A stretch of 64,000 nucleotides of DNA from Podarcis pityusensis (lineage: Eukaryota): NCBI GenBank assembly GCA_964106645.2, contig OZ067051.1; one strand, written 5' to 3'. Both the position numbers and the translations under genes were made by a program. Shown here one piece after another: positions 1-64,000 of this stretch (its first letter is position 1; each line of letters starts with the position of its first letter). The notes below the pieces were generated by a model. The model was not told the origin of the DNA, made no database searches, and worked only from the letters and a program-made list of their open reading frames with translations.

Positions 1-3
1 ACA

Positions 4-26
4 CAGCAGCAGCAGCAGCAGCAGCA
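4..26. repeat. (CAG)n microsatellite
   Basis: Seen directly. Confidence 0.9.
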
Positions 27-54
27 CTCTCCCTTTTGGGCTTCCCTCCAACTG

Positions 55-545
55 AGCTTCAGAGACATAGCACCTCTGACAGTGGAGGTGGAGCATAGCC
101 ATTGTGGCTAGTAGCCATTGGTTGCCATATCTTCCATGAATGTGTCCAGTCCTTTTTAAAAGCCGTTCAAGTTGGTGGTCATCACTACTTCTTGCAGGAG
201 TAAATTCTGTAGTTTAACTATGTGCTGTGTGAAGAAGTCCTTCCTTTTTTCTTTTTAAAAAATCTTAGTGGAAATTCAGTTCTTGTGATTTCCTTTATTT
301 TAGTTTTGGTTTTGCATTTTCACTTTTATTCACAACATTTTATTGACACTTTTATTGTCACAACATCCATATTTCTATATCAAGGAAAAATGAATGAAAA
401 GTCCTTCATTTTGTCTGTTCTAAATCTTCAAAAGTTCAACCTGTTGTGTGGCCCTGAGTCTTGAGGGAGGGAGAGGTTTCTGTACACCATGCATAATTTT
501 ATACACCTCTGCCATGTGTCCCTCCCAACTCATTTTCCCCCTCTA
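55..545 (-). mobile_element. CR1 LINE 3' fragment (decayed), interrupted by a ~150 bp insert
   Basis: The reverse strand resembles the CR1 ORF2 end (KDFFTQHIVKL...NSLxQEVVMxTNL..FK.GLD.FMED) followed by a squamate CR1 3'UTR. Confidence 0.7.
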
Positions 546-1526
546 AATATTATAAATTGCAAATATTAAAGCCAATGCCATAAAAACAAATAACATCAGG
601 GCAAATTTAATAATTGGAACCACCCCTATGAGAAAGCACAATAACAAAATTGTCGTTCAGGAAAATGCTGTGAGACTTGACTGGATGGTGAATTTTTGTG
701 TTCAGCTCATAAAAATAATGTGAATTCAGAGGGCTCTGGCAACCTTCTGCAAAATCATATTTCTGTACAGGTGTGTAACAAAATACCTTTTAAGCCCCTT
801 TGATGTTTTATTAAACAGCCCCTCTTCTTGACAGGAGGATGAGATTTTTGCTGATTTCCTGTTCGGTTCCTTTTGCCTTCCAAAAATCTGCTCCAGATGG
901 TTGAGGGACCCACCAGAACCTTTGGGTAGGGGAGATTACTGGGGTCTGCAGGGAGAATTGGAGAAAGCCCTCTTCCTGTAGTGGATACCTCAACTCAGTC
1001 AGAGCACATTTTATAAACTGTAGGAACCATTCATTACATTTCTAAGCCTGGATCTAACCCGGAGATTTGAGGGCTTTATTGCTTTGGTTGCAATTTTAGG
1101 TTTATTATTTAGTATAAAGACCATAACTACTGGTTGAATAAAATGGATTGTTCTCATTTGCATAAACGTTATTAAGCTTTTCTTACCCCACATTAATATT
1201 GATTGTCATTTGAGCCAAATTATTAATTTTCACAATCCCTTGCAGTAATTGATTAGAGATTAGAAACTAGCTGAGTAGTATCTCTGTTTCACAATTAAGA
1301 CCTCCATACTGAAGCTCTGATTATTCATTAATGCAGTGCATTGAATCCATGGTGGAAGCTTCTGACATGGATGAGGGCATGTCAGGGTTGGAATGTCAGG
1401 ATCTCTGTGGGGTCTCACACTAATTTAATCCGGTATTTTAATTTAGTTGGCTGATCTGGGAATAGGATGGCTTAAGTGTGATAAGACAATTTCTATATAA
1501 ATAAGTAACATACATATTTTAATTAG

Positions 1527-4500
1527 GATGAAACAGGTGCCTACTTAATAGACAGAGATCCAACCTACTTTGGACCGGTGTTGAATTATCTCCGACACGG
1601 GAAACTGGTTATCAATAAAGACCTCGCAGAGGAAGGTATGTTTTGCTGTTTAGGAAAACTGCTTTAATGCTTGATCATAGCTGTGAAAAATCACTTTGGG
1701 TGTAATTGGTTTCACATATGCAAAGCAGGGCGGCCTGTTTGGGCTGGGCTAGTTTGTAGCATTGCTGTGCAACTTGCACTGGCCTTCAGATCTTGAGACC
1801 TGAATGATCCTTTAGAAACCAGGATTTGGCACCTGAAGTGCTGTGAGGTCACTGTTTTGGGGAGGTTGTTGGCTGGTGCATGACCTACCTGGAACACTCT
1901 CCTTGCTCCTGGGCTTTCTCTTTCTGCTTTGGTCTTGGAGCAGAGGCCTTGCCTTATCCTGACCAGGGCAACAGTTCAGAGGGACAGTCTGCCGCTTGGC
2001 CACGCAGTGCCTCTCAGGGCCTGTTTGTGACACAGACTTTCTCACATGTAGCTGGAGTTTTATGAGGCCCTCTTTTGACTTTGTGTTCCCCTCCAATCAG
2101 GTGTGCTTGAAGAAGCTGAATTCTACAACATCACATCCTTAATCAAACTTGTAAAGGACAAAATAAGGGAACGAGACAGCAAAATCTCACAGGTAGGACC
2201 TGCTAGTTTTTTTTAAATTTGATTTGTTTTTGAGGTAGCCTTGGCTTGACTTCATTTCATAATGTGTGGCTGTGTTTGGTGCCCAAACTGAGGGAATTAT
2301 GAGAAGTGGCTTCTGGTGGTATCAGATGCCATTTTTCCTTCCGTGAGTGAAATGTTTGTGCTTGTGGCAATGCCAAAAGGGAGGAGGGCAGCAGAGAGAT
2401 CTCAGCAGAGGCTGAGGCAAGTGGCTTTTTTGCACTCTGGAGCTCAGTGGTAACGGAGAAGGGACTCATTTGGAAGACATGATGGTTGAAACCAGTGGCC
2501 ATTCTTGGCCTGCTTCATCTTTCAGCTGTCTCTCTGTGTTTTTCACCAAAGGTGCCAGTCAAGCACGTTTACAGGGTGCTGCAGTGCCAGGAAGAGGAGT
2601 TGACTCAGATGGTCTCCACCATGTCTGATGGCTGGAAATTTGAGCAGGTAAGAGAACGGGAAGCAAACACTTCAATCTTTCAAGGACCATACAAACAAAC
2701 AAAAAAGCAGGCGAGAGGAGTGTGAGGGTTGGAATAATTGTGGGTGTTGTGGGCTTGGGTCCTGGAATGGTCAGGAAACTCAGACAAATGTTTGTACTTT
2801 TACAGCAGTTTGCCTGGTTGCTCAAAGTGCGTCACATATTAACTCTAGTTGTTTCTTAAAGTAACTCTGTAGAGAAGGACAATATCATTATTTCCCTACT
2901 GGGAATAAGCCTTTGGATGTGCCACTGAGCTTGTGCCTTAGGAGATGCTTGATTTGCAGCTTATACTCTCAGCCTGAGTTGCACCTTCTTGGCATTTCCA
3001 TGGGAAATCACACAGCAGGCACGAAGCACTTCATTCCTCCAGCACTGTGCCATGTGGCCATTTCAAGGCAAAGATCCATTTGCTCCACTTTTTATGTAGA
3101 GAGCTCTTGGAAACATAGTCCTCTGGGATTAACTCTGGTGGTGGTATGAACACTGTTACACACAAAAAACAGCTAAAAATTAGAAATTCTTGTAACTAGG
3201 CTCTAAACTGTAGCCATGTAGTTATGTTTGTCCACCAAGATGCCATGTCAGTGCCAGTGCTTCAGACCCTGCCATCAGTATTGCAGTACTGATCAGATCA
3301 CTGGTATTTGTTTGTACAAGCACCACAGCTCTCTGTGGTGGAAGATTCTCAGTTAATGGAGATTTGGAGAGCAGGAGGAATCAAGCAAAATCTTTTTGGC
3401 TCAGAACTGTCCCTCAACAGGCACTAGCTCTCCAAGAGCAAAGAAGAGTGTGGAATCCCCACAACTATGTCTCTGGGCCTGTATTTTGTACATCCATTGT
3501 GGATGGCTCTAGGCCTGCAGTCTTCCTTCTGTGCAACATTCTAGGAGTTTCACAGCTGTGTGTTTACACAGTCAGTGCTCTGTGTGGTCAGGATTGCTTA
3601 CACTCCATGTGAAACACTGACGCCTCCTATCTGCATAATGCCACACTCTCCTGCCTGAGCATGAATTATAGGAAGGGACAGGGGCCACTCTTAATGTTAG
3701 ATGCCCCTTGTGGGAACAGGAAGGAGAGAGCTCCACCTTTATTTAATAGCCCAGAATGTTGACAGTCAGAGCTTTGGTTGTAATCCCTTATTAAGTTCTG
3801 TCTGAAGCACAAGAACAGCCCCCCTCAGTTGTCTCTCTTTCCCACCTCCAGCTAGTCAGCATTGGATCTTCCTATAACTATGGGAATGAAGACCAGGCCG
3901 AATTCCTTTGTGTTGTTTCCAAGGAGCTGCACAACACCCCTTATGGCACGGCCAGTGAGCCCAGCGAAAAGGCAAAGGTGAGTCATCTTCAGGGTGGAGC
4001 AAGGCCCAGCTGCTGCCTTCCTCTGCCATCAAAGGTTGTTTGCCAGTTGCTACTAAGAAAGGAGCTTGCTTGGGTATCCTCTGCCCACCCTTTCTCAGGT
4101 GTCCAAGCACAAGACACACATGAGCACACTGAGCAGTTGTCGAAAAAGGAGGCTCCAACATCACACCTCTTATGCAGGAGCAACAGTAAACCAGCCTTGG
4201 GTGTGATAAAGCACTGAGGTGCCTTCATAAGCCATTTTAGGCTTCTGTCCATTTCAATGCTGTTAAACTCAACTGTATGAAGATACCCTGCCCCATGCAA
4301 AAAGAATCTCTAATGGTTATGGATGTCTAATCCTCAAACACCCAACTCCCAAAGAGCAGCTAAACCTTTTTTCTGGAAAATGATAGGTGCTATTCTAGGT
4401 GTGCCTGCATCTGGGTGCAACCCAAAAAACACAGACGCACCCACCAACGCGGAAACCTTCATTTATTGCAACCAAAAAATAAAGGCATATAAATCACATT

Positions 4501-7500
4501 TCAGTGTCAAGGCTAATTTATGTATGCCAACACAGGCATGCCTTGTTGGCCTTGAATATAAGCCACACTTTCCCCCCAAATTCCGACCGTGAAAAGTGTG
4601 GCTTATATTCGCGACCTTATGGTATGCAGCCAGGAGTGCGGGGCAAACAGCGGCAGGAATGCGGCAAAGTAGTGCCCGCCCTGCATGTAGTTCCCTATCT
4701 TCTCCCTCAAGACCAGGAAGGGAGAGAACAAGGAAGGGGAAAGGCCGCCGGCAATACAGCACAGCTCCCCCTTCCCAGTATGCAACCAGAAGCAGCGAGG
4801 ATGGGAGCGGCTTATATTCAAGTATATTTTCTTTTCCCCCCTCCAATTTTAAAGGTGCAGCTTATATTTGGGTCAATATGGTATATAGACTGGCAGGTGC
4901 TTTTGATTCTAACACACCCATAACTCGAAGCTGGAGAATTTAAGATGCCCTGTATTGGGAGAAGGAAAGGTAGGGTATCCCATGACTTCAGGGTTCTCTT
5001 TCTTTCTAGTTTCCAACTTGAGGTACCCAAAGTTTCATGGCCTTAAATCCAGCAAAAGCTTTCCTTATGAGTGCAGGGTGAAAGAGGCAAAGTGGAGCTC
5101 TGAGGAATTCCCCCCACCTACACAATTCAAAGCCTTGCTACTGAAATACACTTTTAGTGAAACTTGATCAATAATGTCAATGATGTTCTTACTTTCGAGA
5201 AAGTAGTGAGAGTCCGGTGTGTGGCTAATATCTCCTGTCCTGGGGCCGACGTGGAACCCAATTCCGGCTGTCAGCTCCTCTGAGTTAAACAGTCCCTTGA
5301 TCTACTCCTAGCTTTTCCATAAATCATGGCGAGAAATTTCCCTCTGGCCTGAGAAAGCACTCTGCTGACAGGACTATAATTAGAGGCCCTGCCCTTGGTT
5401 GCCAATGTTATTGTCTGGCTGCTCTGCTGCGGTTAAAATCAGGATGTCTGTGTTCATGTCATGTGGCATTCAGTAGAGACAAAAGGGTCAGAATTCCGGG
5501 GGATGGGGGAGAGAAAGGCAAAGGGGCATATGTCCCAAGATGCATCAGGCCTATGCCAGGCTACAGTCGACTGAGATGAACCAAGGTTCTGGTGTCATAC
5601 ACCATGCTTGCATAACTGTTAATTAACACAGTCGTGCCATGGGCATAAGTCAATGCCAGCCCTCTCTGCACATTTTTCATTGAGTTTTCAACATAAAATA
5701 CAATGAAAGCCAAACTAATCCAAAGAAGATAAATAGGCACACAAAAGAAGACAATAAAGAAGTAGAAAATGAAGAGAAGAAGAAAAAAACACAAGCTTCT
5801 CTATCATAATTATATCTTAACCTTTATTCCACACACAGACGGGTGAACCCTCCCACCTGGGAGCTTCCTCCTCTTCCCCCAGCCTCCCTCCCTGGGAGAT
5901 CCTCTCTGCCCTGCCCCTTGCGCTGGGCCCTTCATCTTCCATCCATCTGCACCTTTTTAAATGAAGCTGCTGCTGCTGTTGTCCAAGAAGCTGGCAAACA
6001 GTGTGCCAGGCAGCTTGGAAGCAAATGTGCGATTTCTGTATCACTGTCCTATTTCACTCTCTACCTTATGCTTTCCCTTGGCCTTCGGCTTTGTAAACAG
6101 ACAGCGAGATTGTAGAGTGATTGTTTCTGAAGGTGCAAATGATGTGCCAGATGCTATAGTTATGTTCAGAAAGATCTAAACTTCAAGATCCTTGCATGAA
6201 CTCCTGAATTAATGAAGAGGGCACAGATAGAAGGCAAGGTCTTTTGTGTTCATCTGGCACTCTTGCATTGTGTGGCATTTGCATGCTAGAGAGAAGTGGC
6301 CATGCTGGGATTTGTGCCTGTTGAGAAGGAGGAAGATGATGTTGGAGTTGGGTGAATTAGTAAAGGTGCAAGGCAGAGCCCACAGACACGAGAAAGCCCA
6401 GCTTCTTGCATCTTCACTAATGGCCAGTCATAGTTCAACAAGACCTCTGGCACACGAGGTGGAATCCAGGTGTCCTTGCAGGCATGAGTGCTCTCCAGCT
6501 CACACCCTGCAGAGCAGCTGCTAACCAGCTAAGAAACTGTTTGGATGTTTATCAGGAAAGGTTGTATGGGGGTGGGGTGATGGTGGCTGGGACACAGGGC
6601 AAAGGGACAGGCATCTCTCTGAGTTCTTTTGAAGAGAGAGGTGGCTCTTATGCACATCCTTAAGAGTTTGCTTTTAAATATATCAACAAAAAAACAACTC
6701 GGGCTCCCATGCCCAATTAAATCTTGATTAACCAAAAAAAGTTGGTTGGGGGAAGTTAGACAAAAGGAAGAGGGAATATGGAATTACAGCATCTGAGCCA
6801 GACACCCAGAAAGTTACTAAACTGCTTTCACATGAAAGCACATAAATTAGAAATACTGTTTTTGGTCTGTGGACGAAAGTTCAATTTCCAGTGTTTCCAG
6901 GCTAGTAATGTTTAGCCACCAAAAGGTGGGATTTGACCATAAACTATTTGCCTCTTCTGGATGTGAAACCTATGGGATGGTAACCAGTGACTTACTCTAG
7001 TGCAAGGTGAGGCACTCCATTTTCAACACACCCACCTATTGCAGCCCCGTGTGCCATGTCCCTTGCTTTGCCAGAGGGTCCTTGACACTGGATATGGGTG
7101 TTTTGCTGCTGCTTGGCAGCTTGACAGCTGTTTTCAGTGGTGGTTCGCCCTCTTCACACTGTGGTGGCTTTTTCCTTGCGCTGTAGCTGCTCTTCCAGCG
7201 GTTGACTGGCTGGCTGCACTGTTGGATTGCTTCTGTGATCAACTCGCAGAAGACTCTTCTGGGTCACCCTTCACAATTCAGGGGCTGGCTTGGACAGAAG
7301 TCTCTTGCTAAGACAAATCCAGGCCAGACTTTTCCGGATCTCTTTCCTCAATCTCCTTGTGTAGGGCAGCTGTTGAAGTGAATGGGCCAGTTGTCCAAAG
7401 ATCACCAAGCAGAAGCCTTGAATCCTCTCTCAGGCAGCCTGGGGACGTTTATACTTTACTCACCTTGCACTCTTTTCTTTTCCTTTCCTTCCTGCTCTTT

Positions 7501-10500
7501 GCACTTGCTTCATGAAACTCAGAGTGAAGACGAAGAGACGGATTACGATATGAATGACTCAGATTAAGTGTGAATGCCATGGTGAGCACTAGGACTTCAC
7601 CCACCTGCCTGTCCTCCCTCTGGCCTCTCCCACTGGTGCATCTTGTTTTGTGTTTGTAGTTGCTGCCTTGACCCTGTTGCTGGGTAGCCGTAGGCCCCTA
7701 GACTGCCTAGTGGTCCACTTGTGTTGGCTCCTTTACTTCCTGCTGCTGTTTCAGAGGAAATGTGTTTTTGTGGCTCTTCTCACAGGGAGGAAAGCAAGAC
7801 TCCACCAGGGAACCCATCTGCTTTTCACTTTAGAAAACCAGGGGAAGGTAGGGGCCAAAAGGTCTGAGTTGCAGTCGCCTTCCTATGATGGCCACAGACT
7901 TTGGGTTGCTTGCTCTTTTCTTTTTTAAACTAGTACGCCTTCAGGAATTCCGGATTGCATGCCATGAAACATAGTCTTCAATCAGATGTCTACAATTGCT
8001 TTCTCTTTAAGTTTGGGTGCAGACTTCACATCTGCTATGAGAGCAGGGGAAACAAATTGGAAAGAACTCTGTGTTTGTGGAGAAAGTGGATAGAGTTTCT
8101 TTCTCCCTCATAATGCTAGAATTCAGAAGGGTCATCAAGGAAGCTGCATGCTGGAAGATTCGGGATAGAGAAAAGGAAGTGCTTCCTAACACAGTGCACA
8201 CTCCTGCAAGATGATGGCTTTGAAAGAGGATTAGACAGATTTATGGAGGAGGAGGAGGAGGAGACTGTAGATAGCTATGAGGCCCATAGCCAGTATTGGA
8301 GGCAGTTGCTGAGGAGCGTAAGTGGGAAGATGGTGCACCTGTTGCACTGATATTCTGCTTGTGAGCTTCACAGTGGTTGATCACTGTGATAACAGGATAG
8401 TGGACTAGATCCAGCAGGTTCATTCCAAGAGGAGCCTCCTGCTCAAAAATAATCTTGGTTCTTCGCTTTCTGGAGGGAACAGCCTCATGTTTGCAGGCCA
8501 GCCTCAAGACTGGCCTAACGATTCAAAAAGAGCAGAAGGATTGTCACCATGGCTGCCAGAGCTGTAGCAGAAAGTTGGTCTGGTTCTTTTGCTGAGTGAG
8601 CAGACTATAAGTGTGTACACCTTCCCTGTTTTGCCATGATGAAAGGAGAAAGAGGTGGGGAGAAGGGTGCCAGGAGTCTGAGTCAGGAGGTGTGAACTTT
8701 TCCAATGACGGCTCTACCTGAAAGCAGCACTGGGATGGGCTGGAAATTCCCTGTGCTTCACACACCCGTAATGTGCCCTTCCTCCAAGTATATAAAGCCC
8801 TGCATTACTGTGTGAGGGACTGGCCTTGAGCTACCTAGTGGATTCCACAATCAAGGTCCTGAGTTGTTTTTAATGCAGCTGGTGTGTTGTTGACTCTTAT
8901 TTCCCCAGCGACAATCTAGTAAAAGCAAGGCATGTTGTGTTTTTCCCTGCTTGCCCTGAGTGGGGATTTGTCCCTGTTCAAGGCCAACACTATCCATTTT
9001 CATCAGTGCTGATGCAAAGAGGAGAAACAGGTGAGGATTTTACAGAGAAGGTCCCTGGGAATTCTTTGGATGAGGAAGAGGCCTAGTGGAAACTGCAGGT
9101 GTTGCTGGCCAAATGACGCAGTGCTGAAACAACAACACACACTGTGTTGGCTACAAGGGGTATTTTGCCCTGAGATGTTTTGGGTTCCCAACATGCCAGT
9201 GCTATTAAGCAGATAAGGGTCTTTAAAAATAATAATGATTCATGTTGTTATTTGAACTATCTTATCCTTGCTTGGTGAAGCCAAGGAGTGAGGCTCCTTG
9301 ATTCTCTGGCAGAGCCACTGAGTTCTCCTTAGTCCTCGTCCTCCTCAAGCAACACAGATAGTGGCCTGGAATGTGGCTCTTTGGTGCCCTTCCCAGGTCC
9401 TTCAGTTGAGGGCTGAAAAGTACCTCTGGTCTGTACTGCTCATCCCCAGGCGAGGAGGAAGGCAGCAGCTTATGGGCAACCGAGGCCAGCTGTGAAGTGT
9501 CAGAGTGCACAGCCTGCCACAGCAACACCTTTATTTCCTGTTCTTGGCCAAGGTGTCTCCAAAGTGACTTGGAGTTTTATGGTGGTTTCTTCTAGTAGTT
9601 GATGTCATCATCACCCAGGTTCCAGGCAGGGAGGAGGCAGCCAAAAGGGTTCTCCAACCCTGATACAGGGCAGGATACTTAATTGCTAGAAAAATCTATG
9701 AAGCCAGGATATTTACAAATATTTCCTTAAGAGTGTGAAGTTATACCATGGAACTATTAAATCTCAGTAACTAGATCCCAATTGCCGAAAATTTGATAGA
9801 GGGACCTTACAATTGTCTAAAAATGTGCTACACATTTCTGCCTCAAAGAGGAGAGTGAAGTGTACCCCCTCCCAATTAAAGTGCATAATCCTTCAATATT
9901 GTATATACGCAAACTAAGAGACTGATGACTGGACACACCGGAAAGTGGGGTATTAGTACATCTTTCTTTGGAAAAGGTTGACAGGCTGCACTGTATTAGA
10001 AACTTTAAATCTAGCACACTCGCCACTGAAGACATCCTCATTGCTTGAAAAACAATAAAATAAGCACTAAAGGGAGGGCATCAAAACTGGAGCAAAGAAA
10101 CCAGGCAGGCATGGTTCTGCAGCCTCAGGTTGTGATCTACAACTGTTGTTCACTTGAATTAACCTTTTGGAGGGGAGGGGGATTTCCAGTAGCTGCACCC
10201 CTACTTGCAGATTTCAAACGTCATACTAATAAATGCTATAGAGTCATAGAATTGTAGAGTTGGAAATGGATCTCCGAGGGTCATTTAGTCCAACTCCCTG
10301 CAATGCAGGAATCACAGCTGAAGAATCCCTGACAGATGGCCATCCAACCTCTGCTTGAAAACCTCCAAGGAAGAAGACCCCACACTTTCCGAGGGAGTCC
10401 ATTCTACTCTCAAACACTTCTTACCACTAATGCTTAGTGAGAACATAATCAGCAAAATGAGCTGTTGATTGCATAAATGGCCCATTTTTTAATCCACAAC

Positions 10501-10841
10501 TGTTCTTTTCAAACTGGGAGCTGGACCACTCACATACACTGGCCTAGTTGTACAGCCTAGCTAGTTTTGTAGGGAATGGGTGAGTCTGGCCTGTTGGCAG
10601 TTCCCTTAATTAACTTCCTATGTTTTGAGTAGCAGCTGACTGCCTAGTTCACCATCATGTGCCAAGGTGTCTTGCGTCAGAGAACAAAATCAGTTTGTTT
10701 GCCTGTTTTAAGGTTTTGCCTTCAAGAATGCCGGAGTCTTTCCACTGTGTGAGTCTTGCTGGAGAACCTTACCATGCAGAATCTCACCACTTTTTGTTTG
10801 TTTCCTTCCAGATCTTGCAGGAGCGAGGTTCAAGGATGTAA
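1527..10841 (+). CDS. KCTD5: BTB/POZ domain protein KCTD5 (CUL3 adaptor), 5'-partial, coding exons 2-6
   Basis: Exons 1527-1635, 2101-2192, 2552-2647, 3852-3977, 10812-10841, all AG/GT-flanked and in phase. They translate [150 protein letters not shown]. The residues and the neighbouring genes favour KCTD5 over KCTD2/17. Confidence 0.95.
4538..4885. mobile_element. Tc1/mariner-pogo-type non-autonomous DNA transposon (MITE)
   Basis: Imperfect terminal inverted repeats TGCCTTGTTGGCCTTGAATATAAGCCACAC / GTGCAGCTTATATTTGGGTCAATATGGTA, internal repeats of GCTTATATTC, and a TA at the right end. Confidence 0.65.
7523..7581 (+). CDS. KCTD5: Candidate alternative KCTD5 cassette exon encoding acidic C-terminus [14 protein letters not shown]
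   Basis: Long pyrimidine tract (about 7463-7510) then CAG acceptor at 7520-7522. Phase 0 matches exon 5, stop TAA at 7565-7567, donor ATG|GTGAGC after 7581, and 3 CpGs in 45 nt. Confidence 0.6.
8075..8420 (+). mobile_element. CR1 LINE 3' fragment (decayed)
   Basis: GATGGCTTTGAAAGAGGATTAGACAGATTTATGGAGG ([12 protein letters not shown]), followed by 3'UTR ending TGGACTAGATCCAGCAGG. Confidence 0.65.
10238..10425 (-). mobile_element. CR1 LINE 3' end
   Basis: ATAGAGTCATAGAATTGTAGAGTTGGAA...GGTCATTTAGTCCAAC is the reverse complement of the CR1 hairpin plus TTCTATGA tail. Confidence 0.75.
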
Positions 10842-13800
10842 CTGTGCCCCAGTATTGAATGCTGACAAGTTTTCCTTTGCATTGCCACACGAAGAGGCTT
10901 GGCACCAAGAGGATGTCGCTTGTTCAGACCATTTCTGTAGTTCTGGATTTTGAACCCTGAAGGTGGTGCTGCAGCTGAAGCTGGCTGCTTGCAGACGCCT
11001 GCCTTCAGCAGCAAGAAGGGTTGTGTTGGCTCTGGTGCCCGGTTGTGCTGATCTAAATCCCATGGAAAGAAGATTTGACTTCACTCTATGCTTTCCTTCC
11101 GAAGAGATATAGCGATGCTTTGCTGATTGTAGGGAAACAATTTGGGTTTTAATAATTGTAGGCAGTTCAAGGTCAACATACTTGGTGCTATGAATAAATT
11201 ACAGCCCACATGTGGGCAGACATCCTTAAGCAGCTCCAGTTGACTGTGGCGGCTGCTGTACATTCCTTGGGGATCTATTGTAAGAATGCACTAGCCCAGA
11301 CTAAGGGAGGGGTGCATCTTCTTCCCCCTCCCGACCCTGCTTGCTTCAGTACCCAGAGGGTATTCTCTTCTTGGGAAGAAGGTCTTATTTTGCCCACATC
11401 TCTAGGGACAGCCTTCCTCTCCAGGTAACTTGCTCCTGCAAAGGTTAACCTTCAATTTTAGCTACACTTTAGGATTGTAGCCCCAGTTAAACAAAAATAA
11501 TATGGCAAATACCTTGCCTTGCTCACATGTGTGCACACACGAAAACACACACCAAAGTTGCGTTCTTTGTTTTTAGAAATGCCTGCAAGTATTGCTACCC
11601 CTGTGGACTCACAGCACTGAAGATAGACATGGGGGTTGAGTCTTCATGGGTGCTCCATCATGAAGGCTGGGAATGAGAATCTCTGTGCTCAAAAGCATCA
11701 GAGTTTGTGCAGCTGAAGGCAGGAATTATTGTGATTCTTTAACATGTTTACAGTCATTTCTACATTCTCTTATCTATGCAGTTCCTTCTGATGTTTGGCA
11801 AGTACTGTCAATAACACTTGTGGTTTCATTGAGAGAGGCTTGTGGTAAATGTGAAGAAACACAACTGGAGCTTTTTAGTGTACTGTGTTTAAATGAAACC
11901 ATTAGCATGTCTTTTGAAAATAGGTTTAAAGGAGTATATACAGATCTCTCTGCTTCATAGAGCACAGAGAGGAGCCCTTGCTTGTCTGAGGCTCTCTTAA
12001 CATGCTACCTATATTTTAACTTTCATTAAGCAACTCACAGAAGCTGTGTGTATACACACCCCTTCCTTTTCCATTCAGATGTGTGGAGTCCTTACAATCT
12101 TGAGCATCCCTTGTCTGCCTGCATTTTTGATCTGGTTTTTGGCAAACCTTTTCTGCCCAGTAGATCAGCAAGTGGGCCATTTGTCTTTTGCCATGGAGAC
12201 TGGTCTGCACAGAAAGTTGCAAGGCCCTCCTCAGCATTGAGTAATCTGTTTGTCTTTTTTAAGATGTTAGCATTGAAATGAATTTACTAAAATGTAATTC
12301 TTCTGAAGGGTGAAATGTTTCTACTTTTATACTTTTTTAGGCATCTGTGTTTGATTACTGTAAAGCGAACGCTAATGTGCTAAGAGATCACATTTCGTGT
12401 ACGTAGAAAGAAATGTTACTGCGAGTGTCTGTGTGTGCATGTGTGTGTGCACGCACACATATATGCAGATGCAAGGATGGCTCTTGAATCGGCTGAACAG
12501 GCCTTGTTCTCCTTCAGGCCCCACCGTTACTGTGACGCATTCTGCCAGGGCAGCCTGAGTGACTGACTTGAAAGGCCTCCATCTCCAAACAGCCTTTCCT
12601 TAAAGGTGGTCACATGCCTGTCCAGAAACTGCCTTTGAATGTTTTTGCTGTAAGTAGCAAAGGATTTGACTGACACAAATTTCAGGCTTGAGAGGGGGCA
12701 GCAGCAAAACATGGTGAGTGGAAGGAGGTGGAGCACAGAAGCAGCCACTCTGTCCATCAAGTGGCCAGTGAACGTGTTTGCTGCTTTGGGGTGGGATTTC
12801 CCACCTTGCTGCTACTGTCCCCTTATGTCCTTGGAGGAGGGGATTTTTGATGTTCCTCTTGTTCCCCCTCTGACTTTAAAGCCAGAAAGCGTCAGGAGAC
12901 ACTTTGGAAGGGGCTGAAGCCAGCATCTGTCAGTGTGATGATTTTGGCTGCAGGCAAGGTTTTCTCTCTGCATTGGTTTGGCTTCTTACTGAACGCAGAA
13001 AAAGTTTTAGCATGTTGAACAGTATGAAATTTAAGTTGCATCCTAGGATTTAATCTTGCAAGTGTGGAATCTCTTTGTATTCTTCATGATTGTGGAATGT
13101 GATCTGTGCTATAAAGCTTAGCATGTTGAGAACCTCAGCTTCCATTGTTGGCTTAAGAAAAAATACAGGTTTCTTGCCCTTGTGATGGGTAATGTAGGCA
13201 GTGAGAGGAGAGCTCAGAAAACAAGTGGGTGCCAGACTAGGCTTTCCTATCCTTTGTGGCTCTGCTTCTGTCTCCCAGAACTGCCACCTCAGGCCTTTTA
13301 TTCTCTCCTTTTCCCTTTGTTACTTGTCTGTAGGCTCCTGAAACTTGGAAGCCAGGTATCTTTTAAAAATTAGGGGAAGTATTTAAATTGGCACTGCAGA
13401 AGATCACTTTCTTTGGTACAAATTTTAGATTGTACCAAAAACCCTATACCATGAAGTGTAGAGGACAGCAGGTAAAGGGCTACCCAGTGCCTTCTGCTTC
13501 TTTGCTCACGTTCTTTAAGGGGAGAGAACAGGTGCTCCTTTCAGCCACTTGCCACTTTCCTCACTTCAGTGTGTTAGTGTCTCTATGCATTATGCAAATT
13601 ACATCCGCCCCTTGGAGAACTGGATAGATTTCAGCAGCTTAAAAAGGCAAACTTTCCCATTCCCACTGAAAAACTAAAGTGGACACAGACAACTTTTGTT
13701 GCACTGCTCAGCTGTAGTTTAGCCTCAGCTTTGCCTTCATTTTACTCAGTTTTTTAAAAGAAATGTCAATTATTTATTTAAAAGGGGGTGGGGAGAGCAA

Positions 13801-15949
13801 ATGTGAAGTTTCTCATGTAAACAAGGGGCTTGAAGGCCCCCCCCCCGAAGAGATCATTGATTCTCAAGGCGCAAGAGGCCCTGCAATGATGCCTGACAAC
13901 AAAAGAAATAGATGCTTCAGTTGCATCTGTGCTCATTTAGCCATGCAACTGTCTTGTCTGTCCCATCCCTTGCTGCCATAAGCTGTCATTCAGTCTGGAA
14001 AAAACATACCCCATCTCAGACACTTCCCCCTGCAAGAAAGTTAAGCTTAGAGGCACACATACAACCATGGCCTGACACCTGGATGCTGTCATTCCCTGAC
14101 TCTCACATATTTTAGTAAAAGGTGGGTAGAATGAGTAGAGAAAATTGTTTTTGTCGCAAGAGGAGAGATCGACCCGAGGCCTGCTGTGTCCTTGTAGAGG
14201 GTGGGAGAGAGAACACTCCTTTCTCACTGTCAGAGCTGCCACTTAACAAAGTTGAGTGTTGCCAAACATGCGCATGCTCTCCTACCCCAGGAGTGGCAGC
14301 TGTTGCCTCTGTTTCATTGCAAGGTTCTTTCTGCTAGTATGCTGGTCTCTGGAGCAAATGATCGGGCGCACTGATATAGGACTAGGGCCAAACTATGCTC
14401 ACACATAGGACATCCACACCATCAGGCATTCTGTGCAATTACTACTTGTATGTAGGGGTTCCCTTGCAGACAGCCAAAATCAGTCACCGTCAGAGGGTAG
14501 GACTGGTATGGCATCAGAAAGAGATGCATGGACTCCCTCTGGCTTAAAACCAATAGTTCCCTGCATGTGAGTTAACAGCTGAATTCAAGGAGAAATTTAG
14601 TTCCTTTGAAAGGCTGCAGTCCAAGTTCAGTCTTTGTCTACTTCTTGGACCTTCCTTCAAATTCCATTTTTAGTGCTGTTGCTGAACTGAGATATTTTTC
14701 ACAGCCTGGGCTACTTTACCTGCTTGCAAACAGAAAATGGATTTGAAACAAGCCTTGAAGTGATTCTTTGCTTATTCAGTGCTCCTTCACTATCTTGGCC
14801 ATCTCTGAATCCTGCTTTAGAGCTGCCGTCTAAGATGTTGGTAATGCACTTACTTAGGGAAACATGGGCGCCTCAAGCTTTGTGACAACTTGCTCCAAAA
14901 ACGAGGGCTGAAAGGGCTACCGGGCTGTAATTGTCATGCAGTAGGAATGTCAAGGGCTGGCCTTTCCACAGAACTTGAATGCAAGTTAATGAAAGTTTGC
15001 TTGCATCTCAGTGGGGCCCTAATCAAGAAGATGCATTTGCTTGTGAACATTCAATCATTTACAAAACTGAATTGTCATGTGTGGAAAAGTGTGTTTTCTG
15101 TCCTTCCATAGGGTAGAAAACAGGTCATTGCTTGGGGCCAAGTTTATCAAAGGCAGCGTTTTCACTGTGCTTACAAAGGACTAGATTTTCTGTGCACTTG
15201 GACAGGAAGCAAATCCGAATACTTGATGCATGCTTTACTTTTTAAAACATAACTACAAACCTAGAATTATTGCTGCTACTAGTCAGGGGGGCTGTGTAGT
15301 GAGCAGAGGCACTCCTGTGCTTTTGAATACAGCAGTATGAGTGGGCTTCCCAGGAAGGGTACTTGGTTGGCTTTTGGTCTGATCCAGGACAGTTCTTCCT
15401 ACGTTAAAACTTCCCAGGTAGACCAACCAACAGGAGAGGTGAGATCATCACGCTGCCTTCCTCTGTGCTCTGGAAAGGTTGACCGTTTAAAACATTGATG
15501 AGGAGAGGCTGGTTTGAAATTAGGCTCTTCCTGTGCCTCCCCCCACCCAACCCACCAGTTTGCTTTCTGCCAGGGTGGGGGAAGCAATTACATAAAATAA
15601 AATAAAAAATTTAAAAATGTGGTACAATCTTATCTTCCAGACAGTGGATTAGCAATAGTTCTTTTTTGCACCAGTTCTTTATCTTTGAAGAGTACTTTTT
15701 GCAGCAATTTGACACCTGGCATTGCACCCTTCCCCACCTCTGTACTTTTGGCCTGGCTGTGAGCAGAACAAAATGAAAGATTTCTTAGAGGAGTCCCTTT
15801 CGAGGCATCTCTAGTTCGTTTTCAGGTGGATGTGTCACTTCTGGAACAAATATATTACTGATATGTGTGGATGTTTTAAAGAAAAGTTTCGTTACACTCG
15901 CTCCTTGAAAAGTGCATGAAATAAACGTCTCCTTTCTAACAAAGCTGCC

Positions 15950-17324
15950 GTTGTGGGTCTTGGTTTCTCGGGCCGGCCTGGGCTGCGGTTGCAGGGCGGT
16001 GTCGGAGCGGTGTCCCAGCCTCTTCAGGGCGCAGCTGGAGTTCGGCTTCCAACCTCGCTGCTCCAGCCAACCCACCCGCCCTTCTTCGGCTCTGGTCGCG
16101 CAGGGAGGGTCGCATCTTGGCCTCGCAGCATTACTACTACTACTACATTTATTACATATTTTATTATTATCCTCCCCCATCTGGCAGGATTGCCCCGGTG
16201 CTCTCCACGTGTGGCCCGCTGTGGGGGCGGAGCTTCCCAGCCAAGCTCCAATGGGGAGGAAGGGGAGGGGCAGTCGAGCCCCATCCGGGTTCTTAGAGCG
16301 ACTCCCGTCATCATGGCAACCAGCCCCACCCCCAGAGGTGGGCTCACCGGTTGCCCAGCTCCGTGGATTGGCGGAGAATTTGCTCCGCCCCTGGGCGGAA
16401 CCTACTTCTCTACCCGCGCAGAGTCGGCCCGCTCTGAGCTTCCCGGCCTGGCTGTAGCGCTGAAGTGCGCGCGCACCGCGCAGGCGCCGTTTGGCGGACG
16501 GGTCGCGCCGAGGGACAGGCTGCGCCGACGCGCTCCGCTTCCTGCGAGGGAAAGTCCAGGCTTGAGACAAAAGGGGGGGAGGCGAGTAGGGAACATCCGG
16601 GTCATTCGCCGCCGCCGCCGTCGCCTGAATCCGGGACACGCGCGGGAGCTGCTGCTGCGGCCGCTACACGGTGAGGCCTTTGGCGGGAGGACGCCTAGGA
16701 AGAGGCCGCGGGCAGGAGCGGGAAGCGGAGGAGGCGGCAGCGGCGGACTGGGCCTAGAGGCAGCCCGGAGGCGGAGAGGGAAACGCGCGGCGGAGGCCTC
16801 TCAGCCCGCGGAGCGGCCGCCTTCTCGGCCTCCTCCCGGGGCTCCCGCTGGTCCCTCAAGGTCAGGCCTGGCTGCTCGCGCTCCGCCTCCGGAGCGAGGA
16901 GAAGGCCGGGCCGGGCCCATAGCCGTGTTCCGCCGAGGCGGGGCTGGTTGCTCCGGGGCCGGGCCGGGCCTTCCTGCGGCGGCGGCGATGCTCTTAAGGC
17001 TCGCACGGGACTCCTAGGCCGCGGTACTCCTCCGACCTCCTCCCCCCGCCCGCCCGCCCGGTTGTTGGACTTGGGGAGGGAGGAGGCGGCGGCCTGCGGG
17101 AAGCAGCAGCAGCGCCCGGGGAGGGGCGAGAGGCTCAGGGTCCTGGGATCCTCCTTTCTCTTCCCCCTCCCCCTCCGGCCTCGTCGGGAAAGCTGACAGT
17201 TTCCGGGGCTGCGGCGGCAATGTCGCCCCAAGACGGTTTTTTGCGGCCCATTCGGTAGCGGCGATGCGGAAAACTTCAGCTGCCCTGACTGGCATCTGTT
17301 TTGTCTTGCAGAAGGACCTTGAAT

Positions 17325-17350
<26 letters not shown>
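15950..17350. promoter_or_regulatory. CpG island / UBE2I promoter
   Basis: Very GC- and CpG-rich block with GC boxes (GGGGCGGAG about 16224, GGGCGGAAC about 16393), directly upstream of and covering the first UBE2I exons. Confidence 0.9.
16545..16670 (+). other. UBE2I: UBE2I non-coding first exon (5' boundary approximate)
   Basis: Donor ACG|GTGAGG after 16670. Its GAGACAAA...(GCC)n...GCTGCGGCCGC layout resembles the mammalian UBE2I 5'UTR as recalled. Confidence 0.6.
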
Positions 17351-22234
<4,884 letters not shown>

Positions 22235-22282
22235 GCTCCTGTCATCCAGCATCTTAAAGGAAGGGATTAATTGGCAAGAACT

Positions 22283-22503
22283 TGTTTACAAAACTTTTGC
22301 AAATCTATTGTCACTATGTACAATTAATAGTCACTTAGGGGAGGGGATTGTATGTGTGCCATTTTCCATATTCGCCACTTGTATACAGTTCTAAATTTGC
22401 TGAATTGCCCCCCGTTTTTTCATACAGGGTCTCTTCCTTCAGTCTTTTGTATTTTTGATTGTTATGTAAAACTTGCTTTTATTTTAATATTGATGTCAGT
22501 ATT
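22283..22503 (+). promoter_or_regulatory. UBE2I 3'UTR miRNA seed matches: miR-30 8mer TGTTTACA (22283-22290) and miR-200b/c/429 CAGTATT (22497-22503)
   Basis: Exact seed-match motifs within an AU-rich 3'UTR block. Regulation of UBC9 by miR-30 is established in mammals. Confidence 0.55.
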
Positions 22504-22795
22504 TCAACTGCTGTAAAACTATAAACTTTTATACTTCTATAAATTCACTAGTATCTCTAGTTTCTTTGCTTTCTGATGCAGGCATGCTTTAAACTGTTTA
22601 GAAGTATATTTTGCCTCTACTTGGCTGTAAGAAGAAAAAGAAAAACATGCCCTCCACCCCCTTTTTTGATTTCTACCAATAATAAATTAGGTTGTTGTTG
22701 CTTAAAAGCCTCCAGATCCAAAGTCAGCCAGCATCTTGATTCTGCATCACTTCCTTTGTGTTTATGGCGTTTTGTCTGTGTTGCTGTTTAGAGTA

Positions 22796-22801
22796 AATAA
22801 A
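22796..22801 (+). terminator. UBE2I poly(A) signal
   Basis: AATAAA followed by a T/GT-rich downstream element (about 22818-22840). A second AATAAA lies at 22681-22686. Confidence 0.75.
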
Positions 22802-23945
22802 CTTGTTTCTATAAAGCTTTTTTGTCTCACTTTCTTCTTTTAATATACTTGTCACTTTTGGAGTGACCTCTCTTGCAGGCATTCAATAGCTTTGGGAGAG
22901 ATATCATGCCATGGTCATTCCAGGCAGCAGGAGTTAAAAAAGATCTGTGTGAGAACTTGAAAAGCCACCGGTAGTTAGTTCCATGTGACCATACTGCTGT
23001 ATTCAAGCATCCAACATACAATAGTGCATCATTTGGCTGCTTGGCTTAATAGGATGAAAGGACAAACTAACCAAACTACATTAGTGTTTATTCCACTCCC
23101 ATGAATATACATGTTGGGGGCAGGGATATGCTTTTCAACATTGCCATATAAGGATTTCCTTCCTTCACATCAAAGCATCCTTTTAGCTGGACAATAAGAG
23201 ACTGAAGGGTTGAAAATGCATGTGTCAGACCCAGTAGCTTCATTATCCTGGTGATATTCTCATTAGCTACTGTCCCACACCCCACTGGTGACCTAAGGAA
23301 ACTTAGAGTGCAGTTTCATCTTTCCTCTTGCCTGAAAAGTGAGGAATTTTTTTTTTGTATCAAGGCACAAGTGACACAGGTTAAATACTGCAATGGGCTT
23401 GGGGTGCTTTTGTAACACTACAATTTCAGCCACCTTTGTTTTGCTACCATCTGATCCCCAAGAGGCAGCTCACTGGAGGAGGATGGAGGGGTGTGTGTGG
23501 AGTCTGGCCTTGCTCCAGCAAGGTAGTCCCTTGTGTTCTTCACCTTCAGCAGTATAAGAAGGGTCAGGGTGCTTGCCCATCTCAGCTGGAGCTTCTCATT
23601 CAGCATCTGCATTCCCAGCCACCAGGCCACAGCCTCTCTTGGGTATCAGGAGAGGTACTGAATTGAGAGGTGGAGGCGTTACTTTCAGGGAACCTCTCCC
23701 AGTTTATTTCCTTCCAACATCACAACATAGTCTACTAGTAGAAACTAGCTGAAATGGTGATTTAAAAGCATGCCACAGTTGCAGCATATGGCCACTACAA
23801 CAGAAGAGAGACTGTGAGGCCCCATTTGCTAGCAGTAAGTGGGGACTGCTATCGACAGAAGAAGGTTCTCAACCAACTCTGTATATCTTCTTAACCCACT
23901 GGGCTCACCAGAGCAGAGCGCAGTCAAGCCCAATCCTAGACAGGC

Positions 23946-23951
23946 TTTATT
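23946..23951 (-). terminator. Probable TSR3 poly(A) signal
   Basis: TTTATT on + (AATAAA on -) about 55 nt past the TSR3 stop. Alternatives at 23703 and 23087. Confidence 0.5.
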
Positions 23952-24005
23952 TAAAAGCAAACCCCATCACTGAGTTCAATGGGACTTACTTCCTTGTATC
24001 AATGC

Positions 24006-26217
24006 TCAGGATTGGAACCTTGGTTTGTTTTTAGTTTTCTTCCACACAGCTGGCTTGCTGTGTGCAGCACATGTTGCATTCAGGTCCTCTGAGCTGCTAC
24101 TCTTTCCAGCATCATCCTCATCATCATCCTCATCAGATGTTTCTTCATCGGAACTTTCATCACCAGCAGTTATTCTATGAACAGAGATCAGCGTAATACA
24201 AACCAAGAAGGAAAAGGGAAATGAGACACTACTGCTATGTCAACTCAGAAGTAAAAGGTAAAGGTACTCCTGCCCGTGTCCGACTCTAGGGTTGTGCGCT
24301 CATCTCACTTAAGAGGCCGGGAGCCAGCGCTGTCCGCAGACACTTCCGGGTCATGTGGCCAGCGTGATGAAGCTGCTCTGGCGAGCCAGCACCAGCGCAG
24401 CACACAGAAACACCATTTACCTTCCCGCTATAAAGCGGTACCTATTTATCTACTTGCACTTAGGGGTGCTTTCGAACTGCTAGGTGGGCAGGAGCTGGGA
24501 CCGAAAGACGGGAGCTCACCCCGCCGCGGGGATTCGAACCGCCGACCATACGATTGGCAAGTCCTAGGCACTGAGGTTTTACCCACAGCGCCACCCGCGT
24601 CCCGCCAACTCAGAACTCGTTCCCTGGTGGGTTTAGGACTGCAAACCTGAAGCTCTTACCCTGAAGCTCTGGCAGGCCTGTTGGGATTAAAAAACTCTTT
24701 TCCAGAGTCAATATCAAAGGGGTCTGCGGAGAGAAAAAAGCAGGATGGTAAGCTATTGTTCCAAGTTTTTTCTTCTTCTCTAGAACCATATGTATGCAGT
24801 TACATCCCATCTTTCAGAATGCAAATCATTCCAAGATGACTTAAAAGTAAAATCAATATACAATAATTTACGAGTACAATGCCAATAATAATTGTCACAG
24901 GCAGTTGATGGCAGATAACTTGGGAGTGTGGGGTTGGTTTGTTAGTCCAGCTGGTGTAGTCATTGAGGGCAGGGGAGATGGGCAGAGACTTTAGTCTATA
25001 TTGACAATGAAGACCAGTATCACTGGCTGACAATGAGCTACTAGGCCTAACTCAAGGTGTTAGTGTTGCCATAACAAAGCTCTAAATGTTGAGTTGAGGT
25101 GATTTAATACTTGTATTTCACTTTTCCAACAAATATTGAACCATTGTTGTCTGATTACGTTGAGGGGGTTTGTGGGATTTTGGAGCAGTATTTTGTATAT
25201 TGTAGATACCAGCCCTTTGTTGTTAGGAGGAGGTTTTGAAGGTTGTCAAGGGCCTAGTTGCTGCTCATTTTACTACCAGATTGTTTAAAAGGGCACGTAC
25301 TTGGTGGTGTGTTAGCCCAGGGCATTTCGGTGTCCCCTAGTTTGTCTTGTATTTCTTGCATTGATATGGGTTATTTTTGTAGAAGTCTGCTAAGCGGTAT
25401 AAGCCTTTGGCTTGCCAGGTTTTTATCTAGAGGTTTTGTGGTGCGTGGTGGAATAGTGGGGTGGTGTGCCAGGGGGATTAGTGGGGATGGGGTTGAGGAC
25501 AGTTTACGTGCTTCTTCCTTCCATGCTTTAAGCATGGTCTGTGTGAACCTGTTTAGTGTTGTGGGGATTTTCCTTATTTTTTTGAGGAGGAATGGGTATG
25601 CTGTGGTGGAGGTATTTTCAAATATGTCTCTCTCCAGGTGTACTCATTGTTTTGTCTTGTCTTCTAGAATGTATGGGAGTATGTGGGACACTTGGTTGAT
25701 GATGTAGTATAGTTCTATGCTGGGGATTCCCCACGCTCCTAGGGGGCACCCAAGTTATGTGGCTGACTGATCCCATATGTTCATCCCAGAAGAATGGAGC
25801 AGCTTTCTGACTAAGCACCACTTGATTTCCTGACCATGGAGGTGCGGGGGAGACAAGGGCAGTGTCAAGGCATTGTTTAAGAAGACTCAAAGGTTCTCAG
25901 AAGTAAAAGTCAGTAGGTTCTTACCTATTTCTTCTTTTTCTTTTTCTTGGGCATGAGCCAGAAACTCTTGTTCAACTTTCAGTACTTCCTCTTCACAATT
26001 ACAGGCAGCATATTTCTCCAGGAGGTCTTTATTCAAATCAAGGAACACTTTTCCCCATTTAAATTTTTGTAAGAGGATTGTGGCAAGATCAGAGAATCCT
26101 AAAATAAAGACAAGAAAGTCTGCATTTTTAAAAAAATTACAAGGTACTTTGCAGGCGAAGAAGCTGTCCAGCCCCATACCTCCTAGTTGCTCGTGACATT
26201 CTGAAATAAATAAGTTT

Positions 26218-26260
<43 letters not shown>

Positions 26261-28637
26261 CTTCATTGGCATAAAAAGTGCATCGTATACATGGATCAAA
26301 ATACAACACAGTTAATGAAACATATTAAGCGGTACTTTAGGATAAAACTGTCCAGACATTGTGAGGTACGTTACGACCTATGGTGACAATTTTATAGCAT
26401 CACTCAGAAATCTTGCCACATTCTCCAATTAATCAGTTGGGACAGAGGCAGGTAGCTCAAAATAAAGACAGATGTCCCTCTTAAAAAGTAATTGAGCAAT
26501 GTGTACATTCGCATACACCTTGCTGTAAGCCTATAGCAGTGCTCAAAAGAAGGGAGGGAATGTGGAGAGAACAGACCCCAGATTCCTCAGCAGATGCCAC
26601 AGACCCCCAGAACATTTTCAAACTTGCCCTAGTCATCAAGGAAATAAGTTTGACACTAAGGCATGGCTGCACACAGACAGGGATGTATTCATACAGTCCA
26701 CTATACAACAAAGAATTAGATCTACAAGCTTTTCTTCCAGCCTCACCCACAATGTAGAAAGTAGCTGCAAATGCTTCCACACAGGAGAGTTTGCATGGCC
26801 GGCCGTAGTTCACTGGATTTGCAGCCACCAGAAAGGGCAGCAGGCGGAGATGGCTTCCCTTCATCTTGGCAAACGGCGTCTCATCCAGCTTTGCCCAAGA
26901 GCAGTCAATCACTGCAATTCCATTCTGAGCCACAATCTGTCTAAAAACACAGCAACAGCAATTTGAAACCAGGATGTTGCTGGTTTCTCACCCCACTGGA
27001 GCTGCTTTGGGATCCAGTTAGGATAGCAGATGTGAGTTGCTCAAGACCGCCAAGCCAGATTTCTCATGCGAAGACACTGGATGTGGCCAAGCTGAACAGA
27101 ACAAATCTGAATAATCGACCCTAAGCTGTGAAGTTTCATCAGCTCACTAGCTAGTGGAAGCATCCACTTGAACAAAGCCCAAAAAGAACACTGGCTGGGA
27201 ACGCACCTCAACCCTGAAGTATCAGTCTTACAGGCTCCACATACTGGCCCTACACATGAGCACTAAGAAGAAAGCTCTGTAGCTGGACCAGCCTGTTCTT
27301 ACAGATGCCTGAGGGAAGCCTGCAAGCAGGGCATGAACACAACAGCACTCATTCAGAGGCAGCAATGGAGACAGAACAAAACAATTATGGCTAGAAGCCA
27401 CTGATAGGCTTGTCATGAATCTGTCTAATCCTCAGTGAAAATCATTCAAGTTGATGGCTATCACTGCCTCTCAGTGAGCAAATTCCAGAGTTTATTACCA
27501 GCTGTGTGAAGAGCTGCTTTCTTTTGTCTGCCAACATTCCCGTTGAGTGGCCCTGAGGTAAAGCATGATTAAAGGTCCTGCTTTTTCCCCTCCACCGGGC
27601 AGAAACCCTCCTCCTGTCTTTGCTGGCTTCCCCTTTCCTCTAGATGCCTGTAAATACAATCAGGCAAGTATCTAAAAAGGAAGTATGGGCTTGACCTTTA
27701 TTGATATTAATACATGTTCCATATTTTCTTTTAACACTATCAATATGCGTAAGAGATTCAGGAACTAAGTATTTACCATCTCAAAGGAATGGCCAGGCTA
27801 CCCAGAAAAGGCAATCATATAAAGCATTATCAGGTATCCTCGCTGACAGGAGAGAAGCAACACACACAAATTTCTGCTGGGGATCACCTCTTTCTGTGAT
27901 GTATGTATGATGTTTTGGGGGGTGGTCTTGAGCTACAGGGTAGGCTATTTCAAAGTCTGTAAGGGCTTGCACACCAGTGTTTTGGGTTGCTCCTCCCTCC
28001 TGCATGTGGTGAGTGAGCACCCTGTTGCAACAGTTTAATAAAGATCAGGCTTACTAGCTGCTTTGCTTCTCAATATTCTCTGCTTGGCTTCTGTTATTTT
28101 CTCCTACCGATAGAGAACCTACATAAGGACTCTATACGGGCTCTGGATACCCCATAAGGGAAAAGGGAGCAGTTTTTTCTTCTAACACCTTCCTAGCTCC
28201 GCCGGCCCCGCTCACCTGTCTGCGGGGGAGACGAAGCGGGTGGCGGCGGGGCTGAGGATGACGCCTCCGAAGCGCTGTCCGAGGCGCAGCGTCCGCACCA
28301 GCCCCTTCCTCGCCAGCCGCCGCCCTGTGCAGCGCCGCGGGTCGCAGTGGCCCAAGTCCCACATGGCCAGCGGGGGAGAAGGCGAGGCCCGGACCTCGCC
28401 GCATCCCCGGACGCTGCCGCTACCCGGCTCCGGCTCGGACGACGACGGCTCGGGCGACCCCGCCGCCGCGCCCTTGACGGGGGAGGAGGAAGAGTGGCCG
28501 CGGAGCGGGTCCCCGCCCAAGATGGGGCCGGAGTCGCCGCCGGGGCCTTCCTCATCCTCCGCCTCCGCGAAGGCCTCGAGAGGGGGTCCCGGCCGGGGCT
28601 GCCGCTGTCGCCGTTGCTGCTGCCGCTTCCGCCCCAT
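24006..28637 (-). CDS. TSR3: 18S rRNA aminocarboxypropyltransferase TSR3, complete (340 aa)
   Basis: Exons 28637-28216, 26940-26747, 26098-25925, 24723-24660, 24174-24006 total 1023 nt. Motifs [71 protein letters not shown] and an acidic tail are present. Confidence 0.97.
24251..24603 (-). mobile_element. Sauria SINE, near full length, in the TSR3 last intron
   Basis: AAAGGTAAAGGT tail, body CCTATTTATCTACTTGCAC...TTCGAACTGCTAGG, B box GGATTCGAACC, 5' end GGGACGCGGGTGGCGCTGTGG on the - strand. 10-bp TSD CAACTCAGAA (24241-24250, 24606-24615). Confidence 0.92.
25075..25810 (-). mobile_element. L1-clade LINE ORF2 C-terminal fragment (decayed) in TSR3 intron 3
   Basis: Minus-strand translation gives [11 protein letters not shown]...LERDIFE...TMLKAWK...[12 protein letters not shown]...IRQQW with stops and frameshifts. 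The - strand is strongly A-rich. Confidence 0.65.
26219..26260. repeat. (TCTA)n microsatellite
   Basis: Seen directly, about 10 units. Confidence 0.95.
27270..27530 (-). mobile_element. CR1 LINE 3' fragment (decayed)
   Basis: CATGAATCTGTCTAATCCTC...TTCAAGTTGATGGCTATCACT...TGTGTGAAGAG; same family as 55-545. Confidence 0.65.
27748..28187 (+). mobile_element. Possible solo LTR in TSR3 intron 1
   Basis: About 440 bp ending TTCTAACA with imperfect inverted start CGTAAGA and an internal AATAAA (28037-28042) followed by a T-rich U5-like tract. No TSD found. Confidence 0.4.
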
Positions 28638-28738
28638 CTCCTCGTGCACCAAAGGGAGAAGAGGCGGGTAGAGCGGCTCCCTGACGCCCCGGAAGAGCAA
28701 CCCCTGCAGGCGCTTCCGGGTCTCGCCGGAGACCGAAG

Positions 28739-33868
<5,130 letters not shown>

Positions 33869-33957
33869 GGAAAAATCCCCCTGGACAACTCGCTCAGCAT
33901 TTGGGGTTTTCACAGCAATTAGAATTTAATCCACATTGTGTGGTTGTACTTGGGTTA

Positions 33958-34090
33958 TGGAACCTGTGACCCCTCAGATGAGGCTGGAGTATAGCTTTCA
34001 TCTTTCAGCATAGGCCACGCTAACTGGACCTGAAGGGAACTGGGATTGAACAAGAAGCATATGGAAAGTCACAAGTTTCCTATTCCTCTT
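33958..34090. mobile_element. Short palindromic squamate MITE remnant in the GNPTG 3'UTR
   Basis: GGAACCTGTGAC...GTCACAAGTTTCC inverted ends. Related fragments at about 47740-47860, 52800-52890 and 59770-59950. Confidence 0.4.
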
Positions 34091-34335
34091 CTGTACCCCA
34101 CAGGGAAGAGCAGAAACTGTTTAATATAGGACAGTCTTTTCAGCAGACCAGTATCTGGTAGGAGCCTCTGCTGCCAACTCAGGACTCTCTTTTGGAGTGA
34201 AGTGAGGGCTGCCCATTGAAGCTGTGGCAGCCTTTTTGAGTTTTGTGTCTTATTGCTTCGTAATAGAGAATGCTGCAACTGAGGGCAGCAGTCTTACGTA
34301 CTGTGTGGTGTCTTGGGCCAAAAGAGGATCCATCC

Positions 34336-34363
34336 AATAAATTCCAGTCCTTAGAATTTTATT
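34336..34363. terminator. Opposed poly(A) signals: AATAAA (+, 34336-34341; GNPTG) and AATAAA (-, 34358-34363; IQGAP1)
   Basis: The only canonical AATAAA I found on each strand between the two convergent stop codons (33868 and 35154). Confidence 0.6.
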
Positions 34364-35153
34364 TAACAAAAGTGCATAGAGACCACAGTATGGGTATAGG
34401 CGGAGGGACCCAATACAGGATTTATCCCAAAGGAACATTACAAATGACCAGTCAGTGTTGCAGGCATGCACTATGAAGAAAACTTCAAGCAGAACTAGCC
34501 CCCTATGCTTAATTTTACTCCTATTAATTCAGCAGGCCCCTCCACTGCTTTATGATATATTTCTGATTGTTTCTACTAGGCTGTTAAGGCAAGAAACTTA
34601 ACGTACTTGATTTCTGCCGCCACTTTCATTCATTTCAGCGGGACACTGGGCACAGAGACTGCTGCTCCATAAGCCAGATCTGTTTATCCACCTTGATGAG
34701 GCTCAAAATTGCCCATCTTGCCTTCCTACCAAGAACCACCTACTTGATCACATGAGATGGCCCACGACCAGAGCAGAAGTGCCTCCAGCTGCTGTCTTGG
34801 TGGTTTGGTCACCTTAATAGCCACCATAATGCTATAGGAATATCAAACTACACTACAATAGATTGGGGGGTAGAAGAGGAGGGAAAGTCCAAGACTTGGA
34901 CTAAACACCCCCAAAGACAACAAACAAACCAACCACTCAGGCTAATAATGGTTTAATTCTGGGTGTTGAGTACATGGGAAACAATATGCAGGAGGCGGTG
35001 CAGCCATACGTCAGGATGGGTGCAAAGATCTGGAGCCAGCCGAGGTTGGCAATGTGGGAAGAGAGCTGCTCGTTTTGGGAGCCACTGGTGGGTGAAGCAG
35101 CTCACAGAAAGAAACTCAAAGCTCCTTTTCCACAGACTTCCAAGTAACAAGAG

Positions 35154-38100
35154 TTACTTCCCATAGAACTTCTTGTTTAGGAGAAAAATGAGGAGATTGA
35201 CATTCACTTTTGCTCGGTCAAACAACTTCATGACAGCCACACCTTCATACTGGAGCTGCAACAGATCCTGTGGGAGCCAGAGGAGGGGCAGGGAGAGAAA
35301 GAGAGAGAATAAATTCTCAGCTGTGGCTCCTAGGACACACCTGGTCAGCGTACAGAGGCTTGGCCTATAGCATTCATACATCTTGTCCAGTTTGGACCTC
35401 AGAGATGGGCAAATCATACCTAGCAGTCATTTCTCAAACAGCACATGCCATCATTTTTTTGTGATGCTCAGCGGAAGGGGATGCTATCAAGCTGCTATAG
35501 TGAAGGGTTCTCTGTTTTGCACAGGGTGGGAAGGAACCCTATTTTCCATGCATTGATACTTCTCCAAAACTGATTTCCTCACTGGTAAAAGCGTGAATGC
35601 CATACCTGTTGGACATTCTAATTTTGTTTTCGGTAATTTTAAGTGCACATTTTTCTTTAATGCTGCCAAATAAGGGGGAAAAAAGTGATTTCCCCATGTA
35701 ATAATGTGCACATGCCATTTTGCTGAAATAAATTATTCTGGAAATGCCTCTGCACTGACTCTTCAACTCATTTCCAAGAAATGAGGATGGAGCACACATG
35801 AGGGACTGTGAATGTTGCATTTGGCTGCAGATTGAAAGGGAACAGCAAGCCATGTTATGCCCCAGCAATTATACCCCAATTGCTTGATGCTTGCATACTT
35901 TCTGATAGCAGGCTAAACGGAGAATAAGTTGGCAGTGAATAGATTAAGCTTTAGGAGTTATTTTTCCTAGGCAAGTTATATGCATTTGCACCATCCACTT
36001 TGCCCCCCCCCCCCATATACTCCCCTGAGATTATTTCAGCACATTAAAAAAGTTCTAAGAATGAAATTGGGCAAAAAAGATGAATATAATAACTAAACTC
36101 TTACTCCAATCTAGGATCAACAATTGATAATAGGACTATTGCTTAGAATCACTGCTGGAGATCTCCTTGCTCACTAATTAGGCCATGAGGGAAAAGAGGA
36201 GGAATGAACTATTTTAAAAAATAAATATATAAACGCTACAGCTCTGGCATTGGGCATGGCAGGCCTGGAGGGTGGGAAGGAGGCCTCTGTGCCATCCAGG
36301 AACAAGTCTGGAAGACACAGTCTCCTGATCAAGGAGAAGCCTATTCCCAAACCATTTTGCGATGTCCACCTGCACTGGGGGGGGTGTGGGGTGTGTGTGA
36401 AAAGGCATTTTTTCAGAAAACTGAAGCAGCCACAAAGCTGCTGCATCATCTAGTGCAAACACAATAAATCTCCCCACCACTACCATCCCGGGGGGGGGGG
36501 GGGGAGTGGAGAGTCATTTTTAAAATCCATCTATTTATGTAAAACTGCTAGCACATTTAAATACATCTGTCTTTTCATTAAGGTCTGCAGCTGGATATTA
36601 TTATTATTGTTATTATTATTATACAATCCAACTCAAGCATCACCTAGGGCCCAGTGGACCCCTCCCCTCGGAGTCTAAACACACAAGCACAGCCATTTCC
36701 TGCCTGACTCATTCTGGAGAAGATGGGCCAACATTTTGTTCAATTAGTTCCCCAGATTTTCACTTTCTGCTTCCTTTGAAGAAATGTGCTCCTCAATCTA
36801 ATTTAGATAAACCTGGAATGCAGTCCAGGAGAATAGGTCATAATGATTTTTTGTTCAATATCTAATATCGTCCTCTCCTTCCCCATCACAGTTTGGAGAC
36901 CCTGAACGAAATCCCCTGATGCAAACTCAGTATAAGGGTGGATTGTACAAACAACATCAAGATCCATACCTGATAATGTAGAATGAACGTCTCCATCTGT
37001 ACACCCATGAACTTTGCTTTTACCTCAAAGTCTCCGACTTCTTCCGTTGGGCTAATTTCAAATATCACATTTTTGAATCTATACAGTTTGGGGACCAAAA
37101 AAAAATGCTTATTGTTTTAATGTGCCATTGGGAGCTGAAGTGAAGAATAAAGGATTACTGGATAGGAATTAAGTACTTGCACTAGAGAGATTCAGTGGGG
37201 ATTTCAGATTGGAAGAACTGAAAGCAATTGTATTTCTAGGTAAAATGAGTCCCTTACTTGACCTGCCAGTCACAAGGTACAGTTTCCTTCCTCTCCCTTA
37301 CCCCATCATTCCATTCTGGCATTGCCATGTCTGGGTAAGCTTAGAGATTACTTTCAGTTTTATAAGACACTTGCAAGCAAGCACTGTTTTTGATGTCTAG
37401 TCCACAGAAGCACCATGAAGTGCTTCAGAGGTCTTCTACAGCTCCCACTTTGCCTCTGACAAGCCAAACGTCCTTCTTAGGAGCCCTACTTGGCCCCAGA
37501 ATTAGTCTAAATCTGATGCACTCTCCTAGCAAATATTTACACACAAACACCCTAATCCATGAAAATGTTCATTCCCAATTTTATCCCAGAATGCTGCTGA
37601 CTGGGTGAGACTTGCCTCTGTGCACGCTGCTGTGATAAATAACATACTCACTGGCTGGCTTGCAGATCTTCAATTTCCAACAGGACTCCCTTTTCATGGA
37701 GCCGGGCTGCCGTGTATTTCAGGGAGATCTTTTTGCTCTTCTTTCCCTTCATCTCCCGTGGTTTTTTGGAAACCCTGAGGAAAAGAGGGACGGGCACCTC
37801 ACTGAGAGGCATTCTCCCATTTGTAGGATTTGAGGTCTGACTTGACAAGCATTGAGGCTGACAAAGACTTGACCCAAGGCACTGGGTTTTTGCCTTTCCC
37901 TCCCCAAGGGCCACCAATACACCTGGGGGTGGAAATAACTCCCCCTGACTCCTGCTCTTCCTGCAGGCAGCTCTTTGAGAGCTAACCCTCCTTGCTCTTA
38001 CACTCTTTATCAAGTCACCATTTTTCTTCTCATCACCTGGCAATCCCCCCTCTCCATTTTTTTGTTTTCATGTCAGGAGGTTTCCCAAGGACCCAGGGTA

Positions 38101-41100
38101 CACCCATACAACCCCACACCTCTGGGGGCTGCCACTCACTTGCCCTTGCTGGCTAAGTTATCCAGGCACGTTTTGATATAGCTCTTGTAGTAATCCACCT
38201 GCTCCTCGTAAAAAGTCGCCTTGGAGGTGAGGGCGTTGTGGGTCTGCTGCAACTTCACCAGCTCTGCTTTTCTCCTTTGGCGATAGCGCCGCTGATTTCG
38301 AATGTCCTAGAGTTTGGGGGGGGGGGGAGCAGAAGGGGAAGGGGAAACAGGCTTACCTTCTAACTCATCCCCACCCAAGACATTCCAAGTGTGTGTGCAC
38401 ATGTGCATTGAGTAGCCACCCTCATCCCCAGTCGCCTTTATCCGTCACACAGCATATGCACCTGCCAGCACAAGCCCGCTGGCTGTTAGCTCAGTTTCCC
38501 TGGATGCCGCCTACCTTGGCCACATCGTTGATCAGATCCTGGTATCTGTTCTTGGGGTTCACTGTCCCCAGTTCAGTCAGCTTCTTCAGGGCCAATTTTA
38601 TCTTTTCCTTCTTTTCTTGAAGGCTCAGGTTGCTGTCCTCCTTGACCGCTTTGGATTTCTTCATCTTGTCAGGAGTTTTGGCATCCCGAATGGCTCGCCT
38701 CTGCATGGCTCTCTGGTGTTCGGCTTCCTGGGTGGGGATTGGGGTGTCAGAAAGGCTGTTGCAACTGGTCTGTTCCGGTACACACATTCCTGCCCCGCCA
38801 CACCAACATACACAACCGGAGGCCAGAGCCCTTCTCTTCTTTGAACAGTCAGTCACAGACTGCCGTTTCCCCCAGGCCTGCAACACACTCTTGCCCCTTG
38901 GAGACAGGAAGACTTTGGCGTCTGCTCCAACATGACTACACCTCCTCCCCATTACCTGTTCAGCACTGGCTGGAGTTTCCAGGATCTCAGTCAGTGTCTC
39001 TCCTGGCTGGAAGCGGATCACATCCACAATTAAGCGCTTTGTGCTGAAAAGCAAAAGGAAAGGAAGAATCAACGTGCCATCGCTGAGCAAGTGCCTGTTG
39101 TCTCTTCCGCCAAATATGCACCATCAGGGAGATACTCAAAAGAGGAAGGAAATCACAGAAACACCCACCCTTGACAACTCACATCTCAGCGGCACAGAAA
39201 GATGCAGATGTTCTTACACGTAGCCTTGCCACTGTGATTTTATGAACTGTGAGCCTGAAGGCTGGGTTACTGTAATGCACTCTACGCAAGGCTTGTGCAG
39301 GGGCTGTAGCTACTGCAAAAGGAGGCCCACACCACTCACTGGGGTGCCACATGGAATGCTTATTTCATGTCTCCTGAAGCAGTTGCACTGGCTGCCAATT
39401 AGCCCCTGAGCTGGGTTTAAGGTTCTGGTTATGATGTCCAAAACCTCTGAAACAGCTTGGGACCAGGTGACTTGAAGGAGTGCCTTCTCCAGTACAGTCC
39501 CACTGGTTCCTTATGACTGGCTAAGGGAAGCAAGTTGCCTAATCTAGGGTTCCTCAGCATTAAGGAGAATTACAAGTGGGTTAGCCCTGCCAGCTAGCTG
39601 CAAGTCCTGCCTGCTGTCTTCACTACGGGCCTCAGAAGTCTGTTCAGAAGATTCTAACCTCTCCAGCCGTCTGCCTGGATAAAGAGTCCCTTGAGAAAGG
39701 GATCTTTCCAAGGAGAACTGGGCAAAGAAAACAAGAAGTCTGAACTGACACACCAGGAATGAGGAACGTACCCCAGCAGTCCTGATATTTAGTAAGTATG
39801 TGTAGGAATTATTCTAGATTGCATCAAAAGTTTGCATTCCTTATTCAGAAAGCTGTCAATCAATTTCCTCCTGGGAGTTCACAGACTGAGCACGATGGCA
39901 ACACTATCTCTCACTACACCCCTAGTTTCTGAACACAGGTTTTGTGGACACAGGAATTTCAAGTAATCCTTAATAAAAGCCCAGTGTGCTGCTGAATATC
40001 ACAGCAGTTGCTATGTATCAACATGTAGCATACATGTACAAAGAGATGCAGACTTCTGTACACCTCAAATGGCTGCTAATTACCTGTGGTGGATGATCAG
40101 AACCTTGGGACAACAACTTTGCCATCCTTTTGAGGACCCTCTCTCCCTCTTCCTCCTCTTAGATACATGATAATCAAATAGTGGAACCCAACATGCTGAG
40201 AGCAAGACACATTTTTAGTCATTTCACTTCCCTGAATACTTCTGTTATTTCTGGATGTTGCCATCTTTTGTGTTTTACCTAGAGAACTGTGTAGGGGATT
40301 CAGAGTGGAAAGATGCAGGTTCAGAATCTCCACTAAGCCATGAAGCTCACTGACAAGCCTTTGGCTCCCTGCAGCCAGTCAGACTTTTCTTAAAGCCTCG
40401 GCAAATGCTTTGGTGAAATGGGACAGCCCCAGGTGCCTTGGATGTGAAAGTGAGAAAGGTTCAGGGGCTGTCATGGCCCCTACTTACTTCAGCAGAATTG
40501 TCTTGGCATCCATCTCTGCGTTCTCGTCCCCAGGAACATCAAATTTGTTAGTCAGTGTGAGTGAAACTTCTGTCTTGGCCAGCATCTCTTTACTGGCTGG
40601 ATCATTCACGCTGCCAGATCCCTCTCCTTGGAGAAAAGCAAAGCATAGGAAAAGAGTGTGGTTGTTTGCTTCACTCATTTAGTCTCTTCCCCTGTGAAAA
40701 CTCATTTTTTAAGTTAAGTAAGTGATTTTAAATGTGTGTGTTCCTGGGTGCCAGCCGTGTCTCTTACCTGGAGGACACTATTTAATCACCTTAGGAATAG
40801 CAATGTTGACATGTGCCTGCATTGCTTTGGCTACAGAGGCCTCAATATGCAGGCAGGAGTAAGGCTGGTGGAGAGGCATCTTAGCCCTGCTTCTGGATTG
40901 TTTGTGGCTAGTGTTTTAGCACTCAATAGATACACTTGAACCATGTTTCTCATTACTAAATCAGAAAAAAAAGCTCACCTATCAGAGATTCAATGGTGGA
41001 CACCTCCCCCAGGTCATCCAGAAGCTCATGAATAGGGTCATTGTGCTCAGGAGCGATGGCATCTTGATGGTCCAAAAGCAGCTAGTTTGTGAGTAACAAA

Positions 41101-43564
41101 GATTAGGCAATGAGCTGATAATAATAATGATGATGATGATATTATAACAATTTATTATTTATATGCCGCCCATCTGACTGGGTTGCCCCAGACATTCTGG
41201 GCAGTTCCCAACAAAAAATAGTAAAAACATAATACAGGTTGAATAATAATAATTTATGCTTGTGAAGTTTGTGATGTTTTTGTCTAGTTTCTGGTATTCT
41301 TTAGGAAAACTTTTTTATTTATACCAAGAGAGTAAGTCTACACCACAACAGTCCAATACACAAAGGAGACTTACAGTGTGTGTGTTTATTATTTCTCCAA
41401 TGGAAATATAGATCACTGGCTTCGTGAGGGTCACCAAGTCTGAATATTCATCAACATTGAACTTCTCTTGCAGCTCTGGGACTTCACAAGCAGCCTGGAA
41501 AAACCGCCTTCAGAAAGGCAAAAGAGAGTTAACCTAATCTGGAAAGTCCCACCCCTGCCACCCCCAACCCAGCTGGTGATGCTTTTCTGCCCCATTTTGG
41601 CCAAATAGGTCTTCACAAGCACCATATTTGTCCTCCACCAGGAGATTCTCAGCTGGGGCGATTATAACACTTCACATAAGTCACTATGGTGAGCAGTCCC
41701 AAGCAGCATCCTTTAAAACTGGAATGCAACACACTGGATGATGGGAACTGGAGTCACAACAACCTTGGCTTTTAAGTTTGACCACGGAGCACACTCACCC
41801 ACCCTATTTGGTGAAAGAAAAGATAAAACTAAACTTGTTCTCAAGTGAGTCTCCCCTGCTAAAAATATTTCTGCGTGCCCAATTCTCAGAAAGGAACCTT
41901 ACTTCCCCAGGTGACAGAACTTTTGGGGAATCTGTTGTTGTGGCTACCTAAATACAAGGGTGTATTTCAGGAGAAATTCCCAAGCAAGGTTGGACTGTGA
42001 ATTTACACCAGTCAGCCATGTCTGTGCCATGTCAGAAGCAGGCAACTTCTTGTGGGACTTTACAAGGAAATGTGTCCCCCCCACCAGAGAAACAGATCTC
42101 CTCCTTCCTATCTGAATAATTCACTGTCATTGGCCCCATCATTCCTTGCTGAAAGTCATTGTCACTCTACTTTACCTGAATTTCTGGTAGGACTGAGAAA
42201 GGTACTCGTTGATGATGCCTAGGTGCGCATTGTCCCCCAGGAACATCTTATTGGATGCTGCATGCTGCAACATTTTTGCAATGGAGCCGAGGTTTCGCCG
42301 TTGGTCTGTCGTCAACTGTCCTCCAGCTGACAGATCAATGATGTCAAAGGCATCTGGAGCCACAATGGCCGGGTTCATGTAGCGATAGTACAGAAGGTTG
42401 CCTACAATCTAGGGAAAGAGTCCTTTGTGACCTCACCCTGTCTGGAGGAAGCCACTTTCACCAATTCTGTCCCCCACCGCCAACCTGCTCAGTTGCACAA
42501 AGAGGCAGAGGGGAGGCAATAGGGCTTTAGAAAGGAAAGGAAGCCGCAGGCATTTGGGAGCAGGCAGGCAGGCAGCTGCTGTTTTCCTCACTTGGAAGAG
42601 AATTAGCCACATTGGGAAATGCAGCTGAGATGCGGAAAAAGCCAGGAAGAGCCAGAAACAAGGCAAGGACTTGGCAAACGGAACATCCAGCACAGACACC
42701 CCGGGGCAGATCATTTCTCAGCTCCACTGGGTGGCTACATTAAGCAGGTGCCATTTGTCTGGTTGGAGACACGCCAGGAAAGAAAGGGAGGGAGGGTTGG
42801 CTCCCACGGAAGTGCCTTGGAGCTGTAATCTTGCCTCCCCAACAGCCTCAAAAGGCAGTAGTCAAAGAAAGCCACAGGCTAGGAAGTTTTCGCTGCTGGA
42901 CTATGGGGAATGGGCAGTGATCCATGGGCTAAGGGCTCCCAGCTCTTTCCCCAGAGATACGGAGAAGCCAGGAGTTCACAGGCCACTTTAATGAAAAAGT
43001 TGAATGGTTTCAGCTCATTGGCTGCTCTAGCAGCTCCCCCCACCCTGAATTGTGCACTTCCATCCTGACTTTTTGCTGCTACCCTGTGGCCGCTGCAAGC
43101 TCCTCCGCCTGCTTCCCACCTAAAGGCATGCTTTAAAAAAGGAATTCACCTGCAGAGAAAGCCTAGATTCGATGCTTCAGTGTGGGAAAGCACAGAACTA
43201 GAAGAGAAGAAGAAAACAACAGCATTCAGGTCTCTTTTTTAGAAGAAGGCACAAGATGGCTCTTTATCTTTGAGAGAAACTGCCAGGCACAGGTCACGAC
43301 AGTCCCCAAAACAGGGCAGACCCACTGGACGGAAAGGCCATCCTCGTGAGTTCTCTCAGGCTTTAAACTTGTATGAGAAGAGAGTGCCACTGACCATCCA
43401 CCAGAGAGACATCCTTGCTCTTTTGAAAAACATTTTTTGAAAAAAAGTTTATTTGTCTACCTGAAAAGCTCTCTTTTTTAAAAAAAGGAAAGTGGCACAG
43501 GCTGCTGCTGAGACCAAGTGTGACCACTGGCTGCAGCTCTTTAGAGAGAAGGAAGAAGCCCAGC

Positions 43565-43627
<63 letters not shown>

Positions 43628-43749
43628 GTAGAAGCAGCGAGTCCACCCCCTCTGCTCTCAAAGCAGCCCCCACCTCCATGCTCACCTAGGTCGCTGGAGC
43701 TGCAAATGTGATTGACAGGTGGTCTGACCAAGAGAGCGCGAAGCAAGTG

Positions 43750-43788
<39 letters not shown>

Positions 43789-46700
43789 AGAAACTCTGCT
43801 TCCTCACCTTCAGCAGATCATCCTCACTGGCGTCAGGAAATTTTTCGTGTAGTGAATCTTTCAAGACCTTGGCAATGAAGCGCATGCCATAGCTGTAGAG
43901 GGAGAACAAGGCCGTGAATGAGGAAAGAGGCGGAGAGAAGCTTAGAAGGACCCTCCTCCTCCTGCATCTGCCCGAGGGGCAGCTTGGGACACTCACGGGA
44001 TTTTCTCCAGGGAGCCGATAATGGCCAGCAGAAACTTGTCGGTGATGGCCCGCATGTTCTTGATGGAGGCATCCAGGCGCGTCTTGACCTCCTCGTGGGC
44101 CAGGGCTTGCTCCGGTGTGACGTCGTAGGGCAGCTTACTGTCAAGGAAAGGCGGGTGAGTGGTGGGAAGTGTCGGCTGGAGGGTGCTGCCGCTTGCATCC
44201 CCCTCTTAGCCCTCCAGCTTATGCTGGACAGACACAACAAACAGCACATGTGCATAAACAGCCACCTGGATCCTACCCAGGGGGCACCTGGTGACAGATC
44301 AGCCCTATTTGAGGTGGGGGGTGGGGAGAGAGAAAGGCCCGCAGGTATGGGCTCTAAGGGAGTCTTCTGTCCCAATCATCCTTCCCACAGGACGGTGGGT
44401 GGCAGGTAGCCCAGAGGGCGGGGCGGGGGGGGACATAGGGAGTCCAGCAGGAGCTTTGGGTTTTGAGGTCTTTGCCGACATTCCTCTCCTATGACCATCT
44501 GACCCTTGATAAATGCCCCCAAAGCAGAAGGGAGGAATGAATGAAGCAGCTTTCTATATCGCTCTTTACTGAGAACATGGTTTTTAAAAAATGGCTCTAA
44601 ACCTTTTGCCAGGTTCAGCTCACCTTTGTGCCCTGGAATGACTACATGACCTTTCCTAAGGCCATGACTGTGAGGCCTCCAGGTCTAAACATTTAATCTT
44701 ATGTATCAGTGAATGGAATCTATTTTTAAAACTTTCGAGGGGAAAAAGGAACTTTTCAGATACAAGCCGCCACAAAACGTGAAAATCCAAATGAGGATGT
44801 GTCTCTCTCTCCCCTGAAAAACGTCCAGACCTTTTTTTGGTACCTCCTGTGAGCATGAACAGCCCCTCATACCTGGCCTCTCCGGTCTGCGACTCCATCT
44901 GGTTGACCCAGGACTTGTAGATGTCCACTGGATCAGTTTTAATATTGAGAGATTTGTCCTCCATGATCTCCTTCACAACCGGGGCCAGGATCTGCCTCAA
45001 GGTGTTCTGTCCACGAGCACCACGGTTGAAGCTCACCACCATCTTGATCACTGTGGGGTTTCCCGTCACAATCTCTTGAAGCTGATCCACCTTTGATCTG
45101 GAAGAAGGCGAGAAAGGTTTGCTGGAAACACATGTGGATGAAAACCAGCTCACTTTCCCAGCAGAAGATGCTGGTACCCAAGCCCAGAGGGTGGCCTTCC
45201 AATTTTCATACTTCTCTTTCATACATTCCTGTTGTTGTTGTTGTTGTCTTCATCCTCAGGTTTTCAGATCCAGCTTTTGTTTGCAGGTTGTTTCAGAACC
45301 TTCAACCAGGAGGAGTTTCCTCCCCGCCTCTTCTATTAGTCAATGGCCGCCCAGCCAGCCTCCCACAAAGAGGGAAGCACAAGTACCTCTGTCTGTCTAT
45401 CTATATCCAATTTATATACCACCCTTCATCACAAAATCTCAGGGTGGTGCACTTATTCCAATGTGAAAGGGGCCCCCACACCACTATAACTGAGAATGCA
45501 AAGTCAGGGGAAAAGCAATGTTTTTCTTTTTGAGTATTTCAATTTAATAGTTTAAATAGCTTAATTGCTCCTCCCCTTACAACCACATGCAAGCATTTAC
45601 TGCTGACCACATGGCAAACTCATGCTTGGCCTTCCAACTTGGGAGCCAAAAGTGACAGCAGGAACCAGAAGACCAAAGAAAGCTGCCCTCTGTGACAGGC
45701 ATCTGGGCTCCACAACTCCCCATGGTAGCCAAGGGCTGCACCTCTACATAAAAAATGAGAGCCCAAAGCGCGATGAACAGCTGTAGCCAACAGCTGTCTT
45801 TACGCCCCATGCAGCCCCTGAGAGTTAAAGGTTCCCGACCCACGTACTTGATCTCCTCCTGCAGCGCAGTCTTGAAGAGGCGCAGCAACAGGTACTCCTC
45901 CCGCTGGTTGGAGGCATAGTTGTACAGCGTGAAGATGACAGAGTCCATGAATTTTGTGGATTTGTTCTGGGGCATTTGGAAAATCAGCTTAGCCAGGTAA
46001 GTGGGGTTAGTCTGCAGCGAAACAAGGAGAGGATCATGGAGAGCAGTTCACGGACAGGAGAGAAGGAGAGAAGACAAAGGGTCACCTCCCGCTACAGCTC
46101 CTCCTCTCTCCTCACCTGCAGCAAGTAGAAGAGGTGCTGATAGGCCTCCAGCTTCTCCCTCTTCTCTTTGCTCAGAGCCTTCAAGCCTCCCCTTTGCTTG
46201 TTCAACATCATCATGTCCGAGAGCTGCTCCTTATTCTTCTTGGTAAGCTTCTTGCTGTGAGACACGACATCCTGCAGCGAGGAGGGAAGGGCAGAGGGGA
46301 ATTCAGAGCCTGTGCTTAGCATCCCATCCTTTCCCTGGGACCCTGGCCTTGTCTCCTGCTGCTGACTCTCCAGGTGGGAGGTCGGGGTTGGCCACGAGAA
46401 TGAACATTTGATCCAAGAGTAGACTTTGGCAGACTTGGAAATACTGGCTAGCACCCTTCTGGCCCTCAAATCCAAGTTTTCCTTACCTGCTGAGCAGTAT
46501 CAGTAGATCTATCAATCATTGAAATGGAAATATTGGGACAGAAAAAGAACAAAGATGCTTACCAAAGCTACATAAGGCAATAGCTGAATTGGGGGATTTG
46601 GATTGTTCGGGGCCTCTTATCTTCGCAGATACACAACCCACCATATTCAGAGACACAGGATACCCCCGACCGTCACGTTATGTGGATGTGGCCATCTTTC

Positions 46701-49700
46701 TCATCAGCCATAGGACAACTGACGGATAACTGATCTGGTCTGGCAGGGAAATTATTGACGAGAGGGAACTGTTGCTTTATGAGCTCTAACCTTCAGTGGC
46801 TACTAACAAAAACCTTCAGAGCCCGCCATACACAACTGTGTCCTTGTTGCTTGAGGAGAACTTGGCAAGGGGGATTGCTCCCCTCCCAGATTATACCTGC
46901 AGCGTGATTTTGTTCTTCACCAGCAAGCCAATTTTTATGTCCATGAGGTTGAGGTCATTCTCCAGCTGCTGATTGGAGCGGATCAAGGTCACGACCTCCT
47001 CACGCAGCTTCATCACGTCCAGTTCCTCTTGGAAATCTTGATCGCTCTGATCCAGCAAGTGCACAAACTTCCGGACAACCGCCATCGGGGGGTCTTCAGC
47101 ATTGACTGTGGAGGGAAAGACGCCAGCCAAGGAATGGTGACAAATGCTGATGGCACAAAAGGAGCAGGCCTTTCATTTATTTTCACGAGAGAATTGCTCT
47201 TTCTTGTGTACATAAGAAGCAGACAGACTGAAAGGAAAGAACCCAAACCCCTCCATTTTGCCCCGTTTTGAAGGGGAGGGAGGGAGTGGGGAGGTCCAAG
47301 GAGCCAAGGCAGGCTCTCAGCAGAAACAGGACAGGCAAGTGAAGCAATCCACTTCTTAATAAGCTTTGGCGAGGTCACATGCCAAACCCACTTCCATAAC
47401 CAAAATAGCTAGGGCCGAATATTGCCATGGTTACCTCACAATGCCAGTTACAGAGAAAAAGCTTCCACTGAGTCGCTTTGTCCCCTTATGTCCCCTGTGG
47501 GACAACTGGATTGTAGGAAACCAATGAAAAATGGCAGCCTTCCTGCTTGCCACAACAGTCCCTTCTTGGGCAGTTTCAGGACATGGGCCTCCCTTCCTGC
47601 CAATACTCACTCAGCGTCTTGTAGTCATCGCGAGCTTTATTGGCACGGATGAAGGCCTGGATCTTCACAATGTCATTGATCTAGCCAAGAGACAAAAGCA
47701 AACCCTTTGCCATCCTGTGCTTTCATCTACGCCCCTCCACCCCTGGATGTCACTGGACTGCAACCTCCACGATCATCATCATGACTGACACCACTATTAT
47801 CCATTGGCCCTGCTGGTCACCAGGGCTGATGGGAGGGAATCCAGCAATCCCAGGTGCCCCACCTGCAGTGCACTTACATGATCCCGGAAGTACTGCAGCC
47901 GACCTCGGTACCGTTTCCGGGCCTGGTACATCCTGGTCATGGCTTGAATCTGTGGAAGATGGAAAAAATTGAAAATGGGTGCTCCACTAAACTGAGTAGG
48001 GGGGAAAGGAGAGAGAATGGGGCTCTGGGACCTCCTGCTTTCTGGCAGAGAAGGGTAGGTGGAGCCCCTGGTTTTGTATCCTCATCCTGGTTGCACGTGG
48101 GTCAGATGAAGCCCCCTCCTTTGCTCTCCTTACATTGCCAGGTGAGGTGACAATCCATGGCTGAGCTTTCCAATCTTGGCACACCATGCACCAGGAGATG
48201 CATGGGAAAGGAGGGAAAGGAGGCTTCAAAGCAGGTGACCTAGTCATTTGCTAAGAGGTTACTGTGGACACATTTGGGAAGGAGTAGGCCTGAGTAGTGC
48301 TTGGCCCTACCAAGGGGATGCTGTTTTTGTTTTGCCTGCAGGCACCATGGCAGTGAGGAAGAGGAAAGCAGATGGCCGAAAGAGGAACAGGACCTTTTTT
48401 TCCTTTCCCCTTTTTTTTTGCAGGGGGTGGGGGAGAGTGAGAGGTTAACTGAGAGAGGCAAAGCAAGTAGAAGAAGATCAGGCAAAAGGGGATCAGGGCA
48501 GACAACCACTGCCGGCCTTTTTCTGGAAGAGACAAGGGAATATTGCTGGCCTCTTGTGAGAGGGTGGGGAAGCGAAGCAAGCACAGCCAAAGAGGAGGGG
48601 GCATGGCTTGGGGCTTGGTGGAAAGGCCCGGAAGGCTGGATTAGACCCATGGGCCAGAGGATCTCATATCAGGTCTGTTTGAAAGCAGAGGTTGCCAACT
48701 CTTTGGGGCTAGTGGGCACACAGGAATTTTGTGGCTGCTGGTTACAAAATGGCTGCTGCGAGGACATGGCCTAACATAAAATGGCCGCCACATCTAAAAG
48801 AGTGTGGGAAATTGTTGTCAAGCATAAATATGTATGTATAAGTGCTATTTAGAGTATGAAGGGATTAAGACCAGCCACTAGGAGTCCCAGAGGGCTTGGG
48901 CTGAGGCAAGGGAGGGGAAGGAGACCACTAGTTTTATCCATCCTGGAAAGATAGAGCAGGTGGGAGCGGGGTGAGGCTCCAATTTCAAAGCGCCTGACCT
49001 AGAAAGATAATTACCTTCACCGCTTCGTCCTTGTGGGCCTCCAAGTACTTCAGGCGGTCTTGATAGGCCTTTCGCTGCTTGTAGCCACGCCACTGAGACT
49101 GAAACCAAACCAAACACCAGGTTAGAGGCCTCCTTTGCCTGACTGCAACATCTTCTGTATGCTTTTGTACCCCCCCCCCCCACTTCCCTCCAGTCTGCAC
49201 CCCAAAACTGATCACAGCTGGGGACAGCCACTGCTTCTCTTTGCTCAGCTGCTGGACCAAAAGCAGCCTCTATTGAAAGCCAAACCACCTCAAAACAAGG
49301 GACTCTGAACAGAAACAGTGCCAAGAAGTGTGGCACCGTAATGAGCAGCAAACAGGAGCTGGGCTTTCAGCAGCATGGCCAGCTCTCTCCAAAGAGCCTC
49401 TGTCACCCAGATTTGAAAACAAGGAACCAAAATATCCACCACCCTTGCAACAGATCCCCCGGGGGAGCTTAAAGCTTAAACAACCTCACTCCCCTACCCC
49501 AGCAGGAAAGACAAAGAAACTCTTCCAAGCCAATGCTGGACTGTTCTCCTGCATGACTTGGTTGGGGCGAAAGAAGAGGGGACTAAGGGGGGCTGCATGG
49601 CCCTTTGCTTAGCTGCCCATCACTCTGGCACCAGAACTGGGCTCCTCAAATTCTCCACAGCCGTGAGGTACAGCCTGCAGAACATGGTATCCCCAGCCAG

Positions 49701-50449
49701 CAACCGCAAACAACAGAATGAGAACAAAAGGGTTGACTGTGGGAACCTTGAAGAAGCCCAGCCAACAGACCAAAGGAAGTTATGCCAAGTGGGTACCACC
49801 ACAGACCAGCCACTTTCCACATCCCTGACCCAGAGTTCCCCACCCTCAATGCCCACTCCCGGCAGCTCTTTGCTTTCTCTCCCCAAGTTCTCCCTGCCCT
49901 CCCACCACTAGTTCCCCCTGTACCTGGATGCAGGTGATGGCAGGAACTTGCTTCTTCAAGAAACGCATCCGGCCACTGAACTCCTGGCGGACAAGGTAGC
50001 CGCGGCAACAGGCCTGCAGCCTGGTAATCAGGTTCTCATTGGCCAGCCAGAGCTGCTCTCGGTTGTACGCGGCGGTGACGGCGGAGATGGAGCTCTAGAT
50101 CCCCGTTGGCCCAGGGAAAGGCAGAGGGGGGGGGCAGAGGAAAAAGGCCACACTCAGTACCTGGCCAAAAGGCAACCAACACCCATCCTTGCCCCAGAGG
50201 CAGGTCCCTTGACTCAGGGTGACCCAAGAGAACGGCCTTCATGGTGGAAGGAGTTGCTGCCTCTGATGGTCTGTCAGGTGCTCCCGGAATCACCTCAGGG
50301 AGTGTTTATTCACTGTACCTTCAGGGACCTTTTAACACATTGCCTTTGCTGCCCTTTTGCCACTGTGTAGGGGTACTACCAGGTTTTAATGTCATTTTAA
50401 TATTTTGCTAATATAATTGTATTTTATGGTTTTTGTCTGGAATGTAAAC

Positions 50450-50489
<40 letters not shown>

Positions 50490-52069
50490 GCTCCTGAAGT
50501 TTATGCCATAATACATTTTTTTGTGTTTAAGGTACTACGAGGCTATTCTTTTTGCTGCAACTATCTCATATAGCTACTACCTTACAATTTTCCAGGCATT
50601 GTGCCAAGATTAGAAAAGCAGGCTGTGCCCACAGGCTTACAATCTAATAGACTTGGCACAAAAGGAAAATGGGATGGGGAGGGAGGAGAAAAACCAGCAA
50701 ACCTAAGACCCATTGCTAAAGTTACATAATAGCTTTTATAATGAGCAGCTGGAAGGGAGGGGAAGAACCAAATGGCAGGTGGTATTCCTGCCAAGTCAAA
50801 GAAGTGGGTCCCACTTCTCCACTCCTATCATAGTTCTGTTTTAAAGAAATAGCGAGAAGAAATCTTGCAGCAGAAGCACCCAAAGCTGCCCCCTGAAGTC
50901 ATAAAGGGCCTTGCACATGTCAGTGACTGAGCAAAGGAAATCAAGGATCACTTGAGAGGGGGCAAAACAAACCTGATACCCTGTGATGACACCCCTCCCT
51001 TGCACTGACCAGGTCAAGAGGCACTTGGCCCTGATTTGGTGGTGCTGAGGACTAGAGGAGGTGGCACATGCTCAACATACCTGGATATCCTCTCGGGAGA
51101 GCTGTGTGTTATTTGGCACAAATCCTCCCTGGGGCTCTTCCCAGCTTCCTTCTTTGGTCCTCAGGTTATGGTAATAATGGTAGCCACCCTTCACCCAGTG
51201 CTTCACCCACTCACTGCCGTTGTCTCCTGGAAGAAATGGGATGTCGTGGGGAGGGGGACAAAGAAGCCCTTCTTCTCTGCCTCCGTGAGGAGGAACCGTG
51301 GGGCTCTGTGGCACAATGTGTGCAGACACTGCCAGGCAAGTACTCTGGTAGGAGCAGAGTGGGGAGAGGAGGCAAAGCTGGCCTGGATGGCCAAAGACAG
51401 CCTAGCTGTGAACACAGCCTCTCCCCTCCGCCAGTCCAGGCCCATGCAGACCACAGCCCCCATTCCTCTCCAGCCCCCGCCTTCACCTGCTGCCAGTTTC
51501 GTCCTCTTGACTTCCGCCAGCTCCTGCTGGTACGTGTCTGCACACTCTGGGGTCACGCCATACAGCCCTACGTCAGCTGAACGCAGGCAGCCCAGGGTTA
51601 CCCCAATATCTCCTTGGTCCACTGCCTCGTTGATGGCCAGGATTCCTACGGCAACTGAGATAAAAGCAAGAGAAGCCCTTGCAACCTCTGCAGAGACACA
51701 GGCCAAAACACAGGGAGAGGGTGGAGGGGAGTCTGAGTGACCACAAAAATAAACGTCTCCACCTCCATCGTTCTGCCCGGACACTGAGGTCCAGCGCCGA
51801 GGGCCTTCTGGCGGTTCCCTCGCTGCGAGAAGCCAAGTTACAGGGAACCAGGCAGAGGGCCTTCTCGGTAGTGGCACCCGCCCTGTAGAATGCCCTCCCA
51901 CCAGATGTCAAAGAGAAAAATAACTACCAAACTTTTAGAAGACATCTGAAGGCAGCCCTGTTTAGGGAAGCTTTTAATGTTTGATGTATTACTGTATTTT
52001 AATATTTGGTTGGAAGCCGCCCAGAGTGGCTGGGGAAGCCCAGCCAGATGGGCGGGGTATAAATAATAA

Positions 52070-52113
<44 letters not shown>

Positions 52114-55100
52114 ACACCACAGTGAACACTGGCCATTTTACAAGGAGATCTCAGGCTACTGACTTAGACTTGCAACCTCCCAAGAGACGAAACAGAGACA
52201 TCCTTGATCCCTAGGGCTAAAATGACCCTAATGCCAGTTGGGTATTAGGAAGCAGGCTTCTGGGAAGTGTGACCAAGAGAAATGCCAGTGTCCAAACAAA
52301 CAGAACCTGCTTCCCACCCCACTGGCATGGTTGCATCTTTAGATGGGAACAGAGATTGGAGCCCCCCCCCCCAAAAGAAACCCGCTGAAAAGATGACAGG
52401 GAGACTCACAGCGCTGGGCTTCCTCTGTGTCCCTGTTTGACTGGAGAACACCCCCCTGGATTTCATCCAGCCAGAGGACAGCTGTTTCATCACGAGTTTC
52501 CTGAAAGCAAAGCAAAGCAAGGTTCATCCCCAGCAGAGAAACTGAAGCCAAACAGAAGAGAGGATGTCATACCGAGGGGAGGGGCAAAAGGCCTACTTTG
52601 CCTCTCAATCTTCCCAGCCCACTCCAGTCTCAGCCAGTCCAATTTAGACATGCTAGATGACTGGCGTGCAAAGCAACATTTGCCTCCACCTACAGACTGG
52701 CTCAGTTTTAAACTAAAATCCATTTATCTAAATGGTACACAGTCCAGCTTGCCTCTGATGAAGCACTGATGAAGAGTGAAATACTCGCTTCGAAAGGGAT
52801 GGTGGCAGCTCCTACCATTATCCCTGACCATCGGCCTTGCTGGAAGTTGGAGTCCAACAGTATCCCTAGGGCACCATATTGGCTACCCCTTGCTCTAAGT
52901 GGGTGGAAGGAGATTGGCCGGGTCTCTGCCTCCCCTGCCCTCAGAGAACCAGAAATTTTCCTGATGGGCCAAACGAGACTCAACAGAAGCTCATGAACAT
53001 AAAGGGGGCTGGGGACAAGCAATGCTATTAATAAACATCAACATTGCATACAAGTGTCTTATTGATGGGCCAAAGAGGACCCCAAAGCTGCAGCAGAAGT
53101 TGCACACCTTGTCAGTGCACAGACAGGAGGCCACTTAAAGGCCTCTGAGAGCCAACAGAGGCATCACTGCCATCCTCCCTAGGCGCCAAAGGATGGCCCA
53201 GGTTATCTGGCCTGACCCCGCTAAAGTATGGGGCTGTGGAACGCTCTCAGCGGAGGAGTCAGACAGTGAAAACCTCCCCACCCCTGGATGCAGGGAGGGA
53301 TGCCCGACGCACCTGAGCTTTCTCCCTCTTGGTGCGGAGCAGCACATCTTGGTAATGCTGTGCTACTTTGGGGGTGACCCCCTCCAGCTTTGCTGCAGGA
53401 ATCTGCAGTGCCTGCAAGGTCTTCCTCGCATCTCCTTCGTCCAAAGCCTCATTGATGAGCCCGATTGCCAAGATCCCTGGAGCAAACAGGACAGAAAGGA
53501 AGGATGAAGGCAGGGGGATCTCTAGGGGCACATGAGGCACCCCCCCGGTAGGCCTTCTGCTCCTGCTCTCTGCTGGCCCACACACTGCAACTGTTAGGCC
53601 AGGCACCTGAGGACGAGGCAAGGAAAGGAAGGGAAAAGCACTCCCCAGTTTACTGAAAGGGCTGAGGGAGCAGCCAGGGTTGACTGGGAGAGCCCACAGA
53701 GGGGAGCAAGCAGGGAGGGCTGACTTTGCCGTTTATTCCCTCTAAAGGCTTATATGCCACCCTTTAGGGAAACGACTTTCCCAAGGTGGCTTTCATGCAG
53801 TATTAAAATATAAAACAAATTACAAAAGTCATATAATAGCCCTAAATATGAATTTATAGAGCTACAGAAGACGTTGTAAAAACCATACACCAGCCATAAA
53901 AACCCTAATCGGAATGGCTGAGTTCAAGGCAGCTAAAGCCTGACAAGGCCTCTAGCATCTTGTTCCTCAGAGCAACGGAAGCACCTGCTGAACACAAGAG
54001 ATGCTGGACCCTGGAGGAGCTGCCTCCCTCTGATGAGACCCACTTCACCCTTGCTGACGTTCCCGGGCTGAAGGAGGTCCTCCCATTCTCCTGCCCCTGA
54101 GGAGGAGGAGCACCGTCTCCTCCCTCAAGGGAGACACTGACCTCACCCTAACAGAGGCCGAGTGCACAGGGAAGACAAGATGGGCCAGACTTTTGACAGC
54201 ACATCCTGGCATGCTGTCTTGCCTGGTTAGCATCCCAAGTGTTTGGGGTTGCACCGTGTTATTTTCAGCCCACAACTTCCTGTTGATCTGATACTTTTAT
54301 AGATAAGGCAACCACCTGACTAACCTATGACAGTCTGGGCTAGAAAACTGCCTTGCGTGGCCACCAATTGAACTAGCCATTGGCCACGCAAAAGACACAC
54401 ACTCCACCTCTGAATATGCCCTTCTGTGCTTTGCTGCCTTCGCATCCATTCCCAGAATGGCGCCTTGATTTCACCAGTGATCTCAGGCTCGCTAAGAAGT
54501 CCTGCGCACCCAGTCATGGCACCAACAGGACCAATGCAGGGCTTTCGGATCCCAAGCCACCAACTAGCCCTGATGGGGCTTGGACGGAGGCTTGGGCAAC
54601 AAGGGCGTCGTCCCCCCCCCCCGGGAAGTTTCCACACCCCAAGAGCCACTTACGCTCATGCTCTTCGTGCACTGCCACGTTCACCCGGTCAACGCACGAC
54701 TGGATGTCATTCCAGGTGATGAACTCGGCCCCTTCGCTCCGTGCCTGACTCTTCAGCTTCAGCAAGTCCTCAATGTATCTGCCGAGAGTCAAGACAGCAC
54801 ACGTCAAGGGGCTGGCCGCTGAGAGAACAAAACATGAAGACACAGGCAAGGCCAGAGGAGATGAAGGAAGCAGAAGGCCTGTGCAAAAGGCACCATATTC
54901 CCAGTGGCAATGATCTGGAGCACATGAATGCAAAGGGGTTTGCCTGCAGGAAACCCTTCAAGACCTGCTCCCCTGGCCTAACCCTCAGGTTCCAAAAGCC
55001 AGAACCTCAAAAGGGGCTCTCACAGGCCACAACTGTCCAATCACTATTTCTACCCCACTTCCCGGAAACCACTTGTCACTTCCTTCCTACTGGCCATTGG

Positions 55101-58100
55101 AGGTGCTGTTGGGCCCTCTGGTCCATCCCCAGAGCCTCCATTTGGGACTCAGAGGACTCTGGATCACGATGCCAGAGGGCCTAACAGGTCCCATTTCCTT
55201 TGTCTCCTCCCATTTCAGCCATCTTGAGCTGCTGCTGCTGCCGCAGGAGCACTTGGCCCTTCTCAAGAGAGAAAGGCTGGTGGGTGTGTTGTGGAGTGGG
55301 GTGGGGTGGGGGTCTGACCTCTGGGAGTTTTCATCCTCGACATTTGTCAGACCCGTCACTGAGCTGCTCAGCTGCTTCCAGACCATGTTGACATCCCCGG
55401 AGTCCAGAGCTCGGTTGATGAGGGCCACTGAAGAGAGCATCTCCACAGCCACCGACAGTTCTGGGTGTGTGAGGTGACCCTGAGGAGACAGAGAAAGAGG
55501 ACCATGCTGACCACACAAAGTGAGGAAAGGGAGCCTGGGAAAGGAGGTCTGGACTGCAAGGCCTCAGGGGTGATGGTACTGGCTAAACTCCACTGGCAGA
55601 ATGTCCGGGGGGGGGGGGAGGGATCTGGGTCTGGGTCAACAATTTCAAGGTTCTTATCATTTCTTCCTCTCTCTGAGCAAAAGAAGCATTCTGCAATATC
55701 CCTGGAAGGCCAGGCTGAAAGCCTGACCTGGAGGGATCTACTTGTGCACATTAAGTAGGCACGGACAAGAGGAAAAAGCGCAGATCACATCGGCCAAAGT
55801 ACCAGAGGTATTTCAGAAGCAAATGGTAGGAGAAAACCTCAGCACCACACCCCCCCCACCGCACCGCCAAGTTCAGCCAGCCAGCCAAGCAGCGCTCCTG
55901 CCCCCGGGGCCAGGCACAGCCAAGCACAGCTTGATCCACCTTCCCCAAATGCTCATCCCAGCATGAAGTCCCAGCGATGCTGCAGGAGGAGAGAAGGATG
56001 AAGGTGCCCCTGGGAGGCAGAGTGGCCGGCATGCTTGTGAATGTAGCTCATGGAAGAGCTTCTTGTCAAGTTCACATCCTGCACGGGTCATGTTCCTCAC
56101 TGCATACACATGCAATAGGGAGCCACAGCCAGCTCCTTGACTCATGGTGGAAAACATGCATTTCTCACGGATGCACACAGCCCTGGCAGGAATGCCCAAA
56201 CAACGTCTCACAAGGGCACCTTAAAAGCAAACCATCAGCAAAAGCCTTCAAGGGACTTACGTCCGGACTCTGCTGCTGCAGGGTGGCCAGTTCCTTCTGG
56301 TACAGCTCAGCAGCAAACGGATAGACTGGAGGCAGCTGGGCCTCGGGGTTCATCAGTTCCACCACTGTCTTCTCAGCGAGGCCGTTGCGGATGGCTGTGT
56401 TGATCCTCCCCACAGCTGCCAATCCTGAGAGCCCAAGGAGAGAGGATGAAGCTTTTGCTCCCCTGGAGGCTGCTGGGCGTACCAGCATTTCCAGGAGCAA
56501 GCCAGGTGCACCAAGAAGAATAACAGTGATGACATGTTGCTGACCCCCGAGAGCAACTCCTAGGGAGGATGCCAGGCTGACCTGCTTCTTCCTCTTCCAA
56601 ATGGACAGAGGTGAAAAGAGGATCTGGCTGCTTCAAGCAGCGGACAGCAAAGCACCATGCCTTCCCCTCACAAGGAAACTGTCCACTTCAACCACAGCAG
56701 AGCCCAAGGCAACAGGTTCCTTTGGGGCTGCAGGACTGCTTTTTTCACAACAGGGACAATGCTTCACCTGAGGTTCCTCCCTCAGGGAGTGATGTAGTGG
56801 GAGGGAAGGACTTGACCCCACCCAGCAGTGGGGAAAAGATGCCCAAGGGCACCTGGGCCACAGGGGAGGGGAAATGGAAGGGTGTGTCAGCCACAGCTGC
56901 ATTAAACAAATGAAGGTAGGAGAAGATGAGGAGGGGATTAATGAAGAAAGAAAGAGTGAGATGGCGTGTTCTTAATGGGAGGAAAAGTGAAGCTGGGGAG
57001 GTTGCTCTCACGGCAGTCACAAGAAAACTGGGTGGGAGGACAGCCCCCTGCCCAGACACCCCTCAGAACCTGCAGGAAGGGAGTGCGGAGGGGTGAAGAG
57101 AGGACTTGCTTTCCAGTTGAAGCACAAGAAAGGCCTGCCCTGTCCAGCTGCAAAACCCAAACTGCAGGGGCCCCACGGAGGAGAACTTACTCTGCTGGTA
57201 CTGCTGAGCCATGCCATTTGCCACGTCCACCCCGGCCTGCAGCTCCTCCTTCTGCAAGGGCCCAGCTCTGCCGGCCTGAGGGGGGAAAGAGTAGACTTGT
57301 CTGCGCTGCCTCCAACAGCCCCGGCAGATCCAGAACCTCCCTTTATTTCCTTTCCGCTGACCCCCTTATTCATGACCGGGAACGTGGAGGAGGCGGCAGC
57401 AGCAGCAGCATTCTGTGCAACGCCTCCCACAATTCCCAGCGCTTGGCCGAACATGGAGAGCAGCAGCTGGGCAGTATCTCAAAGCAGAACAGGAAGTTTG
57501 CTCTTGGAGAAGAGACCAAGAATAGGTCAGGCGAATCGGATTAGGAAGCCAGTGGCCAATGGTGAACAAAAACTTAATAGTTGCTCAGGGCCACCATGTA
57601 TTCACGGGGTCTGTGTTGTTGGTCCTTAAGACATCCTGGGTCCCAACTGCACACCAGTGGAAGGAGCTCCTTGCAAGCCAGGCGCCAGGACCACCCACCT
57701 GCTGGCTCCCCTACCTCCAGCTTCTGCTGCTTGTCCCTCAGAAGCTGCTTCAGGTACCAGTCGCTATTCTCCGGCCGCAGCCCCCGGAGACCCAAGGCTG
57801 CCGATGACAGGACAGCGTACAATGCGGCAGGGTCTCCTTGGTCCAGAATCAGGTCGATCTTGGACAAAGCCGAGTGGGCTGAGGAGAGAGAGAAAGAGAA
57901 GGAAAGCTAGACGGAGCTGGCCTTGGGAAGGCCTCCTCAGGAGGGCTTCTTCACCTCCACCACCCCATGCAGAACCCCAAATGCTCCCCATGCCTGAGAT
58001 GTCCCAGAGCACAACAGAAGGTTCTAGAAGCCAGTGGGGGAGGGAGTGGCAATATGGACAGAGGATGGTCTCTCCTGGCACTTTGCCTCCCCCGTCCTGC

Positions 58101-61100
58101 TGCTTACTCCCAGCTAAGTCTCTAGTTCGGCATCTCAAGCACATTCATGAGGCAAATGGAACCCACATAGAAGGATGGTGTTGGAGCACAGTTTTTGGGG
58201 AGGGGCGTAGTTTTTGGGGGGGGCATCCAGAGATGGGATTTTCTGCTTCCTAAAGGAATTTCTTGGGCAAAGAGTGTCTCATAAGAAAGCCAGGAATGCT
58301 AGGATGGGGCTGATGGGCTTACTGTTGACTTTGTTGACGTTGCCCTGGATCTCTGCTTGAGTCAGCAGCTCTTCATACACGTCCCTTTCCCTTTCCATAT
58401 CCTCAGAGGCAATCTGAAGGAAGAAGGGAGAAAACAGCAGTCAGGACAGGAGCTGCCTTTGGGGAGCGGCGGCAAAAGCTTCCAAAGCTGGGAGGCGCTG
58501 GCATGGGGCTAAACAGGTTGGCGGATGCACTAGACCCACGTGGAGACACTGCTGCAAGGGCCTCTAGGCCTTCCTCCCCACTGCCCAAAAGCCAGAAGGC
58601 GCTTGGAGACTCAACACTGAGTTCCTGCAATGAAAGGGAACATTCCCTGTCCCCCACCCCCAACCTCCTCCCGGACCAAGCAGCGCTGCCAGAGGCACAT
58701 TCCCAAACAACTAGCAAGAAATTACTGAAGCATCTTGTGCAAGCCACGTGGCTGCAAGGCAATACCAGCTTTCAGAGCTGGATCCCAACACTGCAAAAGT
58801 GTATTCAATCAATCTACTGCAGTGTCAGGGAGCATTACTAAACTGAAGGCTGCATTCCTATCTGGGCAATCTTCCAGAGGCCACATACCAGCAGCACACA
58901 GGGCCAGAGGCAAAAGTGGGTGGAGCAACTGATGCAAATTTCACCTCTGCACAGTTCACAGTAGGCTAGTTACTACGCAAACCTAGAGTTTGCATTGCCA
59001 GACATCAAGCGCACATCCTACCAGACAAAAACACTCAAGGAGAGTAAACTGGACTGGGGAGGCATGTAGCTTAGGAGGGGGTGTGGCCTGGGGAGAGTAA
59101 CAATGTACAGTAATCACACTTTCCTTACTGCTTTGAGCTTTATAGGAAAAGTTGTGTGTTAACTATCACAGTCTGGTTTGAAGACAGACAGAAAGAAATT
59201 CAGCTTAGGTCACTTTCCTGCCAAGTTCCATGCAAGTCCCGATTCCTAGCCAAAGAGACTTTTCCTATTTTAATTCAAAAGCATAATGCGGCATGTGCAT
59301 CGGCAGGTCCTAGCACTGCGCTCATTCAAGCACATGCCCTGGAGAGGTGCAAGAGAAGAGCAGGGCACGGCAAGCCTTTCCTCCCCACAAGACAGAGCTA
59401 TCACCTTGTGGCAAGCCTGATCTACCCTGAGGCAGCTGTGGGTCGAAGCCATCAAAGCAATCTCTCCAGCTGCAGGTCTAAGCACTTCCACAATATGGAG
59501 CAAAAAGTGCCACGTGCAAACCTCATAGAGGTTTGGGTCATTCGGCGGTATACAAAATAAACTCTACCTTGTTCCGTGCATTTTCTGTCTTGTCCCGCTT
59601 CGCCTGGTACAGGGTGCTCTGGTAGGTGGGCGCAAGGGGCTCTTCCAGATTCACCAACATGGCATTGGGGTTCCTCATTGCCGCAAACGTTTCAGCAGGA
59701 ATCTGGCGGTCGATGGCGTCGTTGATTGCAATCACAGCAGCATGCACTGGAGAGAACACCAGGCACAGGCTCTGGTCAGTCACAGCCCCTGGAGATGCTC
59801 AACCCCACAAGCCCAAGCCCCTTCCTTTTCTTGGGAGGAGAACGTGGGCACTTGGGCAGAGAACAGGAGCTCTGGCAGCACAACACCGGCAAGCACCCGT
59901 GGCTGCAAAAGAGGTGCTCATCTCAGAAGGCAACCTCCAGGCCCTGCATGATATAAAACCTCTGCCACTTTTACAGACTGAATCCCTTCCATCATATTTA
60001 ATTCTTCCAATAGATTATGTCTCCATGGCAATGCTCTATCTCATACGACCAACCCGAAAAGGGTGAAACCCATTTCCCCTTACGTGCTGCTTCATCCACA
60101 GAGAGCTCGTTGGCCAAAATCCCACCAATCTTTCCAAAGGCAGGCATCTGAATCCCATACTTCTCCAGCTCGAGCCTCATGTTGCTGATTTCCTCCTCTG
60201 GAATAGCACAATGGAAAAGGACCAGCAGGTGAGCCCCAGGATATGCCCATATGCCCTTTTGAAAACACCTGGTAAAGGCAGGCAGGCAGCCAGCCAAGGG
60301 TTCAACAAAAAGGCAGCCAGTTATTTCCCCATCTCCTTCCCCCCTGCCATCCACAAATCCCAGTGACAGGTCCAGCCACTGGTGGAGGAGATAGCACCTG
60401 GGAAGGCCCCTACTCGAGAAGGCAAGGCCTGGTCCAAGTCTGGGGTTTGATCTTTAGCAGAAAGCAAAGGGAGGCTCTGCTGTCCAACCCAACAGCCAGA
60501 CGGTGCCCTTTCTAAAAACAGAAACTCGAGCCACTTCCTCCATGACCGACCCAAGGACAGGAAGGCAGGAGCTCCCCTCACCTGTGAAGTCCACTTTGCC
60601 ATACAGGTCTTGAATCTGCGGAGCCAATCCCAACTTGAACAGGTACAAACTGAGGGAAAATAAGGGACGATCAGACAGTGGGGTGGGGGGGTTGGTTTGG
60701 TTTGTTCTTTCTCTTGCTTCTATTATGCATTTTGAGTTTTTGTACTGCTTTTATGCTATGAACCTCCTGAGATCTTCAGATGAAGGGCGGAATACAAATT
60801 CAATAAATAATAAAATAATAATAATAACCCCTGGGGGAGATTAAAGGAGAAGCCACAGAAATGCTATTTGAAGGAAATTTTTGGGATCTCTTCCTCTTAC
60901 GACTTTTAGATTCAAGTTGCCTCTTGCCCTTAAGTCTTCTGCACATAGAAGATCTCCCCCTCCCAGAACAGGGCAAATTAGAAGCAGGGAGACTCCCTAA
61001 ATTCCCAAGAATAAATAGCTTCTCACCATGACAGAAACGGAGGGGGGGGATTGTTCTGTAGGGGGCAGGATTAATCACCCATCCATGCTGATGCTAGGAC

Positions 61101-62660
61101 AACCGATTCAGGACCGAGGCAGAAAAAGTTTAATTTCTTTTCTGGCCACCCTAGAAACTAATACTGTATACTGTTAGCATCAGCATGTTCAGTTTTCCAG
61201 GCAGGAACTATGGGTGCATGGTTTAATTTTTGATAGAATCAACAAACATAATGTAAGCCCAGATGGGGTTTAAGCAGGCAGTTGAAAAGAATGCATTTCC
61301 TTGCCAACAAAGCAAGGAAAGTGAGAATTGACTGATTCTGCTGGGAAGCAGACTGTTGGTGCCTGTTACCTTTCTAAGAGACAGAGAGAAAGAGAAAGGG
61401 GCAGACAGGCAAGTATGTTTCTTCCAGCCTCAAAACATCATCTGTTGTATCGCCTCACCTGCGCCCCTCTGTGTGATTACCTGAGTGCGTGAATGCAGTA
61501 GATGCAGCGTGGCATGTTCTTCCGGTCATAGATGTCTGTTGTTTCTGGGTAAAAAATCTGAACGCAAAGAGAAAAAGGCTCACTGATTCCTCCACATGCT
61601 TGGCAGAGCAAAACAGAGCTCACTCCACTGTGCCCACAAGCTCAGTCCTTTTGTGGGGAGGGGGGAACAGGGAGAAGAGAGGGGACACTCTGCAGCAAGG
61701 AAGAGTTGGCAGGAGGGAGAAACATGACGACTATGCCAAGAACCTGGAGTGAAGAGGTAAAGTGGTTTGGAGTGCTCCAGTCTTGGTTCCCATGTGCCTA
61801 TTTCTTCTGCCAACACCCCACCCTCCACCTTCAAAGACTCCTTCCGTTCCCAGTCCAGGCAAAGTTACCTTGGGGAGGCCAATCTCTGCCATTGCATTCA
61901 GCCACTGAATCACGTTGTCTGTATGCCGGAAGTGGAGGCCCGTAGCCTGAAACGCAGAGGAAAAAGCGGGAGATGTGAAGGAAGGTGCATTGTAAGTTTC
62001 TTTAAAACTGCTTTTGGTATTGTGTTTTAGTATTGTAACCTGCCCTGAGACCTTAGGGTGAAGGGCAGGTAATAAGTAAATAAATAAAACAACGGAGAAA
62101 CATCATGCACGCAGGCAGACTGTGTTCAGGTGGATCAGCCCCCTTCACCCCAGAAGCCAGGGATTTGGGGTGGGGGTGGGAGTCGTGTTGACACATTTCT
62201 GTGCAAAAGCTTCCGCCTGAGCCTCACCATAGCTGCAAGGGCCTTCAGAAAGCATCCCATGCTCTCCTCTAAGGAAGACTTTCTGCGATCAACAAATGAA
62301 ACTGAGACTATTCGCATACTTTCTTATTGCTAGTGAAAAGCCATGCACCAATTTTTAGGAAACGAAATAAAAATTGGGGCACACCAACTGTGACACATCT
62401 TCTCATATATCCTGCTCTGGGCTTTCCAACAGCTGCAGTTGGGCCAATTGCTTATTTCTGCCCCCGCGAGATGCTTCATTACAGAAGAAAAATGCTTGCC
62501 TACCTTATACCTGGTCTGCTCCCGGTCGTAGATCTTCTTGAGAGACACCACTTTGGGGGAGAAAAAGTTTCCAAGTTTGGCCAGGTAGACCCCGTTCCTG
62601 AGCCCCTCCTCCAGCTCCGTTGTGGGGGGCAACTCTTCATTGAGGCAGGCCTCCATCCAC
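35154..62660 (-). CDS. IQGAP1: Ras GTPase-activating-like protein IQGAP1, 5'-partial, coding exons 3-38
   Basis: 36 exons in transcript order: 62660-62504, 61946-61869, 61557-61481, 60649-60582, 60197-60084, 59746-59568, 58413-58323, 57878-57715, 57275-57191, 56424-56261, 55479-55319, 54778-54654, 53476-53313, 52500-52410, 51654-51487, 51226-51081, 50094-49924, 49098-49015, 47949-47878, 47680-47611, 47105-46897, 46271-46116, 46011-45848, 45097-44873, 44137-43997, 43892-43808, 42408-42176, 41507-41375, 41081-40979, 40626-40488, 39043-38956, 38727-38515, 38306-38140, 37774-37652, 37078-36970, 35267-35154. Domains: CH (EEGLRNGVYLAKL), WW, IQ motifs, GRD (YYRYMNPAIVAP), RGCT. The end NLLIFLLNKKFYGK* is IQGAP1-type. 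Confidence 0.97.
39370..39520 (+). mobile_element. L2 LINE ORF2 fragment
   Basis: CTGAAGCAGTTGCACTGGCTGCCAATT encodes LKQLHWLPI, the L2 C-terminal LHWLP motif. Confidence 0.6.
41118..41215 (-). mobile_element. L2 LINE 3' tail fragment
   Basis: Reverse complement of the 3' end of the 51752-52111 element (CCGCCCATCTGACTGGGTTGCCCCAG) with an (ATA)n tail. Confidence 0.65.
43571..43623. repeat. (AG)n microsatellite
   Basis: Seen directly. Confidence 0.95.
43752..43785. repeat. (GT)n microsatellite
   Basis: Seen directly. Confidence 0.95.
50451..50488. repeat. (ATT)n microsatellite, probably a LINE tail
   Basis: Seen directly; follows a decayed L2-like 3' region. Confidence 0.9.
51752..52111 (+). 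mobile_element. Young 5'-truncated L2 LINE, antisense within IQGAP1 intron 16
   Basis: RAFSVVAPAL...FRRHLKAALFREAF ORF2 end, 3'UTR GGAAGCCGCCCAGAG...GGGCGGGGTATAAATAATAAA and an (TAT)n tail. CpGs retained. Confidence 0.85.
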
Positions 62661-63165
62661 CTACAAGCAGGAGGGGTGGGGGAGAAGGACGTGAGTTGGG
62701 AAAGAGACCACCCAGTTCTAGCTTTTTATTTTTTACGCTTGCGTGCCTGCCTTTCAACAAATAACTACCAAGGATGGCTCATAAGGAATTAATAAGATCA
62801 ACTGCGGTGGGGAAGGGCTGTGGAACTACATTCCTGACCCCACTTGGGAGTCCAGCCCAGAAACACCCTCATCCAAGAGCATCTGGACCTGCACACAGAC
62901 AAAGCACCTGCTTGAGCATCTGGCCCAGAAAGGAACTCTCCCTCCTGCAGAGGCTTCCTTGGTCAGTCATCTGCCACTGCCGGTTCTCCCAAGGAGGCAC
63001 AGCCATTAATAATGGTCTCTTGGGCCTGCTAGCCAAGTGGTCCCCTCCAACTACCTGTTATAAGTAAAGATGGCCAAGAATCAAGCTGGCAGGCCCCAAG
63101 GCTAAGGCTGGCCGATATCTGGTTTTCAACATTGTGATATATCACCAGTTAAACATTGTGATATA

Positions 63166-63388
63166 CAGTGGTACCTCTGGTTACGTACTTAATTAGTTCC
63201 GAAGGTCCGTTCTTAACCTGAAACTGTTCTTAACCTGAAGCACTTTAGCTAATGGGGCCTCCTGCTGCCACCGCACCACCGGAGCACAATTTCTGTTCTC
63301 ATCCTGAAGCAAAGTTCTTAACCCGAGGTACTATTTCTGGGTTAGCAGAGTCTGTAACCTGAAGCGTATGTAACCCGAGGTACCACTG
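63166..63388. mobile_element. Tigger/pogo-type MITE
   Basis: Perfect TIR CAGTGGTACCTC / GAGGTACCACTG with TA duplication on both sides. Confidence 0.92.
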
Positions 63389-63597
63389 TACCAATATATT
63401 GTATAACAATGTCTGAAATAAAGATGGAACTATGTAGAGGGGAACAGTAGGGCTGGGTGATATCTGGTTTTCAACTTTGTGATATACCACCAGCTAAACA
63501 TCTCAATATTCTGATATATCACAATGACTGAAATACGGATGGAGATATATAGAGGCATTGGCGGGCTTCACAGTTTTTCCCATGTTGTGAGTTTTGC

Positions 63598-63600
<3 letters not shown>

Positions 63601-63632
<32 letters not shown>
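63601..63632. repeat. (AC)n microsatellite inside the hAT element
   Basis: Seen directly. Confidence 0.95.
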
Positions 63633-63633
<1 letters not shown>

Positions 63634-63836
63634 GTATTAAATCCAGGTCAAAAACTAGGAAAACAATATAATATCATGATATGGACTTCAAACCAGTTTT
63701 GAACAATATATTGCCTAGCCCTACCCAAGGCAAACTCCTTTGAGAACATTCTCCACCACTTTGGGTTTCAACAGCTGAACAGCATCACACAGAGCATAAG
63801 CAGAGGTGACCCTCAGCCTCTTTGCCCAGTGACTGA

Positions 63837-63859
63837 GCAGCAGCAGCAGCAGCAGCAGC
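63837..63859. repeat. (CAG)n microsatellite
   Basis: Seen directly. Confidence 0.9.
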
Positions 63860-64000
63860 CCTCCTCGCAGGGGTGTTGGTTGTACAGTATGTTTCAGTCG
63901 CTGTACTGGCTTCCCTCAAGCTGTCATAGTGAAGACAATCCAGCTAGCTTCAGGTTCTGCCCCCTCAATTCCAAAAGGACCGAGAAAAGACCTTCCAGGC

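Follow-up and report, generated by a model that had tools for sequence, protein, structure and literature searches.

A conserved retina-type alternative exon in the last intron of KCTD5 of Podarcis pityusensis and its possible bearing on free G-beta-gamma

We are confident that the last intron of KCTD5 in Podarcis pityusensis, studied here in a window of 64,000 nucleotides of one strand (all positions are those of this window), holds one conserved alternative exon and not an array of them, and that this exon is real and of photoreceptor type. The explanation towards which we lean slightly is that this conserved cassette, at 7523-7581 and likely a Musashi-dependent photoreceptor exon, would swap the basic G-beta-binding helix at the end of KCTD5 for an acidic tail, likely weakening the CUL3-dependent degradation of free transducin beta-gamma. 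The features on which the argument draws are the following.

1536-1635, 2101-2192, 2552-2647, 3852-3977 and 10812-10841, + strand: coding exons of the 3' part of KCTD5 (translation)
3852..3977, + strand: penultimate coding exon of KCTD5, 126 nt, ending in ...SEKAK (translation; joints in 4/4 RNA-like contig sets)
7455..7522, + strand: branch-point-like TACTCAC, long pyrimidine tract and CAG acceptor (AG-free zone and tract rank; branch point by eye)
7523..7581, + strand: stop-containing cassette exon, 59 nt, 14-aa tail, stop ending at 7567 (identical tail in 16/283 and related tail in 43/283 proteins)
7582..7731, + strand: donor ATG/GTGAGC and six UAG triplets (7590, 7657, 7685, 7691, 7699, 7708), likely a Musashi element (UAG count)
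10812..10841, + strand: canonical last coding exon, ILQERGSRM and stop, switch-helix residues 226-234 (joint 3977-10812 in 4/4 contig sets; 156/283 proteins)

The last intron of KCTD5 and its alternative exon

Exon 3852-3977 is 93-100% identical to most of the proteins named KCTD5, and two paralogues elsewhere in the genome, with KCTD2-like and KCTD17-like exons, show 79% and 76% identity to it. The exons of UBE2I, which follow KCTD5 at 17325-22231, support the assignment to KCTD5 rather than to KCTD2 or KCTD17. UBE2I (UBC9) lies on the same strand and starts about 6.5 kb past the KCTD5 stop, and several database gene models fuse KCTD5 with UBE2I or PDPK1. All four KCTD5 exon joints were found in 4/4 RNA-like contig sets from related animals. 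The last intron (3978-10811) is in phase 0 and spans 6834 nt, whereas the three visible introns upstream of it have 465, 359 and 1204 nt, and a sequence-only reading of the window, which had singled out a 6.8-kb phase-0 intron longer than the others, was right on both counts. The length is nevertheless ordinary for the gene, because the counterpart intron in mouse measures about 6.5 kb by the coordinates tabulated with PMC4991804 and part of the window intron consists of repeats. An interspersed element of about 280 nt, present in 40 or more copies of 70-80% identity, occupies 5670-5950, and deep multi-copy cover extends over 4469-5150, 7879-8560 and 9925-10606, with the TGCATG hexamers at 4682, 7956 and 8145 sitting in bins of such cover. 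Towards the 3' end of the intron, contigs in two sets (X1 and X2) run from the intron into the last exon over 10349-10839 at a depth of 6-7, which suggests slow splicing or retention of this end.

Among four acceptors proposed by the sequence-only reading (5200, 6101, 7523 and 8983), 7523 alone stands out, by its AG-free zone, its tract and its conservation at the protein level. The AG-free zone of 83 nt is the longest among the 536 AGs of the intron, and the pyrimidine fraction of 0.75 ranks third. Past the stop of the exon lie tandem donors (7568-7587), with the GT at 7570 giving an exon of 47 nt and the GT at 7582 one of 59 nt, both with the same protein. The longer form has the length of the retina exon in mouse and human and the shorter that of the chicken exon, and both end at GTs of the window.

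When sorting 283 proteins by what follows EKAK, we found the canonical tail in 156, an acidic tail in 43, a reading into the intron in 52 and something else in 32; these counts are not to be taken as frequencies, because the set is a non-random sample (120 of 874 matches, 119 cluster members and 44 new proteins among 120 of the 190 matches to an acidic-tail query). The acidic tail is identical to that of the window in 16 of the 283. Its 43 holders, which are mostly database gene models, come from catshark, zebra shark, sturgeon, gar, bichir, teleosts, frogs, turtles and birds, and also from three lizard genera and six mammal genera. From sharks through sturgeon, gar, bichir, teleosts, frogs, turtles and birds to lizards the tail is near-unchanged, it is 14 aa long with its stop fixed at codon 15 in 42 of the 43 proteins, and its net charge lies between -6 and -9 in all of them. 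The mammalian tails drift (for example SDDEDEGHPGSGSD), yet their length stays at 14 residues and their charge between -6 and -8. A search of the 20 kb that follow the KAK exon in each paralogue of this genome, KCTD2 and KCTD17, found nothing that matches the acidic exon.

In the four RNA-like contig sets, whose tissues are unlabelled, the inclusion junction 3977-7523 was not among the 15 joints displayed, out of 43; the only last-intron joint seen was 3977-10812, in 4/4 sets. One contig of these relatives crosses 7416-7669 unspliced.

A further exon of 34-44 aa was observed in 36 of the 120 first-collected proteins, from sharks, fishes, amphibians, turtles, birds and marsupials. It looks as if the next exon (LVSIG...SEFLLIVSREV) had been duplicated in tandem, and its position corresponds to intron 2648-3851, in which no convincing trace of it was found (best E 0.017, an unrelated stretch); it was present in 0/16 squamate proteins inspected. 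This exon may be mutually exclusive or a cassette, may alter the G-beta-binding domain and may have been lost in squamates.

Retinal inclusion and splicing control

The alternative exon itself is already catalogued, and the window copy is probably a new orthologue. Judging from position, length and annotated proteins, it is likely the same exon as the retina cassette of mouse, human and chicken (MmuEX0025234, HsaEX1018507 and GgaEX2015417; 'RetLONG'; PMC9303857, PMC4991804 and PMC6952364), which the accessible tables place in the same gene and the same intron with the same length of 59 nt, or 47 nt via the second GT in chicken, and annotated proteins have an acidic tail of 14 aa at that junction. 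The tabulated values of PMC9303857 are 17.1 in retina versus 0.12 for the human exon (59 nt), 50.5 versus 0.07 for the mouse exon and 19.9 versus 0.07 for the chicken exon (47 nt). In the supplement of PMC6952364, the mouse Kctd5 exon is given as chr17:24053272-24053330 (59 nt), with RT-PCR primers and a PSI of 74 in rods, 17 in olfactory neurons, 3.8 in Purkinje cells, 1.5 in muscle, 0.37 in brain and 0.25 in testis. Brain, muscle and testis, which the sequence-only reading had named for a junction search, would therefore miss the real exon. The supplement of PMC4991804 lists an inclusion of 0.51-0.70 in wild-type retina versus 0-0.14 in retina without photoreceptors, for an exon that adjoins one of 126 nt; by its coordinates, the mouse exon upstream of the cassette has the length of exon 3852-3977 in the window. 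In the accessible parts of these papers, the exons appear as table entries or as an RT-PCR target, with the encoded tail undiscussed, and a retina pattern is known for mouse, human and chicken. Among titles and the starts of abstracts, a search outside which most subscription papers lie, we found no paper that links the exon to G-beta-gamma or treats the function of the isoform.

Upon examining the 150 nt past 7582, we counted 6 UAG triplets, four of them within 26 nt, a level reached in 1.2% of intron windows and in 0/2000 local shuffles. The cluster is informative by its position only, because 165 of 200 shuffled introns contain a window with six UAGs at some place. Another such window of the real intron is at 10498-10690, directly upstream of the canonical acceptor. 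The accessible text of PMC4991804 describes clustered UAGs downstream as a mark of Musashi-activated photoreceptor exons and RBFOX as unexpressed in mouse photoreceptors, and the cluster of the window indeed lies in the proximal downstream intron. The sequence-only reading had instead invoked Rbfox, from TGCATG motifs at 6193, 6280, 7956 and 8145, all of which we confirmed together with one more at 4682. However, five copies compare with 3.2 expected, and at least five occurred in 113 of 500 shuffles; the motifs nearest to the exon lie 375 and 564 nt downstream of 7581, with no enrichment close downstream. Regulation by Musashi is likelier than regulation by Rbfox, given six UAGs directly downstream and no excess of Rbfox motifs over chance, and the sequence makes Musashi control of exon 7523-7581 likely. 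In the accessible peer-review file of PMC6952364, the authors' reply reports that the Kctd5 exon is gone after Msi1 knock-down in mouse. MSI1 would be insufficient for inclusion by itself, because its overexpression in two human cell lines left the human exon uninduced (dPSI -0.75 and -0.26). A look for Kctd5 in the searchable supplements of PMC9509328, on Msi1/Msi2 knockout, found no entry.

Predicted charge reversal in the switch helix

As described in the accessible text of PMC11047111, residues 222-234 of KCTD5 form a basic 'switch helix' that lies on an acidic hotspot of G-beta (D228, D246). Deletion of the tail lowers the affinity about 10-fold, and its loss reduces, without abolishing, ubiquitylation in vitro and gives no G-beta drop in cells; the tail is there rated of 'secondary importance' for binding, and the binding data used G-beta1-gamma2, as against transducin's gamma1. 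The last intron falls inside this helix: exon 3852..3977 codes for its first four residues, the canonical last exon codes for residues 226-234, identical to the family tail of the solved protein (CRL3-KCTD5/G-beta-gamma, PDB 8U7Z-8U84; PMC11047111), and the alternative exon would swap these nine residues, net +1, for fourteen residues, net -8. The one tail change that the structure study covers, in its accessible part, is full deletion (L209*; PMC11047111). Predicted folds have a terminal helix for the canonical tail and a coil for the acidic tail (10-sequence alignments; pLDDT 40-50) and carry little weight because of their poor quality, with a mean pLDDT of 47 and 41.

The paralogue KCTD17 resembles KCTD5 in that splicing past the shared KAK exon alters the tail (PMC10348674; 10.1101/104893). 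Its isoforms that diverge past the same domain differ in G-beta-gamma binding, with the long isoforms not binding in the data accessible in PMC10348674, and one isoform binds trichoplein via its own C-terminus (10.1101/104893). KCTD17 has several longer tails, whereas KCTD5 has a single conserved alternative of 14 aa.

Granted that the exon is real and of photoreceptor type, our judgement tilts, by a little more than for the explanation as a whole, towards its main job being to weaken the targeting of G-beta-gamma. That it detunes CRL3-KCTD5 with respect to free transducin beta-gamma is what we infer from the replacement of the helix by a net charge of -8, from the KCTD17 precedent and from the movement of transducin beta-gamma in rods, where it leaves the outer segment under bright light according to the accessible text of PMC2151643. 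The proposed course is that the exon would be included in the retina of this animal, that the mRNA containing it would escape decay, and that the acidic tail would fail to bind, or would repel, the acidic hotspot of G-beta, while the main G-beta contact and CUL3 binding would stay intact. Partial inclusion would lead to mixed pentamers of graded avidity; by calculation, random assembly at a PSI of 74 gives 22% all-acidic pentamers, the rest being mixed. Photoreceptors would thereby detune CRL3-KCTD5, and light-released transducin beta-gamma would be spared degradation. KCTD2 could compensate, because it keeps the basic tail and no acidic exon was found in the 20 kb searched in this genome. In the accessible text of PMC2151643, phosducin is likewise a photoreceptor device that acts on the level and translocation of free transducin beta-gamma. 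Phosducin shields the substrate, whereas the KCTD5 exon would detune the ligase adaptor. Phosducin is also reported to block ubiquitylation.

The near-invariance of 14 residues in non-mammals exceeds the need of a plain loss of binding and leaves room for a gained partner. We weighed a photoreceptor exon whose acidic tail brings a gain of function (a new basic partner, a substrate, a kinase, or a localisation in ciliated sensory neurons), with the G-beta-gamma effect secondary, and consider it unlikely though worth serious attention. Between sharks and birds the tail hardly varies, even at the uncharged Y, M and N, and it reads as CK2-type sites. Olfactory neurons include the exon too, at a PSI of 17 in the supplement of PMC6952364, and the KCTD17 isoform that binds trichoplein by its own C-terminus (10.1101/104893) offers a precedent. 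However, no partner is known, and in mammals the middle of the tail varies freely under constant length and charge, a pattern that suits charge better than a motif.

Less probable by a clear step is a regulatory use of the exon, whose stop would reduce or inactivate KCTD5 in photoreceptors through decay or instability, its acidic residues being a by-product of purine-rich splicing enhancers. The exon does contain a stop and starts with a GAAGAC/GAAGAG-type sequence, and no detection at the protein level was found. Stops within 50-55 nt of the last junction usually escape NMD. The stop of the exon lies 14 nt before the last junction with donor 7582, or 2 nt with donor 7570, which is within this zone and unlike a poison exon, so that escape from decay is expected. 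The steady-state PSI of up to 74 in rods (supplement of PMC6952364), the level of Kctd5 mRNA, which does not differ between wild-type and photoreceptor-less retina (log2 0.10), and the stop at codon 15 in 42 of the 43 proteins likewise speak against such a role.

Other candidate tails and implications

The four swappable, Rbfox-controlled tails of the sequence-only reading all translate as it had written them, but as an array they are very improbable. Under a simple weight matrix, its two donors less than 20 nt past a stop come 7th (7582, 14 nt past) and 2nd (9031, 18 nt past) among 371 GTs; acceptor 6101 has the second-longest AG-free zone and two TGCATG motifs 80-170 nt downstream, and 8983 has the second-best donor of the intron. 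However, one tail is conserved, from sharks to mammals, and the tails at 5200, 6101 and 8983 occur in 0/283 proteins. Apart from the acidic family, which matches at 7523, no other non-canonical tail reaches a match to the intron below E 0.001, and the accessible rows of the mouse retina table of PMC4991804 hold one cassette in this intron. Units of an AG, a pyrimidine tract and a tail of 4-27 aa number 73 in the intron, compared to a mean of 99.8 in 100 dinucleotide shuffles, and of the five units that pass an AG-stop-donor filter, three were absent from the list of that reading. What survives of it is the existence of a tissue-regulated alternative tail that would affect how G-beta-gamma is handled, possibly in mixed pentamers; the array does not, and neither does Rbfox control, with TGCATG at chance level and RBFOX absent from mouse photoreceptors in the accessible text of PMC4991804.

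Taken singly, the three remaining candidates look like chance. The tail KVV...CQLL at 5200..5283 (+ strand) is rejected, with a GAG acceptor, no usable donor up to 55 nt past the stop and 0/283 proteins. The tail TARL at 6101..6115 (+ strand) is unsupported, with a good tract, weak donors only (best -0.02) and 0/283 proteins, and so is ANTIHFHQC at 8983..9030 (+ strand), with a strong donor, an ordinary acceptor (AAG) and 0/283 proteins. The AAG is by itself insufficient to exclude 8983, because the genuine KCTD5 acceptor at 2552 is AAG too; 8983..9030 would be at most a lineage-specific cryptic exon. Least credible of all is that the switch alters localisation by taking away a C-terminal peroxisomal signal (-SRM). 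The tail of zebrafish Kctd5a gives weak peroxisomal targeting of EGFP, but full-length human KCTD5 is cytosolic, with no peroxisomal signal (both PMC8919083).

Returning to the weakening of G-beta-gamma targeting as the preferred reading, we put forward a broader version tentatively, at somewhat less than even weight: since the jawed-vertebrate ancestor, photoreceptors, and in part olfactory neurons, may have used a Musashi-driven exon that reverses the charge of the helix, with mixed pentamers tuning free transducin beta-gamma in the manner of a rheostat. Free G-beta-gamma is degraded through KCTD5-CUL3, and bright light makes rods release large quantities of transducin beta-gamma. A conserved photoreceptor exon that takes out exactly the helix in contact with G-beta and adds the opposite charge offers a direct and inexpensive test of G-protein protection in photoreceptors. 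The exon itself is no discovery, and the proposal gives one of the many Musashi-dependent retinal exons in the catalogues a concrete molecular effect. If true, it would explain how a cell in which light liberates free G-beta-gamma in very large amounts avoids the ligase by which it is degraded elsewhere, and loss of the exon would contribute to the degeneration that follows Musashi loss.

Follow-up and report, generated by a model that had tools for sequence, protein, structure and literature searches.

A conserved 59-nt cassette exon of KCTD5 in Podarcis pityusensis and its possible role in photoreceptor Gβγ turnover

Introduction

In the window analysed here (64,000 nt of contig OZ067051.1, Podarcis pityusensis assembly GCA_964106645.2), the 3′ part of KCTD5 lies on the + strand, with an intron of 6,834 nt ahead of its last exon. 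An original prediction, made from the letters alone, placed a 59-nt cassette exon in this intron, proposed that it exchanges the basic KCTD5 tail ILQERGSRM for an acidic one while escaping nonsense-mediated decay (NMD), and hinted at control by SRRM4. The locus raises the question whether this exon is real, in which cells and by which factor it is included, and what the exchange of tails does to a ligase that degrades Gβγ.

Under the NMD rule, decay is expected where a stop codon precedes the last junction by more than 50-55 nt. S/T-x-x-D/E is the substrate motif of CK2, and PACS proteins are sorting adaptors reading CK2-phosphorylated acidic clusters. Rods and olfactory neurons are ciliated sensory neurons; rods hold very abundant transducin Gβ1γ1, which is freed and moved to the inner segment in light.

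In the parts of the literature covered, work on KCTD5 was carried out with the 234-residue form, and no function accompanies the exon where it is listed in papers on retina splicing. A single KCTD5 transcript was reported in mouse brain (bioRxiv 10.1101/104893). No publication on the function of an acidic-tail KCTD5 isoform was found in a full-text search, the scope of which leaves out most subscription journals. The existence of the exon is already catalogued; what is new is its presence in this genome and its tracing back to sharks. Its link to the Gβ-binding switch helix, which was not found in print, appears unstated.

Materials and methods

KCTD-family proteins were collected by searches with the peptide of the 126-nt exon, by tail-weighted searches and by cluster look-ups, resulting in 379 stored proteins, 373 of which had the KAK junction. 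Since each cluster contributed at most 15 listed members and the models are mostly automatic and not independent, the counts below give a range, not a frequency.

Splice junctions were taken from contigs of 4 of 24 runs (presumed RNA; three related organisms, tissue unknown). For the divergence comparison, only the listed contig pieces were used (3,058 further pieces were unlisted), exonic pieces were left out and gaps were ignored; two of the four runs were from one organism. Statements on published sources refer to the sections and supplements available of each.

Results

Exon anatomy and splice signals

The features of the locus are given in Table 1. KCTD5 exon boundaries were set by spliced contigs at 2192/2552, 2647/3852 and 3977/10812; both sides of the last of these, the junction that skips the cassette, were confirmed in 4/4 runs of the related organisms. 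No further junction was seen between 10812 and 11900 among the listed contig joints.

Table 1. Features of the 3′ part of KCTD5 in the window.
Feature	Position	Strand	Basis
Penultimate coding exon, 126 nt, ends ...EPSEKAK, phase 0	3852..3977	+	Boundaries from spliced contigs
Branch-point candidates (-72 to -61), pyrimidine tract and CAG acceptor	7450..7522	+	Sequence
59-nt cassette exon: 42 nt coding, TAA at 7565-7567, 14 nt 3′ UTR	7523..7581	+	Database isoforms; 59-nt mouse and human orthologues
Weaker GT (AGT/GTGAAT), candidate site that would shorten the exon to 47 nt, as in chicken	7570..7575	+	
Donor GTGAGC, 7/9 consensus positions matched	7582..7587	+	
Six BUAG motifs, predicted Musashi enhancer	7590..7710	+	Motif count; lower divergence in relatives' contigs
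Last exon, coding part ILQERGSRM and stop; 3′ UTR if the cassette is included	10812..10841	+	Spliced contigs

The penultimate exon ends at a codon boundary (AAG/GT), and the cassette, flanked by AG and GT, is in phase 0 with it. Its acceptor CAG occupies 7520-7522 and its donor reads ATG/GTGAGC across 7581/7582; frame 0 gives 14 residues and then the stop. Upstream, the pyrimidine fraction is 0.76 over -40 to -4, the closest other AG is at -87, and TCTT/CTCT elements are possible PTBP sites. A simple splice-site filter found 14 acceptor-like sites in the intron, only 2 of which, the cassette's being one, had a good donor no more than 200 nt away. A DNA search of the genome recovered the stretch as a single copy. 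The 42 coding nt hold 3 CpG, the intron rate being 0.010 per nt (P about 0.01).

The exon architecture laid out in the original prediction, from coordinates, length and pyrimidine tract to acceptor, phase, stop, donor and CpG-retaining codons, was thus recovered throughout, and the 59-nt cassette is almost certainly a real exon.

Conservation of the acidic tail

An acidic tail follows KAK in 58 of the 373 stored proteins with this junction, in 19 distinct variants. It is identical to the 14 residues of the window in 21 of the 373, all database isoforms, found in birds, turtles, three frogs, gar and sturgeon. Models of the KCTD5 'isoform X1' type in RefSeq/UniRef (XP_056358963.1, XP_014014410.1 and XP_038676869.1) have the identical or near-identical tail after KAK; these are automatic, have no function attached, and none was traced to this genome. 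Among reptiles, the database isoforms supply an identical peptide in turtles and near-identical ones in lizards, an acidic tail standing there in place of the basic one.

Eighteen of the 19 distinct tails are 14 aa long; among these, S1 and S13 are invariant in 18/18 and D3, E4, T6 and D12 in 17/18. Exchanges outside mammals are mostly of the D/E type. Most teleost tails differ from that of the window by one D-to-E change, the bichir tail by Y-to-S, those of catshark and girdled lizard by Y-to-C and those of anoles by M-to-V, the catshark tail matching at 13/14 residues. As the tail is present in sharks, the exon was placed in the jawed-vertebrate ancestor. Gap-free alignment to the 14 residues of the window was obtained for tails of primates, a rodent, carnivores, whales, sheep and zebra. 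In placental mammals, both ends and the length are kept and the middle varies, as in SDDEDEGHPGSGSD (baboon, macaque) and SDDEETGPDGDDSD (cats); the central DYDMN residues drift freely and acidity is retained, which is expected if charge is what matters. Of 24 marsupial cluster members, the 15 that were listed included none with an acidic tail, and jawless fishes were not represented among the sequences compared.

Two S/T-x-x-D/E motifs, SEDE and TDYD, are found in the tail. FFAT, LIR and YxxΦ motifs were sought by eye and rejected: the hydrophobic positions that they require are absent, and the Tyr is lost in mammals.

At the DNA level, the listed contig piece over the exon or its downstream flank was the least substituted of the listed intronic pieces in 4/4 runs: 0.7-1.2% versus 2.2-4.0% in the others (one-sided Fisher P 0.064, 0.007, 0.029 and 0.015), gaps being ignored and 3/4 exon/flank pieces having 10-13 gap letters.

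Given how invariant the tail is outside mammals, a new binding partner is a serious possibility. The acidic segment could then be mainly a docking motif for a basic-surfaced photoreceptor partner, either a new CUL3 substrate or a sorting adaptor such as the PACS proteins, and so redirect or relocalise the ligase. This role, which is compatible with loss of the canonical tail, is rather unlikely in our estimation as the principal one. It draws on the 14/14 identity between this genome and gar, sturgeon, frogs, turtles and birds (13/14 in catshark), on the length and ends (S-D/E-D-E-D/E-T...D-S-D) kept even in mammals, on the two S/T-x-x-D/E motifs and on the clear inclusion in two mouse cell types, rods and olfactory neurons (PMC6952364). 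It is weakened by the drift of the DYDMN centre at retained acidity and by RNA-level splicing constraint, which could account for part of the invariance.

Identity with a catalogued retina exon

Judged by its position in the gene and its 59-nt length, together with peptide homology through the tails of other placental mammals, the cassette is the orthologue of the catalogued retina exon MmuEX0025234/HsaEX1018507. The mouse exon (mm10 chr17:24053272-24053330) has 59 nt and lies between the 126-nt and the last exon of the same gene (PMC6952364, PMC4991804), and the human one (hg38 chr16:2705135-2705193), again 59 nt in the same gene, is, like that of mouse, listed as a retina-enriched long exon (PMC9303857). 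Chicken GgaEX2015417 is in the same gene and retina-enriched as well, but measures 47 nt instead of 59 nt (PMC9303857). These exons stand in tables or primer lists, with RT-PCR primers given for that of mouse (PMC6952364), and their protein product is not discussed in the available parts of the three papers (PMC9303857, PMC6952364, PMC4991804).

Percent spliced-in (PSI) of the mouse exon reached 74 in rods, against 17 in olfactory neurons and 3.8 in Purkinje cells; in the other columns with data it stayed below 2 (PMC6952364). On a 0-1 scale, it was 0.51-0.70 in wild-type retina versus 0-0.14 in the photoreceptor-less Aipl1-/- retina, the Kctd5 mRNA level being the same with and without photoreceptors (log2FC 0.10, FDR 0.78; PMC4991804). 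Retina versus other tissues gave 17 versus 0.12 in human, 50 versus 0.07 in mouse and 20 versus 0.07 in chicken, and non-retinal neural tissue 0.04, 0.36 and 0.03, respectively (PMC9303857). The 12 of 18 supplements of this dataset that were covered held no zebrafish row for Kctd5. The human exon was also found in retina long reads, in which two KCTD5 ORFs have a novel C-terminus, one of them flagged NMD; neither can be assigned to the cassette (PMC11450717).

In the contigs of the four runs of related organisms (tissue unknown), no cassette inclusion junction occurred among the 15 listed joints of 29, which is not evidence of absence. Retina restriction is known from mouse, human and chicken; by transfer from these species we infer that the exon is likely to be retina-enriched in P. 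pityusensis.

A stop codon upstream of a junction might also mark a poison exon, lowering KCTD5 in photoreceptors through NMD or an unstable protein, and one human retina ORF with a novel C-terminus does carry an NMD flag, though it is not tied to the cassette (PMC11450717). But only 14 nt separate the stop from the last junction (2 nt in the 47-nt form), short of the 50-55 nt of the rule, steady-state inclusion reaches 74% in rods (PMC6952364), total Kctd5 mRNA is unchanged (PMC4991804) and the peptide is strongly conserved. A poison exon is therefore very hard to credit, NMD escape appears likely, as had been proposed, and the acidic-tail isoform is likely to be translated.

Control of splicing

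Downstream of the donor, six UAG, all in the BUAG form, are located at +9, +76, +104, +110, +118 and +127. Six UAG within 130 nt compare with 1.4 expected from the intron rate (Poisson P 0.003), a number reached by 0.09% of 130-nt windows across the 64 kb. At widths of 150 and 200 nt, P was 0.006 and 0.022, all widths having been chosen post hoc. The downstream 150 nt of constitutive exons 2 and 3 contain 4 and 3 UAG. BUAG is the top form of the MSI1 eCLIP motif (PMC9509328), and UAG clusters within 200 nt downstream are a Musashi signature (PMC9303857, PMC6952364). According to the authors' peer-review file, the mouse exon is lost on Msi1 knockdown or with dominant-negative Msi1 (PMC6952364). 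MSI1 overexpression did not induce the human exon in 2/2 tests (-0.75 and -0.26; PMC9303857). Musashi exons need very high MSI1 levels and show synergy with low PTBP1 (PMC9303857, PMC6952364), which may explain the flat result. No Kctd5 match was found in 11 of the 12 supplementary files of the Msi1/2 knockout paper (PMC9509328). Taken together, dependence of the cassette on Musashi is probable.

The exons of Ttc8 (2A), Cc2d2a, Cep290, Cacna2d4 and Slc17a7 are photoreceptor-restricted with a downstream UAG cluster, like the KCTD5 cassette (PMC4991804, PMC9509328). These exons are described as microexons and had no phenotype on knockout, whereas the KCTD5 cassette carries a stop and exchanges a substrate-binding helix.

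The part of the original prediction that found no support is control by SRRM4. A pan-neural exon driven by SRRM3/4, as had been implied, would fit the three TGC present within 30 nt of the acceptor (-17, -23 and -30) and a pyrimidine tract set back from the AG. At least three TGC occur at 8/113 acceptor-like sites of the window, so that their number is only modestly unusual. UGC enrichment was described mainly for exons of up to 50 nt and the SRRM3/4 neural microexon class spans 3-27 nt (PMC9303857), against 59 nt here. In 8/8 SRRM3/SRRM4 overexpression tests, the human orthologue shifted by -0.52 to +1.3 PSI points, and the neural PSI of the human, mouse and chicken orthologues is 0.03-0.36 (PMC9303857). 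Srrm4 is low in photoreceptors (PMC4991804). With flat overexpression data and near-zero neural inclusion, SRRM3/4 can hardly be the driver. The conserved cassette, the acidic-for-basic exchange and the likely NMD escape are the parts that stand.

Tails of the paralogues KCTD2 and KCTD17

The 1.7-kb last intron of the KCTD2-like gene of this genome contained no comparable exon. KCTD17 here has an acidic exon (STEEDLEEEEQ...) after KAK and, further downstream, a basic 9-residue exon (LLQTRCLRI and stop), and bird KCTD17 models carry both kinds of tail. The choice is made at the same KAK junction as in KCTD5 (PMC10348674; bioRxiv 10.1101/104893), and in human, Gβγ binding varies between KCTD17 isoforms that have different tails (PMC10348674). 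The KCTD17 acidic tail is 45 aa long versus 14 and shares only the initial Ser and acidity (BLOSUM62 score 8 versus 76 for self). In some 30 kb downstream of the KCTD17-like KAK exon, no sequence homologue of the cassette was detected (best score 19 versus 76 self), and the available parts of these sources report no retina specificity for KCTD17 (PMC10348674; bioRxiv 10.1101/104893). The tail layouts of KCTD5 and KCTD17 are alike without sequence homology, and either common origin or convergence would fit.

Exchange of the tail and Gβγ binding

KCTD5 binds Gβ1-4, likely only as free Gβγ (PMC10348674, PMC11047111). The switch helix of the human protein, residues 222-234, is basic and binds the acidic hot spot D228/D246 of Gβ. 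KCTD5 contacts Gβ through two patches, the second of which is the C-terminal tail, 'of secondary importance' (PMC11047111). The main patch is the solved interface and is common to both isoforms. The last-exon tail found here also closes human KCTD5 (234 aa), as residues 226-234, which puts the cassette junction at residues 225/226. Hence, the cassette replaces 9/13 residues of the switch helix, the first four (EKAK) being encoded by the penultimate exon, and a net charge of +2 in this segment becomes -7, or between -4 and -7 in mammals.

The closest counterpart is the KCTD5 deletion L209*, which lacks the switch helix and keeps BTB and CTD intact, as predicted for the acidic isoform; it is artificial, removes residues 209-234, more than the cassette does, and adds no acidic segment (PMC11047111). 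With L209*, the affinity for Gβ, already micromolar, was about 10-fold lower; ubiquitylation was reduced but not abolished, and Gβ levels were not restored in knockout cells (PMC11047111). AlphaFold2 monomers of the turtle isoforms, of low confidence and little weight (mean pLDDT 47.3 acidic, 40.7 canonical), had a helix at 219-228 in the canonical form and none after residue 204 in the acidic form. Assuming random assembly and equal translation and ignoring KCTD2/17, 74% inclusion would leave about 1.3 canonical helices per pentamer of 5. On these data, the isoform would fairly probably lower Gβγ binding or turnover.

Alternatively, the exon could be a tolerated by-product of the photoreceptor Musashi programme, conserved for RNA-level reasons and with little effect on the cell. 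Five photoreceptor-exon knockouts and a triple knockout were without phenotype (PMC9509328), inclusion in bulk human retina is only 17% (PMC9303857), and KCTD2, whose last intron showed no such exon, could supply canonical tails in mixed pentamers. We consider this improbable: reading frame, stop position and acidity have persisted between sharks and mammals, and the segment that is exchanged has been mapped as a contact with the substrate (PMC11047111).

Discussion

An ancient cassette exchanging the basic Gβγ-binding tail of KCTD5 for an acidic one in photoreceptors, under Musashi control, and thereby weakening ubiquitylation and turnover of free Gβγ, is the reading that we adopt with little more than even confidence. 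It starts from the exon anatomy and frame described above and from a peptide conserved between sharks and mammals. Inclusion restricted to retina and photoreceptors, documented in mouse, human and chicken, would apply to this species as well. Musashi, required according to the report on mouse and suggested here by the UAG cluster, would be insufficient alone, as in cell lines, with low PTBP1 probably helping. The mRNA would escape NMD and be translated. By mapping on the published cryo-EM description, residues 226-234 of the Gβ-docking switch helix are replaced, with the change in charge given above. The isoform would be expected to bind CUL3, form pentamers and contact Gβ through the main patch as before, and to lose the second patch, an effect that may resemble that of L209* or be stronger because the charges repel. 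In photoreceptors, the large pool of light-released Gβγ, likely transducin βγ, would then be spared by the pentamers, and the simplest reading would be a cell-type brake on Gβγ turnover.

Some observations run against this mechanism. L209* removes more than the cassette, yet part of the activity is kept (PMC11047111), and the near-invariance of the 14 residues outside mammals exceeds what the mere disruption of a helix requires.

The original prediction did not cover the restriction to retina, the UAG cluster downstream, how deeply the exon is conserved, or what the replaced tail does in the structure. Combined, the data bear on how photoreceptors might shield their large pool of free transducin βγ from a ligase that degrades Gβγ and is widely expressed. 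A photoreceptor-specific exon with a clear biochemical function is what five knockouts failed to show (PMC9509328), and the invariant tail outside mammals, together with its drift in placental mammals, marks residues of interest.

More tentatively, the exon could be a photoreceptor switch kept since the split between sharks and bony fishes, which flips the charge of the substrate-gripping helix of an E3 ligase and turns CUL3-KCTD5 into a low-affinity Gβγ holder or a ligase for other targets, so that light-released transducin βγ is spared. If so, the toggle between acidic and basic tails in KCTD5 and KCTD17 may be a general means of control of KCTD5/17 ligases.

Possible alternative donor and tail exons of the KCTD17 paralogue

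The donor of the KCTD5 cassette exon may have shifted in position between lineages, with the peptide left unaltered (second GT in the table). KCTD17, represented in the same genome by a paralogue locus (L007, G000:C10), shares with KCTD5 the layout of an acidic followed by a basic tail exon, but sequence homology between the tail exons of the two genes is absent.

Coordinates of the possible alternative donor and of the KCTD17 tail exons
Feature	Location	Remarks
Second GT of the cassette exon	window 7568-7575	Weaker than main donor; would yield an exon of 47 nt, as long as that of the chicken event
KCTD17 acidic exon	L007:2827-2964	45 residues, after KAK
KCTD17 basic tail exon	L007:5054-5083	9 residues, downstream of acidic exon

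Contig cover and neighbouring genes

The 3′ half of intron 5 was largely covered by unspliced, low-depth contig pieces (window 5900-10840) from runs guessed to be RNA, and two unspliced pieces extended into the last exon of KCTD5. This cover possibly reflects slow splicing or retention or, alternatively, DNA within the runs. Very deep cover was found over high-copy fragments at 10240-10390, 4480-4900, and about 8245, which are probably interspersed repeats. Downstream of KCTD5, exon peptides were found on the minus strand (about 25900-29000 and 35000-62500), which we take to resemble TSR3 and an IQGAP gene.

Database models and tail variation

Turtle, crocodilian, and bird database models (P0018, P0020, P0022, P0101, P0106-P0115) included PDPK1-KCTD5 fusions, several of which ended in the acidic tail; in other models of the same set, a UBC domain was joined to KCTD5. 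These fusions may represent either read-through transcription or an annotation artefact.

In the KCTD-family tail comparison, the centre of the acidic tail was near-invariant in non-mammals and free in placental mammals (P0045, P0202, P0203, P0204, P0281, P0369). This freedom suggests that in placental mammals a partner contact would have been lost or constraint relaxed.
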